DNA of 64,000 bases from Mobula hypostoma. Its lineage: Eukaryota. The notes beneath the pieces are model-generated. The model searched no databases, was not told the origin of the DNA, and worked only from the letters and a program-made list of their open reading frames with translations. Positions 1 through 64,000 of the stretch are shown one piece after another; position 1 is the stretch's first letter, and the number at the start of each line of letters is the position of its first letter. The stretch is from contig NC_086097.1 in NCBI RefSeq assembly GCF_963921235.1, positions 30,072,001 through 30,136,000 of the forward strand, written 5' to 3'. The position numbers and the translations under genes were made by a program.

Positions 1-1028
1 TAAATATACCCATGGTCTTGTTCTCCACCTTAGTTTGTGGCACAGCATTCCACAGATTCACTACTCTCTGGCTAAAAAAAATTCCTCCTCAACTCTGTTC
101 TAAAAACTTACCCCTCAATTTTGAGGACATGCCCTCTAGTTTTGGATATCCCCACCATAGAAAACATCCTCTCCACATTCACCTTATCTAGTCCTTTCAA
201 CATTTGGTAGGTTTCAATGAGATCCCCCTGAATTTTTCTAAATTCCAGTAAGTACAGGCACAAAGCTGCCAAACGTTCCATATATGTTAACCCCTTCATT
301 CCCAGAATCATCCTTGTGAACCTCCTCTGGACTCTCTCCATTGAGAACACATCCTTTCTGAGATATGGGACCAAAACTGTTGACAATACTCCATGTGTGG
401 CCTGACTACTGCCTTATAAAGGCTCAGCATTATCTCCATTTTTAGATTCTATTCCCCTTGAAATAAATGCCAACACTGCATTTCCCTTCTTTACCACAGA
501 CTCAACCTGTAAATTAACCTTCTGGGAGTGTTGCACGAGGACTCCCAAGTCCCTCTGCACCTCTGATGTTTGAACCTTCTCCCCATTTAGATAATAGTCT
601 GCACTATTGTTCCTTTTTCCAAAATGCATATCATACATTTCCCAGCACTGTATTCATCTGCCACATTTTTGTCCATTCTTCCATTTTGTCCATCCTGCTT
701 CTATTGCATTGCTTCCTCAGCACTACCTACCCCTCCACCTATCTTTGTATCATCTGCAAACTTTGCCAAAAAGCCATCAATTCCATTATCAAAATCACAG
801 ATAAACAATGTGCAATGTAGCGGTCTCAATACTGACCCAAGGAACACCATTAGTCACTGGCAGCCAACCAGAAAAGGCCCCCTTTATTCCCACTCGATGC
901 CTCCTGGCTGTCAGCCATTCCTCTATCCATGCCAGTATCTTTTTTGTAACACCATAGGATTTTATCTTGTTAAGCAGCCTCATGAGTGACACCTTATCAA
1001 ATGTCTTCTGACAATCCAAAAAAATATA

Positions 1029-1897
1029 TCAGAATCAGGTTTATTATCACCAGCATATGTCATGAAATTTGTTAACAGCCACAGCAGTCCAATGCAATAC
1101 ATAATAAAGAAGAAATAATAATAATAAGTAAATCAATTACAGTATACGCATATTGAATAGATTAAAGATCGTGCAAAATATATATTAAAAAGTGGGGTAG
1201 TGTTCACAGGTTCAATGTCCATTTAGGAATTGGATGGCAGAGGGGAAGAAGCTGTTCCTGAATCGCTGAGTGTGTGCCTTCAGGCTTCTGTGCCTCATAC
1301 CTGATGGTAACAGTGAGAAAAGGGCATGCCCTGGGTGCTGGAGGTCCTTAATACTGGACACTGCCTTTCTGAGTCACCACTCCTTGAAGATATCCTGGGT
1401 ACCTTGTAGGCTAGTACCCAAGATGGAGCTGACTAGATATACAACCTTCTGCAGCTTCTTTCGGTCCTGTGCAGTAGCCCCTCCATACCAGACAGTGATA
1501 CAACCTGTCAGAATGCTCTCCATGGTACAACTGTAGAAATTTTTGAGTATATTTGTTGACATGCCAAATCTCTTCAAACTCCTAATGAAGTATAGTCACT
1601 GTCTTGCCTTGTTTATAACCTAATGGATATGCTGGGACCAGGTTAGATCCTCAGAGATCTTGACACCCAGGGACTTGAAACTACTCACTCTCTCCAGTTC
1701 TGATCCCTCTGTGAGGATTGGTATGTGTTCCTTCATCTTCCCTTTCCTGAAGTCCACAATTAGCTCTTTCATCTTACTGACGTTGAGTACAAGGTTGTTT
1801 CTGCAATACCACTCCACTAGTTGGCATATCTCACTCTTGTACGTCCTCCTGTCTCTACCTGAGATTCTACCAACAGTGGTTGTATCATCAGCAAATC
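1029..1897 (-). mobile_element. Rex1/Babar-like LINE, 5'-truncated (RT C-terminus and 3' UTR)
   Basis: FADDTT at ~1897-1878; LNVSKMKELIVDFRK; ESILTGCITVWYG; 3' end AATAAACCTGATTCTG on minus; same family as 31088-32673. Confidence 0.8.
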
Positions 1898-2866
1898 CAC
1901 TGTCTCTCCTTTGTCCACCCTGCTAGTTACTTCCTCGAAGAACTTCCTCCGGGACCATGCCAGAATCAAGTGATTCGTGAAAGATCATGACCAATGCATC
2001 CGTTATCTCTTCAGCAACCTTTCTCAGGACTCTGGGTTATAGTTCATCTGGCTGGAGTGACTTACCTTTCAATTTGTTTAGTACTTTTTCCTTTGTAATA
2101 GCAATGGCACTTACTCCTGCTCCTTAACACTCACAGACCTCTGGCACACTATTAGTGTCTTCCACAGGGACTATTGTTGCAAAGTACTCCTTAAGTTCAT
2201 CTGCCATTTCTTTGTCCCCCCCGCCCCATTACTACCTCACCAGCATCATTTTCTAATGGTCCAATATCAACTCTCACCTCCCTTTTGCTCTTCATTATAA
2301 CTGAAAAAACTTGTTTCCTGCTTTATACTATTGGCTAGTTTGCCTTCACATTTCATGTTTTCCCTCTTATAGCTTTTTTAGTTGCCTTTTGTTGGATTTT
2401 AAAAGCTTCCCTATCATCCAACTTCCCACTCACTTTTGCTACCTCATATGCTCTTTCCTTGGCTTTTAGCAGTCCTTAACTTCCCTTGTCAGCTATTGTT
2501 GTCTACCCCTACCATTCAAAAATTCCTGTGGGACATTTCTATTCTATGCCTTGTGAACTATTCCCAGAGACCTCAGCCATCTCTGCTCCACCATTATCCC
2601 CGCCAGTATCCTCCCCCAATCCACCCAGACAAGCTCCTCTCACATGCCTCCGTAATTCCCTTAATTCCACTGTGATACTAATACATGTGATTTATGCTTC
2701 TCACTTTGAAATTGCTGTATGAATTTAATCATGTTATGATCACTGCCTCCCAAGGGTCCTTTTTACATTAAGTTCCCTAATAAGATCTGGGTTATTACAC
2801 AAGACTCAATCGAAGATAGCCTTTCCCCGAGTAGGCTCAAGCACAAACTGCTCTAAAAAAGCCATC

Positions 2867-3028
2867 ATGAGGAAATCCGAAAATCCCTCCCCCTCCCACT
2901 TTCAAATCTCTTACTAACTCTTCTTTCAGTTAGTCCTGACGAAGGGTCTCGGCCCAAAACGTCAACTGTACCTCTTCCTAGAGATGCTTCTGGCCTGCTG
3001 CGTTCACCAGAAACTTTTATGTGTGTTG
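2867..3028 (+). mobile_element. PLE-terminus mini-insertion with decayed hammerhead (2932-2967)
   Basis: Matches the PLE 3' end at 26340-26490; GAAA changed to AAAA; imperfect TSD ctaaaaa(a)gcca(t/c)c at 2853-2866 and 3029-3041. Confidence 0.85.
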
Positions 3029-3653
3029 CTAAAAAGCCACCTCATAGGCATTCAACAAATTCCCTCTCCTGCAATCCGACACCAACCTGATTTTTCTAAT
3101 CTCCTTGCACATTGAAGTCCCCCATTACAATTGTGACACTACCCCTACTACATGCCTTTTCCAGCTCCCTTTGCTATCTCAACCCCACATCTTGGCTACT
3201 ATTTAGAGGCCTACATATGATTCCCATAATGGTTTTTTACCCTTGCAATTTCTTAACTCCACCCACAAAGATTCAACATTCTTTGACCCTATGTCACCTC
3301 TTTCTAAAGATGCAATTACACCTCTTAGCAACAGAACCATATCAATGCCCATGCCTTCCTGCCTATGGTCGATATTAGGTCTATCCTTTGATGTTAAGCT
3401 CCTATCTTCTGCCACGACTCAGTGATGCTCACGTCATACCGACCAATCTGTAACTGTGCCACAAGTTCGTTGACCTTATACCAAATGCTACGCACATTTA
3501 AATACAGCACCTTCAGTCCTACAACCTTTTGAATTTTCCCTCTGTGGTACAATTTCTTTGCTCTCTCTGCATTTGTACCTAATCATTGGCTTGTCCTTCC
3601 TTACATTCAAGTTACACCCATTATCTACTTGTAAACCTGCTGGCTCATCCTCA

Positions 3654-3845
3654 AACAACAGGAATTCTGCAGATGCTGGAAATTCAAGCAACACAGATCA
3701 AAGTTGCTGGTGAACGCAGTAGGCCAGGCAGCATCTCTAGGAAGAGGTGCAATCGACGTTTCAGGTCTCGGCCTGAAACGTTGACTGCACTTCTTCCTAG
3801 AGATGCTGCCTGGCCTGCTGCGTTCACCAGCAACTTTGATGTGTG
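3654..3845. mobile_element. Fold-back (palindromic) PLE-derived mini-element
   Basis: 74-bp inverted arms 3692-3765 and 3772-3845; exact 13-bp TSD tggctcatcctca at 3641-3653 and 3846-3858. Confidence 0.92.
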
Positions 3846-4415
3846 TGGCTCATCCTCAGCTCTGTCATACTGGTTCCCATTCCCCAGTCATGTTAGTTTA
3901 AACCACTCCCTACAGCTCTAGTAAACCTGCCCGCAAAGATATTGGTCCCCGTCAGATTCAAGTGCAACCTGTTCCTTTTATACAGGTCACACCTGCCCCA
4001 GAAGAGGTCCCAATTATCCAGAAATCTGACTCCCTGCCACCTGCTCCAATTCTTCAGGCCGAGCGGCATACTCCTGTTTGTATTTTCTTATGTTCTTGTA
4101 CTAAAGGACAATGGGACAGGGTGAGAGATGAGAGTGGAGTAATTACACAATGCAAGAGTTATTTTAGATACAAAGAGTTCATTCAAACTATATCCACATT
4201 TCTCTCCTTGAGTTCAAGTCTAACTGGTTCTTAGTGCATACGTTCTTCTGTATTTATTTATTTTCCTGTAAATACCTGCAAGAAAATGAATCCCAAAGCA
4301 GTACGTAGCAATGTATATGTAGTTTAATAATAAACTTTGACTTTGATTTCAAGTCAGTGCCTGGTCTCTCCTTTCCCTTTCTCCGCAACATCCTTAACTT
4401 CCTCAGGTTAAAGTT

Positions 4416-7400
4416 CATAGAAACATGGAAAACCTACAGCACAATACAGGCTCTGTGGCCCACAAAGTTGTGCCGAATATATCCTTACCTTAGAAATTAC
4501 CTAGGGTTACCCATAGTCCTCTATTATTCTAAGCTCCATGTACCTATTCAGGAGTCTTTTAAAAGACCCTGTCGTATCCGCCTCCACCACTGTCGCTGGC
4601 AGAGCATTCCACGCACTCACCACTCTCTGCGTAAAAAACTTACCCCTGACATCTCCTCTGTACCTACTTTCAAGCATCTTGAAACTGAGCCCTCTCATGC
4701 TAGCCATTTCAGCCCTGGGAAAAAGCCTCTGACTATCCACACGATCAATGCCTCTCATCATCTTATACACCTCTGTTAGGTCACCTCTCATCCTCCATCT
4801 CTCCAAGGAGAAAATGCCGAGTTCACTCAACCTATTCTCATAAGGCATCCTCCACAATCCAGGCAACATCCTTGTAAATCCCTCTGCACCCTTTCGATGG
4901 TTTCCACATCCTTTCTATAGTGAAGCGACCAGAACTGAGCACAGTACTTCAAGTGGGGTCTGATCAGGGTCCTATATAGCTACAACATTACCTCTCTGCT
5001 CCTGAACTCAATCCAACAACTGATGAAGGCCAATGCACTGTATGCCTTAACCACAGATTCAACCTGCGCAGCAGCTTTGAGTGTCCTATGGGCTCAGACC
5101 CCAAGATCTGTCTGATCCTCCACAATGCCAAGAGTCTTACCATTAATAATATTTTCTGCCATCATATTTGACCTACCAAAATAAACCATCTCACACTTAT
5201 CTAGGTTGAACTCCATCTGCCACTTCTCAGCCCAGTTTTGCATCCTATCAATGTCCCGCCGTAACCTCTGACAGCCCTCCACACGATCCACAACACACCC
5301 AACCATTGTGTCATCAGCAAATTTACTAACCCATCCCTCCACTTCCTCATCCGGGTCATTTATAAAAATCACAAAGAGTAGGGGGTCCCAGAACAGATCC
5401 CTGAGGCACACCACTGGTCACCAACCTCCATGCAGAATATGACCCGTCTACAACCACTCTTTTCCTTCTGTGGGCAAGCTATTTCTGGATCCACAAAGCA
5501 ATGTCCCCTTGGATCCCACGCCTCCCTACTTTCTCAATAAGCCTTGCATGTGATACCTTATCAAATGCACCTTGCTGAAATCCATATACACTACATATGC
5601 TCTATCTTCAATGTGTTTAGTCACATCCTCAAAAAATTCAATCAGGCGCGTAAGGCACAACCCGCCTTTGACAAAGCCATGCTGACTATTCCTAATCATA
5701 CTATGCCTCTCCAAATTTTCATAAATCCTACCTCTCAGGACCTTCTCCATCAACTTACCAACCACTGAAGTAAGACTAACTGGTCTATAATTTCCTGGGC
5801 TATCTCTACTCCCTTTCTTGAATAAGGGAACACATCCACAATCCTCCAATTCTCCAGAACCTCTCCCGTCCCCATTGATGATGCAAAGATCATCGCCAGA
5901 GGCTCAGCAATCTCCTCCCTTGCCTCCCACAGTAGCCTGGGGTACATCTCCTCTGGGCCTGGTGACTTATCCAACTTGATATTTTCCTAAAGCTCCAGCA
6001 CATCCTGTTTCTTAATATCTACATGCTCAAGCTTTCCAATCCACTGTAAGTCATACCTACAATCACCAGGATCCTTTTCCGTGGTGAATACAGTTCCATA
6101 CACACTTTTCCACTGTCACATTTGATAGCTCCTATTCGCTCACGTCTTATGAGCTCCCTCACGGGAGCTAGGGCTTTACTCTTTGGAGAGAAGGAGGATG
6201 AGAGGAGACATGATAGAGGTGTACAAGATAATAAGAGGAATAGATAGAGTGGATAGCCAGCACCTCTTCCCCAGGGCACCACTGCTCAATACAAGAGGAC
6301 ATGGCTTTAAGGTAAGGGGTGGGAAGTTCAAGGGGGATATTAGAGGAAGGTTTTTTTACTCAGAGAGTGGTTGGTGCGTGGAATGCACTGCCTGAGTCAG
6401 TGGTGGAGGCAGATACACTAGTGAAGTTTAAGAGACTACTAGACAGGTATATGGAGGAATTTAAGGTAGGGGCTTATATGGGAGGCAGGGTTTGACGGTC
6501 GGCACAGCATTGTGGGCTGAAGGGCCTGTACTGTGCTGTACTATTCTATGTTCCATGTTCTATGTCTTATCCTCTTGCTCTTCACATACTTGTAGAATGC
6601 TTTGGGGTTTTCCTTAATCTTGTCCGCCAAGGCCTTTTCATGGCCCCTTCTGGCTCTCCTAATTTCATTCTCCAGCTCCTTCCTGCTAGCCTTATAATCT
6701 TCTAGATCTCTATCATTACCTAGTTTTTTTGAAACTTTCATAAGCTTTTCTTTTCTTCTTGGCTAAAGTTACAACAGCCTTTGTACACCACGGTTCGTGT
6801 ACCCTATCATACTTTCCCTGTCTCATTGGAACATACCAATGCAGAACTCCACGCAAATATCCCCTGAACATTAGCCACATTTCTTCCATACATTTCCCTG
6901 AAAACATCTGTTCCCAATTTATGCTCCCAAGTTCCTGTTTGATAGCCTCATATTTTCCCCTACTCCAATTAAACTCTTTCCCAACTTGTCTGTTCCTATC
7001 CCTCTTCAATGCTCTGGTAAAGGAGATAGAATTGTGATCGCTATCTCCAAAACGCTCTCCCACTGAGAGTCCTGACACCTGACCGGGTTCATTTCCCAAT
7101 ACCAGATCAAGTACAGCCTCTCCTCTTGTAGGCTTATCTACATACTAAGTCAAGAAACCTTCCTAAACACACCTAACAAACTCCACCCCATCTAAACTCC
7201 TCGCTCTAGGGAGATCCCAATCGATATTAGGGAAATTAAAATCTCCCACCATGACAACTCTGTTATTATTACCTTTCCAGAATCTGTCTCCCTATCTGCT
7301 CCTCAATGTCCCTGTTACTATTGGGAGATCTATATAAAAAAAAAAGCACCCAGTAGAATTATTGACCCGTTCCTGTTCCTAACTTCCACCCATAGAGACT

Positions 7401-8980
7401 CCGTAGACAATCCCCCGATGACTTCCACCTTTTCTGCAGCCGTGACACTTTCTCTGATCAACAGTGCCATGCCCCCACCTCTTTTGCCTCCCTCCCTGCC
7501 CTTTCTGAAACATCTAAAGCCTGGCACTCTAGGTAACCATTTGTGCCCCTGAGCCATCCAAGTCTCTGTAATGGCCACAACGTCATAGCTCCAAGTACTG
7601 ATCCATGCTCTAAGACCATCGGCTTCATTCATAATACTCCTTGCATTAAAATAGACACATCTCAAACCATCGGTCTGAGTGCATCCCTTCTCTTTCACCT
7701 GCCTATCCTCCCTCTCGCACTGTCTCCAAGCTTTCTCTATGTGAGCCAACCTCCTCTTCCCCAGTCTCTTCAGTTCAGTTTCCACCCCCCAGCAATTCTA
7801 GTTTAAACTCTCCCCAATAGCCTTAGCAAACCTCCCAGCCAGGATATTGGTCCCCCTCGGATTCAAGTGCAACCTGTCCTTTTTGTACAGGTCACACCTG
7901 CCCCAAAAGAGGTCCCAATGATTCAGAAATCTGAATCCTTGCCCCTTGCTCCAATCCCTCAGACACGCATTTAGCCTCCACCTCACTGTCACGTGGCACA
8001 GGCAGTAATCCTGAGATTACTACCTTTGTGGTCCTGCTTCTCAACTTCCTTCCTAACTCCCTGTAGTCTGCTTTCAAGACCTCCTCCCTTTTCCTACCTA
8101 TGTCATTGGTACCAATATGTACCATGACCTCCGGCTGTTCTCCTTTCCACTTCAGGATATCATGATGCGATCAGAAACATCCCGGACTCTGGCACCTAGA
8201 AGGCAACCTACCATCCGTGTTTCTTTCCTGCGTCTACAGAATCGCCTGTCTAACCCCCTAACTATAGAGTCCCCCATCACTGCTGCCATCCTCTTCCTTC
8301 CCTATCCTTCTGAGCACAGGGCCAGACTCTGTGCCAGAGGCACTGCCACTGTTGCTTCCCCCAGGTAGGCTGTCCCCCCAACAGTACTTAAGCAGGAGTT
8401 CTGATTGTTAAGGGGGACAGCCACAGGGGTACTCTCCAGCATCTGACTCCTGCCTTTCCCTCTCCTGACTGTTAACTGCTTATCTGTCTCCCGAGGCCCC
8501 GGTGTGACTACCTGCCTGTAGGTCCTATGTATCACCTCCTCACTCTCCCTGACTAGATGAAGGTTAATGAGCTGCATCTCCAGTTCCCTAACGTGGTCCC
8601 TAAGGAGCTGCAGCTCCACACTCCTGGTGCAGATGTGGCCGTCCAGTAGGCTGGGATTTTCCAGGACTTCCCACATCTGACACCGAGCACAGAACACTGG
8701 CCTCACACACATATGTTTCATGTCCGTATTCTACTAGGCAACCTACCTCGCCTCGACCAATTATCACCGAAGCCCCGTTGAACCAAAGCCCTCCTACTCT
8801 GTCTCCCTCTACTCTGTTGCCCGCTTTATAAAGCTATCTCCTTCTAACCGGCTGACATCCATGCACTTGTGCAGTCATGCCTCGATCAAACTGCTGAAGA
8901 AATAACCGTCTCCTTTTAAACTCTTCTCGCTGTTCTAACCGGCTGATATCCACGTGCTTGCTCAGTCATGCCTCATTCAA
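4416..8980 (-). mobile_element. Near full-length CR1 LINE (5' UTR, ORF1, ORF2, TTCTATG-type tail); frameshifted and inactive
   Basis: ORF1 pieces CARCQMWE, VHIGTND, DRLHLN; ORF2 pieces CVYFNARS, DSDHN, DKSPGP, NYRPVSLTS, KFADDT; 3' tail at ~4416. Confidence 0.92.
6151..6563 (+). mobile_element. 5'-truncated CR1 3' fragment nested in the 4416-8980 CR1
   Basis: ERRRMRGDMIEVYKI...TRGHGFK; (TTCTATG)n tail; TSD gtcttat at 6144-6150 and 6564-6570. Confidence 0.9.
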
Positions 8981-8995
8981 GTATTTTGTCATCTG

Positions 8996-9030
8996 ACTGT
9001 GTGTGTGTGTGTGTATATATTTATACACAC
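8996..9030. repeat. (TG)n/(TA)n microsatellite
   Basis: Read directly. Confidence 0.85.
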
Positions 9031-9609
9031 AGAGCGTACAACCAAACAAAAGCATGTTCTCTGGACCATGATGCACCAACAAGACATACATCACAAATAA
9101 GTTGAAAATATAATTCAAAATGCATGTAGTATGCAGCACAGATAAACAGTAAACAGCTCACTGTCCTAGTGATGAGACCTTGGAGGTGGTAGGGTATGCA
9201 TTAGTCTCACAGCCTGAGGAAAGAAGCTGTTACCAGTCTGGCAGTCCTTGTCTTGATGCTATTGTACCTCCTTCTTGATGGTAGTGGATCAAAGAGATTG
9301 TGGGATTGATGGTAGCAATCCTCAACAATGCTTCAGGTCCTTTGTATACAACACTCCCAGTAAATGTCACAAGTAGGGGAGAGGATGACTCTGGTAATCA
9401 TCCTAATCTCCCAAACTGATCAGCCAAAATACAATCAGTTCTCCTCCAGCAACCAAGTCTTCAACTGCTAAGGCTTAATCAATGGAATCCTCTCCTTCAA
9501 CCTCACTATTTTCCTTTCATCCTTTGTGTTGTTGTTTAAAATTTAGAATCAAGATTTTTGCTGTCTGCCCTAAAATCTCCTTATGTGGCTCTGTATCACT
9601 TATGATATG

Positions 9610-10283
9610 GTAGCATCTCTACTTTCTTAGAGGTTTACATAGATTCAGCATGTCATGTGATACTTTGACAGACTTCTAGAGATGCACAGTGTTGAATATC
9701 CTAACTGGTTGCATCACAGCCTGGTATGGAAACACCAATACCCAAGAATGGAAAAGCCTACAAAAAGTAGTGGACACAGCCCAGTCCATCACAAGAAAAG
9801 CCCTCCATACTATTGAGCTCATCCACAAAGAGCACTGTCACAAGAAAGCATCCATCTTCAAGGACCCGCATCATCGAGGCCCTGCTCTCTTCTCATTGTT
9901 ACCATTAAAAAGGAAATACAGAAGCCTTAGGCCCCACACCACCAGGCTCAGGAACAGTTATTACCCTTCAACCATCAGGCTCCTGAACTAGTGTGGACAC
10001 CTTCACTCATCACAATACTGAACCTATCATTGAACATAATCTATAGACTCACTTTCAAGGACTCTACAACTCATGTTCCCAGTATATTTATCTACTCATT
10101 TGTTTATTATTATTATTTCAGGTTTCTTTTTTGTTTTGTACAGATTTTCAGCCTTTGCTGACATGAAATTTTTCACTGATTTTATTACACTATTTTGTTC
10201 TACTGTGAATGCCTGCAAGAAAATGAAACTCAGGGTAGTATTTGGTGATATATTTGTACTTTGACAATAAGTTTACTTTGAAC
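9610..10283 (+). mobile_element. Rex1/Babar-like LINE 3' fragment
   Basis: ILTGCITAWYGN...TTRLRNSYYPSTIRLLN*; 3' UTR ending gacaataagtttactttgaact. Confidence 0.75.
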
Positions 10284-10374
10284 TCACCTTAAAGCCATGT
10301 CCTTTAGTACTTGACATTTCTACCTTGGGAGAAAAAAAGACTCTACTTCTCTTAACTTTACAAGCCTCTGTCAG

Positions 10375-10907
10375 TTCTTCTTCTTCTTCTATTTCCGGCG
10401 CTGTTTAGACGCATCTAGGCATATCACAGCCCTCCGCAGGATGTATAATTAATTATAGAACTTGAAGGAACTCAAATTCTCGAATACAACCTAGTCTCAC
10501 GTATAAACTGAATAATAGACTCTTCAATCAGATGTTGATTCTCTTGATGGCCAAACAAAGATTTAATAGAAAACCAAAATAAATTTAAGCCAGATAGCCT
10601 CTTGAACAACATGCTTCTTTCAATTTTGTATCGATTACAGCTCAGCAAAACATGCTGGACTGTCTCTGGACTACCACAGTCACATAATCCAGTAGGATGT
10701 TTTCCTATTATCTTTAAATAATAGTTCAACCCACAATGCCCCAACCTAAGTCTTGTAAATTTCACCATATCTCTATGACTTAAAAAGTAACAGTCTGAGA
10801 CCTTTTTAACTACTGGGTGACTAGAAAAATAATGCCTGCCTCATAATTCATTTTTCCAATCCTCCTGCCACTTCTTCTCTATACCTTTTTTAATCCTACT
10901 TCTCAAT
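10375..10907 (-). mobile_element. I-group (Nimb-like) LINE 3' end with C-terminal CCHC finger, inserted in a CR1 fragment
   Basis: ORF 10472-10768 has RLRLGH and CDC-x7-H-x4-C; (GAA)n tail at 10375-10390; TSD tctgtcag at 10367-10374 and 10908-10915. Confidence 0.8.
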
Positions 10908-11889
10908 TCTGTCAGGTCTCTCTTCAGCATCTGCCGTTCCAGAGAAAGCAATCCAAGTGTGTCCAACCTCTCCTTATAACTAATACCTGTATGTTTCCAA
11001 TACTTCCTCTCTAGTACTCTCTGTAGTGCAGTAGTCAAAACCCGCGCACAGTACTCTAGCTGGAGCTTAACTATTGATCCAATGAGACTGCCCTACTTTT
11101 GCAATCTGTGCTGGCAATCACTTCACTTATTACCACTCTCACATACCAACCACCTGCAAAATAGTGTCGTGCAGATGATATTCAAGATTCACCATTGTTT
11201 ACAGTCATTCTTCAGTACACGAGCATAAAGCAGAACTAAATGCTGCTGCTCTGGATCTGATGCAGCATAAAAAACACAATAAACATAAAAAAAAACATAA
11301 ATACAAAAACAATCCTATAAAACACAATGTATATCTAATTGATGAGTGTGGCCATATAAGATTAGCTTATATACTAGATTGATTGTATTTACATAAAGTG
11401 ATGGTGGGTACAGGAGTACCTCTTCGAAACTCGATGACCATTGGCTCCATACAGTGGGTGGTTTGCTACAACTGTTCGAGAGGGTTTAAATTAATTTGGC
11501 AGAAGTGATAAGGCTGAGGATGGGGCAGTTGGCTTACACACAGAGGCAGTGTGTAGTGAAACTGCTAGGAAGGAAAGGCTGATGATAAAGCAAAATTGCA
11601 ATCACTGGGATGAGTTGCAATGTAAAAGGGGGACAAAATCGAAAAGGGTGATAAATACAGGACTGAAGGTGTTATATTTGAATGCACGCTGTATATGAAA
11701 CAAAGTAGATGAACTTTAGCACAGTTACAGATTGGCATGTATGACATTGTGGGCCTCACTGAAAAGTGGCTGAATAAAGATCACAGTTGGGAGCTTAATG
11801 TCCAAGGATACACATTGTATCAAAAGGACAGGCAGCTAGGCAGAGGGTATGGGGTAGCTCTGTAGGTAAAAAATGAAATCAAATCATTA

Positions 11890-12556
11890 TGTAAGGGGGT
11901 TTCGTCTCTTACGTTACTGCATAGGCTAATTAAAATGACTTCTTTGTTATGTTAAACGCTGAGAAAGTTTTTGCGCTAGCAGCTTGTTTGGGTTAGGCGC
12001 TGATAAGAAGATGTTATGAACCAATTGGGATAGTTGTTATGATTTTGGTGTATCTGGAAGATTTGAATGCGCGGGGTTTTAGGGGCAGAAGGCGGGAGAG
12101 AGAGACAGAGGATGGACCAGGTGCTATGATGTCTGCTAACGGGGTCGGACCCCGAGGAGGGCGTTTGGCGAGGAGGCGGAGATGGACTCGTGTGGAGCAT
12201 CTGGTCGACCACCGTTGTTGGTCCCAGGTGGCCGGTCGAGGTGGTCCGAGGGGTCACAGGGTGAAGAAGAAGGGTCCTGAGCTCCAACTGTTTGTGCACG
12301 AAGAGATTGAACTTTGATAAGTGTGGCGCCTTTGATTTTCCTTTTATATTTTATTCTCTATTAATTATATAGCTCCAGTAATATCTATAAACTGTAAATC
12401 ATTTAATCGTATCCAGTGTATTGTCTATTATTTGGGCAGGGTGGGGTACATCACACAGCATCCACACAAACTAGTTACCCAGTTTGGCAGGGCCGAGGGC
12501 TGTTTCCCTAGATGACAGCGAGCCGAGCGACCCTGAGGTTGGCCAGGGGGGTTACA
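11890..12556. mobile_element. Solo LTR (667 bp; Gypsy- or ERV-type)
   Basis: TGTAA...TTACA termini; 4-bp TSD atta at 11886-11889 and 12557-12560; interrupts a CR1 cleanly. Confidence 0.85.
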
Positions 12557-13744
12557 ATTAGAAAGAGGTGACATAGGATCAGAAGGTGTAGAATCATTGT
12601 GGGTAGAGCAAAGAAACTGCAAGGGTAAAAAGATCCTGATGGGAGAAATATACAGACCTTCGAACAATAACTAGGATGTGGTCTATAAATTAAAATGGGA
12701 GATAGAAAATGCATGTCAAATAGGTAATGTTTTAATGGTCATGGGGGATTTCAACATGCAGGTAGAAAATCAGGTTGATGCTGGATTCCAAAAGGGGGAC
12801 TTTGCAGAATGCCTATAATATGGCTTTTCAGAGCAGCTTGTTATTTAGCCCACTAGGGAATCAGCTATTCTGCATTGGGTGTTATGTAATGAAACGGAAT
12901 TGATTAGAGAACTTAAGGTAAAGGAACCCTTAGTGATCATAACATGATAGAATTCACCCTGCAATTTGAGAGGGAGAAGCTAAAATCAGATTATCAGTAG
13001 CACAGTGGAGTAAAGGGAATTGCAGAGGCATGAGAGAGGAGCTGGCCAAAATTGATTGCAAGGGAACACTAGCGGGGATGATGACAAAGCAGCAATGGCT
13101 GGAGTTTCTGCAGATAATTCACAAGGTACAGGATAGATACATCCCAAAGCAGTAGTAGTATTCTCAAGGCAGGAAGACGCAACTGTGACTGACAAGGGAA
13201 GTCAAAACCAATATAGAAGCCAAAGAGAGGGCTTATAATACAGCAACATTTAGCGAGTAGTTAAGAGCATTGGGAAGCTTTTACAAACCAACAGGAGGCA
13301 ATTTAAAAAGTAATAAAGAAGGAAAAGATGGGATATGAAGGTAAGCTAGCGAGTAACATTAAAAAGGACACCAAAAGTTTCTTCAGATATATAAAAGAGA
13401 GGCGAGAATGGATATCGAACCACTGGAAAATGATGCTGGACAAGTAGTAATGGGGGACAAAGAAATGGCTGATAAACTGAATAAATATTTTGCATCAGAC
13501 TTCACTGGAGTTCAAGTATGTCGGGGGCAGAGGTGAGTAAAGTTGCCATTACTAGAGAGAAGGTGCTTGGCAAATTGAAATGTCTGATGGTAGATAAATC
13601 ACTTAGACCAGATGGTCTACACTCAGAGTTTTGAAAGAAATGGCTGAAGAGATTATAAGATCGTAAGACAAAGGAGCAGAAGTCGGCCATTCGGCCCATC
13701 GAGTCTGCTCCACCATTTTATCATGAGCTGATCCATTCTCCCAT

Positions 13745-16731
13745 TTAGTCCCACTCCCCTGCCTTCTCACCATAACCTTTGATGCCCTGGCTACTCAGAT
13801 ACCTATCAATCTCTGCCTTAAATACACCCAATGACTTGGCCTCCACTGCTGCCCCCAGCAACAAATTCCATAGATTCACCACCCTCTGACTAAAAAAATT
13901 TCGTCGCATTTCTGTTCTGAATGGGTGCCCTTCAATCCTTAAGTCATGCCCTCTCGTACTAGACCTCCCCATCATGGGAAATAACTTTGCCACATCCACT
14001 CTGTCCATGTCTTTCAACATTCGAAATGTTTCTATGAGGTCTCCCCTCATTCTTCTAAACTCCAAGGAATACAGTCCAAGAGCGGACAAATGTTCCTCAT
14101 ATGTTAACCCTCTCATTCCCAGAATCATTCCAGTGAATCTTCTCTGTACCCTCTCCAACGTCAGCACATCCTTTCTTAAATAAGGAGACCAAAACTGCCC
14201 ACAGTACTCCAAGTGAGGTCTCACCAACGCCTTATAGAGCCTCAACATCACATCCCTGCGCCTATACTCTATTCCTCTAGAAATAAATACCAACATTGCA
14301 TTCGCTTTCTTCACTACCGACTCAACCTGGAGGTTAACCTTATGGGTATCCTGTACGAGGACTCCCAAGTCCCGTTGCATCTCAGAACTTTGAATTCTTT
14401 CCCCATTTAAATAATAGTCTGCCCGTTTATTTCTTCTGCCAAAGTGCATAACCATACACTTTCCAACATTGTATTTCATTTGCCACTTCTTTGCCCATTC
14501 TTCCAATCTATCCAAGTCTCTCTGCAGACTCTCTGTTTCCTCAGCACTGCCGGCCCCTCCACCTATCTTTGTATCGTCAGCAAACTTAGCTACAAAGCCA
14601 TCTATTCCATAATCCAAATTGTTGATGTACAATGTAAAAAGAAGCGGCCCCAACACGGACCCCTGTGGAACACCACCGGTAACCGGCAGCCAATCAGAAC
14701 AGGATCCCTTTATTCCCACTCTCTGTTTCCTGCCAATCAGCCAATGCTCTATCCACGTATGTGACTTTCCCATAATTCCATGGGCTCTTATCTTGTTAAG
14801 TAGCCTCATGTGTGGCACCTTGTCAAAGGCCTTCTGAAAATCCAAATATACAACATCTACTGCATCTCCCTTGTCTAGCCTACTTGAAATTTCCTCAAAA
14901 AAATTGTAATAGGTTTGTCAGGCAGGATTTTCCTTTAAGGAATCCATGCTGAGTTCTGCCTATCTTGTCATATGCCTCCAGGTACTCCGTAACTTCATCC
15001 TTGACAATCGACTCCAACAACTTCCCAACCACCGATGTCAAGCTAACAGGTCTATAATTTCCTTTTTGCTTCCTTGCCCCCTTCTTAAATAGCGGATTGA
15101 CATTTGCAATCTTCCAGTCCTCCGGAACCACGCCAGAATCTATCGACTTTTGAAAGATCATCGCTAATGCCTCCGCAATCTCCACAGCTACTTTCTTCAG
15201 AACACGAGGGTGCATTCCATCTGGTCCGGGAGATTTATCTACCTTTAGACTATTCAGCTTCCTGAGTACTTTCTCTGTCATAATTGTGACTGCGCACACT
15301 TCTCTTCCCTGCCACCCTTGAGTGTCCGGTATACTGCTGATGTCTTCCTCAGTGAAGACCGATGCAAAATACTGGTTCAGTTCCTCCGCCATCTCCTTAT
15401 CTCCCATTACAATTTCTCCAGCATCATTTTCTATCGGTCCTGTATCTAATCTCACCTGTCTTTTACTCTTTATATACTTGAAAAAGCTTTTAGTATCCTC
15501 CTTGATATTATTTGATAGCTTCCTTTCATAGTTAACCTTTTCCCTCTTAATGACCTTCTTAACTTCCTTCTGTAAGCTTTTAAAAACTTCCCAATCCCCT
15601 GTCTTCCCTCTAATTTTTCCTTCCCTCTTCTTTGCTTTAACTTTGGCTTTGACTTCTCGTCAACCACGGTTGCATCCTTTTTCCATTCGAAAATTTCTTC
15701 TTTTTTGGAATATACCTGTCTTGCACCTTCCTCACTTCTCGCATAAACTCCAGCCACTGCTGCTCTGCCGTCTTTCCTGCCAGTGTCCCTTTCCAGTCAA
15801 CTTTGGCCAGTTCCTCTCTCATGCCACTGTAATTTCCTTTACTCCACTGAAATACCGACACATCAGATTGCGGCTTCTCTTTTTCAAATTTCACAGTGAA
15901 CTCAATCATGTTATGATCACTGCCTCCTAAGGGTTCCTTCACCTCAATCTCTCAAATCACCTCCGGTTCATTACACAATACCCAATCCAGTACAGCTGAT
16001 CCCCTAGTGGGCTCAACAACAAGCTGTTCTAAAAAGCCATCTCGCAGACATTCTACAAATTCTCTCTCTTGAGATCCAGTGCCGACCTGAGTTTCCCAAT
16101 CCACTCGCATGTTAAAATCTCCCACAATTATCATAACACTGCCTTTCTGACAAGCCTTTTCTATTTCCAGTTGTAATTTGTAGTCCACATCACTACAGCT
16201 GTTTGGAGGCCTATAAATAACTGCCATCAGGGTCCTTTTACCCCTGCGATTTCTTAGCTCAACCCATAAAGATTCTGCACCTTCCGATCCTATATCACCT
16301 CTTTCTAATGATTTAATATAATTTCTTACCAATAAAGCCACGCCTCCCCCTCTGCCCACCTTCCTATCCTTCCAACACACCATGTATCCTTGGACGTTCA
16401 GCTCCCAGAGACATGCATCCTTTAGCCACGTCTCAGTGATGGCCACAACATCATACCTGCCAATCTGCAGCTATACGACAAGATCATCCACCTTATTCCT
16501 TATGCTGCATGCATTTAAGTATAACACCTTAAGACCAGTATTTGGTACTTTTCGCTTTGATTTCGCTGCAACTTTATTGCACTGCAACTCATCCCAATGG
16601 CTACAAATTTGCCCCATCACCTGCCAGTCTTTCCTGACATCTTTACTGCTCATGACCTTAGATTTATTTCTGTTTTCCCCTTCCTCCGCTCTATCATTCC
16701 AGTTCCCATCCCCCTGCCAAATTAGTTTAAA
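13745..16731 (-). pseudogene. CR1 ORF2 (APE endonuclease and reverse transcriptase) with 2 in-frame stops and 2 frameshifts
   Basis: [50 protein letters not shown]. Confidence 0.92.
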
Positions 16732-17657
16732 CACTCCCTAACAGCTGTATTAAACCTTCCCGCCAGGATATTGGCCCCCTTCGGGTTCAGGTGTAACCTG
16801 TCCATTTTGAACAGGTTATAGTTCTCCCAGAAGAGATCCCAATTATTCAAAAACCTGAAGCCCTGCCTCCTGCACCAGTCTCTCAGCCACGCATTCATCA
16901 GCCTGATCCTACTATTCTTGCCCTCGCTAGCACATGGCACAGGCAGCAATCCCGAGATTACTACCCTGGAGGTCCTGCTTCTCAGCTTCCTTCCTAACTC
17001 CTGGAAGTCTCTCTTCAGGACCTCCTCCCTTGTCCTATCTATGTCATTGGTACCAACGGGTACCAAGACAACTGGCTGCTCGCCCTCCCCCTTCAGAATA
17101 TTCTGGACCCGATCCGAGACATCCTGTACCCTGGCATCTGGGAGGCAACTCACTATGCAGGTATCTCTATCAGGCTCACAGAATCTCCTGTCCATTCCCC
17201 TGACTAAGGAATCCCCTATGACTACCGCATTCCTCTTCTCCCTCCTTCCTTCCTGCACAACAGCACCAGGCTCAGTGCCAGAGACCTGGTCACCGCGGGC
17301 GTCCCCTGTCAGGTCATCCCCCTCAACAACATATAGAACAAGATATTTGTTGCTGAGGGGGACAGCCACAGGTGTGCTCTCCACTATCCGGGCATTTCCC
17401 TTCCCTCTCTTGACAGTGACCCAGTTTTCTGACCCCTGTAGCCTAGGGATGACTACCTCCCTGTTGCTCCTGTTGATCACCTCTTCACTTTCCCTGATAA
17501 GCAGTAGGTCATCAAGCTGCAGCTCCAGATCCCTAACACGTTCTCCGAGGAGCTGCATCTCGGTGCATCTGGCGCAGATGTGGCCATCAGGGAGGCTGGA
17601 GGTCTCCCAGGATTTCCACATCTGACATCCTGAACGAAGCACTAACCCTGCAGGCAT
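16722..17657 (-). CDS. CR1 ORF1p: N-terminal Cys-rich and coiled-coil region plus SGNH esterase-like domain (311 aa, open)
   Basis: GDSLVRG, VGTND and DRLHL motifs; CARC...LQLDDL. Confidence 0.85.
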   Translation of the reverse strand: MPAGLVLRSGCQMWKSWETSSLPDGHICARCTEMQLLGERVRDLELQLDDLLLIRESEEVINRSNREVVIPRLQGSENWVTVKRGKGNARIVESTPVAVPLSNKYLVLYVVEGDDLTGDARGDQVSGTEPGAVVQEGRREKRNAVVIGDSLVRGMDRRFCEPDRDTCIVSCLPDARVQDVSDRVQNILKGEGEQPVVLVPVGTNDIDRTREEVLKRDFQELGRKLRSRTSRVVISGLLPVPCASEGKNSRIRLMNAWLRDWCRRQGFRFLNNWDLFWENYNLFKMDRLHLNPKGANILAGRFNTAVRECLN

Positions 17658-18663
17658 GCTATCTAATTCTACAGGAATGAAACAGGAAAAAAAAGTCTAC
17701 TCACCCACTTACCTCGCCAAACAGATGAACTTTTTAAACCATTAGCCGTGACAGCCCTACCTTATGAAGGTATTAGTAATAATCTTTCAAGAATCAATAG
17801 ATTCTGGCATGGTTCTGGAGGACTGCAAAATTGCAATTGTTATTCCTCTCTTCAAAAAGGGAGAGAGGCATAAGAAAGGAAATGATAGGCCAGTTAGTCT
17901 GATCTCAGTGGTTGGGAAGATGTTGGAGTCAATTGTTAAGAACGCGGTTTCGGAGTACTTGGAGGCATATGGTAAAATGAGCTGAAGCCAGCATGAGTTC
18001 CTTAAAGGAAAATCTTGCCTGACAAGGGAGACTCAGTGGATGTTGTGTGCTTGGATTTCTAGAAGGCCTTTGACAAGATGCTATACATGAGGCTGCTCAA
18101 CAAGAGCTCATGGTATTACAGGAAAGATACTAGCATGGTTAAAGCATTGGCTGATTGGCAGGTGGCAAAGAGTATGAATAAAGGGAGCCTTTTCTGGTTG
18201 ACTGCTGGTGACTTGTGGTGTTCCACAGGGGTCTGTGTTGAGACTTCCTTTTACGTTATATGTCAATGATTTGGATGACGGAATTGATGGCTTTGTGGTC
18301 AATTTTGCAGTTATATGAAGATAGGTGGAGGGGCTGGCAGTGTTGACTAAGCAGAGAGGCTGCAGAAGGACTTAGACAGATTAGGTCAATACCAAGAGGT
18401 GGCAAATGGAATACACTGTCGGGAAGTGTACGGTCATGTACTTTGGTAGAAGAAATAAAAGCATAGACTGTTTTCTAAGTGAAGAGAAAATTTTGAAAAC
18501 TGAGGTGCAAAGGTACTTGGAGTCCTCGTGGAGGATTCCCTAAAGGTTCGTTTGCAGGTTAAACAGTGGCAAGGAAGGCAAATTCATTTCAAGAGGACTA
18601 GAATATAAAAGCAAGGGTGTAATGTTGAGGATTTGAGACTGGTGAGACCTCGCTTGGAATATT

Positions 18664-18698
18664 TTTTTCAGCATCTGCAGATTTTCTCTTCTTTGTTG
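18664..18698 (+). mobile_element. PLE 3' tail-only micro-insertion
   Basis: cagcatctgcagattttct matches the PLE tail at 22149-22165; TSD ttgga(a/g)tatt at 18654-18663 and 18699-18708. Confidence 0.7.
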
Positions 18699-21262
18699 TT
18701 GGAGTATTGTTTTAGGCCCCATATCTAAGAAAGGATGTGCTGGCATTGGAGAGGGTTCCAAGGGTGGTTACAAAAATTATTCCAGGATTGAAAGGCTTAT
18801 CACATGAGGAGCGTTTGATGGCTCTAGAAGTGTATTCACTAGAATTTAGAAAGAATAAGAATTTAGAAGATCTTCTTGAAACCTATCGAATGTTTAAAGG
18901 CCTCATTAGAGTGGATGTGGAGAGGATGTTTCCTATGATGGGGTAATCTAGGACCAGAGGACACAGCCTCAGAATAGAAGGACATCCATTTAGAAAGGAG
19001 ATGATGGGGACTTACTTTAGCCGGAGAGTGGCAAATCTGTACAATTCATTGTCACAGGAAGCTGTGGAGGCCAAGGCATTGGGTATATTTAAGGCTGAGG
19101 TTAAAAGATTCATGAGTGGCATAGGCATGGAGGGTTATGGGAAGAAGGTAGGAGATTGGGACTCAGAGAGAATTGGATCAGCCATGATGAAATGGAGGAG
19201 CAGATCAATGAGCTAAATGGCTGAATTCTGCTCCTATATTATATAGTCTTCTGGTGATTCTGATAGAAATGATAAAGTAACAAAGTGACTCTCTGCAACA
19301 GGAACTCTTCTAGGTAGCAGTAGGGCATATGAAAACACAGTAGGATAGTGACTGTTAGTGTAGGTATGAGATGTGGAGTGCAAGCGTAAAGTGGCAGCCA
19401 ATGAGGGTGCTGAGGCAAACAGAGGATGATATGGATGTAGTGGTGGTGGCGGATGGTATGACAAAATTATTAAAAGAGTTTGGTCCTTTCTAGAACATGT
19501 TATCTTTTATCAATCTGAGCAATTCAGTTTTCTGTAATAAATATTTGATTTTAAATCTCATGATATTTTTTCCATTTTGAATCAATACAGTGGCTAACAA
19601 AATTGGCTACACAGATAGATAGGCATAAGCTGTTTGAATTAATTAAATTTGCTTCAGGCCTTAAAGAGCATTTTATCATGGGGTTAGAACATAGAACACT
19701 ACAGCAGGGAACATACCCTTCAGCTCACCATGTTGTGCTGATCTTTTAACTTATTCTAAAAACAATCTAACACTTCCCTCCTACATAGCCCTCCATTTTC
19801 TATCATCTATGTGCCTATATAAGACCTTCTTAATGTCTTTGCCACCCACCACCCCTGGCAAACTGTTCTATGCACCTACCTCTCTGTGTTAGATACTTAT
19901 CTTTGACATCGCCCTCCTTATATTTTCCTCCACTCGCCTTAAAATTATGCCCCCTATTAGCTATATTGGATTGATGAGAAGAAATTGAATTTCAATGGTA
20001 CCTTTTAGAAGCTCTGCATCTTACAAGTACTTAAGGACTAAGTATGTTCTGAAGTTTACTCACTGTAAACTTGATTTGTGGACAGAAGCCACTACAAAGA
20101 GTATTTAAATAATCATGTTGGTCAAGAAATAATTAATGGCAAGATCTGTCTAAACACTATGTTCCTGTTTCTATTTATTTCTCTGACTTCGTTTTGCATT
20201 TTTAATGCAGCTCAAACTTCCAACCAATACACAGCAGTGAATCAGGAGTATAGATATGATTCATCAAGGGTGAAACACTAAGCTTAAAATCTGGATTACA
20301 ACATCTGAATTGTGTAATCAGAACTATGAAGTCAGATTTTAAAATGTTTGGTTCTACAAATATTACATACAGTGCCTATAAAAAGTATTCACCCAACTTG
20401 GAAGTTTTCATCTTCTATTGCTTTACAACATTAAATCACAGTGGATTTAATTTGACTTTTTTGACACTGATTAACAGAAAAAGACTCTTACAAAGTAAAT
20501 ACAGGTCTCTGCAAAATAATCTAAATTAATTACAAATGTAAAATACAAAATAATTGATTGCACAAGTATTCACCCCCCTTTAAAATGACACACCAAATCT
20601 TCACTGGTGCAACCAATTGGTTTTAGGAGTCACGTAATTAGTTAAGGTGTTCTACCTATATGCAAACCTGTGTGCATTCAAGGTGTTTCAACTGATGGTA
20701 GTAAAAATACACCCATATCTGGAAGGTCCAACTATTCGCAAGTCAGCATTGGGGCAAAAACTACACCATGAAGACAAAAGAACACTCTAAGCAACTGCAA
20801 GAAAAGCTTAATGAAAAATACAAGTCAAGAGATGGATACAAGAAAATTTCCAAGTCACTGAATATTCCTTGGAGTACAGTTAAGTCAATCAAGAAATGGA
20901 AAGAATATGGCAGAGCTGTGAAACTGCCTAGAGCAGGCCGTTCTCAAAATCTGAGTGACCATGCAAGAAGGGGACTAGTGTGGGAAGCCACCAATAGACC
21001 TATGACAACTCTAGAGGAGTTATAAGCTTTGGTGGCTGAGATGGGAGAGACTGCACATGCAAAAACTGTTGCCCAAGTGCTTCACCAGTTGCAGTTTTAT
21101 GGGAGAACAGCAAAAAGAAAGCCACTGTTAAAAAAAATTCTCAAGAAATCTTGGCTAGAGTTTGCCAGAAAGCATGTGGGAGACTCTGAAGTCAGCTGGA
21201 AGGTGGTTCTATGGTCTGATGAAACCAAAATTGAGCTTTTTGGCCATTAGACTAAATGCTAT

Positions 21263-22170
21263 CTGGAGACAACTTATCTACTGATGCCTATTATAATCCC
21301 ACAAATTCTCACTGCTACCTGAGTATACTATACCTCTTCCTACCCTGTTACTCATAAAAACGCTATCCCTTTCTGTCAATTCCCCCGTCTCCGCCACATC
21401 TGTTCTCAGGATGAGGCTTTTCATTCCAAAAATGAAGGAGATGTCGTCCTCCTTCAAAGAAAGGGGCTTCCCCTCCTCCACCATCAACCTCAACCACATC
21501 TCTTCCCTTTCACGGAAGCAGAATGGGTACTACACCTGCCCTACACCTCCTCCCTCATTACAATTCAGGACCCCAAACAGTCCTTCCAGGTGAGGTGACA
21601 CCTCACCTGTGAGGCTGTTGGGTTATACTGTGCTCCCAGTGTGGCATCCTGTATACTGCTGAGACCTGACATAGATTGGGAGACAGTTTCACCGAGCACC
21701 TATGCTCTATCTGCCAGAAAAAGTGGGAATTCCCAGTGGCTACTGATTTTAATTCCACTTCCCATTCTCATTCTGATATGGCTATCTATGGCCTCCTCTG
21801 CTGTCACAATGAGGCTATGCTCAAATTGGAACAGTGCCTTAAACTCCTCCCCCTTTTTTCTTCCATAACCTTCTGTCCTCTCTTTAGATTCCCCCTTCTC
21901 CAGCCCTGTATCTCTTTCACCAACCAATCGCTTCCCAGCTCTTTACTTCACCCCTTCCCCCTCCCGGTTTCACCCATCACCTTGTGTTTTGCCCTTCCCT
22001 CCCCCACCTTTTAACTCTACTCCTCATCTTTTTTTCTCCAGTCCTGCTGAAGAGTCTTGGTCTGAAACGTCGACTTTACTCTTTTCCAGAGATGCTGCCT
22101 GGCCTGCTGAGTTCCTCCTGCATTGTGTGTGTGTTGCTTGGATTTCCATCATCTGCAGATTTTCTGTTTG
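21263..22170 (+). mobile_element. Decayed 5'-truncated Penelope-like element inside the Tc1
   Basis: Homologous to 25058-26492; TSD aga(c/g)taaatgctat at 21249-21262 and 22171-22184. Confidence 0.9.
22040..22075 (+). ncRNA. Hammerhead ribozyme motif, variant core (CTGCTGA)
   Basis: AGTC CTGCTGA AGA GTCTTGG TCT GAAA CG TC GACT. Confidence 0.6.
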
Positions 22171-23407
22171 AGAGTAAATGCTATGTTTGGTGTAAGCCAA
22201 ACATCATACATTATCAAAATCTCACCATCCCTACTGTGAAGCATACTGGTGGCTGCATCGTGCTGTGGGAATTCTTCAGTGCAGCAGGCCCTGGAATTCT
22301 TGTGAGAGCAGAAGGTAAAATGAATGCAATAAAATACAGGAAAATCCTGGAGGAAACCCTGATGCAGTTTGCAAGAGAACCGTAACTTGGGAGAAGATTT
22401 CTTTTCCAGCAAGACAATGACCCCAAGCATAAAGCCAAAGCTACACAGGAATGGCTTACAAACAACAAAGTTAATGGATTGGCCAAGTCAGAGACCAGAC
22501 CTCAATCCAATTGAGAATTTTGTGGCTGGACTCAAAAAGGGCTGCTCACTCACGATCCCCATGCAATCCGACAGAGGCTGAGCAGCTTTGTAAAGAAGAA
22601 TGGGGGAAAAACTGCAGAGTCCAGATGTGCAAAGCTGATGGAGACCTGTCCACACAGACTCGAGGCTGTAATACTGCCAAAAGCACACCTGCTAAATACT
22701 GACTTGAAGGGGGTGAATATTTATGCAATCATTTTTTGTGCTTTATATTTGTAATTAATCTGTATCACTTTGTAGAGTTTTGTTTTCACTTTGACACAAA
22801 AGAGTGATTCTCTGTTGATCAATGTCAAAAAAATTAAATTAAATCCACTGTGATTCAATGGTGTAAAACAATATAACATGAAAACTTCCAAGGGGGGAGG
22901 GTAAATACTTTTGATACGCGCTGTATGTTTTTATATCTGTTGTCCACATGGGATAGCAAGTAAAAAATGTGTCACAGGAAGGACAGGATGGACTGAAGGT
23001 CATAAACAAGATCAGGAAACAAACTTTTCCACTCATCCTCTCTAGGGAGTGACTTTGAAGTCTTCTCACAGCTTAATGGGCAGATGACATAATATTGTAC
23101 ACATACGAGCAGAGAATTAATTTAGATTACTGTGTGTATGTCACAATATAGTTATGAAATGTGAAAGCCACTATCAATAGTTGGGACAGTAGAGGTTATA
23201 CTTTTCAAACCACTACACTGTTGTAATGTGGCATTCCTCCAGTACTTCCATTAAGAACAATCACGCCTGATGAACAGTCATTTAAATGAAGCATCTATGC
23301 CAAGTACAAGCTCTAAACGACAGAAGGGACAGCTCAACAACCGTTAACTCTATCAATGCTAACAAAAATCCCGAAGAATACTTGGGAAGGAACAAAAAAT
23401 ATATATA

Positions 23408-23603
23408 TGCTAGAGGAACTCAGCAGGTCGAGCAGAATCTGTGGGAGGGAAGGAATTGTCAATGTTTCAGGTTGAAACCCTGTACCAGAACCCAAACCGT
23501 TGACAATTTCTTATCTCCCCACAGATGCTGCTTGACCTGCTGAGTTCCTCCGGCAGGATGTCTGTTGTTACAGATACAGATATCTGCAGTCTCCTGTGTC
23601 TCC
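23408..23603. mobile_element. Older fold-back PLE-terminus mini-element
   Basis: Inverted arms gaggaactcagcaggtcgagcag... and ...ctgcttgacctgctgagttcctc; tail ...atctgcagtctcc. Confidence 0.75.
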
Positions 23604-24185
23604 AGATGCTTGCAAAGGTTTTGTTCAGTATATTTCATTGAGGACCCCTGCCATCGGTCAATGGTCCATATCAACCATGATGCTCCATCAAACCTTTTTC
23701 CAAAGCTATTTGGCCCATTACATTTTAAACCTTTCCAATCCAGTTTCTGTCCAACTACCTTTTAAAAGTTGTTCTTGTACCTGCATCAACCACTTCTTCT
23801 GACAGCTTACTCCAAATATATACCACCCTTTATGTAAAAAGGTTGCCCTTCAAGTTCCTCTTAAATCTTTCCAATCTCACATTAAACCTATGGCCTCTTG
23901 TTCCTGATTCCCAGACCCTGGGGAAAAGATGGTGTGCATTCACCCTAACAAAGATGAAATTAGGTTTATTTGTCACATGTATATTGAAACATCAAAACAG
24001 ACAAATGTGTTGTTAGTGTTCACAAACAATGTGCTGAGGGCAGCTCACAAGTGTTGTCATCTTTCCAGCACCAACATAGCATGCCCACAACTTACTAACC
24101 TCAACCCGTACGTCTTTGGGATGTACATAGGAGGAAACCAGAGCATCCGATGGAAAAACATATGGTCAACAGTTAAGATAGTGCC

Positions 24186-24962
24186 AACAATAACGAGGTG
24201 GCCTACAGGGAAGAAGTCATCTCTCTGACACCATGGTGTCAAGAAAACAACCTCTCCCTCAATGTCGCAAAAACAAGGGAGCTGCTTGTGGATTACAGGA
24301 GGAATGGAGATGGGCTAACCCCTATTGACACCAACGGATCTGGGTTTGGGAGGGTAAACAGCTTTAAATTCCTCGGTATCTACATCACCGAGGACCTCAC
24401 GTGGTCCGTACACACCATCCATGTGGTGAAAAAGGCACAGCGGCCTCTCTTTCACCTCAGACAGTTGAGGAAGTTTGGTATGAACCCCCAAATCCTAAGA
24501 ACTTTCCACAGGGACACAATTGAGAGCATCCTGACTTGCTGCATCACTGCCTGGTATGGGAACTGTATCTCCCTTAATCACAGGACTCCGCAGAGGTACA
24601 GTTCCCATACCAGGCAGTGATGTAGCGGACAGCCCAGTGTACCTGTAGGTGTGAACTTCCCACTATTCAGGTCATTTACAAGGGCAGGTGTGCAAAAAGG
24701 GCCCGTACCCAAACCATCCCAACCACAATCTATTCCGGCTGCTACCATCCGGGAAGCCAGGACCAACAGGCTCTGGGACAGCTTCTTCTACCAAGCCATC
24801 AGACTGATGAACCCATGCTGATTTGAGTGTACTCTATATTACATTGACTGTTCTATTTATTATAAATTACTATGATTGCACATTGCACATTTAGATGGAG
24901 ACGTAACGTAAAGATGTTTACTCCTCAGGTATGTGAAGGATATAAGAAATAAAGTCAACTCA
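24186..24962 (+). mobile_element. Rex1/Babar-like LINE 3' fragment
   Basis: ORF 24198-24620 with WCQENNLSLNVAKTRELLVDYRR, FKFLGIYITEDLTW, ESILTCCITAWYG. Confidence 0.8.
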
Positions 24963-25057
24963 GTGGGAAATCATCAAATATTCCTGTTCAGGATTACTAC
25001 AGCTAAAATCCACAGTCATAGCCATGGGTACTTCAGTAAGCAACATCATTTTAAGAT

Positions 25058-26095
25058 TCCTGCACGCATGCAGAACTCGTTGACTTTATTAACTTTGCCT
25101 CCAACTTTCACCCTGCCCTCAAGTTTACTTGGTCCATTTCCAACACCTCCCTCCCCTTTCTAGATCTTTCTGTCTCTGTCTCTGGAGACAGCTTATCCAC
25201 TGATGTCTACTATAAGCCTACTGACTCTCACAGCTATCTGGACTATTCCTCTTCTCACCCTGTCTCTTGTAAAAACGCCATCCCCTTCTCGCAATTCCTC
25301 CATCTCCGCCGCATCTGCTCTCAGGATGAGGCTTTTCATTCTAGGACGAGGGAGCTGTCTTCCTTTTTTAAAGAAAGGGGCTTCCCTTCCTCCACTATCA
25401 ACTCTGCTCTTAAACGTATCTCCCCCATTTCACGTACATCTGCTCTCACTCCATCCTCCCACCACCCCACTAGGAATAGGGTTCCCCTGGTCCTCACCTA
25501 CCACCCCACCAGCCTCCGGGTCCAACATATTATTCTCCGTAACTTCCGCCACCTCCAACGGGATCCCACCACTAAGCACATCTTTCCCTCCCCGCCCCCT
25601 GCATTCCGCAGGGATCGCTCCCTACACAACTCCCTTGTCCATTCGTCCCCCCCATCCCTCCCCACTGATCTCCCTCCTGGCACTTATCCATGTAAGCGGA
25701 ACAAGTGCTACACATGCCCTTACACTTCCTCCCTTACCACCATTCAGGGCCCCAAACAGTCCTTCCAGGTGAGGCATCACTTCACCTGTGAGTCGACTGG
25801 GGTGATATACTGCGTCCGGTGCTCCCGATGTGGCCTTTTATATATTGGTGAGACCCGACGCAGACTGGGAGACCGCTTTGCTGAACATCTACGCTCTGTC
25901 CGCCAGAGAAGGCAGGATCTCCCAGTGGCCACACATTTTAATTCCACATCCCATTCCCATTCTGACATGTCTGTCCACGGCCTCCTCTACTGTGGAGATG
26001 AAGCCACACTCAGGTTGGAGGAACAACACCTTATATTCCGTCTGGGTAGCCTCAAACCTGATGGCATGAACATCGACTTCTCTAACTTCCGCTAA
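25058..26095 (+). CDS. Partial PLE ORF (RT C-terminus plus GIY-YIG endonuclease); open frame but no start codon (5'-truncated)
   Basis: Manual translation reads without a stop: NFHPALKFTW, LPFLDL, VYYKPTDSHSYL, SSHP, CKRNKCYTC, GVIYCVRCSRCGLLYIGET...GMN. Confidence 0.8.
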   Translation, partial: SCTHAELVDFINFASNFHPALKFTWSISNTSLPFLDLSVSVSGDSLSTDVYYKPTDSHSYLDYSSSHPVSCKNAIPFSQFLHLRRICSQDEAFHSRTRELSSFFKERGFPSSTINSALKRISPISRTSALTPSSHHPTRNRVPLVLTYHPTSLRVQHIILRNFRHLQRDPTTKHIFPSPPPAFRRDRSLHNSLVHSSPPSLPTDLPPGTYPCKRNKCYTCPYTSSLTTIQGPKQSFQVRHHFTCESTGVIYCVRCSRCGLLYIGETRRRLGDRFAEHLRSVRQRRQDLPVATHFNSTSHSHSDMSVHGLLYCGDEATLRLEEQHLIFRLGSLKPDGMNIDFSNFR

Positions 26096-26390
26096 GGCCC
26101 CACCTCCCCCTCATACCCCATCTGTTACTCATTTTTATGCACACATTCTTTCTCTCACTCTCCTTTTTCTCCCTCTGTCCCTCTGAATATACCTCTTGCC
26201 CATCCTCTGGGTCACCCCCCCCCTTGTCTTTCTTCCCGGACCTCCTGTCCCATGATCCTCTCGTATCCCCTTTTGCCTATCACCTGTCCAGCTCTCGGCT
26301 CTATCCCTCCCCCTCCTGTCTTCTCCTATCATTTTGCATCTCCCCCTCCCCCTCCAACTTTCAAATTCCTTACTCACTCTTCCTTCAGTT

Positions 26391-26426
26391 AGTCCTGACG
26401 AAGGGTCTCGGCCTGAAACGTCGACT
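26391..26426 (+). ncRNA. Minimal type I hammerhead ribozyme, intact core
   Basis: AGTC CTGACGA AGG GTCTCGG CCT GAAA CG TC/GACT; helix I AGTC:GACT; palindromic ACGT helix III; predicted cut after 26422. Confidence 0.85.
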
Positions 26427-28435
26427 GCACCTCTTCCTATAGATGCTGCTTGGCCTGCTGCGTTCACCAGCAACTTTGATGTATGTTGCTTGTCATTTTA
26501 AGATGTTTAACAAATCTATCAATATTCAGAATTGAAATTTCCCAGACTGCATATTCAGGCCGCAAAGGCAGTTCCTCTTTAAGAAAACGGAAATGGGGAT
26601 GTTGCGCAGGTTTACAAGTATGATTGAAATGCCAAGGCTTTAGACCCCCACTCCTGACTATCCTGCCGGCAAATGTACAGACTCTGGAAAATAAAAATGG
26701 AGAATTCAGAATAAGATTGCTGTACTAGAGGGACATCATAGACTGCTGTGTACTTTGCTTCACTGAAACATGGCTATCCCCTACCATTTTGGACATAATG
26801 CTGCAGCTCATTGGCTTCACCATTCTGCACAAAGCCAGAACAGCTCAGTCTTTTAAAGGCAGAGGAGGTGGAGAATGCTTTATGATTAACTCATCATGGT
26901 GCATAAACATGGCAGCTCTGTGTCAATCCTGCTAATCCAACCTGGAACATCTAGTGGCTGGATGTCATCCTTTTTATCTGCTGAAGAAGTTTTCTGCCAT
27001 CCTGGTAGCATTATACATTCTACCAAAGGCCAACACGAGGCAGGCAGTAGAAGAGATGATCTCTGCAATCAGCAGGCACAAAACAGCGCATGCTGATGCC
27101 TTCCTCATCATTGCGGGAGATTTCAACAACGCCAGGTTGAAGAAGTCTCTGAACAACTGCCAACATAACACCTGTGGAATCAGAGAAGCCAACACACTTG
27201 ACCACTGTTATACCACCATCAAAAACACTTTCTTTGCCATCCCACACCTACACTTCAGAAAGTCCGTTCACCTGTCTCTACTTATACTCCCAGCATTGAG
27301 GCAGAGACTAAAGACTGCAGCACCAGTGCTGAGGACCAGGTAGGTATGGTCAAGGGAGGCAGAGGAGCGCCTACAGGACTGTTTTGAGTCGGTGAATCGG
27401 ACAATATTCAGGGATTCATCTTCAAATCTAAACAAATACGCCACATTTGTCACCAACTTCATCAATACCTACGTGGATGAGTGTGTGCCTTCGAGAACAT
27501 ACTGGATATACCCAAACAAAAGCCATGGATGAACCAGGAGATTCATAGTCTGGTAAGGGCTAGATCTGTGGCATTCAAGACTAGTGATCCAGAGAAAATC
27601 AAGATGTTCAGATACAACCTAGAGAAGGCTATTTTAAGAGCAAAACAAAACAATTGCAATTGCAATTAGAGACAGAATCGAATGCACATAGGCTCTAGCA
27701 GGGTTTGCAGGTCATTACTTTCCACAAAGAGAAGCTTAACATCATGAATGGCTGTGATACTTCACTCAACACAATTATGCACACTTTGAAAGGGAGAATA
27801 AAACTAATTTGTGCGAATCCCTGGTGACTCCGTGATCTCTGTCTTGGAAACTGACACCAAACATCTTTCGAGAGGGGGAACCTCCCTGCAAGGCATCAGG
27901 CCTGATGGTGTACCTGGTAGGGCTCTGAAAACCTCTGCCGACCAATTGGCAGGAGGTTTGGGACTCCTTCAATCTCTCACTGCTGTCATCAAGAGGTTCC
28001 CACCTTCTTCAAAAGGGTGACAATTGTTCCAGTGCCCAAGAAGAACAGGATGAATTGCCTCAACGACTGTCGCCTGGTGGCACTCACATCGACAGTGATG
28101 ACGTGCTTTAAGGTGGTAGTCATGGCTAGAATAAACTCCTGCCTAAGCAGGGACCTGGACCCGCTGCAATTTACCACAATAGGTCTACAGCAGATTCAGT
28201 CTCACTGGCTCTCCACTTAGTCTTGGATCATCTAGACAATGGTAGCACCTACGTTAGGCTGCTGTTTATTTTCATTAATTACAGCTCAGCATTCAACGCA
28301 ATCATACCCTCAGTTCTAATCAACAAACTTCAAAATCTGGGCCTCTGTACGTCCCTCTGCACTGGAACCTTGATTTCCTCACCGGGAGATGAGCATCTGC
28401 GTGGTTTGAGAATAACATCGCCTCCTCATTGACAT

Positions 28436-28647
28436 GTCTGTGCCAGTGGTGTAATGGCATCTGCATCTGGACTTCAGAGCGAGAGATCCTGAGTTCAAAT
28501 CCAGCTAGCTCCTTGCATGAGCTCCATCCGTGCCGGGTTGAGTGTCAAGCTAGCAGCCTCATAAAACGGCAGATGCTAAAGAAACAGCAAGGTTGCTGCC
28601 CAATGTGCTGATTGAGGCATGGAGAGGAACTTTACTTTTTATCTTTA
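28436..28647 (+). mobile_element. tRNA-derived SINE
   Basis: Pol III box A (TGGTGTAATGG, ~28447) and box B (GAGTTCAAATCC, 28491-28502); TSD cctca(t/c)tgacat at 28424-28435 and 28648-28659. Confidence 0.8.
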
Positions 28648-29376
28648 CCTCACTGACATTGGCGCACCTCAATGCTGCTCTACTCTTTCTACACTCATAT
28701 CAGTGTGGCTACACACAGCTCAAGTGCCATCTATAAATTTGCCAATAACACAACTATTATTTGCAGAATTTCAGATGGTGACTAGGAGGCATACAGAAGC
28801 AAGAAAGATCAGCTGGTTGAGTAATGTCACAACAACCTTGCACTCAATATCAGTAAGACCAAGGAACTGATTGTGGACTTCAGGAAGGGGAATCAAAGGA
28901 ACAGACACCAGTGTTCATCGAAGGATCAGCAGTGGAAAGGGAGAGCAGTTTCAAATTCCTGGAAGATTTATCCTGGGCCCAGCATATTGATGGAATTACA
29001 AAGAAGGCATGTCAAAAGCTCTACTTCATGAGGAGTATGAGGAGACATAGTATTCACCAAACACTCTCATAAATGTTCACAGATGTATCATTCTAACTGG
29101 TTGAATCGCTGTCTGGTGTGGAAGAATCCACTGCACAGGATTGGAAAAAGCTGCAGAAAGTTGTACATTCAGCCATATCTGTCATGGGCACTATCCTCCC
29201 CAGCATCTAAGACATTTTCAAAAGGTGATGCCTCAAAAAAGGAAGCATCAAAGAGGTACAGGAGCCTGAAGACACACATCAGATTTCTGAATGGACAGTG
29301 GACTCATGAACACTCCCTCACTATTTTTCCTCTTTTTTTTTGCACTACTTATTTATTTTATCATATATACGTGTGT

Positions 29377-29640
29377 AAAAGGAAAGGTACGTCGCATCCG
29401 GAGTTTCTCTGGTTAGCGGACGATTTCCCTCCACGCCTCTCTGACGTAGTGGGGAACCGCATACGAGGCAAGTTACAGCAGTGGTTTGCCATTGTCTTCA
29501 GCCGGGTGAGTTTCCAAAGAGATCACCACCTCATAACCCAGCATGGATGGAAAGCGTGCAAGGGAGCCGGCTGGATTCGAACTCGGGACCTTTCGTCCCG
29601 AAGTCCGATGCTGATGCCACTACACCAGCAGCCAGGTCTG
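29377..29640 (-). mobile_element. tRNA-derived SINE with an RTE/Bov-A-like segment
   Basis: Minus strand: box A TGGTGTAGTGG, box B GAGTTCGAATCC, then GAAGACAATGGCAAACCACT; TSD tata(c/t)gtgtgt at 29366-29376 and 29641-29651. Confidence 0.8.
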
Positions 29641-29967
29641 TATATGTGTGTTCTTATTGTAATTTATAAGTAATCTTGTAATTTGTTGCAGAACAACAAA
29701 TTTCATCATATATGCCAGAATTGCAATGTACTGCTGTTGCAAAGCAATCAATTTCACAACATATACCAGTGTTATTAAACCCAAATTTGATGGGGAGAAT
29801 GTACAACTGCCTTACAGTTAGTGGCAGGAATTGAATGCTGATAATGATCATTGGTGCTGTAAAGCATTATGCTAACCACTATGCTACCATATCATCCTAT
29901 CTATGCCACTCATGATGTTATTTACCTCTATAAGATCACCTCTCAGCTCCTAAACGCCAGTGAATCA

Positions 29968-30840
29968 AGGTTTGCTGATGAAACAAAATGGTTGGGGGTG
30001 TTGTAGATAATGTGGAGGGCTGTCAGAGGTTACAGCAGGACATTGATAGGATGTAAAACTGGGCTGAGAATTGGCAGATGGAGTTCAACCCAAATAAGTG
30101 TGAGGTGGTTCATTTTGGTAGGTCAAATATGATAGCAGAATATAGTATTAATGGTAAGACTCTTGACAGCGTGGAGGATCAGAGGGATCTTGGGGTCCGA
30201 ATCCATAGGACACTTAAAGCAGCTGCGCAGGTTGACTCTGTGGTTAGGAAGGCATACGGTACATTGGCTTTCATCAATCGTGAGACTGAGTTTAAGAGCC
30301 AAGAGGTAATGTTGTAGCTATATAGGACTCTAGTCAGACCCCACTTGGAGTACTGTGCTCAGTTCTGGTCACCTCACTACAGGAAGGATATGGAAACCAT
30401 AGAAAGGATGCAGAGGAGATTTACAAGGATGTTGCCTGGATTGGGGAGCATGTCTTATGAGAACAGGTTGAGTGAACTCAGCCTTTTTTCCTTGGAGCGA
30501 CAGAGGATGAGGGGTGACTTGATAGGGGTGTATAAGATGATGAGAGGTATTGATCAGGTGGATAATCGGAGGCTTTTTCCCAGGGCTGAAATGGCTGGAA
30601 CGAGAGGGCACAGTTTTAAGGTGCTTGGAAGTAGGTACAGAGAAGATGTCAGGGGTAAGTTTTTTTAACCAAGAGAGCGGTGAGTGCGTGGAATGGGCTA
30701 CCGGCGACTGTGGTGGAGGCAGATACAGTAGGGTCTTTTAAGAGATTCCTGGACAGGTACATGGAGCTCAGAAAAATGGAGGGCTATCAGCTTTTTGGGC
30801 CGAAGGTCCTGTATTGTGCTGTAGGTTTTCTATGTTCTAA
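29968..30840 (+). mobile_element. CR1 3' fragment (same family as 4416-8980)
   Basis: MEFNPNKCEVVHFG, EYCAQFWSPHY; ttctatgttcta tail. Confidence 0.88.
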
Positions 30841-31087
30841 CTTTCTCTGCATAGGATGGTTGCTGTTATTCCTGGCAGTGACACAGTATCTGTATTGTTT
30901 TAAAGGGTTTCCTCTGCTTATAATGGAAAAGGATACTGACAATCTGTGAGAATGGGAAGATACAGCAGATGAAAAGTGAATAGGTGGGTTCAGTAGGTGG
31001 AACATGTGAAGCATAACATTTTGGTAGGAAGAGCAAGGAAAGATGTTGTAAACTAAAAAGAGTACATGAACCAGGAAATGGTGAGGC

Positions 31088-32673
31088 TGGAAAGGCTCTG
31101 AAAACCTGTGTCAACCAACTAGCGGGAGTATTAAAGGACATTTTCAACCTCTCACTGCTACGGGCGGAAGTTCCCACTTGCTTCAAAAAGGCAACAATTA
31201 TACCAGAGCCTAAGAAGAATAATGTGGGCTGCCTTAATGACTATCATCCGGTAGCACTCACATCGACAGTGATGAAATGCTTTGAGAGGTTGGTCATGAC
31301 TAGACTGAACTCCTGCTTCAGCAAGGACCTGGACCTATTGCAATTTGCCTAATGCTACAACAGGTCAACGGCAGACGCCATCTCAATGGCTCTCCACATG
31401 GCTTTAGACCACCTGGACAACACAAACACCTACATCAGGATGCTGTTCATCGACTATAGCTCAGCATTTAATACCGTCATTCCCACAATGATGATTGAGA
31501 AGTTGCAGAACCTGGGCCTCTGTATCTCCCTCTGCAATTTGATCCTTGACTTCCTAACCGGAAGACCATAATTTGTGCAGGTTGGTGATAACATATCCTC
31601 CTCGCTGACGATCAACACTGGCACACCTCAGGGGTGTGTGCTTAGCCCACTGCTCTACTCTCTATAAACACATGACTATATGGCTAGGCATAGCTCAAAT
31701 ACCACCTATAAATTTTGCTGACAATACAACCATTATTGGTAGAATCTCAGGTAGCGACGAGAAGGTGTGCAGGAGTGAGATATGCCAACTAGTGGAATGG
31801 CGCCACAGCAACAACCTGGCACTCAACATCAGTAAGATGAAAGAACTGATTGTGAACTTCAGGAAGGGTAAGATGAAGGAACACATACCAATCATCACAG
31901 AGGGATCAGAAGTAGAGAGAGTGAGCAGCTTCAAATTCCTGGGTGTCAAGATCTCTGAGGATCTAACCTGGTCCCAACATATCCATTTAGTTGAAAAGAA
32001 GGCAAGACAGTGGCTATACTTTATTAAGAGTTTGAAGAGATTTGGCATGTCAACAAATATACTCAAAAATTTCTATAGTTGCACCATGGAGACCATTTTG
32101 ACAGGCTGCATCACTGTCTGGTATGAAGGGGCTACTGCACAGGACCCGAAAGAAGCTGCAGAAGGTTGTAAATCTGGTCAGCTCCATCTTGGGTACTAGC
32201 CTACAGAGTACCCAGGACATCTTCAGGGACTGGTGTTTCAGAAAGGCAGCGTCCATTATTAAGGACCTCCAGCACCGGCCCCCCAGGCCTGAGTCGACGT
32301 AGTAGTAGCAGTAGCAGCACCCAGGGCATGCCCTTTTCTCACTGTTACCATCAGGTAGGAGGTACAGAAGCCTGAAGGCGCACACTCAGTGAGCCAGGAA
32401 CAGCTTCTTCCCCTTTGCCATCCAATTCCTAAATGGATAATGAATCTTTGGACACTACCTCACTTTTCTTTAATATACAGTATTTCTGTTTTTGCATGTT
32501 TTTTAAAAAATCTATTCAATATATGTAATTGATTTACTTGTTTATTTATTAATATATTTTTTCTCTCACTGCTAGATTATGTATTGCATTGAACTGTTGC
32601 TTTCTAAGTTAACAAATTTCACATCACATGCCGGTGATAATAAACCTGATTCTGATTCTGATTCTGATTCTGA
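31088..32673 (+). mobile_element. Rex1/Babar-like LINE RT half with (GATTCT)n tail
   Basis: [28 protein letters not shown]; aataaacct(gattct)4 at 32638-32673. Confidence 0.85.
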
Positions 32674-33282
32674 TGAGGCGGTGTACAGGAATGAGATAGA
32701 TCAGCTAGTTGAGAGGCGTTACAACAATCTGGCATTCAATGTCAGTAAGGCCAAGAAAATGATTGTGGTCTTCAGGAAGGAGAAATCGAAAGAAAACATA
32801 GCAATCTTTTCAAGGGATCAGCAGTGGAAAGAGTGGGCAGCTGCAAGTTCCTGGGTACCGACATCTTTGTAGATCTATCCTGGATTCAGCATATTGATAC
32901 AATTTTGAAGAAGAAATGGCAGCGACTATATTTCCTAAGGAGTTTGACGAGGTTTTGGTATAACACTAAAGATTATCAAATTTCTATAAATGTACGGTGG
33001 AGAATATTCTGGCTGGTCACATTACCGTATGGTATGAAGGCACCAGTGCATAGAATCAGAAAAAAACTGCAGAGTTTTACAAAATCAGCCAGCTCCATCA
33101 GGGCACTTGCCTTCCCACACTGAGGACATCTTCAAAAGGTGATGCCTCAAGAGGGCAGCATACGTCATGAAGGATTTTCACCATTCAGAACAGGACGAGT
33201 CATTGAAAATGGAACTGAAAATCATGCAATTGTCAGAAAACATTTCCACTTCTGTCCTTATAGAAGGAAGGTCAGAGCAACA

Positions 33283-33467
33283 AACAATCTGCTGGAGGAA
33301 CTCAGCAGGTTGAGCAGCATCTGTGGGAGGAAAGGAATTGTTGACTACTTGGTTAAAAACACTGTGTCAAAACTGAGGCTGGGTTTCGACTCAAAACATA
33401 GTCAATTTCTCTCCCTCCCCTCACAACAGATGCAGCTTGACCCACTGAATTCCTCCAGCAGATTGTT
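33283..33467. mobile_element. Older fold-back PLE-terminus mini-element (23408-type family)
   Basis: Arms aacaatctgctggaggaactcag (33283-33305) and ctgaattcctccagcagattgtt (33445-33467). Confidence 0.75.
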
Positions 33468-33470
33468 ATT

Positions 33471-36400
33471 CCGCGACAGTGAGAGTAGGAATGCAATGAG
33501 GTGGAGGATAAATGCGTGGCTGAGGGATTGGAGCAGGGGGCAGGGATTCAAGTTTTTGGATCATTGGGGCCTCTTTTGGTGCAGGTGTGACCTGTACAAA
33601 AAGGACAGGTTACACTTGAATCCTAGGGGGACCAATATCCTGGCGGGGAGATTTGCAAGGGCTACTGAGGTGACTTTAAACTAGAATGGTTGGGGGGTGG
33701 GAATCAAATTAAAGAGACTAGGAGAGAGGAGGTTAGTTCACAACAGGGGGATGGGAACAAGTGCAGAGAGACAGAGGGGTGTAAAATGAGGGTAGAAGCA
33801 AAAAATAGTAAGGTGAAAAGTAAAAGTGGCAGGCCAGAAAATCCAGGGCAAAAATCAAAAAGGTCCACTTTTCAACATAATTGTATAAGGGCTAAGAGTG
33901 TTGTAAAAGCAAGCCCGAAGGCTTTGTGTGTCAATGCAAGGAGCATTCGTAACAAGGTGGATGAATTAAAAGTGCAGATTGTTATTAATGAATATGATAT
34001 ATTTAGGATCACAGAGACATGGCTCCAGGGTGACCAAGGATGGGAGCTCAATATTCAGGGATATTCAATATTCAGGAGGGATAGACATGAAAGAAAAGGA
34101 GGTGGGGTAGCATTGCTGGTTAGAGAGGAGATTAACGCAATAGAAAGGAAGGATATTAGCCGGGAGGGTGTGGAATCGATATGGGTAGAGCTGCATAACA
34201 CTAAGGGGCAGAAAACGTGGGTGGGAATTGTGTACAGGCCACCTAACAGTAGTAGTGAGGTTGGGGATGGCATTAAACAGGAAATTAGAAATGCATGCAA
34301 TAAAGGAACAGCAGTTATAATGGGTGACTTCAATCTACATATAGATTGGGTGAAGCAAGTTGGTAAGGGTGCTGAGGAAGAGGATTTCTTGGAATGAATG
34401 CGGGATGGTTTTTTGAACCAACATATCGAGGAACCAACTAGACAGCAGGCCATTCTAGACTGGGTATTGAGCAATGAGGAAGGGTTAGTTAGCAATCTTG
34501 TCATGAAAGGCCCCTTGGGTAAGAGTGACCATAATATGGTGGAATTCTTCATTAAGATGGAGAGTGACATAGTTAATTCGGAAACAAAGGTTCTGAACTT
34601 AAAGAAGGGTAACTTTGAAGATATGAGACGTGAAATAGCTAAGATAGACTGGCAAATGATACTTAAAGGGTTGACAGTGGATATGCAATGGCAAGCATTT
34701 AAAGATCGCATGGATGAACTACAACAATTGTTCATCCCAGTTTGGCAAAAGGATAAATCAAGGAAGGTAGTGCACCCGTGGCTGACAAGGGAAATTAGGG
34801 ACAGTATCAATTCCAAAGAAGAAACATACAAATTAGCCAGAAAAATCAGCTCACCTGAGGACTGGGAGAAATTCAGAGTCCAGCAGAGGAGGACAAAGGG
34901 CTTAATTAGGAAAGGGAAAAAAGATTATGAGAGAAAACTGGCAGGGAACATAAAAACTGACTGTAAAAGCTTTTACAGATATATGAAAAGAAAAAGATTG
35001 GTTAAGACAAATGTTGACAGACAGAAATAGGTGAATTGATTATGGAGAACAAGGACATGGCAGACCAATTGAATAACTACTTTGGTTCTGTCTTCACTAA
35101 GGAGGACATAAATAATCTTCCAGAAATAGTAGGGGACAGAGGGTCTAGTGAGATGGAGGAACTGAGGGAAATAAATGTTAGTAGGGAAGTGGTGTTAGGT
35201 AAATTGAGGGGATTAAAGGCAGATAAATCCCCAGGGCCAGATGGTCTGCATCCCAGAGTGCTTAAGGAAGTAGCCCAAGAAATAGTGGATGCATTAGTGA
35301 TAATTTTTCAAAACTCTTCAGATTCTGGACTAGTTCCTAAGGATTGGAGGGTGGCTAATGTAACCCTGCTTTTTTAAAAAAGGAGGGAGAGAGAAACCAG
35401 AGAATTATAGACCAGTTAGCCTAACATCGGTGGTGGGGAAAATGCTAGAGTCAGTTATCAAAGATGTGATAACAGCACATTTGGAAAGCAGTGAAATCAT
35501 CGGACAAAGTCAGCATGTATTTGTGAAAGGAAAATCATGTCTGACGAATCTCATAGAATTTTTTGAGGATGTAACTAGTAGAGTGGATAGAGGGGAGAAC
35601 CAGTGGATGTGGTATATTTGGATTTTCAAAAGGCTTTTGACAAGGTCCAACACAGGAGATTAGTGTGCAAACTTAAAGCACACGGTATTGGGGGTATGGT
35701 ATTGATGTGGATAGAGAATTGGTTGGCAGACAGGAAGCAAAGAGTGGGAATAAACGGGACCTTTTCAGAATGGCAGGCAGTGACTAGCAGGGTACCGCAA
35801 GGCTCAGTGCTGGGACCCCAGCTGTTTACAATATATATTAATGACTTAGATGAGGGAATTAAATGCAGCATCTCCAAGTTTGCGGATGACACAAAGCTGG
35901 GCGGCAGTGTTAGCTGTGAGGAGGATGCTAAGAGGATGCAGGGTGACTTGGATAGGTTAGGTGAGTGGGCAAATTCATGGCAGATGCAATTTAATGTGGA
36001 TAAATGTGAAGTTATCCACTTTGGTGGCAAAAAACAGGAAAACAGATTATTATCTGAATGGTGGCCAATTAGGAAAAGGGGAGGTGCAACGAGACCTGGG
36101 TGTCATTATACAGCAGTCATTGAAAGTGGGCACGCAGGTACAGCAGGCGGTGAAGAAGGCGAATGATATGCTGGCATTCATAGCAAGCGGATTCGAGTAC
36201 AGGAGCAGGGAGGTACTACTGCAGTTGTACAAGGCCTTGGTGAGACCATACCTGGAGTATTGTGTGCAGTTTTGGTTCCCTAATCTGAGAAGACATTCTT
36301 GCCATAGAGGGAATACAAAGAAGGTTCACCAGATTGATTCCTGGGATGGCAGGACTTTCATATGATGAAAGACTGGATCAACTAGGCTTATACTCGTTGG

Positions 36401-36806
36401 AATTTAGAAGATTAAGGGGGTATCTTATTGAAACGTATAAAATCCTAAAGGGATTGGACAGGCTAGATGCAGGAAGATTGTTCCCGATGTTGGGGAAGTC
36501 CAGAACGAGGGGTCACAGTTTGAGGATAAAGGGGAAGCCTTTTAGGACTGAGATGAGGAAAAACTTCTTCACACGGAGAGTGGTGAATCTGTGGAATTCT
36601 CTGCCACAGGAAACAGTTGAGGCCAGTTCATTGGCTATATTTAAGAGGGAGTTAGATATGGCCCTTGAGGCTAAAGGGATCAGGGGAATGCAGAGAAGGC
36701 AGGTACGGGGTTCTGAGTTGGATGATCAGCCATGATCATACTGAACGGCGGTGCAGGCTCGAAGGACCGAATGGCCTACTCCTGCGCCTATTTTCTATGT
36801 TTCTAT
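33471..36806 (+). mobile_element. CR1 LINE, 5'-truncated within ORF1; ORF2 disrupted
   Basis: [53 protein letters not shown]; ttctatgtttctat tail. Confidence 0.93.
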
Positions 36807-36809
36807 ACT

Positions 36810-38390
36810 GCAACAGCAGTAGTCTCGTGTCTCCACAGAAGGAACGTCATTGATGAACAGTTGAAAGTGGCTGTGTAGACAGACACTGCCCTGCAGTATT
36901 GTCCAGGGGCTATGATCGTTGACCCTCACAACCATTCTCTTCTGGGCAAAGTATGACTCCAACCATGCTAGTGATTTCCCCTTGATAGACATGCACGTCA
37001 ATTTTCTCAAGGTATTTTGATGCCATGCTAGATCACATGATTCTTGGTGTCACAGGTAGTCACTTACATCTCACCTGTGGAATTAAGCCCCTGGGTCCAT
37101 ATTTGGACCAAGACAACATGGTAGTGTAGCAGTTCGCATAACACTATGACAGCACAAGCAACCTGGGCTGAATTCCTTTGCTGTTTGCATGGAGCTTTGT
37201 AAACCCGTGACCGTGCAGGTTTCCTCCTACGTTCCAAAGATGTACCAGTTAGCAGGTTAATTGGTCACGTGGGTGTAATTGGGCAGCACAAACTCATTGA
37301 GACAGAAGGGCCTATTATCACCCAGTATCTCTAAATAAAGAAAAAATAAAAGTAATGGAGTTCTAAACCCAATAGTCCTTCCAAAATCCAGACTGGAGAT
37401 CGGTGAGCAGAATTGCATTTGCCAACATGTTCTGCAAGAATTGCTGAATAGATGACCCATCTCTGCTTCCTCATGAGATTCCACCTTCATTAAAATCAGT
37501 CTTCTAATAATTTGATACTCCCTACATGATATTAAGACATGGCTGCGAGTCTTGCTTACAAGTCAATGACTGCTAATGAGTACTGCTTGATAGGTCTGTT
37601 GATGATAGCTTCCAGTCCTTTTTTGATGTTTATGAACAGTCTAATCGGGCAATAATTAGCCAGACTGGATTTGTCCTTTTAGTGCACAGTACATATCTGG
37701 GCAGATTTCCTCATTGTTGGGGAGATGCCAGGATTATAATTGTACTGCAGCAGTTACTCTAGAGTCCCCGACTAGTTCAGGAGCACAAGCCTTCAGTAAA
37801 TATTACTGCTAGAAAAGCAAGGTCTCAGCCATGTCTTCATATCACGCAGAATGCATAAAATTGTTTTAAGGCTGATTTTAGTGATGGGTCATCTATTCAG
37901 CAATTCTTGCAGAACATAATCGCAATTGTTTCAGCTATTTTGTCAGCACCCACATGCCAGTCCTCACCATTGTTCACATTCAGATTTATTTATCACCTGT
38001 ACATCAAAACATACAGTGAAATGCATCATTTGTTTTAGCAACCAATACAACCTAGCGTTGTGCTGGGGGCAACCTATACATGTCGGCACACATCCCAGCA
38101 TCAACATCGCACGTCCACAATGTTCAGCAGAACAACACAAGTAACAACAGCTGCAAAACAAGCCCCTTTGCTTCTAAACACACTGAGTGGCCTCCAACCC
38201 TCCTGATGAATGAACTTCCTCTCATTAGCTGTTTAATTATTTCCTAACTACCACCATCACCAATCCCTACCCATACACAGCCAAGTATGGTAGGACTGCA
38301 CAGCTCCAATCTGATCGATTGGTAGTAATATAATTTTTCTGTTTATAGCATGCAGCTTTTGTTGCTTACACACATGCAGACTCTACTGCA
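36810..38390 (-). mobile_element. Very old CR1-like LINE remnants
   Basis: KGKSLAWLESYFAQKRMVV; KKDKSSLANYCPI-like remnant at ~37645-37680. Confidence 0.5.
37116..37345 (+). mobile_element. tRNA-derived SINE (V-SINE/HE1-like), decayed
   Basis: tRNA-like head, ggtttcctcc...ccaaaga core, A-rich end. Confidence 0.6.
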
Positions 38391-39435
38391 GCTTTGATCA
38401 GCTCTGAAAATCTTGCCTGGGCCCAATATATTGATGCAATTATGAAGAAATATAGCTAGCTCCTATATTTCAATATGTTTGAGGAGATTGATATGTCATC
38501 AAGTCTAGCAAATTTCTACAGATGTACCAAGGAAGGCATTCCGATTGTTTACATCACTGTCTGGTATAGAGGCGCCAATGCACAGGACCAGAAAAACCTG
38601 AAGAGGAATATAAACTCAGCCAGTTCCATCGCGGGCACAATCCTCCTCACCATCAAGGACAACTTTAAAAGGTGATGCCTCAAAAAGGCAGGATCCATCA
38701 TTAAGGACCCCCACCACTCAGGACATGCCCTCTTCTCATTGTAGTACATCGGGGAGGAGGTACAGGAGCCTGAAAACACACAACCAACGTTTTAGGAACA
38801 GCTTCTTCTGTTCAGATTTCCGAATAGTCCGTGAACACTACCTCACATATTTTGCACTCTTTCTGCAATACTTTTTTACATTTTAATATTCCTTATTTTA
38901 AGCTTACAGTATTTTTTATACACTGCACTTCAATGCTGCTGCAAAAACAAAAAAAAATCATGATGTGTGTCAGTGATAATAAACTTAATTTGATCCAGCT
39001 TCATTTTTAACCATCGTAGTTATGTTGGTGAATTTGTGCTCTTGTAACCTAGGTTACCAGCCCAAAATCAAAAATTCAAATCACAGACTATCAACTACAG
39101 AGGATTGAAAGTCAGTTAAATAAGTAATCTAGATTTTAAAATAAGACAGTACACCAATACTGTCAACCAAGTATTGTGAAGCCCACCTGTTTCTCTGAAG
39201 AAGGAAATTGCCATTACTTTGAGCTTGAGCCCCACTCCCACCTGCCCCCGTCCCAGGCAAGAGAAAAGTAATAAGACTGAGACCGCACCTGGAGCATTGT
39301 GTTCAGTTTTGGTCACTCTACTGTCTGAAAGGTGTGATTAAACTGGAAAGAGTGCAAAAAAGATTTACAAGGATGTTACCAGGACCTGAGGGACTGAGTT
39401 ATAGCGAGAAATTGAACAGGCTAGGACTTTGGATA

Positions 39436-39745
39436 GGGCAGCTCAGTAGCACAGCGTGAGGATAATGCTCAACAGCACTAGCAACCCGGGTTCAATTCCA
39501 GCACTGTCTGTGAGGAGACTGTATGCTTTCCTCATAGGTTTCCTCCGGGTGCTCCAATTTCCTCACACGTTCCAAAGACATACAGGCTCGTAAGGGTTAC
39601 TAAGTTGTGGGCATGCCACGTTGGTGCTGGAAGCATGGTGACACTAGCTGCCTGCCCCAGCACATTCTTGGACTGTGTTGGCCATTAGCACATATAAAGC
39701 ATTTCATTGTACATATTCGATGTACATGACCAATAAAATTAATCT
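39436..39745 (+). mobile_element. tRNA-derived SINE (V-SINE-like) inside a CR1 3' fragment (39270-40095)
   Basis: Box B GGTTCAATTCC at ~39489; gtttcctccgggtgctcc...ccaaagac core; caataaa end. Confidence 0.7.
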
Positions 39746-40469
39746 CTTTATTCCTTAGAGCATAGGAGACTGAGAGGCATCTTACAGAGGTATATAAAAT
39801 CATGAGGGATGTAGACGGTCTTTATCCGAGGATTGGTGAATCAAGAACTAGAAGGCAGAGGTTTAAGGTGTAAGAGGAGAGATTTAATGGACACTTGAGG
39901 GGTAACATTTTTTACAGAAAGGGCGTCATCTATTTGGAATAAGATGCCAGAGGAAGTGGCTGAGGCAGGTACAACAACTTTTAAAAGGTTTAGAGGGTAT
40001 GGACCAAACACCAGCAAATAGGACTAGCTTGGATGGGATATCTTGGTCAGCATGCATCAGTTGGGCTGAAGGCCCGTTTCTGCGCTGTGACTCTATCCCG
40101 ATGGTTCAAAACAACGCCCCAGCTGAGACCTATCTAGTGAATTAAAGTGCCAAGCACAAAGTATTAATGGTAATTATTTCCATTTCTTTCAGGAACTTTG
40201 ACATACACCAGCTTGCTCCGCTCCTGCACTCCCTTGAAATGTTTCTTCATATTTGATTCTTCCTGTTCTTCCTCCAAAAATGCATTACTTTTGATTAGGT
40301 AATAGAAATTGATGAATGGGATGTGTAGACAGCATCCACATAGAGCTTTTAAAGTTCTCTTCCATTGCGTAACTGATCTGAGTTCCAAGGAATGAAAAGG
40401 ATATCAGCAGCACCAAGAATGAACTGACTTAAAGGCAAAAGCAGAGAATAGAGCTTATAAACTTGGTAT

Positions 40470-40880
40470 GTGAGCACAGCGGTTAACCTAACACTTCACA
40501 GTGCCAGTGATTCAGGTTCATTTCCCACTGCTGTCTGTAAGGAGTTTGCACAGACCAGATGTGACGAGCGGCATGGTAGTGCTTAACATAATTACAGCAC
40601 CAGAGATCAGTGATTGGGGTTCAATTCCCACTGCTGTCAGCAAGGAATTTGTATGTTCTCCCTGCAACTGCATGTTTTTTTTTCCTGGGTGCTCTGGTTT
40701 CCTGTCACATTCTAAAGACATATGGGTTAAGTTAATAAGGGCATGCTAGTTTGGCATCAGAAACATGGTAACACTGGCAGGCTTCCCCTAGTACATCCAC
40801 CTTCTGTGTTGGGTCAGTGACGCAAACACATTTAACTGCATGTTTCAATATGCATGTGACAAATAATGCTAATCTAATCC
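40470..40880 (+). mobile_element. tRNA-derived SINE with two tandem heads
   Basis: Box B-like ggttcatttccc (~40516) and ggttcaattccc (~40618); V-core gggtgctctggtttcct. Confidence 0.65.
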
Positions 40881-41835
40881 CTGTAAGACATACACTGCAT
40901 GTAGCACTGAGGGCAGGTTTATAGTGTCAAGGGGCTGCAGCTGGACAGCATTCAGTCCTGTGCTGACAGGTGAAGTGGAGATGGTTGAGGGCTTCAAGTT
41001 CCTAAGCGTAAATATCACCAACAGCTTGTCCTGATCCTAGGTGTTATGGCCAAGAAAACACACCAGTGCTTCTACTTCCTCATGCTTCATTGTGCCCTGC
41101 CCCCTGACTCTCACCTGTTTTTATAGTCAGACCATAGAAATCATCTTAACTGGATGCATCACTGCTTGATATGGCAACTGCTCTGCAGAGATGTGAACAC
41201 ACCTCAGTCCGTCAAAAAAAACCATCTTTCCCTCAGTGGACACTGTCTATACTTCTTGCTGCCTCAGAAAAGCACCCAGCAGAAACAAAGATTGCTCCCA
41301 ACCTGGGCATTCTCTCTTCTCCCCTGCCCCATTTGCAGAAGATATGTACCACGAGACCAAGGACACAGCTTCTGCCCTGCTGTTATAAGGTTCTTGAATG
41401 GATCGCTTTTGCATTAATAATGAACTTGAGTTCATACTACTTCGAAATGACTCTTGCATTTTATTATCCTGTGCACCACTTTCTCCGTAAATCTAACATT
41501 TATTCTACACTCTATTATTGCTTTCCCTTGTACTACCTAGATGTATGCTATGTTTTGAAATTATCTACATGGTTTGCAAAATTAACCTTTTCACTGCATC
41601 ACGGTTCATAGTGCTACACAGCACGAAAAAAGGGCCCTTCAGCCCAACTGGTTCATGCTGACCAAGATGTCCTATTTGATAGTGTTTGGCCCATAACCTT
41701 CAAAACTTTTCCAATCCATGTACCTGTCCAACCATCTTTTAACAGTTATTTTACCTACCTCAATTACTTTCTCTGGCAGCTCATTCCATATATGGATATA
41801 CCACCCTATGTATAAAACAGTTGCTCACTTCAATT

Positions 41836-42032
41836 CCCCCACCTTCCCACTCACCTGGTCTCACTACCACCCGCCAGCCTGTACTCCTTCCCCTTCCCCC
41901 ACTTCCTTATTCTGGTTTCTTTCCTCTTCCTTTTCAGTCCTGATGAAGGGTTTCAACCCAAAACATACACTGTTTATTCCTCTCCATAAACGTAGCCTGA
42001 CCTGCTGAGTTCCTTCAGCATTTTGTGTGTGT
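41836..42032 (+). mobile_element. Old PLE terminus with degenerate hammerhead (41936-41971)
   Basis: agtc ctgatga a ggg tttcaa ccc aaaa...cctgacctgctgagttcc. Confidence 0.7.
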
Positions 42033-42459
42033 CCCTCGAGTTCTGCTGAAATCTTCCTCCTTTCACCTTAGTCCTATGCCCTCTAATGCATAATACCCCA
42101 TCTCTGGGTAAAGGACAGTTCACTCAGCATATCTATGCTCCTCATGATTTTATACACTTATATAAGATCACCTTTCAGTATCCTGCACTCAAGCAAATAA
42201 AGTCCTAGTCTGTCCAACTGCCTCTCCCTCTAAATCAGCCCTCAGTTATTGGAAGCATTCTCGTAAATCTTTTCTGTACCCTTTCCAGTTTAATAACAAC
42301 TTTCCTATAGCAGGGTGACCAAAGCTGAACACAATACTCCAAGTGTGTCCCCATCAATGTCCTGTAGAACTGTACCATGTGCTGCCAATTTTTATACTTA
42401 ATGTCCTAAGTTCTTCACTACCATGTCTACCTGTGACTCCACTTTCAAGGAACTAAATA

Positions 42460-44510
42460 AAAATCATAAAGAAGGAGAAGATGGAATACAAAGGTAATCT
42501 AGCCAATAATATTAAAGAGAGAACCAAAATCTCTACATATAAAATACAAATGAAAGACTAGGGTTGATATCGGACCACTAGAAAATGACGCTGGAGGGGT
42601 AGTAATGGGTTATAATGAAATAGCATACTGAATAAGTATTTTGCATCAGTCTTCACTGTGGAAGACATTAGCAACTGCTGGAAGTTTAAGAGTGTAAAAT
42701 TGCCATTACTAGAAAGAAGGTTCTTTGGAAACTGAAAATCTGAAGGTAGATAAGTTACCTGGACCAGATGGTGTACACCCCAGGGTTCTGAAAGATGTGA
42801 AGAGTTTGTGGAGGCATTACTAGTGATCTTTCAAGAAATCAATAGATTCCAGAGGAATAGAAAATTGCAAATGTCACACCACTCTTCAAGAAGGGAGAGA
42901 GGCAGAAGAAAGATAATTACAGGCCAGTTAGTCTGACCTCAATGGTCGGAAAATGTTAGAGTCAACTGTTAAGGATGCAGTTTCAGGGTACTTGGGAGAC
43001 ACATGATAAAATAGGCTATAGTCAACATGGTTTCCTTAAAAGGAAATCTTGCCTGAGAAATCTGTTGAAATTCTTTGAAGAAATATCAAGTGGGATAGAC
43101 AAACGAGAATCAGTTGATGTTGGGTAGTTGGATTTTCAGAAGGCCTTTGACAAAGTGCCACACATGAAGCTGCTTTACAAGTTAAGAGCCCATGGTATTA
43201 TAGCATTGATAGAGCATTGGATGGTTGGCAGGAAAAAAGAGAATGGTAATAAAGGGAACCTTTTCTGGTCAGCTGCCAGTGATTATTGATGTTCCACAAG
43301 GGTCTGTGTTGGGACAATTTCTTTTTACGCCATATGCAAATGATTTGGATGATGGAATTATGAGGAAATCAGCGGACGATGGAATTATGAGGAAATCTGC
43401 AGATGCTGGAATTTCAAGCAACCCACATAAAAATTGCTGGTGAACACAGCAGGCCAGGCAGCATCTACAGGAAGAAGTACAGTCGACATTTCAGGCCGAG
43501 ACCCTTCATCAGGACTAACTGAAAGAAGAGATAGTAAGAGATTTGAAAGGGATTTGAGGATGATGGAATTGATGACTTTGTGGCCAAGTTTTCAGGCGAT
43601 ACGAAGATAGTTGGAAAGGCATGTCAGTTTGAGGAAGTAGGGAGGCTAGAGAAGGACAGACAGATTAGGAGAATGGGCAAAGATGTAGTAGATGAAATAC
43701 AGTGTCAGAAAGTGTTTGGTCATGCATTTTGGTAGAAGATATAAAAGCATAGACTATTTTCTAAATGGAGAGAAAATTTAAAAATCTGAGGTAAAACGGG
43801 ATTTGGGAATCCTCATGCAGGATTCTCTAAAGGTTAATTTGCAGGTTGAGTCTGTGGTGAGGAAGGCAATTGAATGTTAGCATTCATTTTGAGAGGATTA
43901 GAATACAAAAGCAAGGATGTAATACTGAGGCTTTATAAATCACTCATTAAACCTCACCTGGAGTATAGTGAGCAGTTTTGGTTCCCCTTACCTAGGAAAG
44001 AATTATGCTGACATTGGAGAGGGTTCAAAAGAGGTTCTCAAAAATGATTCCTGGATGAACAGCTTGTCATATGAAGAGCTTTTGATGCCTCTGGGTCTCT
44101 ATTCACTGTCATTCAGAAGAATAAGGGGTGGCCTCATTGAAACCTATCAAATGTTGCAAGGCCTCAATGGAGTGGATGTGGAGATGTTTTCTATGGTGGG
44201 TGAGTCTAAGACCAGAGGACAAAGCCTCAGAATAGAAGGGCGTCCCTTTAGAACAGAGATGAGGAGGAATTTATTCAGCCAGAGAATTGCGAATCTGTGG
44301 AATTTGTCACAATTGGGGGGGGGGGAGGCTGTCATTTGGTACACTTAAGGGATAGGTTGGTAGATTCTTGTTTAGTCAGGGCATGAAAGGATACAAGGAG
44401 AAGGCAGGAGATTGGGGCTGAGAGACAAAATAGATCAACCATTATGAAATAGTGGAGCAGACTTGATGGGCCAAATAGCCTAATTCTGCTCCTATATCTT
44501 ATGGTCTTAG
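42460..44510 (+). mobile_element. Decayed CR1 ORF2 3' half
   Basis: [20 protein letters not shown] remnant, tcttatggtctta tail. Confidence 0.85.
43360..43557 (-). mobile_element. PLE-terminus mini-insertion with hammerhead (43481-43516, minus strand)
   Basis: Minus strand: AGTC CTGATGA AGG GTCTCGG CCT GAAA TG TC GACT; TSD ggatgatggaatt at 43347-43359 and 43558-43570. Confidence 0.88.
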
Positions 44511-44973
44511 GGAACCATGTCCTTGTACTCCAAGGTCCTTCTGTCTAAAACACTTCCCAGGGGCTAGTTATTGACTCTGAAAGTCCTTCCTCGATCCAAC
44601 TTTCCAAAATGCATCACCTTGCACTTATCTGACATAATAAGCCAATCCGAATCCCATCCTGGCCACGTGGAATTTAAATTCACACAAGGTTACCAATCCA
44701 AAACAGTTACTCTGTTTCTCACCACAAATACTGCCAATATTTCCAGCAGTTTTAATCTTTCTTTCAGATTTCTAGCATCTTTGCTTTTCCATTTTGAACC
44801 ATACTGTGATCTCTCACCCACAATAATGCAGTTAACTTTCAACGGCTCAGCAAATCACTCAATTCATATATGGTGTAAGAGAGGAACAGTATCATTTTAA
44901 CTCATGTTGCTTTAAAATGAGTAAAATGATTTACAGACTTCACTGAGGGCAATTCTTGAGGCTCGAGATGTCT

Positions 44974-45340
44974 ATTTCCATGGTGATCAGTAGCCAGCCA
45001 TTGATGAAGGCTCGTGTTAAAGTAGATGTTTGCGTAGTTTAGATATTACAGTGAAGTGAGATGTTGGAGAAGCTGAAGGCTGATTAGAAATCTAATATAG
45101 AAGGCTGGATCGTTAACGCATTGCCATAGCAACAAAACAGCAAAGAGTATATAAAAAACATCTAGCCTCATTTGAGAGAGAAGGCAGTTTCTAGGGTCTG
45201 CATTCTTTAATTTAAAAGCGCACTGTGATGCAAACAGTTTGTATTTGCAGGCAACAAATTCAGTTCCCTCACTGCTCCCTGCCCCCACCCAGAGCACTTA
45301 AAACAAGTAATAATCAGTAGAGGGACTGTTCCGCCCACAG
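44974..45340. promoter_or_regulatory. Candidate promoter or enhancer island (RFX X-box, TATA, CACCC and GC boxes)
   Basis: ATTGCCATAGCAAC 45120-45133; ATTTCCATGGTGAT 44974-44987; TATATAAA 45148-45155; no recognisable repeat. Confidence 0.3.
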
Positions 45341-46942
45341 CCTCCCACCCACAGATTAACTGCTAGTCTCCCTTCTCAGACTCTTGTCAAGTAATATGTT
45401 TTTGGACAGCAAGTATGTGTTTTTAGCAAAAAAGACAGAGGAGCAGATTGAAGGCAGATTCCAGGGTTATTGCCAAGGTGATTTAACTTCCCTAGTACTG
45501 ATTGTCACCATCTTTTTGCAAAAGGTTTAGGTGGGGCAGAATTTGTTAGTTATAATACATAGATCAACTGACTAGAGGAGAGGCCACACTGGATCTGGTA
45601 TTAAGTAATGAACCTGGTCAGGTGACAGATCTCTTGGTGGGTATTTTGGAGACACTGACTACAACTCCCTGTCTTTTACCATAGTCTTGCACAGGGATAG
45701 AAGCAGGAGGACAAGAAGTGACTTGATAAAGGTGTACAAAATAAGAGGCATGGATAGAGTTAACAGCTAGAGATATTTTCCACAGGGTGAAAATTGCTAA
45801 TGTGATTTTTTAAAACAGAGTGGTAGGTGCATGGAATGCACTGCAGGGGGTGGTAGGAAAGGCATAAATATTTGGGACATTTAAGAAACTCTTAGATAGG
45901 CACATGGGTGATACAAAAATCTACGGCTATATGGGAGGGAAGGGATTGATTGATCTTGGACTAGGTTAAAAGCAGCACAATATCGTGAGCCAAAGGGACT
46001 GTACTGTGCTGCACTGTTCCATGTTCTATGGAAGAGAAGTTCAATGGGAAATGAAGGGCATGATTACCCTGCACCTTCCACTATTTCGGGATGGCCTAAA
46101 GTGCGTCACAGTGCAAAGTAGGAACCCAGGAGTGAAATTACACACATTATAACTACAGAGAATAGAAGACTCTGCGTAGTATATCACAGGCAAATCGCTT
46201 CTCACCATCAGTAGTATCTACAGGAGGTGCTACTTAAGAAGGCAATGTTCAATATCAAAGAAATCCACCATCTGGACCATGCCATCGAACAGAAGCCTAA
46301 AGTCTTACACCACCAGGTTCGGGAACACCTACTTCCCTTCAACCATTCAGTTCCTGAACCAGCTGGTCCAACCTTTATCACTACAGTTTAGAAACTATGT
46401 AACCACTTTAATTATTTTGAACTGAAATGGACTTTGCTTTTGTTTTGTTCTACTTGTATTGGTATTGGTATTATTATCACATGTACCAAGATACAGTGAA
46501 AAGCTTGTCCTGCATACTGTTCATACAGGTCACATCATTACATAAACATTTTATACAGCACATTTCACTGTCATGTTTCGATTAGATAAATAATCTGAAT
46601 CAGAATCTGATAGTGCATTGAGGTAAACTAACAGCAATGCAGAATGAAGTGTAAAAGCTGCAGAGAAAGCACAGTGCACGTAAACAATACGGTGCAAGGT
46701 CATAATAAGGAAGATTGTGAGGTCAAGAGTCCATTCTGAGTCTGATAACAGCAAGAAAGAAGTTGTATTTGAACCTGCTTTTGTATCTTCTGCCTGATGG
46801 GAGAGGGAGTAAAGAAAATGTCCGGATGGGTAGCTTATTTAATTATGCTGGCTGCTTTACTGAGGCAGCAAGAAGTATCAACAGAGTCCATGAAGATAAG
46901 GCTCTAGGTTCTTTCTAGTAAAAATGGTGTATAATTTATGTT

Positions 46943-47160
46943 ACACACATCAAAGTTGCTGGTGAACGCAGCAGGCCAGGCAGCGTCTCTAGGAAGAGGT
47001 ACAGTCGACGTTTCAGGCCGAGACTGAGTCCTGACGAAGGGTCTCGGCCTGAAACGTCGACTGTACCTCTTCCTAGAGACGCTGCCTGGCTTGCTGCGTT
47101 CACCAGCAATTTTGATGAGTGTTGCTTGAATTTCCAGCATCTGCAGAATTCCTGTTGTTT
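46943..47160 (+). mobile_element. Fold-back PLE-derived mini-element containing an intact hammerhead
   Basis: 82-bp arms 46943-47024 and 47041-47122; TSD gtataatttatgtt at 46929-46942 and 47163-47176. Confidence 0.93.
47027..47062 (+). ncRNA. Minimal type I hammerhead ribozyme, intact core
   Basis: AGTC CTGACGA AGG GTCTCGG CCT GAAA CG TC/GACT, identical to 26391-26426. Confidence 0.8.
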
Positions 47161-47454
47161 GCGTATAATTTATGTTTATGGTTTCCTTGTGAGTGCAGTT
47201 TATCTGATGCTATGTGCCTGTGATGCTGCTGCAAGTAAGTTTATCACTATACCCGGGCACACATGGACTTGCGCAGATGACAATAAGATCCGCTAAGCTC
47301 CCACAAGTTATCCACATAATCATCCCAAGGACTCTCTGCCTTACTTATAAACAGACCATGTGATATTTGACATCCACCTTTGAGTGCAGAAAGGAACACG
47401 GTTTAATGTCTCAACTGTAATACTTCCTGGCAATGTGATGGACCCAAAGAGATT

Positions 47455-47592
47455 CCGGAGCAACACAGACAGGTCAGGCAGCATCCATGGGGAGGAATGG
47501 GACTGTTGAAGTGTCTCAGCCCAAAACATCAACTGTTTCTCTCCATAGATGTTGCCTCACCTGCTGAGTTTCTCCAGCACTTTGTGTGTTGT
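47455..47592. mobile_element. Degenerate fold-back PLE-terminus remnant
   Basis: caggtcaggcagcatccatggggag pairs with ctctccatagatgttgcctcacctg. Confidence 0.6.
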
Positions 47593-48092
47593 GTTGCCCA
47601 GTGATGAACCTCTTGTTAAACCAGATGCTTGGTAGGATAGAAATTTCAGCAAAACAAACTGTAAAAGGTAAATCTAATGGTAGAATTGAAATCTAATACA
47701 GATGACTGGATGGTAAATTGATTACAACAATAACAGAGCAAAGACTAAAAATATAATCTTGCCTTCTCTGATAGAGAATGCTATGTCAAAGCAGTATTTC
47801 AAAGACGCTGCACGGATTGTCAGCATTAAGTTTGTGCTCCAACAGACCAGGGTAGGCAAAGTCAGGGAACGGATAACAGTGTGACTGGTAGGCAGCAGGC
47901 AGATCAGGGGTAGAAGGCTGCTGCTCAGAATGGTCAGAGGAGAAATAGGTCCCATAAGAGCAGAATTAGGCCATTTAGCCCATTGAGGCTGCTCCACCAC
48001 TTCATCATGATTAATCCTTTTTCCCTCTCAGCCCCAATCTCCTGCCTTCTCCTTGTATCCCTTCATGCGCTGACCAATCAAGAATCTAAATA

Positions 48093-48311
48093 CAAACAAC
48101 AGGAATTCTGCTGATGCTGGAAATTCAAGCAACACACATAAAAGTTGCTGGTGAATGCAGCAGGCCAGGCAGCATCTCTAGGAAGAGGTGCAGTCGACGT
48201 TTCAGGCCGACACAGTCCTGACGAAGGGTCTCGGCCTGAAACATCGACTGCACCTCTTCCTAGAGATGCTGCCTGGCCTGCTGCGTTCACCAGCAACTTT
48301 TATGTGTGTTG
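48093..48311. mobile_element. Fold-back PLE-derived mini-element with hammerhead (48214-48249; ACGT changed to ACAT)
   Basis: 85-bp arms 48129-48213 and 48228-48312; TSD caagaatctaaata at 48079-48092 and 48312-48325. Confidence 0.93.
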
Positions 48312-48344
48312 CAAGAATCTAAATATGTGTCTTTAAATATTCTA

Positions 48345-51300
48345 GATAATTTTTTTTTCTTCGGCAGTTGAATGGGGCACAACTGCGCAAATGCGTGAAA
48401 GTCAGACCATGAGGCAGCGGGAGTGTTTAAAAGCCAGAAGATTAACGGAGCGGGCGACGTTGTAGCGGGCGAAGGAGTAGAGGGAGACAGAGTAGGAAGG
48501 CTTTGGCTCGAGAGGCTTCGGCGAGCTTCACTCCAAGTGAGGTAAGGCCGGGTAAGTTCCTTTAATTGATTTAATTACCTTAAGAGTAGGTAATGGAGGC
48601 AGCAGTTAGGGCAGTTCAGTGCTCCGTTTGCAGTATGTGGGAAGTCAGGGCAAGCACAATTGTCCCTGATGACTACACCTGTAAAAGGTGCATCCAGCTG
48701 CAGCTCCTGACAAACCGAGTTAGGGAACTGCAGCTGGAGATGGATGAACTACGGATCATTCGGCAGGCAGAGGCAGAAATAAACAGGAGTTACAGGGAGA
48801 TAGTTACCCCTAAGAGTCAGGAGACAGGTAGCTGGGTGACTGTCAGGAGAGGGAAGGGGAATAGACAGAATGAGCAGAGCACCCCTTTGGCCGTTCCCAC
48901 CAATAATAAGTATATGGGGACGACCTACCAGGGACAAGTTGCAGTGGTTGCATCTCTGGCACCGAGTCGGGACCCTCAGCTCAGAAGGGAAGGAGAGAAA
49001 AGAGGAGAGCAGTAGTGATAGAGGATTCGATAGTTAGGGGGACAGATAAGAGGTTCTGTGGAAGAGATCGAGAATCCCATATGGTCTGTTGCCTCCCTGG
49101 TGCCAGGGTCTGCGATATCTCGGATTGAGTTCTCAGTATTCTCAAGAGGGAGGGTGAGCAGCTGAATGTCGTGGTCCATGTAGGGACCAATGACGTGGGT
49201 AGGAAGAGTGAGGAGGTCCTGAAAGGTGAGTTTAGGGAGTTAGGCGCCAAGTTAGAGGACAAGACCTCCAGGATAGCAATCTCAGGATTGCTACCAGTGC
49301 CACGTGCAGGCGGGTTCAAAAATAGTAAGATGGCGCAGATCAACACGTGGCTGAAGACATGGTGCAGGAGGGAGGGCTTCAGATTTATAGATAATTGGGC
49401 AGTTTTCCAGGGAAGGTGGGACCTGTTCCAGTGGGACGATTAACATCTGAACTGGAGGGGGACAAATATTCTTACAGGTAGGTTTGCTAGAGAGGCTCCT
49501 GTGGATTTAAACTAGATACGAGGGGGGAGGGGAACCAGAGAGTAGGAACAGGTGTAGGGGAGAAGAAAGAAAAATAGTAAAGTTATTTGCACCGTTAGTG
49601 ATAAATAGAGAGTAAGAGGTGGAAAATTTCTTAAATGCATTTATTTTAATGCTAGGAGCATTATAAGAAAGGTCAATGGGCTTAAAGCATGGATGTCCAA
49701 TCCCTATACACCTCCATTCCCCATGAAAAAGGCCTCAAAGCCCTCCACTACTTTCTGGATAATAGACCTCACCAGTTCCCCACCACCACTACCCTCCTCC
49801 GGTTGGCAGAACTGGTTCTCACACTCAATAATTTCTCTTTTGGCTCTTCCCACTTTCTTCAGACCAAGGGTGTAGCTATAGGAACTCGCATGGTCCCTAG
49901 CTATGCCTGCCTCTTCATTGGTTATGTGGAACAGTCTGTGCTCCAAACCTATTCTGGTACTACTCCCCAACTTTTCCTTTGGTACACTGACGACTACATT
50001 GGTGCTGCTTCCTGCACCCATGCTGAGCTCGTCAATTTCATCGACTTTACTTCTAACTTCCACCCAGCCCTCAAATTCACTTGGTCTATCTCAGACACTT
50101 CTCTCCCCCTTTCTTGATCTCTCGGTCTCCATCTCTGGAGACAGACTGTCCACTGACATCTCCTACAAGCCCACTGACTCTCATAACTACCTCAACTATA
50201 CCTCTTCCCACCCTGCCATATGCAAAAGTGCCATTCCCTATTCCCAGTTCATCCGTCTCCGCCACATCTGCTCCAAGGATGAGGTTTTCGGTTCCAGGAC
50301 ATCTCAAATGTCTTCTTTCTTTAAGGATCGTGGTTTCCCTTCTGCTATCATCAGTGATGCCCTCACCTGCATCTCCTCCATTTCCCGCACTTCGGCTCTC
50401 ACCCCTCCTCCCGCCACCACAACAGGGACAGAGTTCCCCTTGTCCTCACCTACCACCCCACTAGCCTCCGGATCGAACACATTATCCTCCGCAACTTCCG
50501 CCACCTTCAACAGGACCCCACCACTAAGCACATCTTTCCCTCTCCACCCCTCTCCGCCTTCCGCAGGGATCGGTCCCTCCGCAACTCCCTGGTCCACATG
50601 TCCCTCCCCACGGATCTCCCACCTGGCACTTATCCCTGTAAGCGCAAGTGCTACACCTGTCCCTACACCTCCTCCCTTGCCACCATTCAGGACCCCAAAC
50701 AGTACTTCCAAGTGAGGCAACACTTCACTTGTGAGTCTGTTGGGGTCATCTATTGCATTCGGTGCTCCCAGTGCGGCCTCCTCTATATCGGTGAAACCCG
50801 ACGCAGATTGGGGGACCGCTTCGTCAAGCACCTCCGCTCCGTCCGCCAAAACAGACAGGATCTCCCAGTAGCCACCCACTTCAACTCTGCTTCCCACTCC
50901 CATTCAGACATGTCCATACATGGCCTCCTCTACTGCCATGATGAGGCTAAACTCAGGTTGGAGGAGCAACACCTCATATACTGTCTAGGTAGACTCCAGC
51001 CCTTTGGTATGAACAGAGAATTCTCCAACTTCCGGTAATTCCCTCCCCCTCCCTTCTCCTATCCCTATGTCACTCTGTCCCCTCCCTCAGCTGCCTACCA
51101 CCTCCCCATGGTCCCGCCTCCTTCTACTACCCATTGCATTTTCCCCTATTCTTTCTTCACCTTTCCTGCCTATCACCTCCCTGCCTCCCTTCCCCCACCC
51201 CTTTATCTTTCCCCTTACTGGTTTTTCACCTGGAACCTACCAGCCTTCCCCTTCCCACCCTCCCCCCACCTTCTTTATAGGGCCTCTGTCCCTTCCCCCT

Positions 51301-54288
51301 ACAGTCCTGACAAAGGGTTCTGGCCCGAAACATCGACTCATCGTTTCCACGGATGCTGCCCGACCTGCTGAGTTCCTCCAGCGTGTTGTGAGTGTTGCTT
51401 TGACCCCAGCATCTGCAGATTATTTTGTGTTTAAAGCATGGATTGATACCTGGAAGTATGGTGTGGTAGCTATTAGTGAAACATGGTTGCAGGAGGGGTG
51501 TGATTGGCAACTAAATATTCCTGGATTTCAGTGCTTCAGGTGTGATAGAATTGGAGGGACAAGAGGGGGAGGTGTTGCATTGCTTGTCAGAGAAAATATT
51601 TTAGCAGTGCTCTGGCAGGACAGATTAGAGGGCTCATCTAGGGAGGCTATTTGGGTGGAAATGAGGAATGGGAAAGGTGTAGTAACACTTATAGGGGTGT
51701 ATTATAGACCACCTAATGGGGAGCGAGAAGTGGAAGAGCAAATTTGTAAGGAGATAGCAGATACTTGTAGTAAGCACAAGGTTGTCATTGTGGGGGATTC
51801 TAATTTTCCACACATAGACTGGGAAGCCCATACTGTAAAAGGGCTGGATAGTTTGGAGTTTGTAAAATGTGTGCAGGTTAGTTTTTCGCAGCAATACATA
51901 GAGGTACCAACTAGAGAAGGGGCAGTGTTGGATCTCCTGTTAGGGAATGAGATAGGTCAGGTGACGGAGGTATGTGTTGGGGAGCACTTTGGGTCCAGTG
52001 ATCACAATGCTGTTAGTTTCAACATAATAATGGAGAAGGATAGGTCTGGACCCAGGATTGATATTTTTGATTGGAGAAAAGCTAACTCTGAGGAGATGTG
52101 AAAGGATTTAGAAGGACTGGATTCAGACAAATTGTTTTATGGGAAGGATGTAATAGAGAAATGGAGGTCATTTAAAGGTGAAATTTTGAGGGTACAGAAT
52201 CTTTATGTTCCTGTTAGGTTGAAAGGAAAGGTTAAAAGTTTGAGAGAGCCATGGTTTTCAAGGGATATTGGAAACTTGGTTCAGAAAAAGAGAGATATCT
52301 ACAATAAATATAGGCAACATGGAGTAAATGAGGTGTTCGAGGAATATAAAGAATGTAAAAAGAATCTTAAGAAAGAAATTAGAAAAGCTAAAAGAAGATA
52401 CAAGGTTGCTTTGGCAAGTAAGGTGAAAATAAATCCAAAGGGTTTCTGCAGTTATATTAATAGCGAAAGGATAGTGAGGGATAAAATTGATCCTTTAGAG
52501 AATCAGAGTGGACAGCTATGTGTGGAACCAAAAGAAATGGGGGAGATTTTGAACAATTTCTTTTCTTCGGTATTCACTAAGGAGAAGGATATTGAATTGT
52601 GTAAGGTAAGGGAAACAGGTAGGGAAGTTATGGAAACTATGATGATTAAAGAAGAGGAAGTACTGGTGCTTTTAAGGAATATAAAAGTGGATAAGTCTCC
52701 GGGTCCTGACAGGATATTCCCCAGGACCTTGAGGGAAGTTAGTGTAGAAATAGCAGGGGCTCTGACAGAAATATTTCAAATGTCATTAGAAACAGGGATG
52801 GTGCCGGAGGATTGGCGCATTACTCATGTTGTTCCATTGTTTAAAAAAGGTTCTAAGAGTAAACCCAGCAACTATCGGCCTGTGAGTTTGACGTCAGTGG
52901 TGGGTAAATTGACGAAAAGTATTCTTAGAGATGGTATATATAATTAACTGGATAGACAGGGTCTGATTAGGAACAGTCAACATGGATTTGTGTGTGGAAG
53001 GTCATGTATGACAAATCTTACTGAATTTTTTGAAAAGGTTACTAGGAAAGTTGACGAGGCAAAGCGGTGGATGTTGTCTATATGGACTTCCGTAAGGCCT
53101 TTGACAAGGTTCCACACGGAAGGTTAGTTAGGAAGGTTCAATCGTTAGGTATTAATATTGAAGTAGTAAAATGGATTCAGCAGTGGCTGGATGGGAGACA
53201 CTAGAGAGTAGTGGTGGATAACTGTGTGTCAGATTGGAGGCCGGTGACTAGTGGTGTGCCTCAGGGGTCTGTACTGGGTCCAATGTTGTTTGTCATATAT
53301 ATTAATGATCTGGATGATGGGGTGGTAAACTGGATTAGTAAGTATGCAGATGGTACTAAGAAAGGTGGCTTGTGGATAATGAAGCAGGTTTTCAAAGCTT
53401 GCAGAGAGATTTAGGCCAGTTAGAAGAGTGGGCTGAAAGATGACAGATGGAGTATAATGCTGATAAATGTGAGGTACTACATTTTGGTAGGACTAAACAA
53501 AATAGGACATACATGGTAAATGGTAGGGTATTGAAGGATGCAGTAGAACAGAGGGATCTAGGAATAATGGTGCATAGTTCCCTGAAGCTGGAATCTCATG
53601 TGGATAGGGTGGTGAAGAAAGCTTTTGGTATGCTGGCCTTTATAAATCAGAGCATTGAGTATAGGAGTTGGGATGTAATGTTAAAATTGTACAAGGCATT
53701 GGTAAGGCCAAATTTGGAATATTGTGTACAGTTCTGGTCACCGAATTATAGGAAAGATGTCAACAAAATAGAGAGAGTACAGAGAAGATTTACTAGAATG
53801 TTTCCTGGATTTCAGCACCTAAGTTACAGAGAAAGGTTGAACAAGTTAGGTCTTTATTCTTTGGAGCGTAGAAGGTTGAGGGGGGACTTGATAGAGGTGT
53901 TTAAAATTATCAGGGGGATAGATAGAGTTGACGTGGATATGCTTTTTCCATTGAGAGTAGGGGAGATTCAAACAAGAGGACATGAGTTGAGAGTTAGGGG
54001 CAAAAGTTTAGGGGTAACATGAGGGGGAACTTCTTTACTCAGAGAGTGGTAGCTGTGTGGAACGAGCTTCCAGCAGAAGTGGTAGAGGCAGGTTCGATAT
54101 GGTCATTTAAAGTAAAATTGGATAGCTATATGGACAGGAAGGAAATGGAGGGTTATGGGCTGTGGGCTGTATGCGGGTCAGTGGGACTAGGTAAGAGTAA
54201 GCATTCGGCACGGGGTAGAAGGGCCAAGATGGCCTGCTTCCATGCTGTAATTGTTATATTGTTATATGGTTATTATATGGTTATAGGT
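48345..54288 (+). mobile_element. Near full-length CR1 LINE interrupted by a PLE
   Basis: 5' UTR; ORF1 from 48593 (CSVCSMWE, VHVGTND); ORF2 [22 protein letters not shown]; (GTTATATG)-type tail. Confidence 0.93.
49695..51430 (+). mobile_element. Penelope-like element (RT core through GIY-YIG), frameshifted; decayed hammerhead at 51303-51338
   Basis: DVQSLYTSIPH, QTKGVAIG, YTDD, GVIYCIRC...YIGET; exact 13-bp TSD ttaaagcatggat at 49682-49694 and 51431-51443. Confidence 0.95.
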
Positions 54289-54389
54289 AAAGACTTGGCC
54301 TCCACAGCTGCCCGTGATAATGAATTCCACAGATTCAACATGCTCTAACTAAAGAAGTTCCTCATCTCCAGCCTAAAAGGATGCTCTAC

Positions 54390-55235
54390 TCTAAACACAC
54401 CTAACAAACTCCACCCCATCTAAACCCCTCGCTCTTGGGAGATGCCAATCAATATTTGGGAAATTAAAATCTCCCACAACAACCCTGTTACTATTACACC
54501 TTTCCTGAATCTGTCTCTCTATCTGCTCCTCGATGTCTCTGTTACTATTGGGCGGCCTATAAAAAACACCCAGTAGAGTTATTGACCCCTTCCTGTTCCT
54601 AACCCACCCACAGACACTCCATAGACAATCCCTCTATGACTTCCTCCTTTTCTGCAGCCGTGACATTTTCTCTGATCAACAGTGCCACACCTCCACCTCT
54701 TTTGCCTCCCTCCCTATCCTTTTTGAAACATCTAAAGCCTGGCACTCGAAATAACCATTTGTGCCCCTGAGCCATCCAAGTCTCTGTAATGGCCAAAACA
54801 TCATAGCTCCAAGTACCGATCCATGCTCTGAGCTCATCCGTTTTATTCATAATACTCCTTGAATTAAAATAGACACATCTCAAACCATCGGTCTGAGCGC
54901 ATCCCCTCTCTATCACCCGTCTATCCTCCCTTTCACACTGTCTCCAAGCTTTCTCTATTTGTGAGCCAACCACCTCTTCCTCCATCTCTTTAGTTCAGTT
55001 CCCACCCCCCAGCAATTCTAGTTTAAACTCTGCCCAATAGCCTTAGCAAACTTCCCTGCCAGGATATTGGTTCCCCTCGGATTCAAGTGCAACCCATCCT
55101 TTTTGTACAGGTCACACCTACCCCAAAAGAGGTCCCAGTGATCCAGAAATCTGAATCCCTGCCCCCTGTTCCAATCCCTCAGCCATGCATTTATCCTCCA
55201 CCTCACTCTATTCCTATAGTCACTGTCACTATTCC
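54390..55235 (-). mobile_element. CR1 internal fragment (ORF1 end and ORF2 start), family of 4416-8980
   Basis: DGLHLNPRGTNILAG..SLN*; CVYFNSRS, ITETW. Confidence 0.88.
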
Positions 55236-55239
55236 TATT

Positions 55240-55512
55240 GTCAGGTCACTCGTCTGAGTGCTACTGGTACCATGTAACCCAGTACTACCTGTCACATGGT
55301 CGGGTGGTCAGTGACTAAACCGGCTCCCCCACCAGGCTTGCCTGGTGAGGAGGGGGGCTAGACACCCTGCAGGATGAAAAACAAGACCTGTCAAAGGGCA
55401 GATGAACCCTCCCGTAGGGTCAATAGCCATCTAGCAAACACATGCCGTGAAGCACGGAAAGGGCATCCCTTGCATCGAAGCATGGTCTGGCCATTCACTG
55501 CAACAGAAATTC
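55240..55512 (+). mobile_element. Probable RTE-type LINE 5'-UTR-like repeat fragment
   Basis: GC-rich structured segment; shares ggccattcactgcaac with the minus-strand repeat at 58190-58620; family call from recall only. Confidence 0.35.
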
Positions 55513-55518
55513 AGATAG

Positions 55519-55581
<63 letters not shown>

Positions 55582-55590
55582 GACAGGACA
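55513..55590. repeat. Compound microsatellite (GATA)n(GA)n(GACA)n
   Basis: Read directly. Confidence 0.95.
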
Positions 55591-57519
55591 GGACATCCAT
55601 GGTGAAAATAAAGCGGTGGGGGCCAGGGAACTTAAAATCATCGAAAAATATTTTTTATTTAGCAATACAGCACTGAGTAGGCCCTTCTAGCCCTTTGAGT
55701 CACACCGCTGTAGAAATCCCCAACAACCCCAATTTAACCCTAACTTAATCAGCATGACAATTTACTATGACCAATTAACCTACCAAGTATGTTACTGGAC
55801 TGTGGGAGAAAACCTGAGCACCCGGAGAAAATATGTGCATTCCATGGGAAAGACATACAGAAACTCCTTACAGATGGCGCTAGAATTGAACTCCCACATC
55901 CCAAGCTGTACTGGCACTGCACTAACCACTACACTATGCAACTGTGGTGCTTCTCTTTGAAGCGAAGGAGGTGACTTGATAGGGGTGTACAAGATGATAA
56001 GAGACACAAATAGAACGGACAGCCAGAGACTGTTTTTCCCCCAGGAGGGTATAACTTTAAGCGGATTAGAGGAAAGAATAGGGGATGTCAGAGACAAGCT
56101 GTCAGGGGTGGTGCTAGAGGAAGATACATTAGGGACATTTAGGAGACTCTTTGAGAAGCACATGGATGATAGAGTAATAGAGGGCTACTTAGGAGGAAAG
56201 GGTTAGATTGATTTTAGAGTAGGTTAAATGGTTGGCACAACATTGTGGACCAAAGGGCCTGAATTGTGCTGCATGTTTGATGTTCTATGGAACCACTGTG
56301 GTCTACAACTTCTCAACAATTTGACTTTGGAAATTAAAAACAATTTCTAAATTTAAGATAATACAAGTTGGAGAAATATTTCATGTTGAGGAGTAAAGTA
56401 ACAAACTATGTTAAAAGTATGAAGGACAGACATATGATTGTACTTGATCATATAATCAAAGACCCACGCAGCCTAGACATTCTCTTCCTCAAACCCACTT
56501 ACCCAAGATATTCTCTCTTCCCCCACCCCCAAAATTGAGCAGGAGGTACAAAATCCTGTATCACCACCTTTTGCCCAGCTCAAGTATAGCTTCCAGCCTG
56601 CTGTTATGAGACTACTGAATGGGTCTCAGTTGAGGCCGGTTCAGTGGCTATATTTAAGAGGGAGTTAGATATGGCCCTTGTGGCTACGGGGATCAGGGGG
56701 TATGGAGAGAAGGCTGGTGCAGGGTTCTGAGTTGGATGATCAGCCATGATCATAATAAATGGCGGTGCAGGCTCGAAGGGCCGAATGGCCTACTCCTGCA
56801 CCTATTTTCTATGTTTCTATGTCTCCAGTACAATTAGATGGACTCTTGACATCACCTTCTCCCTCATTAAGACCTTGCACCTCATTGTCTACCTGCACTG
56901 CACTTTCTCTGTAACTATAACACTTCATTCTGCATTATGTTAATGGTTTTCTCTGTTTCCCAACCTTTTTTATGCCATGGACTAATATCATTCAGCAAAA
57001 GGTCCGTAGATCCTAAGTTGGGAACACTTGCCCTAGTACTACCTTAGTGCGCTGTTGTGATGAAATGATCTGTATCGATGACATGCAAAACAAAGTTTTT
57101 CACTGTACTAAACCAACTTATCAAACGGATTTCAAGGAGTGGGCCAAAAAACTCCTAAAGCCTGCTCTGCCACTCAGTGAGATCATAGCTCATCCAATCT
57201 TGTGTTCAACTCCCTTCCTCTCCCTGTATACCTTAAGTTCCCAGCAGGTTTAGATTCAGATTGAGATTTATCATATGTATATTGAAACATAAAGTGAAAT
57301 GCATTGTTTGTATCAACGACCAACACACCCAACGATATGCTGGGGGCAGTCAAATGTAACCACACGTTCCAATGCCTATAGAGTTTGTCCACAAATTTCA
57401 GCAAAACAACACAAGCAACAACAACAAAACAACATCAACATCAAAATAAATCTCTTTCACACCCACTCACACACACAGACAGGCCACCTCCTGGTCTCCA
57501 GCTCTTGGCCCCAGATTGC

Positions 57520-57815
57520 AGACATTGGGCCTTCAACCTCCAGTTGCTGACCCAGACTTGCAGAAATTTGGCCTCTGATCCCCAGACAAGCTGACCAAGG
57601 GCCTTCAACCTTCATGTCTCTACCTCAGGACTCACTGACTTCAGTCTTTCTATCTCTGGACTCACTGAGCTCTGGACTTTGACCTTTGGCTATGCTCTCC
57701 AGATCTTGCCAACCTCTGGGTTTTGACCCCAGGGCTTGCCGATCACAGGTTTTGACCTTTGGGCCTCAATCCTGGGACTTGCCGATCATGGGACTTTGAA
57801 CACAGGCTTTGACCC
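57520..57815. repeat. Degenerate minisatellite-like tract
   Basis: Recurring units such as gggccttcaacct, ggactcactga, cttgccgatca and tttgacc. Confidence 0.55.
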
Positions 57816-58954
57816 CACATCTTCCTTAGTACTTGTACCCGCATGGAACATCTTGTGTTTCATGCACTAGGTCCGTAGGTCCCTTTGTACTGCAGCATTC
57901 TGTAATTTTACTCTTTAATTAATAATTTCCTTCTCCATTCTTCCTTCTAAAGTGTATTAACCTATTTTCCCACATTTTATTCCATTTGCAAATCCCATTA
58001 CACGCTCGTGTCCTCTTTACAGCTTGCTAAGTCATCTATTCTTACTTTGTTAGTAAATTTAGCTACAGTACAATTAGCTCCTTTAAGAATCTAGTGAAGA
58101 TAATGGACTCCTCATACAATGCTTTAACAAATTATGCATTTAAATGAAATGTTGAAAAAATTGGAACACTACCAATACTTTCTGTGGTTGTCTGTCGTAT
58201 TTGACAATGACAGGAAACCTGTATGGGAGAGTTTTTAAAGTGGAAAAGCCGTTGCGCTGGGGCAGTCCCACTGTCTTGACCTCAGAAGTCCAAGTCCAAT
58301 GGTACGAGTATACGTTACAACTGGGGTCTTCCTTGGTTGCAGTGGATGACCATAACTTCTGTGCCTTGTCATGCCCTTCGTTCTCCATGGAGTGTTACAG
58401 AACCACCTTCCAGTCCATTAGATCTCATCTGCCCAGTCCACTGGAGCTGACTTCACATGCTAGAACAGGCATGTTCCTATCTCACAAGGGTATGAAACCC
58501 GCCAGCCACCCTCACCTGGTTTTGCCCACCTGTCGAAGTGCTGTACTGAGCAATGGCAGCTATCACTTGTAAAAAGCTACTGAAATCCACAGGTGAAAGC
58601 TGAGTACCTGGCAGTAACAAAGGTAACATTCAAGATTGTTGATACCTTTAAATTCTCTGTAGTTCCTAACTTGTTGAAGTAGTGAAATTGTTTTATTTTC
58701 AATCCCAGCTGTTTCAGGCATCTCCAAGCCTCAATGCTTGAAATCGTGGTGAGAAAAACAGTTCAGAATTGTCTTACTGCTTATTTCTTACAAACTATCA
58801 GTGACAAAATCAGTCACAGCTTTTTGAACACACGACACGCAACTTACACTCTTTCAAAACTATTTGTTCTACGTACTGTGTAGTCTAACAGCCACACAAG
58901 CGCACACAACTGACTCTAGTTAGAACCTGTTTGGCAAGTCTCCTACCCCAATTA

Positions 58955-59580
58955 TTAGATTAGATTAGATTATGAAGACACGCAGTCCTCTTATTGTCAT
59001 TTAGTAACGCATGCATTAAGAAATGATACAATATTTCCTCCGGTGTGATATCACAAAACACAGGACAGACCAAGACTGAAAAAAACTAACAAAACCACAT
59101 AATTATAACAGATAGTTACAACAGTGCAACAATACCATAACTTGATGAAGAAGTCCATGAGCACAGTAAAAGCCCAAAGTCTCTCAAATGTCCCACATCT
59201 CACGCAGACGGGAGAAGGAAGAAAAACTCTCCCTGCCATACCCGACCTCGGTCCGACTCTGAGTCATCCGAAAACTTCGAGCTCTGATCAGCTCTCCGAC
59301 ACCGAGTACTGAGCGCCATCTCTATCCAAACGATTCGACCTCCATCTTGGTCGCCAACAGCAAGCAAAGCCAGGGATTCTGAGGCCTTCCCTGCGAAAGA
59401 TTCCCGACCACGCAGTAACGACAGAAGCGAACGAGCATTTCAGAAATTTTTCCAGATGTTCCTCTGTGCTTTCACGTCCATCTCCATCAAATCAGAATTG
59501 TCCATTGCCCCTATTTAACGGATATGATATCATTTTTCACTGGAGGCCTGCGCACGCGCGGCGCTCTCTCTCCTCCTGCC
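58955..59580 (-). mobile_element. Short non-coding retroelement with Rex-like 3' end and (AATCT)n tail, inserted in a DNA-transposon remnant
   Basis: attagattagattagatt at 58954-58971; minus-strand ...atgacaataa; CpG-rich 5' end at 59545-59580. Confidence 0.6.
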
Positions 59581-59714
59581 GTTATGAGGCAGAGTGTTCC
59601 AAATAAACAAGGGGAATCCCATCAGTTTTGTTGATTTGTTTTAGTTCTTTAAAAGCTATCCCAAATAAGTGGCTGCCCCAATTAACCGATGGCCCAATTA
59701 ACCAGAATCCACTG
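59581..59714 (-). mobile_element. Tigger/pogo-like DNA transposon terminus
   Basis: Minus strand TA|CAGTGGATTCTGGTTAATTGGGCC with repeated TTAATTGGG motifs; opposite TIR not seen. Confidence 0.45.
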
Positions 59715-59739
59715 TATATAAAAAAATAAAGTCAAACAA

Positions 59740-61199
59740 CTCATTAATATAGATTGTATGTGGTTTGAGGCCATCATAGCACTGATCCTTGGGGAACCTC
59801 ACTAGTTACTGACTGCTCAATATCAGTATGTTATCCCAAGTCTACTCCCTCTTTGTACTTTACCCTTTATACTGGTACCTTGTGGAATGCCTTTGGAAAC
59901 ACAACTGCACTAATCTACTGAATTCCTATACCATGTTTGTTTGTATCATCTTCAAGGAACTTTAGTCAGTTTGTCTAACATGATTTCTCCTTCATAAACT
60001 CCAGCAGGTACATCCTTCGATATGGGGTCCAAAAGTGCAGTCTGACCAATCCTTTATGCCTTATAAAGCCTCAGCATTACACTCTTTCTTTTTTATTGCA
60101 TTCCTCTTGAAATGAATGCTAACATTGCATTTGCCTTCCTTACTACTGACTCAACCTGCAAGTTAATCTTTTGCGAATCCTACATTAGGATTCCCTAGTC
60201 CCTTTGCTTGAGCCACTTCAAAACTTTCCTCTCGAAACTGACTCAACCTGCAAGTTAATCTTTAGGGAGTCCTACAATAGGATTCACTGATCCCATTGCA
60301 CATCTGATTTCTGAATTTACTCCCCGTTTAGAAAATAGTTTAAGCCTTTATTCCTTCTACCAAAGTTCATAAAACCATAAGATATAGGAGCAGAATTAGG
60401 ACATTTGGCCCATCAAATCTGCTCCGCATTTTCATCATGGCTGATCCAATTTTCTTCTCAGCCCCAATCTCCTAGCTTCTCCCCATATCCCTCCATGCTC
60501 TGACCAATCAAGAATCTATCAATTTATGCATAAAATATACATAAAGAGTTGGTCTCCACAGCTGCCTGTGGCAACACATTCCACAGATTCACCACTTTCT
60601 GGCTAAAGAGATTCCTCCTCATCTCCATTCTAAAAAGCCCACCCCTCTATTCTGAGGATGTGTCCTTTAGTCTTAGACTCTCCCAATATAGGAAAGATCC
60701 TCTCCACATCCACTCTATCAAGGACTTTCACTATTCGATAGGTTTCAATGAGGTCACCCCTCATTCTTCTGAATTCTAGCGAATTAACACTCTTCATACA
60801 ACAAGCCATTCAATTCTGGAAGCATTTTCATGAACCTCCTTTGAACCCTCTCCAGTTTCAGCACATCCTCTCTAAGATAAGGTGCCCAAAACTGCTCACA
60901 ATACTCCAAGTAAAGCCTCACCAGAGCTTTATAAAGTATCAACATTATATCCTCGCTTTTATAATCTCTTCCTCTTCAAATGAATGCTTACTTCGCATTT
61001 GACTTCCTTACTACAGACTCAAAATGCTAATTTACCTTCAGGGAATCCTGCACCAGGACTCCCGAGTCCCTTTGCATCTGAGATTTTTTGTATTTTTTTC
61101 TCCATTTAGAAAATAGTCAACCCTTTTATTTTTTCTACCCCCGTGCATGACCATACACTTCCTGACACTGTATTCCATCTGCCATGTCCTTGCCCATTC
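59740..61199 (-). mobile_element. Two adjacent decayed CR1 fragments
   Basis: EWARTWQMEYSVRKCMVMH; 3' tail ccataagatatagg at ~60375. Confidence 0.8.
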
Positions 61200-64000
61200 T
61201 TGTCCGTACCAGGGTCCGGGATGTCTCTGACCGGGTGCACGACGTCCTGGTACGAGAGGGAAAGCAACCAGAAGTTGTGATACATGTTGGTACCAACGAT
61301 ATAGGCAGGAAGAGGAAGTGTGAGTTTCAAGAACCAGGCAGAAGGCTGAAGAACAGGACCTCAAGGGTGGTGTTCTCAGGATTGCTGCCAGTGCTACGTG
61401 ACAGTGATGGTAAGAATTAGAGGAGATAGTAGTTGAATGCGTGGCTGAGGAGTTGGTACAGGGGGCAGGGTTTTAGATTTTTGGATCACTAGGATCTCTT
61501 CTGGGAAAGGTGGGACCTGTACAGATTGGATGGGTTGCACCTGAACTCGAGAGGGAGCAATATCCTTGCAGATAGGTTTGCTAGCATAATTTGGGAGGGT
61601 TTAAACTAATTTGCAAGGGGGATGGGACCTAGAGCGATAGAGCAGTGGAAGAAGTGCATGGAGTAAAGCCAGATCTAACATATAAAGAGGCTTTGAGGAA
61701 ACAGAAGCAGAATAAAGGGTGTAAAGGTAGTAAGGTAAAAGGGCTAAAATGCGTGTACTTCAATGCAAGAAGCATCAGGAACACAGGTGATGAACTGAGA
61801 GCTTGGATACATACATGGAATTATGATGTAGTGGCCATTACAGAGAATTGGCTAGCACCAGGGCAGGAATGGATTCTCAATATTCCTGGATTTCAGTGCT
61901 TTAACAGGGATAAAGAGGGGGGAAAGGGGAGGAGGGGTGGCATTACTGGTCAGGGATACTATTACAGCTACAGAAAGGGTGGGTAATGTAGCACGATTCT
62001 CTTTTGAATCAGTATGGGTGGAAATCAGGAACAGGAAGGGAGCAGTTACTCTATTGGGAGTATTCTATAGGCCCCCTGGTAGCAGCAGAGATACTGAGGA
62101 GCAGCTTGGGAGGCAGATTTTGGAAAGCTGCAAAAATAACAGTGTTGTTATTATAGGTGACTTTAACTTCCCTAATATTGATTGGCACCTGATTAGTTCC
62201 AAGGGTTTGGATGGGGCAGAGTTTGTTAAGTGTGTCCAGGACGGATTCCTGTCACAGTATGTTGACAGGCTGACTAAGGGGAATGCCATACTAGATCTAG
62301 TATTAGGTAATGAACCGGGTCAGGTCCCAGATCTCTCAGTGGGTGAGCATCTGGGGGACAGTGACCACCGCTCCCTGGCCTTTAGCATTATCATGGAAAA
62401 GGATAGAATCAGAGAGGACAGGAAAATTTTTAATTGGGGAAGGGCAAATTATGAGGCTATAAGGCTAGAACTTGCGGGTGTGAATTGGGATGATGTTTTT
62501 GCAGGGAAATGTACTATGGACATGTGGTCGATGTTTGGGGATCTCTTGCAGGATGTTAGGGATAAATTTGTCCCGGTGAGGAAGATAAAGAACGGTACAG
62601 TGAAGGAACCATGGGTGACAAGTGAGGTGGAAAATCTAGTCAGGTGGAAGAAGGCAGCATACATGAGGTTTAGGAAGCAAGGATCAGATGGATCTATTGA
62701 GGAATATAGGGTAGCAAGAAAGAAGCTTAAGAAGGGACTGAGGAGAACAAGAAGGGGACATGAGAAGGCCTGGGCGAGTAGGGTGAAGGAAAACCTCAAG
62801 GCATTCTTCAATTATGTGAAGAACAAAAGGATGACAGGAGTGAAGGTAGGACCCATTAGAGTTAAAGGTGGAAAGATGTGCCTGGAGGCTGTGGTAGTGA
62901 GCGAGGTCCACAATGAATACATCTCTTTGGTATTCAACAATGAGAGGGAACTTGATGGCAGTGAGGACAATATGAGTGAGGTTGATGTTCTGGAGCATGT
63001 TGATATTAAGGGAGAGGAGATGTTGGAGTTGTTAAAATACATTAGGACGGATAAGTCCCCGGGGCCTGACGGAATATTCCCCAGCTGGTCCACGAGGCGA
63101 GGGAAGAGATTGCTGAGCCTCTGTCTAAGATCTTTATGTCCTCGTTGTCCACAGGAACGGTACCGGAGGTTGGGAGGGAAGCGAATGTTGCCCCTTTGTT
63201 CAAAAAAAGGTAGTAGGGATAGTCCGGGTAATTATAGACCAGTGAGCCTTAGGTCTGTGGTGGGAAAACTATTGGAAAAGATTCCTAGAGATAGGATCTG
63301 TGGGCATTTAGAGAATCATGGTCTGATCAGGGACAGTCAGCATGGCTTTGTGAAGGGTAGATCATGTCTAACAAGCCTGATAGAGTTCTTTGAGGAGGTG
63401 ACCAGGCATATAGATGAGGGTAGGGCAGTAGATGTGATCTACATGGATTTTACTAAGGCATTTGACAAGGTTCCACACGGTAGGCTTATTCAGGAAGTCA
63501 GAGGGCATGGGATCCAGGGAAGTTTGGCCAGGTGGATTCAGAATTGGCTTGCCTGCAGAAAGCAGAGGTCGTGGTGTAGGGAGTACATTTGGATTGGAGG
63601 GTTGTGACTAGTGGGGTCCCACAAGGATCGGTTCTGGGACCTCTACTTTTCGTGATTTTTATTAACCACTTGGATGTCGGGGTAGAAGGGTGGGTTGGCA
63701 AGTTTGCAGATGACACAAAGGTTGGTGGTGGTGTGGATAGTGTAGAGGATTATCGAAGATTGCAGAGAGACATTGATAGGATGCAGAAGTGGGCCGAGAA
63801 GTGGCAGATAGAGTTCAACCCGGAGAAGTGTGAGGTGGTACACTTTGGAAGGACAAACTCCAAGGCAGAGTACAAAGTAAATGGTAGGATACTTGGTAGT
63901 GTGGAGAAGCAGAGGGATCTGGGGTTACATGTCCATAAATCCCTGAAAGTTGCCTCACAGGTAGATAGGGTAGTTAAGAAAGCTTACGGGGTGTTAGCTT
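61200..64000 (+). mobile_element. CR1 LINE, 5'-truncated in ORF1, running off the window end
   Basis: IHVGTND; CVYFNARS; 556-aa ORF 61937-63607 with GDFNFP, DSDH, DKSPGPDG, DFTKAFDKVPH. Confidence 0.93.

What the first reader, a model, noticed from the sequence alone, without database searches (positions are those of the whole stretch)
16690..16734. Slippery heptamer U UUA AAC at every CR1 ORF1/ORF2 junction: candidate -1 programmed ribosomal frameshift
Seen: the intact ORF1 ends T TTA AAC TAA (16731-16722). The -1 frame reads TTT AAA CTA ATT TGG (FKLIWQG) and runs into the APE domain. The same heptamer-plus-stop, in the same ORF1 phase, occurs at 3902(-), 7807(-), 33675(+), 49506(+), 55027(-) and 61600(+); 11485(+) has TTTAAAT. 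These copies belong to several subfamilies whose flanking sequence differs. Most are followed within ~10 nt by a G-rich tract (GGGGGATGGG or GGGGGGTGGG). Known: X XXY YYZ heptamers, and UUUAAAC in particular (coronaviruses), drive -1 frameshifting, whereas L1-type LINEs use reinitiation. Inference: these CR1s may make an ORF1-ORF2 fusion, Gag-Pol style. I cannot check whether this has been reported.
Basis: partly seen in the sequence, partly recalled or inferred. Interest (0 to 1): 0.85.

Follow-up and report, generated by a model that had tools for sequence, protein, structure and literature searches.

The report
Ribosome slip site joining CR1 genes
The CR1 jumping genes that fill this skate-like fish genome all end their first gene with the classic slippery sequence U UUA AAC, placed so that a ribosome slipping back one base reads on into the start-less second gene, which suggests that these elements make their reverse transcriptase as a Gag-Pol-style fusion protein.

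Summary
All 8 CR1 ORF1/ORF2 junctions in the window carry T TTA AAC (one T TTA AAT) plus TAA/TAG in the ORF1 phase, and ORF2 lies in the -1 frame.

In the window's own 3.48-Gb genome, 129 of 150 junction-bearing loci that I fetched keep the heptamer. They fall into about 10 diverged junction types.

- **Nucleotide constraint.** Across types, the codon before Leu encodes six amino acids but always ends in T. TTA and AAC never vary, although Leu and Asn codons 20 codons upstream vary synonymously.
- **Frame.** The -1 frame is closed 2-13 codons upstream. It then has no stop for the 47-78 codons to the endonuclease domain in all but one representative, against 4-12 stops in each other frame.
- **Translation.** The -1 frame encodes a conserved G-x-G-N-Q peptide with synonymous changes.
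- **No start codon.** At least six types lack an in-frame AUG before the endonuclease.
- **Other vertebrates.** ORF1 proteins of a sawshark, an eel, turtles and lizards also end in invariant Leu-Asn.

The best reading is a -1 programmed frameshift that makes an ORF1-ORF2 fusion.

Two weaknesses remain. No 3' stimulatory RNA structure is predicted, and no trans-frame protein has been observed. I found no report of this in the searchable literature.

The parts
16725..16731 (-). Slippery heptamer T TTA AAC in ORF1 phase (X XXY YYZ), window copy with intact ORF1
16722..16724 (-). ORF1 stop codon TAA directly after the heptamer
16722..17696 (-). ORF1, open for 324 codons; C-terminal GDSL/SGNH esterase domain (PF13472, E 3.5e-12)
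16738..16740 (-). TAG stop in the -1 (ORF2) frame, two codons upstream of the heptamer; it closes the ORF2 frame so entry must occur at or after this point
16471..16737 (-). Start of the ORF2 frame (-1 relative to ORF1): linker plus start of the endonuclease domain. Ends at an in-frame stop in this decayed copy
16702..16713 (-). GGG GAT GGG AAC: G-rich tract encoding G-D-G-N in the -1 frame, conserved in 8 of 9 junction types at a fixed distance from the heptamer
13745..16470 (-). Rest of ORF2 (endonuclease and reverse transcriptase, PF00078 E 1.3e-22), broken in this copy by in-frame stops and frame changes
3896..3902 (-). Heptamer TTTAAAC + TAA, decayed copy (type E)
7801..7807 (-). Heptamer TTTAAAC + TAG, decayed copy (type D)
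11485..11491 (+). Variant heptamer TTTAAAT + TAA, decayed copy; the G-tract is deleted
33675..33681 (+). Heptamer TTTAAAC + TAG (type C); the -1 frame ORF2 is open for 240 codons into the endonuclease domain (PF03372)
49506..49512 (+). Heptamer TTTAAAC + TAG, decayed copy (type F)
55021..55027 (-). Heptamer TTTAAAC + TAG, decayed copy (type D)
61600..61606 (+). Heptamer TTTAAAC + TAA, decayed copy (type B)

Best explanation
These are CR1-clade LINEs with an esterase-type ORF1 and an endonuclease plus reverse transcriptase ORF2. I propose that ORF2 has no initiation site of its own.

Proposed mechanism (inferred): a minority of ribosomes translating ORF1 reach U UUA AAC with tRNA-Leu on UUA in the P site and tRNA-Asn on AAC in the A site, one codon before the stop. 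Both tRNAs slip back one base onto UUU AAA. Translation then continues with CUA in the -1 frame. The product is an ORF1-ORF2 fusion reading ...x-L-N-L-(I/E/D/S)-...G-x-G-N-Q..., followed by a variable basic/acidic linker, the endonuclease and the reverse transcriptase. Ribosomes that do not slip terminate and make ORF1 protein alone. The result is a Gag to Gag-Pol type ratio.

Shown by sequence: the heptamer, its phase, its conservation beyond what the codons require, the frame relation, the closed frame upstream, coding in the -1 frame from the heptamer onward, and the lack of a conserved AUG.

Inferred: that slipping actually occurs, how efficient it is, and that the fusion is the active form. 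No strong RNA stimulator is predicted. Efficiency is therefore probably low, perhaps helped by the adjacent stop codon or by the G-rich tract.
For: 1. **Phase and position.** All 8 window junctions read N-NT TTA AAC/T stop in the ORF1 frame.

2. **Genome-wide sample.** The heptamer is intact in 129 of 150 junction-bearing loci fetched from the own genome. By set the counts are 24/30, 29/30, 11/16, 34/39, 15/18 and 16/17. The losses are private point changes or indels, as expected for dead copies.

3. **Nucleotide-level constraint between lineages.** In 9 junction types the codon before Leu is GGT, ACT, AGT, GAT, GCT or TGT. That is six amino acids, all with T in third position. TTA and AAC are invariant. 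In the same 7 types, 5 of 8 upstream codons with an invariant amino acid vary synonymously, including Leu CTG/TTG and Asn AAC/AAT at codons -20 and -19. Only 5 of 19 upstream third positions are invariant.

4. **Frame.** The -1 frame has a stop 2-13 codons before the heptamer. From the heptamer to the endonuclease motif (47-78 codons) it has 0 stops in 7 of 8 representatives and 1 in the decayed copy L113. The other two frames have 3-6 and 4-12 stops.

5. **Translation of the -1 frame right after the site.** Codons 5-9 encode G-x-G-N-Q in 8 types, with synonymous changes GGG/GGA, AAC/AAT and CAG/CAA.

6. **No conserved start.** Types Cb, D, F and G have no in-frame ATG before the endonuclease; for example L049 has its first Met at codon 291 in a frame open for at least 502 codons. 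Types B and J have none in the 57-65 codons read. Types A and Ca have one at codon 38 or 37. No near-cognate start codon is conserved in the entry window.

7. **Depth in evolution.** Of the 150 best ORF1 homologues (representatives of 50%-identity clusters), 47 end in LN. Leu and Asn are 2 of 13 invariant columns in 14 ORF1s that share 26-46% identity with the window ORF1. Named members come from a sawshark, an eel, turtles and lizards. The residue before LN takes 12 forms, but only 1 of 40 is E/K/Q/M/W, which cannot end in T, against a 16% background (binomial P 0.008).

8. **Read laying.** About 19,000-20,700 contigs per DNA run matched the junction stretch. Depth peaks in the bin holding the heptamer. 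None of the 40 listed variants (of 184 at 5% or more) lies in 16702-16732.
Against: - No stable or conserved RNA structure follows the site. Seven representatives fold worse than their shuffles (z +0.66 to +2.07). RNAalifold finds 2 pairs with no covariation.
- A two-tier G-quadruplex is predicted in only 4 of 11 sequences and is no better than shuffles. Canonical efficient -1 frameshifting needs a stimulator.
- Within the youngest family the heptamer decays like its flanks (mismatch 0.029 against 0.018-0.025). The constraint is therefore visible only between lineages, and those lineages share descent.
- The statistics are modest (about 0.02 and 0.008), and the cluster representatives are not independent.
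- DNA of other species could not be read, so outside this genome only Leu-Asn is shown, not UUUAAAC.
- No trans-frame peptide or ribosome footprint was seen.
- Human L1 shows that a LINE can translate ORF2 without its AUG by another route (review passage).
- Of 61 homologues with a full C-terminus, 20 end otherwise than LN or GN.
Confidence: 0.7

Rival explanations
1. AUG-independent termination-reinitiation or non-AUG initiation. Ribosomes finish ORF1 at the stop and some restart nearby in the ORF2 frame, as proposed for human L1. ORF2 protein is then made free of ORF1.
For: Several types lack an ORF2 AUG, which also fits an AUG-independent restart. The review passage says L1 ORF2 uses an unknown initiation independent of the AUG. 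SART1 couples the ORFs through UAAUG with a downstream structure (review passage). A conserved (U/G)GGGAA lies downstream and resembles, from recall, the calicivirus UGGGA restart motif.
Against: This does not explain why seven nucleotides in exact X XXY YYZ phase are invariant, including a third position whose codon changes amino acid. There is no stop-start overlap and no conserved AUG or near-cognate codon in the entry window. The UGGGA-like motif lies downstream of the stop, whereas known restart motifs lie upstream (recalled). The -1 frame is already open and coding from the heptamer.
Confidence: 0.17
2. The heptamer is conserved for another reason, such as an RNA or DNA signal or a needed Leu-Asn C-terminus. 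ORF2 is then made from internal AUGs or supplied in trans by the lineages that have one.
For: Types A, Ca and I do have an in-frame AUG 10-38 codons after the heptamer. NCBI models of a skate relative start at that Met. No stimulator is predicted.
Against: Those AUGs are not at conserved positions, and the other six types lack one. L049 is open for at least 502 codons with its first Met at codon 291. A protein requirement for Leu-Asn would allow synonymous codons, as seen 20 codons upstream, and would not fix the third base of the preceding codon. The palindrome GTTTAAAC is not what is kept, because types C, F and G have C, A and C before the heptamer.
Confidence: 0.08
3. Historical accident. 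All lineages inherited the sequence from one ancestor, and too little time has passed for change.
For: The lineages share descent, and within the young family the site decays neutrally.
Against: The flanks have diverged strongly. ORF1 tails are 46-67% identical in amino acids within the window, and mean column identity at the junction is 65%. Leu-Asn persists in ORF1s that share only 26-46% identity with the window ORF1, from sharks to lizards.
Confidence: 0.05

Closest known systems
Rous sarcoma virus gag-pol -1 frameshift (A AAU UUA UAG; recalled from Jacks et al. 1988, not read here)
   Same: The slippery heptamer is the last two sense codons of the upstream gene, with its stop codon immediately after. 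The downstream polymerase gene is in the -1 frame with no start of its own. The product is a fusion made in a fixed minority.
   Different: The virus has a strong downstream stem-loop or pseudoknot and a protease that cleaves the fusion. Here no structure is predicted and no protease domain was seen. The element is a non-LTR retrotransposon.
Coronavirus and arterivirus ORF1a/1b frameshift at U UUA AAC
   Same: The heptamer is identical. It is among the most efficient in vertebrate ribosomes (established knowledge; listed in the review found).
   Different: The viral sites depend on a pseudoknot 5-7 nt downstream. The CR1 site has only a purine-rich, G-rich tract starting 9-10 nt downstream.
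PEG10 and other retrotransposon-derived genes, and LTR retrotransposons, with G GGA AAC type -1 frameshifts
   Same: A retroelement gag-pol logic that operates in vertebrate cells. A second group of ORF1 homologues ends in invariant Q-G-N (9 of 150), which would fit G GGA AAC.
   Different: Those derive from LTR elements and have pseudoknots. The QGN reading is an inference from protein only, because I could not read that DNA.
Human LINE-1 ORF2 translation (unconventional, AUG-independent) and SART1 UAAUG coupling
   Same: A bicistronic LINE RNA with very low ORF2 output and no dependence on the ORF2 AUG (review passages).
   Different: L1 has an inter-ORF spacer and SART1 a stop-start overlap, and both give a separate ORF2 protein. 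CR1 has a phased slippery heptamer, a 2-13 codon overlap and no start codon.
Drosophila HeT-A gag frameshift (non-LTR retrotransposon)
   Same: A precedent that a non-LTR element needs a frameshift for expression (review passage).
   Different: It lies within gag of an element that has no reverse transcriptase, so it is not an ORF1-ORF2 junction. The details were not read here.

Membership tests
Canonical -1 programmed ribosomal frameshift signal | Heptamer X XXY YYZ in the upstream (0) frame | tested here: met
   T TTA AAC is in ORF1 phase in 8 of 8 window junctions (one has AAT) and in 9 of 9 junction types.
Canonical -1 programmed ribosomal frameshift signal | Downstream ORF in the -1 frame, overlapping, without its own initiation codon | tested here: met
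   ORF2 is always in the -1 frame and is closed 2-13 codons upstream. Types Cb, D, F and G have no in-frame ATG before the endonuclease, and types B and J have none in the 57-65 codons read.
Canonical -1 programmed ribosomal frameshift signal | Heptamer conserved beyond what the encoded amino acids require | tested here: met
   The third-position T is kept across six different codons. There is no synonymous change at TTA AAC, whereas 5 of 8 control codons vary. The protein-level test gives P 0.008.
Canonical -1 programmed ribosomal frameshift signal | Stimulatory RNA structure (stem-loop or pseudoknot) 5-9 nt downstream | tested here: not met
   z-scores are +0.66 to +2.07 in 7 of 7 representatives. 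The alignment fold gives 2 pairs with no covariation. G-quadruplex prediction is inconsistent. A protein-bound linear element cannot be excluded.
Canonical -1 programmed ribosomal frameshift signal | Trans-frame protein made at a set ratio | not testable with these tools
   This needs a reporter assay, mass spectrometry or ribosome profiling.
CR1-clade LINE (Jockey superfamily) | ORF1 with an SGNH/GDSL esterase domain; ORF2 with an apurinic-type endonuclease and a reverse transcriptase | tested here: met
   PF13472 3.5e-12; PF03372 1.1e-8; PF00078 1.3e-22. A 2026 survey states that esterase-type ORF1 is the only ORF1 subtype identified in vertebrate CR1 and L2 (passage).
CR1-clade LINE (Jockey superfamily) | Placement by reverse transcriptase phylogeny; 3' end with hairpin and microsatellite | not tested
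No tree was built and the 3' ends were not examined.
Termination-reinitiation (UAAUG coupling or upstream rRNA-binding motif) | Start codon overlapping or within a few nt of the stop | tested here: not met
   No ATG lies near the stop in the ORF2 frame in any type.

The most novel reading that the evidence does not exclude
CR1 LINEs, the dominant retrotransposons of sharks, reptiles and birds, have for more than 400 million years expressed their reverse transcriptase only as an ORF1-ORF2 fusion made by -1 ribosomal frameshifting at U UUA AAC. A sister lineage uses G GGA AAC instead. The shift works without an RNA pseudoknot, helped by the adjacent stop codon or by a factor bound to the G-rich tract, possibly ORF1 protein itself. 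Vertebrate genomes would then carry thousands of working frameshift sites, and LINEs would include a true Gag-Pol strategy.
Probability: 0.35. Interest if true: 0.85.

Novelty: new variant of a known kind. Interest (0 to 1): 0.75.

Why it matters
How bicistronic LINEs translate ORF2 is an old open question. The review passages I read call the L1 mechanism unknown, and a 2013 review of non-LTR protein biogenesis does not contain the word frameshift.

A phased, deeply conserved slippery heptamer at the CR1 junction gives a concrete and cheaply testable answer for one of the largest transposon clades in vertebrates.

If it is true, several things follow:
- ORF2 protein would be physically tethered to ORF1 protein, which would explain cis-preference and the dosing of ORF2.
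- The annotation of CR1 ORF2 would change, because current gene models start at arbitrary internal Met codons.
- It would add an apparently structure-independent frameshift site to the small set of cellular -1 frameshift sites in vertebrates.

Tried and rejected
- **G-quadruplex or hairpin stimulator.** I folded 7-11 representatives and an 8-sequence alignment. Nothing came out better than shuffles, so I dropped it as a claim.
- **G-tract as a purely RNA-level element.** Types G and J change GGG to GGA and type C changes AAC to AAT while keeping G-x-G-N. The conservation is therefore at least partly that of a peptide. One copy (L104) has the tract shifted by 2 nt, and a single dead copy cannot decide the point.
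- **First AUG of the window copy (KVMSS) as the ORF2 start.** It is ATA GTG in most of the 30 relatives.
- **The palindrome GTTTAAAC as the conserved unit.** Rejected.
- **DNA from other species.**
  - Single-protein scans of metagenome contigs gave nothing or one spurious locus, L137, which is not a CR1.
  - Scans of viral contigs gave nothing.
- **Other ORF1 kinds in the own genome.** Searches with a QGN-type ORF1 and an L2-like ORF1 returned only the LN-type families at 44% identity or less. No contrasting junction could be studied.
- **Expression.** No RNA holder is listed. Run X15 is only guessed to be RNA, and its contigs cover the junction. This says nothing either way.
- **Earlier notes of this scan.** Three look-ups gave nothing relevant.
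- **Literature.** Eight full-text searches and passages in eight papers gave no report of frameshifting at a CR1 junction. Kojima 2005 and Kapitonov and Jurka 2003 are not held. Supplements were not consulted.
Full report
**What is there.**

The window is vertebrate DNA packed with CR1-like LINE copies.

- ORF1 of the copy at 16722-17696(-) is open for 324 codons and carries a GDSL/SGNH esterase domain.
- The downstream frames carry an apurinic-type endonuclease and a reverse transcriptase.
- The closest named relatives of the ORF2 start come from a skate.
- The window lies in a 3.48-Gb assembly that the tools could search.

The same heptamer plus stop, in the same phase, stands at the six other places named. 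TTTAAAT stands at 11485.

A tblastn of ORF1 against the window found 7 ORF1 tails, and all 7 end at one of these heptamers. In an alignment of the eight junctions, TTTAAA.TA is the longest invariant block, while mean column identity is 65%.

**More copies.**

I searched the window's own genome with ORF1 tails of different window copies and with two distant ORF1 proteins. Each search had 56,000-126,000 first-look candidates, of which 123-150 were scored.

I fetched 154 loci, two of which are the window's own copies. For some searches these were the top 30. For one search I took 16 rows with long open ORF1. For one search I took about every fourth row, 40 in all. For some searches I took 20 and 18 rows with unusual ORF1 lengths or low identity.

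Four loci (L116, L118, L120, L138) held no parsable junction. Of the other 150, 129 have TTTAAAC intact:

| Set | Intact |
|---|---|
| 1 | 24/30 |
| 2 | 29/30 |
| 3 | 11/16 |
| 4 | 34/39 |
| 5 | 15/18 |
| 6 | 16/17 |

The exceptions are private changes (TTTAATC, TTTGAAC, TTTAAGC, CTTAAAC, single-base indels), as expected for dead copies.

In the youngest family the heptamer decays like its flanks (mismatch 0.029 against 0.018-0.025). In the mixed older groups D and E it varies less than its flanks (0.000 and 0.027 against 0.033-0.079). Six of the 16 type F loci were left out of that count because indels shift the register.

Post-insertion decay is neutral, so the informative comparison is between lineages.

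**Between lineages.**

The copies fall into about ten junction types, which I call A-J, with different flanks.

In the nine types tabulated, the zero-frame codon before Leu is GGT, ACT, AGT, GAT, GCT or TGT. These are six amino acids, and every codon ends in T. TTA and AAC never change, and the stop is TAA or TAG.

In the same lineages the last 20 ORF1 codons give a control (seven types):
- Of eight upstream codons whose amino acid is invariant, five vary synonymously. They include a Leu (CTG/TTG) and an Asn (AAC/AAT) in the LHLN motif.
- Only 5 of 19 upstream third positions are invariant. All three third positions in the heptamer are invariant.

The palindrome GTTTAAAC is not what is kept, because types C, F and G have C, A and C in front.

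**The ORF2 frame.**

In every type ORF2 is in the -1 frame. That frame carries a stop 2-5 codons upstream of the heptamer, or 10-13 codons in type I. Entry must therefore occur at or just after the heptamer.

From the heptamer to the first endonuclease motif is 47-78 codons. Seven of the eight representatives have no stop in the -1 frame over that distance. The eighth, the decayed copy L113, has one. The other two frames have 3-6 and 4-12 stops.

The first codons after the slip are translated. Codons 5-9 read G-x-G-N-Q in eight types, with synonymous changes (GGG/GGA, AAC/AAT, CAG/CAA) and conservative ones (D/E/G). Codons 2-4 vary freely but without indels.

An in-frame ATG between the heptamer and the endonuclease exists in type A (codon 38), type Ca (codon 37) and type I. 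The other types show none:
- In types Cb, D, F and G, none before the endonuclease.
- In types B and J, none in the 57-65 codons read.

L049 is open for at least 502 codons, with its first Met at codon 291. The first ATG of the window copy is ATA GTG in most of its 30 relatives. No near-cognate start codon is conserved in the entry window. Some sampled copies have both a full ORF1 and a long open -1 frame, so the arrangement belongs to recently active elements.

**Other vertebrates.**

A full HMMER search of 1.84 billion cluster representatives with ORF1 gave 2111 hits. Of the 150 best, 47 end in LN and 9 in QGN.

In an alignment of 14 ORF1 proteins that share 26-46% identity with the window ORF1, the final Leu and Asn are 2 of only 13 invariant columns, while the 15 residues before them vary. 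Named members come from a sawshark, a deep-sea eel, three turtles and two lizards.

The residue before LN takes 12 forms in 40 homologous C-termini. Only one (Glu) is an amino acid whose codons cannot end in T, against 16% such residues in the ten positions before it (binomial P 0.008). The representatives are not independent, so this is supportive and not decisive.

The QGN group keeps Q-G-N invariant after a variable tail. That would fit CAG GGA AAC, which contains G GGA AAC, another classic slippery heptamer. This is an inference from protein, because I could not reach the DNA.

Of 61 homologues with a full C-terminus, 33 end in LN, 8 in GN and 20 otherwise, so not every esterase-ORF1 lineage has this end.

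**Reads.**

I laid contigs of three DNA runs and one run guessed to be RNA on 16450-17000.
- About 19,000-20,700 contigs per DNA run matched.
- Depth has a local peak in the bin that holds the heptamer.
- None of the 40 listed variants (of 184 at 5% or more) lies in 16702-16732.
- The base two before the heptamer differs from the window copy in 93-97% of the depth across the four runs, so the usual codon is GGT and not TGT.

The variant list is cut, so this is weak support.

**What speaks against.**

A canonical site has a stem-loop or pseudoknot 5-9 nt downstream. Here the downstream RNA is purine-rich.
- Seven representatives fold worse than their shuffles (z +0.66 to +2.07).
- The alignment fold has 2 pairs without covariation.
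- With G-quadruplexes allowed, a two-tier quadruplex appears in 4 of 11 sequences and is no better than shuffles.

The G-rich tract starts 9-10 nt after the heptamer and keeps its distance in 7 of 8 types. That spacing recalls the protein-dependent linear stimulators mentioned in the review passage. However, it also encodes the conserved peptide, so its role is open.

Without a stimulator, UUUAAAC would give low-level slipping. That may be enough for a LINE, which needs little ORF2 protein (general knowledge). It is nevertheless the main gap, together with the lack of any protein evidence.

**Mechanism and rivals.**

I put about 0.7 on a -1 frameshift at U UUA AAC that gives an ORF1-ORF2 fusion reading ...L-N-L-x..., with the variable charged linker as tether.

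A restart after termination without an AUG, as proposed for L1, gets about 0.17. It explains the missing AUG but not the phased, codon-independent conservation of seven bases.

Conservation for another purpose with internal AUG use gets about 0.08. Plain inheritance gets about 0.05.

A single-ORF form exists in some CR1 and L2 subgroups according to the passage read, so a covalent link between ORF1-type domains and ORF2 is viable in this clade.

**Known or new.**

Frameshift fusion of gag and pol is textbook for retroviruses and LTR elements, and the heptamer is that of coronaviruses. A non-LTR precedent (HeT-A gag) is mentioned in the review.

For CR1 junctions I found nothing in eight full-text searches or in passages of eight papers. 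These include a 2016 recoding review, a 2013 review of non-LTR protein biogenesis (0 uses of 'frameshift') and a 2026 survey of vertebrate CR1-group elements (0 uses of 'frameshift' or 'overlap'). The earliest CR1 papers and Kapitonov and Jurka 2003 are not held, so an early remark cannot be excluded.

I rate it a new variant of a known kind, with interest 0.75.

Noticed in passing
L031-L060 (own genome); window 33675-33800: Behind the same ORF1 tail and junction (type C), two unrelated ORF2 linkers follow after ...GTTAGTTCACAA. One has an ATG (..QQGDGNKCRETEGCKMRVE..). The other has none (..QIEKASRQCVRED..) and resembles type D. This suggests recombination between lineages just downstream of the junction.
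   Followed up: partly
window 33745-33765; L044, L056: The type Ca linker holds a second copy of the CAGGGGGATGGGAAC motif (again Q-G-D-G-N) about 60 nt after the first.
   Followed up: no
P0050, P0059, P0060, P0063, P0075, P0082, P0106, P0124, P0131: A group of esterase ORF1 proteins from unnamed metagenome or run assemblies ends in invariant Q-G-N after a variable tail. This would fit G GGA AAC at the same position.
   Followed up: partly
window 33124-33465: The first 114 residues of the open ORF1-frame stretch at the 33675 copy match no other copy in the genome search; only residues 115-186 do. The copy is chimeric or 5'-truncated into other sequence.
   Followed up: no
L139-L142, L153 (own genome): Junction type I has a long G run of variable length (7 to more than 10 G) starting 8 nt after the heptamer. 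The -1 frame is open 10-13 codons upstream instead of 2-5.
   Followed up: no
G000 contig C91, about 352768-415006: Four hits with near-identical scores lie within 62 kb. This looks like a segmental or tandem duplication that carries a CR1 fragment.
   Followed up: no
window 13745-16470 (-): The copy with an intact ORF1 has a decayed ORF2. There are in-frame stops at 16471-16473 and about 15949-15951, and frame changes near 15640-15660 and 14895-14917.
   Followed up: partly

What the first reader, a model, noticed from the sequence alone, without database searches (positions are those of the whole stretch)
46929..47176. Fold-back mini-retroelement whose loop is the hammerhead catalytic strand
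A 218-bp insertion with a 14-16-bp TSD. The 82-bp arms pair at 79 of 82 positions around a 16-nt loop (tgagtcctgacgaagg) that contains CUGACGA. One arm carries a further ~36-nt tail, like the 3' extension known for Penelope. Both arms share a variant absent from other copies (cagcgtctct / agagacgctg), so both were probably copied from one template in one event. It looks like a MITE but is retro-derived. If transcribed, the hairpin would compete with ribozyme folding and form dsRNA.
Basis: partly seen in the sequence, partly recalled or inferred. Interest (0 to 1): 0.8.

Follow-up and report, generated by a model that had tools for sequence, protein, structure and literature searches.

The report
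Mirror-image Penelope retroelement stump insertion
This 220-base hairpin-shaped insert is the tail end of a Penelope-like jumping gene laid down in that family's usual mirror-image form, likely in a single insertion event; at least 4,800 similar ones lie in this genome, so it is an ordinary example of a published pattern.

Summary
A 220-bp insert (46943-47162) lies between two exact 14-bp target-site duplications. Its 82-nt inverted arms match at 79 of 82 positions around a 16-nt loop that contains CUGACGA. Only the right arm carries a ~40-nt extension.

The insert is not an element of its own. It is an extremely 5'-truncated insertion of an abundant Penelope-like element (PLE: reverse transcriptase plus GIY-YIG endonuclease) in the published PLE form: an inverted 5'-truncated copy head-to-head with a direct copy, a 30-40-bp "tail" on one side, one TSD and a minimal hammerhead motif.

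- The window holds two more such pairs.
- In 464 kb around the window, 8 of 21 family insertions are pairs.
- Exact-pattern searches find 4,801 junctions of this kind genome-wide; the reversed-pattern control finds 0.
- Junction positions differ between copies, so a loop holding the catalytic strand is incidental.
- The "private" shared variant occurs in 13 of 80 copies. Family-wide, however, paired arms share minor alleles 40 times against 7.4 expected.
- In 52 of 52 coordinate-ordered fold-backs, exactly one arm has the tail.

The scan has found this pattern before, in this genome and in others. Low novelty.

The parts
46929..46942 (.). Left copy of the target-site duplication, GTATAATTTATGTT
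   Evidence: exact 14-bp repeat, AT-rich.
46943..47024 (-). Inverted, tail-less arm. It is family positions 1455-1536 of the PLE 3' end, read on the minus strand. It lacks CUGACGA and the tail.
   Evidence: 96.3% identity to reference copy L031 over 82 nt. Its outer end at 1536 lies in the usual tail-less range of 1530-1546.
47025..47026 (.). Two filler bases (tg) at the head-to-head junction that match neither arm
   Evidence: the left arm stops at 1455, the right arm starts at 1441, and 2 nt are unassigned.
47027..47162 (+). Direct arm with tail, family positions 1441-1575 plus 1 nt. Its first 14 nt (47027-47040) have no partner and, with the 2 filler bases, form the 16-nt loop.
   Evidence: 97.0% identity over 135 nt.
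47027..47062 (+). Minimal type-I hammerhead motif. Helix I 5' strand AGUC at 47027-47030; CUGACGA at 47031-47037; helix II GG/CC around a 7-nt loop at 47039-47049, closed in this family by a G.U pair, with one extra A at 47038; GAAAC at 47051-47055; palindromic ACGU at 47054-47057; predicted cleavage after C47058; helix I 3' strand GACU at 47059-47062.
   Evidence: Sequence read directly. The core is conserved in diverged PLE families of this genome. The motif definition is taken from PMC4209133 (passages). No Rfam hammerhead hit. Cleavage was not tested.
47127..47162 (+). The 'tail', a ~35-nt 3' extension (family 1541-1575, plus 1 nt) present on this arm only
   Evidence: The tail is conserved across PLE families.
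47163..47176 (.). Right copy of the target-site duplication

Best explanation
This is an extremely 5'-truncated, non-functional insertion of a Penelope-like retrotransposon's last ~135 bases in head-to-head twin form, and it was likely made in one integration event in which both nicked strands of the target primed reverse transcription of the element's RNA 3' end. Shown: the arms are the 3' end of an abundant element with reverse transcriptase and GIY-YIG endonuclease. One 14-bp AT-rich TSD encloses both arms. One arm ends at the terminal site (with tail) and the other ~39 nt further in (tail-less). The same build recurs thousands of times with different junctions. Inferred: one strand primed at the terminal start site and the other at the internal start site, probably on one RNA or one ribonucleoprotein. 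Both cDNAs stopped within or just upstream of the hammerhead. One nascent cDNA then switched onto the other; here the switch left 2 filler bases, elsewhere it used microhomology. This left 14 unpaired bases that happen to hold CUGACGA. The identity of the insert I hold at about 0.95. The confidence figure below is for the two-strand, two-start-site mechanism.
For: Family identity:
- The reference copy L031 carries an ORF with YIDN, a CCHH linker and GIY-YIG (Pfam PF01541, E = 2.3e-4).
- Longer copies have open frames of 900-961 aa with RVT_1 (E = 6.9e-5) and GIY-YIG (E = 2.1e-4).
- L117 has an upstream partial copy (pLTR) that ends with the tail.
- The protein search gave 121,934 first-look candidates.

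Recurrence:
- Three pairs lie in the window.
- In 464 kb, 8 of 21 family insertions are pairs.
- Genome-wide there are 1,562 + 3,239 exact-pattern junctions, against 0 for the controls.

Single event:
- A TSD of 9 bp or more flanks the whole pair in 37 of 41 loci (median 14 bp). Mismatched-locus controls give a median of 5 and a maximum of 10.
- The same holds for 11 of 11 further loci, each with a different TSD.
- Arms share minor alleles 40 times, against 7.4 +/- 2.8 (maximum 16) in 500 partner shuffles.
- Arm-to-arm identity exceeds the mean identity to other copies in 36 of 41 pairs.

Two start sites, used once each:
- Exactly one tailed and one tail-less arm is found in 41 of 41 and 11 of 11 coordinate-ordered fold-backs, in 29 of 30 loci, and in 7 of 8 pairs of the 464-kb sample.
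- Solo copies split 6 tailed, 6 tail-less and 1 intermediate.

Literature:
- The Anolis PLE protein cleaves and extends both strands, starts at two adjacent internal sites that delimit the tail, and prefers AT-rich targets (PMC11167929, passages and section 3 part 2).
- The inverted copy and the one-sided tail are described in PMC8557442 and PMC3846280 (passages).
Against: - No experiment or RNA data bear on this genome; no RNA run is on record.
- PMC3846280 prefers self-priming to explain palindromic junctions.
- Two pairs have tails on both arms: C1:30023034-30025359 and L084.
- At this locus alone, arm-to-arm identity (78 of 81) is not exceptional, because one arm matches an unrelated copy at 100%.
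- The Pfam hits lie just under the curated cut-offs.
Confidence: 0.55

Rival explanations
1. Self-priming (snap-back) of a single cDNA. One target strand primes reverse transcription. The nascent cDNA folds back on itself near the hammerhead and copies itself, which makes the second arm. The product is then joined to the other side of the target.
For: PMC3846280 (passages) infers self-priming from palindromes at inverted junctions. The commonest junction here, CCCTTCGTC|CTGACGAAGGG (11 of the first 50 places listed), lies exactly at the element's own mini-palindrome GTC-CT-GAC, as snap-back or a 3-nt microhomology switch would predict. All 11 have different TSDs, so they are independent events. 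Shared minor alleles of paired arms fit this model too.
Against: A copied-back arm should end where the first arm began, which gives two tailed or two tail-less ends. Instead, 52 of 52 coordinate-ordered fold-backs have one of each. At this locus the junction has 2 filler bases and no microhomology.
Confidence: 0.28
2. The fold-back is a non-autonomous element in its own right, MITE-like or retrozyme-like, that is copied as a unit.
For: There are thousands of copies of about 180-235 bp with TSDs. Some junction types recur. A 2026 preprint (10.64898/2026.07.22.740005, abstract only) derives vertebrate retrozymes from PLE pLTRs.
Against: Junction coordinates, fillers and loop lengths differ between copies. 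The arms of one pair share the subfamily variants of the long elements. The outer end of the inverted arm always sits at the internal RT start site, next to the TSD, and not at a transcript-dependent point. Pairs with arms of 385 to about 1,500 bp have the same build. There are no tandem monomers.
Confidence: 0.05
3. Two independent insertions that landed head to head; or an inverted duplication made after insertion; or an assembly artefact.
For: The family is very dense here, with 21 insertions in 464 kb, so chance neighbours do occur.
Against: A single TSD flanks the pair and there is none between the arms. The arms abut within 2 nt. The one-tailed rule and the thousands of like cases cannot come from chance adjacency. 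The flanks are unique sequence.
Confidence: 0.02

Closest known systems
Insertion units of endonuclease-bearing Penelope-like elements: pLTR, adjoining inverted 5'-truncated copy, one-sided 30-40-bp tail (Arkhipova et al. 2013, PMC3846280; Craig et al. 2021, PMC8557442; passages read)
   Same: Reverse transcriptase plus C-terminal GIY-YIG endonuclease. Strong 5' truncation. An inverted copy head-to-head at the 5' side. A tail of about 35 nt on one side only. One TSD around the whole unit. A hammerhead motif in the terminal repeat.
   Different: Here both arms are cut down to 82-136 nt, so no ORF or pLTR body remains and the unit looks like a hairpin. TSDs are about 13-15 bp, against the 8-10 bp quoted for the rotifer examples.
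Anolis carolinensis Poseidon (PAc) in-vitro integration (Mob DNA 2024, PMC11167929; passages and section 3 part 2 read)
   Same: AT-rich target. Two RT start sites about 35 nt apart that define the tail. Both target strands are cleaved and extended. The hammerhead lies about 65-100 nt upstream of the start sites.
   Different: In PAc the ORF starts inside the hammerhead; in this family the hammerhead lies in the 3' UTR/pLTR, upstream of the open frame. The strict pairing of one site per strand was not reported in vitro.
Minimal dimeric hammerheads of metazoan PLEs (Cervera and de la Pena 2014, PMC4209133; passages read)
   Same: CUGANGA ... GAAA ... GUC core. An extra base after A9. A short helix II. 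No helix III, but a palindromic ACGU that could pair between two copies.
   Different: In this fold-back a single complete motif faces an antisense partial copy, so the predicted fold is an 82-bp stem rather than a ribozyme. No Rfam model matches.
Twin priming of LINE-1
   Same: Both target strands prime reverse transcription in one event, which gives an inversion inside one TSD.
   Different: In L1 the second primer anneals further upstream on the RNA, so the two parts are different segments. Here both arms are the same 3'-terminal segment, which gives a palindrome.
MITEs and Foldback DNA transposons
   Same: A small, TSD-flanked unit with long terminal inverted repeats.
   Different: The arms are a retroelement's 3' end. 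The ends are unequal (tail). The junction varies from copy to copy. The TSD is long.

Membership tests
Endonuclease-bearing Penelope-like elements (PLE) | One ORF with reverse transcriptase followed by a C-terminal GIY-YIG endonuclease | tested here: met
   YIDD/YIDN, the CCHH linker and GIY..YIG are visible in the translations. Pfam RVT_1 E = 6.9e-5 (23.1 bits, cut-off 29.6). GIY-YIG E = 2.1-2.3e-4 (21.8-21.9 bits, cut-off 22.6). Both hits lie just under the curated cut-offs. Atlas look-alikes are animal RVT_1/DUF8422 clusters (a lead only).
Endonuclease-bearing Penelope-like elements (PLE) | Pseudo-LTR from a partial tandem copy | tested here: met
   in L117 a 244-bp partial copy (family 1332-1575) precedes the 3.5-kb body.
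Endonuclease-bearing Penelope-like elements (PLE) | Heavy 5' truncation, with an inverted 5'-truncated copy adjoining at the 5' side | tested here: met
   In 464 kb, 8 of 21 insertions are head-to-head pairs. Arm lengths run from 30 to about 1,500 nt.
Endonuclease-bearing Penelope-like elements (PLE) | An optional 30-40-bp tail at one end of the unit | tested here: met
   The tail is family 1541-1575 (35 nt). One tailed arm is found in 41 of 41 and 11 of 11 fold-backs, in 29 of 30 and in 7 of 8.
Endonuclease-bearing Penelope-like elements (PLE) | RT groups with PLE/telomerase RTs in a phylogeny | not tested
   No tree was built and no named PLE reference sequences were at hand.
Minimal PLE hammerhead (min-HHR) | Conserved core CUGANGA, GAAA and the cleavage triplet GUC, with helices I and II | tested here: met
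   Read from the sequence. In diverged families of this genome the core is largely kept: U4 25 of 25, G5 27 of 27, A9 29 of 29, A13 and A14 30 of 30. A6 is kept in only 17 of 27 and G12 in 20 of 30; these are old decayed copies.
Minimal PLE hammerhead (min-HHR) | Palindromic 15.2-16.2 that allows a dimer; an extra base between 9 and 10.1; a G10.1-C11.1 pair | tested here: inconclusive
   The ACGU palindrome and the extra A are present. The closing pair is G.U in this family and G-C in 20 of 30 diverged copies. No covariation test was run.
Minimal PLE hammerhead (min-HHR) | Match to a curated hammerhead covariance model | tested here: not met
   No Rfam hammerhead hit at gathering score over the window, nor at E up to 10 on 46900-47200. 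The Rfam models presumably expect a helix III (my reading, not tested).
Minimal PLE hammerhead (min-HHR) | Self-cleavage | not testable with these tools
   This needs a transcription and cleavage assay.
MITE / Foldback DNA transposon | Terminal inverted repeats shared with a transposase-encoding DNA element; equal ends | tested here: not met
   The arms align to the 3' UTR of an element with RT and GIY-YIG endonuclease. The ends are unequal by about 35-40 nt.
Non-LTR retrozyme | Tandem hammerhead-bearing monomers that can give circular RNA | tested here: not met
   No direct repeat other than the TSD. There is only one complete hammerhead motif.
microRNA precursors (Rfam MIR6136, MIR1883, mir-789 and others) | Score at or above the family's gathering threshold | tested here: not met
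   47-63 bits against thresholds of 82-128, on both strands. This is the generic response of those models to any long perfect hairpin.

The most novel reading that the evidence does not exclude
Each fold-back is the footprint of one Penelope ribonucleoprotein that copies a single RNA onto both nicked target strands. It starts once at the terminal site and once at the internal site about 35 nt upstream. The two cDNAs are then joined by a template switch that favours the hammerhead core's own mini-palindrome (GTC-CT-GAC). The strict one-tailed rule (52 of 52) and the 4,801 or more junctions in this genome would then be a natural record from which the still unsolved PLE integration mechanism could be read.
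Probability: 0.35. Interest if true: 0.5.

Novelty: already known. Interest (0 to 1): 0.2.

Why it matters
For this locus, little. It is one decayed, truncated copy in repeat-rich DNA, and its build is published for PLEs. Two wider points follow from it. (1) Annotation: thousands of 180-235-bp palindromes with TSDs could be mistaken for MITEs or microRNA-like hairpins, but here they are retroelement stumps. (2) Mechanism: the regularity seen across copies gives a cheap genomic test of how PLEs integrate. That regularity consists of one tailed and one tail-less arm, shared variants between arms, and junction hot spots at microhomology. The papers I read describe integration as still unresolved. 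If these near-perfect hairpins are transcribed, they would also be candidate sources of double-stranded RNA; that was not tested.

Tried and rejected
- **Rfam.** No family reached its gathering score in the window. With relaxed settings on 46900-47200 there was no hammerhead hit, only sub-threshold microRNA-hairpin look-alikes on both strands. I set these aside as generic hairpin matches.
- **RNA evidence.** The look-up of sequencing runs listed no RNA holder. The only rows were contigs with small shares of the words. No reads were laid, so nothing can be said on transcription, small RNAs or editing.
- **A constant 'CTGAG' before TCCTGACGA at junctions.** It appeared in 24 of 112 motif hits and first looked like a spliced or capped RNA 5' end. 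It is selection bias of the query, which contained that filler. In the coordinate-ordered list it occurs in 3 of 50 places. No CTGAG|GT donor exists in the element. Rejected.
- **A transcription start or RT barrier at family position 1441.** Arms often begin there: 20 of 41 loci have an arm starting at 1440-1444 and none starts further upstream, and 6 of 30 loci begin there. The sequence also resembles an initiator and follows a pyrimidine tract ending in CAG/TTAG. This was left untested; the pattern search itself limits how far arms can reach.
- **Arm-to-arm identity as a test at this single locus.** It does not discriminate: 96.3% between the arms against up to 100% to an unrelated copy.
- **Gene context.** ORFs of 110 aa or more in 38-56 kb are retroelement frames or unassigned open frames (not searched); no host exon was recognised.
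- **Earlier notes of this scan for the neighbourhood.** None.

Full report
**1. The observation**

The sequence is as described.
- An exact 14-bp repeat, GTATAATTTATGTT, lies at 46929-46942 and 47163-47176. It brackets a 220-bp insert, 46943-47162.
- The arms 46943-47024 and 47041-47122 are complementary at 79 of 82 positions.
- The arms enclose a 16-nt loop, tgagtcctgacgaagg, with CUGACGA at 47031-47037.
- The right arm continues for 40 nt, to 47162.
- As RNA the insert folds into one stem of -176.2 kcal/mol (z = -21.5; 0 of 200 shuffles fold as well).
- The right arm alone has no unusual stability (-35.2 kcal/mol, z = 0.31).

**2. What the arms are**

A BLAST of the right arm against the window gave 12 HSPs, the query's own match and its inverted left arm among them.

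Two further head-to-head pairs have the same build:
- 48093-48311, with the TSD CAAGAATCTAAATA.
- 3654-3845, with the TSD TGGCTCATCCTCA.

Solo copies continue upstream into common sequence.

In the window's own genome (3.48 Gb, 200 contigs) the 138-nt arm has at least 2,830 first-look candidates.

Copies are 5'-truncated at scattered points.

A 1.58-kb copy, L031, carries an open frame ending in YIDN, a CCHH linker and GIY..YIG (Pfam GIY-YIG E = 2.3e-4).

Longer copies have open frames of 900-961 aa with RVT_1 (E = 6.9e-5) and, in L116 in a shifted frame, GIY-YIG (E = 2.1e-4). All of these Pfam scores lie just below the curated cut-offs.

L117 has a 244-bp partial upstream copy that ends in the tail, immediately before the 3.5-kb body. 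That is a pseudo-LTR.

A protein search with the RT end gave 121,934 first-look candidates.

The family is therefore an abundant endonuclease-bearing Penelope-like element (PLE).

On the coordinates of L031:
- the ORF stops near 1149;
- the hammerhead motif spans 1441-1476;
- copies end either near 1540 ("tail-less") or near 1575 ("tailed").

The finding's left arm is 1455-1536 inverted. The right arm is 1441-1575. Two bases (tg) lie between them.

**3. How common and how regular the build is**

*The 464-kb sample.* I took 464 kb centred on the window. I counted 21 insertions of this family, defined as at least 86% identity with the 3' end present. Three short internal fragments were dropped.
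- Eight of the 21 are head-to-head pairs.
- Seven of those eight have one tailed and one tail-less arm.
- The 13 solo copies split 6 tailed, 6 tail-less and 1 intermediate.

*Exact-pattern searches.* Searches for the inverted 14-mers flanking the junction found 1,562 places with a gap of 0-30 nt and 3,239 places with a gap of 31-60 nt. The reversed-pattern controls found 0.

*First coordinate-ordered sample.* I fetched the first 40 places of the first list, taken in coordinate order, and added this locus.
- All 41 have exactly one tailed arm (outer end at 1563 or beyond) and one tail-less arm (outer end 1494-1556). Two of the 41 (L122, L123) are one duplicated locus.
- 37 of 41 are flanked by an exact repeat of 9 bp or more (median 14). 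For mismatched flanks the median is 5 and the maximum 10.
- The arm that reaches further 5', and so carries the loop, is the tail-less one 23 times, the tailed one 16 times, with the rest ties (my count). There is no polarity.

*Junction-similarity sample.* The 30 loci picked by similarity to this locus's junction include the window's own locus. Of these, 29 have one tailed arm and 1 (L084) has two.

**4. The junction**

Inner start points differ from copy to copy. They run from 1440 to 1462, and much further upstream in long-armed pairs. Fillers of 0-6 nt, or overlaps of 1-3 nt, occur.

A loop that holds CUGACGA is therefore one outcome among many:
- The pair at 3654-3845 has no CUGACGA at all.
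- In the pair at 48093-48311 the CUGACGA belongs to the tail-less arm.

Some junctions recur. Eleven of the first 50 places with a 31-60-nt gap share CCCTTCGTC|CTGACGAAGGG. All 11 have different TSDs of 12-18 bp and one tailed arm, so they are independent events. This junction sits on the element's own mini-palindrome GTC-CT-GAC (1442-1449). That is what a 3-nt microhomology switch or a snap-back would use.

**5. One template, one event**

- The shared C at 1494 occurs in 13 of 80 copies.
- The arms (78 of 81 over the columns compared, which start at position 1456) are no closer to each other than one of them is to an unrelated copy, which reaches 100%.

*Across 41 pairs.* Seven pairs come from the 464-kb sample, 27 and 7. 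The window's duplicate loci L001 and L074 and one pair with a 30-nt arm were left out.
- Arm-to-arm identity exceeds the mean identity to other copies in 36 of 41 pairs.
- The arms share alleles of under 20% frequency 40 times, against 7.4 +/- 2.8 (maximum 16) in 500 shuffles of partners.

With the single enclosing TSD, this supports one event from one template or one source.

**6. Comparison with the literature**

- Arkhipova et al. 2013 (PMC3846280, passages) describe a PLE bounded by pLTRs with an adjacent inverted pLTR. [quoted passage not shown] They infer self-priming from palindromic junctions.
- Craig et al. 2021 (PMC8557442, passages) give the same scheme for all EN+ PLEs: high 5' truncation, an inverted 5'-truncated copy, and a 30-40-bp tail often at one end only.
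- The 2024 Mobile DNA paper (PMC11167929, passages and section 3 part 2) shows that an Anolis PLE protein cleaves and extends both target strands, starts reverse transcription at two adjacent internal sites that delimit the tail, and prefers AT-rich targets.
- Cervera and de la Pena 2014 (PMC4209133, passages) define the minimal, probably dimeric hammerhead of PLE repeats. The motif here has their core, the extra base after A9 and the palindromic ACGU.
- No Rfam model matches the motif, and cleavage is untested.
- Earlier notes of this scan report the same pattern in this genome and in others.

**7. Mechanism**

*Shown:* the family, the build, the single TSD, the one-tailed rule, the shared variants and the variable junctions.

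*Inferred:* both nicked strands primed on the element's RNA 3' end, one at the terminal site and one at the internal site. The cDNAs stopped within or just upstream of the hammerhead. One cDNA then switched onto the other.

I prefer this to simple snap-back because snap-back predicts equal ends. The junction hot spot fits either model.

What stops so many cDNAs near 1441 is unexplained. In one search, 10 of 21 insertions start between 1388 and 1455. An RNA 5' end, a structural barrier or the pyrimidine tract upstream are all possible.

**8. Consequences**

If the locus is transcribed, the 82-bp stem would bury helix I, helix II, GAAAC and the cleavage site. The single complete hammerhead would then not fold. 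This is a prediction only. No RNA run is on record.

**9. Verdict**

The feature is real and correctly read, but it is ordinary: a stump-sized example of the published PLE insertion architecture. The modestly new points are quantitative: the number of such fold-backs, the strictness of the one-tailed rule and the microhomology hot spot in the hammerhead core.

Noticed in passing
window 48079-48325: A second fold-back of the same family, insert 48093-48311. The tailed arm is on the minus strand (48093-48213) and the tail-less arm on the plus strand. The TSD is CAAGAATCTAAATA. Here the CUGACGA loop belongs to the tail-less arm.
   Followed up: yes
window 3641-3858: A third fold-back, insert 3654-3845, with TSD TGGCTCATCCTCA. 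Its junction lies inside helix II, so it has no CUGACGA at all.
   Followed up: yes
window 25057-26492; 2885-3030; 43390-43549: Solo copies of the same PLE family: a 1.44-kb tail-less copy with the end of the RT and the endonuclease, a 146-nt tail-less copy, and a 160-nt copy with part of the tail.
   Followed up: partly
window 21262-22168 and 49903-51419: Copies of more diverged PLE families, 74-79% identical to the reference. They keep the hammerhead block and the tail region better than the rest of the 3' UTR.
   Followed up: partly
window 51013-54348: Long open frames with LINE-like endonuclease and reverse-transcriptase features lie directly after the diverged PLE copy. The whole neighbourhood is retroelement-rich, and no host exon was recognised.
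   Followed up: no
G000 C1:15897493-15897552 and 10 further places (L158-L168): The same junction, CCCTTCGTC|CTGACGAAGGG, occurs in 11 of the first 50 places with a 31-60-nt gap. All 11 have different TSDs. The hot spot sits at the hammerhead core's own mini-palindrome GTC-CT-GAC.
   Followed up: yes
family positions 1386-1442 (e.g. window 26336-26392, upstream of the hammerhead in the solo copy): A pyrimidine-rich tract ending in CAG/TTAG lies directly before helix I. It looks like a 3' splice site and overlaps initiator-like TCAGTT/TTAGTCC. PMC4209133 notes that the D. virilis Penelope intron ends at the 5' end of helix I. No matching donor was found.
   Followed up: partly
G000 C1:30023034-30025359 (464-kb sample) and L084: Rare pairs with tails on both arms. 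The first has long arms of 966 and 1,366 nt.
   Followed up: no
L122 and L123 (G000 C1:13257903 and 13261860): Two fold-backs with the same junction lie 4 kb apart and lack a clear TSD (5 and 7 bp). This is probably one insertion copied by a later segmental duplication.
   Followed up: no
G000 C1:30295838-30296046 (464-kb sample): One inverted arm starts at family position 1473, which is exactly the predicted hammerhead cleavage site. My samples could not test that claim.
   Followed up: no

Follow-up and report, generated by a model that had tools for sequence, protein, structure and literature searches.

The 247-base segment at 48079..48325 of the window (the whole stretch of 64,000 nucleotides that was analysed) is a hairpin-shaped insert, here called copy A, built of two arms of the 3' end of a Penelope-like element (PLE). 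Copy A is a real and independent two-armed insertion of a PLE; its architecture is ordinary for these elements and follows a layout that has already been described. We consider it probable, as one joint reading, that copy A is a dead, doubly truncated insertion produced by twin target-primed reverse transcription of an endonuclease-bearing PLE. In the window, a preferred turn zone within a hammerhead motif is supported, whereas a fixed single turn point is not.

Structure of copy A and identity of the element

Element positions are counted from +1, assigned to the initial C of the hammerhead core, and zero is skipped; AGTC occupies -4..-1, its helix I partner +29..+32, and the predicted cut falls after +28. 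The inverted arms of copy A, at 48123-48213 and 48228-48318, are 91 nt long and 95% identical, a match that reaches into the flanks, and direct alignment of the arms gives 82/86 identical positions. They are separated by 14 nt (48214-48227). The preliminary description had reported a fold-back with a 14-bp TSD, and indeed the AT-rich left TSD (48079..48092, forward strand) is repeated exactly as the right TSD (48312..48325, forward strand). The recipient is an older LINE fragment on the forward strand (47954..48078), which resumes past 48325. Since the flanks with a single TSD copy align gap-free to a paralogous LINE copy at 60480-60580, copy A is a true single insertion. The window as a whole is dense in decayed LINEs, which belong to several families and include RT and endonuclease frames, and a strong strand-wise GC skew tracks these decayed LINEs.

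The left arm (48093..48213, reverse strand) comprises the PLE 3' end from +131 to +11 and includes the tail. It is secure from +14 and, with a mismatch at +13, its inner end may lie anywhere from +11 to +14. This end had been placed in the loop of stem II; it falls instead, within the same uncertainty, in the 5' strand of stem II at +11. The right arm (48214..48311, forward strand) is tail-less, extends to +94 and begins at -4 with AGTC, the first strand of helix I, as had been stated. The unpaired spacer (48214..48227, forward strand) is the native segment -4..+10, present in the right arm only. Also as first described, the 37-nt tail (+95..+131; 48093..48129, reverse strand) belongs to the left arm only, opposite to copy B at 46929, which carries it on the right arm; 34 of the 35 bases compared between the two tails are equal.

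Copy A itself has no ORF, and the matches that identify its parent come from longer, decayed, 5'-truncated ORFs in the window. In longer window copies the same terminal repeat follows RT motifs (RVT_1, E 4.6e-5), and a GIY-YIG region is joined to it (E 9e-4 and 2e-4); these matches lie below the Pfam gathering scores because the longer PLE copies are decayed. From these sequences we read the arms as the 3' end of an endonuclease-bearing PLE in which a predicted RT and C-terminal GIY-YIG are linked to the terminal repeat. Our reference copy (25058..26492, forward strand) is a 5'-truncated PLE of the parent type with the GIY-YIG region, the pyrimidine-rich terminal repeat, a tail-less end and a 12-bp TSD; no full-length PLE copy was seen in the 64-kb window. 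Next to the left TSD of this copy, on its outer side, eight bases (25038-25045) are the reverse complement of the tail-less end, by chance or through target homology. The PLE 3' ends of the window copies cluster at +91..+98 or +126..+132, and the two ends in copy A are 37 nt apart, in keeping with the optional tail of 30-40 bp at one end. Copy A also holds an inverted, 5'-truncated copy head to head inside one TSD, and head-to-head inverted truncated PLE copies with such a one-end tail inside a TSD are published (PMC3846280 and PMC8557442, in the parts covered).

The PLE end carries a minimal hammerhead motif, as had been proposed, whose core and helices can be read from the letters. The core CUGANGA / GAAA / NUH, helix I, stem II and a palindromic ACGU in place of helix III were all found, the core being read from the copies at 26391 and 47027. 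In copy A the putative type-I motif lies at 48214..48249 on the forward strand, read against the covered parts of PMC4209133, and includes both helix I strands (-4..-1 and +29..+32), the core and stem II; the substitution G26>A in the right arm breaks the ACGU palindrome. Rfam gave no match at gathering score for the motif. For stem II we prefer the register G9-Y20, G10-C19, G11-C18 and T12-G17, which places +11 in the 5' strand, because +20 is often C and a spare base stands before the G-C closing pair (PMC4209133, as far as covered); +20 is C in 19-76% of the summed contig depth of four read runs, and this T/C variation fits G9-Y20. Both helices are predicted to form in an isolated 48-nt junction piece. 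At 26376-26406 and 43502-43530 a hairpin is predicted (about 0.9) in which the upstream pyrimidine tract pairs with the hammerhead core, and in unprocessed RNA such a hairpin would hold the ribozyme inactive.

Two-armed insertions and their turn zone

A profile search of the 64-kb window recovered 18 arms, as six head-to-head pairs and six apparent singles. Inspection of TSDs moved one single, copy H, to the two-armed class, and the final census is of 12 insertions of the PLE end, seven two-armed and five one-armed; the fold-back that had been counted as the second is one of these seven. The profile search missed the micro-arm of copy H, and detection favours long second arms. No inverted tail piece was found at the four other one-armed 5' junctions inspected, the LINE-interrupted copy at 51303 being left out.

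The junction of copy A has its upstream end at -4 and its downstream end at +11/+14. Copy B (46929..47176) has the junction (-4,+11) plus 2 nt, a tail on the right arm, which is the one starting at -4, and a 14-bp TSD, and copy C (3641..3858), of the same young subfamily, has the junction (+10,+18) with 2-nt microhomology, a tail on the left and a 13-bp TSD; the TSDs of A (14 bp), B and C are all exact. An older subfamily is represented by copy D (23405..23600; junction about (+1 or -3, +16), tail on the right) and copy F (33266..33468; a partial tail on the left and a 4-nt overlap at a junction of about (-4 to -6, +1)), whereas copy G (47450..47598; junction about (+1..+7, +24..+29), 6/7 overlap) is old and decayed; inspection found no clean TSD for D, F and G. 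Copy H (2852..3041) consists of a tail-less arm from -51 and, just inside the left TSD, an inverted 11-nt micro-arm that matches the tail end (+116..+126) at 11/11 positions, and its junction (-51,+116) lies outside the hammerhead. The one-armed copies extend upstream to -45, -112, -781, -1337 and -1617.

Three further structures were observed in the window. A PLE end at 43347-43570 (reverse strand) has the last ~14 nt of its tail and a 13-bp TSD word twice in tandem, as from abortive priming followed by re-priming. A fold-back at 24538-24626, with arms of about 33 nt (80% over 90 nt), sits in a different LINE-like repeat that has no PLE end. A 49-nt inverted repeat, 90% identical (37416-37464 and 37880-37928; outer span about 510 bp), is a possible non-autonomous DNA transposon.

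Six of the seven two-armed insertions turn within -6..+29, while the five one-armed copies all end elsewhere (Fisher p=0.015). The uniform spread of breakpoints that the preliminary description had set against its own proposal was therefore not seen in the window. The same test gave p=0.002 before copy H was counted, and this copy also overturned two earlier formulations of ours, that no arm ever passes -4 and that 12 of 12 ends lie in the zone. Under uniform and microhomology-weighted nulls, in which pairs lie <=40 nt apart and end by +60 (a class that leaves out H), six of six in the zone has p between 2.5e-8 and 1.4e-3. The recurring breakpoint claimed at first stands as a zone but not as a single point, since the six in-zone copies have five different junctions; when six events were simulated inside the zone, an exact coincidence appeared by chance in 2% and a coincidence within 1 nt in 15%. 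With seven events in one window, we regard it as a modest lead that junctions cluster in this zone. A turn at the ribozyme cleavage site was rejected, as only copy G turns near it. Moreover, 11 of the 12 long arms extend upstream of the cut site (+28/+29), which argues that cleavage does not set the turn and that the template was uncleaved, as in the covered parts of PMC11167929.

Copies A and B had been given essentially the same turn point. Their two inner ends are indeed the same, but copy B has two extra bases (TG). The word GTC at -3..-1 recurs at +11..+13 as native direct repeats, and, if the extra bases are included, the left arm of B can be read as native AGTC followed directly by +14. 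Because a loss of 13 nt between the GTC repeats would lead twice to the same turn point, the turn shared by A and B can be explained, post hoc and from matches of 3-4 nt, by a putative 13-nt loss in one arm of near-perfect palindromes centred on -4/-5.

The density of the family would give a genome-wide map of junctions great power. Four read runs yielded 41,000-180,000 contigs per run on the un-inverted copy at 25850-26500, where contig depth per bin was not taken as copy number. Fifteen of the 339 joints there were listed, all of the 'skips' kind; a few backward joints without a stated kind were set aside. Loose ends occurred at 26391 in all four runs with a pyrimidine-rich consensus (agreement 0.39-0.45); judged by this consensus to be mostly from other subfamilies, they were left uncounted as fold-backs. 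Pattern scans of public contigs gave 0 hits, and a degenerate 22-mer gave 2 and 7 hits, in microbial contigs only, which we took as chance. No RNA dataset with the element was among the matches listed.

Origin of the arms and of the turn zone

Twin priming, already suggested in the preliminary description, is the mechanism that fits best, and copy A excludes a simple snap-back of one cDNA. Of the two-armed copies, the six that can be scored all combine a tailed arm with a tail-less one (6/6, p=0.016 under free choice per arm; G is not scorable). The tailed arm has its junction further downstream than its partner in A, C and D, so that neither arm was copied from the other; snap-back of one first-strand cDNA was rejected for these three copies, as it could add neither the tail nor the spacer. 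Copy H has a second cDNA that stopped after about 11 nt, and its inverted micro-arm inside the TSD points to two independent primers. A tail on the shorter-reaching arm, as in copy A, and the micro-arm of copy H separate twin priming from snap-back, and the one-sided tails, the arm offsets and copy H together fit two primers, one per nicked strand and start site. The stops of tailed and tail-less arms (means +7.4 and +3.8; n=5 each) are not 37 nt apart (Mann-Whitney p=0.012). Since the two kinds of arm start 37 nt apart but stop together, position, not length, sets the stop. The case for twin priming comes from seven events in one window, with the junctions of D, F and G uncertain by several bases.

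In the proposed series of steps, the GIY-YIG nuclease would nick both target strands 14 bp apart, a distance read from the TSD, and each nicked 3' end would prime one cDNA on the same source RNA, one starting at the tail site (about +131) and the other at the tail-less site (about +94). Both cDNAs would stop early, after 80-135 nt, and their far ends would be joined head to head by repair, either blunt or via 2-7 nt of homology. Either primer could yield the longer arm, which would put the tail on either side. Arm pairs in which both arms are of recognisable length end in a 35-nt zone over the uncleaved hammerhead motif, and the upstream edge of this zone is AG/TC (-4 to -6). With a strong stop or an RNA boundary at -4, both cDNAs would reach AGTC and give a near-perfect palindrome; in A and B one arm would then lose 13 nt between direct repeats, whether through a jump of the RT or through deletion afterwards.

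Arkhipova et al. (2013; PMC3846280, in the parts covered) explained palindromic head-to-head junctions of PLEs by self-priming on an antisense transcript; the resulting hairpin would be an intermediate which is integrated and then cut back by the nuclease. We find this improbable for copy A. Self-priming yields identical arms and may leave the tail on either side, and the centre of copy B is a small palindrome; however, it leaves copy H, with an 11-nt and a 145-nt arm, unexplained, it has to account for five different junctions, and later work has traced the tail to two sites on sense RNA at which RT starts (PMC11167929, covered parts).

Copies A and B also appear to be separate events. As first described, the variants shared by the arms of copy A differ from those of the 46929 copy, at three sites (+34, +50 and +84) where two had been named. 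The arms of one insertion agree at these sites in 3/3 young copies (A, B and C), and the three copies represent three different haplotypes; these haplotypes and the tails on opposite arms support, as far as the bases tell, the earlier view that A arose independently of B. The change at +34 is family-wide (37% and 52% of summed contig depth in two runs). In a 75-nt comparison, from which the 2932 row was excluded as out of register after +55, the left arm of B differs from its partner at 3 positions and from each A arm at 4, and the right arm of C differs from its partner at 5 and from each A arm at 4; since the latter is nearer to A than to its partner, overall distance alone fails to group arms by insertion. 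That A and B inherited their junction from one palindromic master copy of a non-autonomous family, as their same two junction ends and similar size and TSD length might suggest, is very improbable, because it requires both arms to have changed in concert at three sites, the tail to have swapped arms and the junction to have changed by 2 nt, and copy C of the same subfamily has the third haplotype and a different junction. Thus, instead of the one junction and one lineage of a MITE-like master, which had been named at the outset as the alternative, the three young copies gave three haplotypes, two junction types and a tail on either arm.

Three causes of the turn zone were weighed, which may act together; the remaining probability goes to small-sample chance or other causes. 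We tentatively rank first, as a possibility, that AG/TC is an RNA boundary (a start at A-4 or a 3' splice site) or a strong stop at -4, where cDNAs started within the first repeat unit would run off or stall. No in-zone long arm extends beyond -6, and arms of A, B and F extend as far as -3 to -6, as does one of D if a mismatch is allowed. A tract of 73-90% pyrimidine plus YAG stands upstream of the site in 6/6 native copies, and a word like the initiator consensus (YYANWYY), with A at -4, in 5/6. Cap copying can leave an extra 5' G, and copy B carries one extra G directly 5' of AGTC. In D. virilis the 5' end of helix I coincides with the end of an intron (PMC4209133, covered parts), but the start lies 46 nt before a 75-nt intron, away from helix I (PMC2377424, covered parts). 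In addition, the upstream 331 nt hold 6 initiator-like words and 2 tracts with YAG, the junctions have no common exon-1 sequence, and none of the five one-armed copies ends at -4, although a true RNA 5' end should yield some.

Second in our order, and likewise doubtful, is that the letters alone make the zone, so that cDNA ends anneal, or a palindrome loses its centre, at short inverted or direct matches. Unstable palindromes may lose their centre at a later stage; a literature search on palindrome central deletions returned nothing. A pause may also come from a competing hairpin, in which -19..-7 pairs with +1..+12 around the loop -6..-1; it is predicted at about 0.9 in two of the three young native copies, and the two ends seen in A and B coincide with its base (+11/+12) and its loop. 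Inverted 3-nt matches number 1.88 per position in +1..+33, against 0.09-0.91 upstream of -33, being scarce in the upstream pyrimidine tract and densest around the motif. The overlaps of 2 nt (C), 4 nt (F) and 6/7 nt (G) agree with such annealing, and A and B fit direct-repeat loss. Yet, for the class of pairs defined above, which leaves out H, microhomology weighting puts just 10-33% of possible junctions in the zone (6/6: p 1e-6 to 1.4e-3), and A and B are without inverted microhomology to the native upstream bases.

We consider it unlikely, and less probable than the two causes above, that the hammerhead fold, as a monomer, protein-assisted or as an ACGT-paired dimer, stalls both RTs and gathers the cDNA ends, a cause compatible with twin priming. 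It would account for six of seven two-armed junctions falling within -6..+29, for helix I beginning at -4, and for the 2-nt overlap at junction C being exactly the stem II pairs G10-C19 and G11-C18; according to the parts covered, minimal hammerheads are proposed to work as dimers (PMC4209133), and the anole ribozyme is protein-assisted with a cleavage dispensable for insertion (PMC11167929), which leaves room for a structural role. Against it, RNAfold gives helix I at 0.00-0.01 in 6/6 native contexts and stem II at >0.5 in 1/6; these are predictions for protein-free monomers of a motif reported to need a partner or protein, so they are not decisive against the fold. The six in-zone copies have five different junctions, the motif was read through in all five one-armed copies and in copy H, a stem gives inverted microhomology by its sequence even when unfolded, and the D. 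virilis inverted repeats differ in size between copies (PMC2377424, Fig. 1C legend, in the part covered). In a more specific form, to which we give still less weight, the uncut hammerhead would be a structural stop and pairing site, with two motifs or one protein-bound fold holding the RT centres of a dimeric enzyme, such that both cDNAs would halt at helix I or stem II and join. If this were true, the ribozyme, whose cleavage insertion can spare, would have a function, and genomic fold-back junctions would be a footprint of an RNA fold.

Comparison with known systems

In L1 twin priming, each of two target ends primes a cDNA, and the two cDNAs are joined inside a single TSD, often at a microhomology; the products invert a non-overlapping upstream part. 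Copy A differs in that both cDNAs would copy the same 3' segment, which gives a palindrome.

The window copies are of the same kind as the pseudo-LTR insertions of endonuclease-positive PLEs (Schostak et al., 2008, PMC2377424; Arkhipova et al., 2013, PMC3846280; Craig et al., 2021, PMC8557442), with which, in the parts covered, they share head-to-head repeats, a tail at one end, a TSD, a near-palindromic junction and heavy 5' truncation. They differ from them in that both arms consist of 55-135 nt of the terminal repeat, with no ORF between, and in having TSDs of 13-14 bp as compared with 8-10 bp in rotifer PLE insertions. The formation of PLE inverted junctions is termed undefined in PMC8557442, and the covered parts of these three papers hold no mapping of junctions onto the ribozyme; nor do those of PMC12910113 and bioRxiv 10.64898/2026.07.22.740005 hold anything on junctions. 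A search that lay outside most subscription literature turned up no study that places the inversion junctions of PLEs on the ribozyme.

With the minimal hammerheads that Cervera and De la Pena (2014, PMC4209133, parts covered) describe in metazoan PLEs, the present motif shares the type-I form without a helix III loop, the palindromic 15.2-16.2 and an extra base before stem II. Pairs of minimal hammerheads on opposite strands, 100-700 bp apart, are described there; unlike these pairs, copy A carries the motif only in part on one of its arms, and the motif is known here from its sequence. The closest experimental counterpart is the Anolis Poseidon element (PAc) studied in vitro by Frangieh et al. 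(2024, PMC11167929), in which cutting and extension take place on both target strands, the tail is delimited by two RT start sites, the RNA serves as substrate in uncleaved form and its cleavage is not needed for insertion. In its covered parts that paper is without head-to-head products or their junctions, and the word 'inverted' occurs once, for a blocking nucleotide. PAc and the window copies are alike in their two tail-bounding 3' ends, their AT-rich target and an RNA template that is uncleaved.
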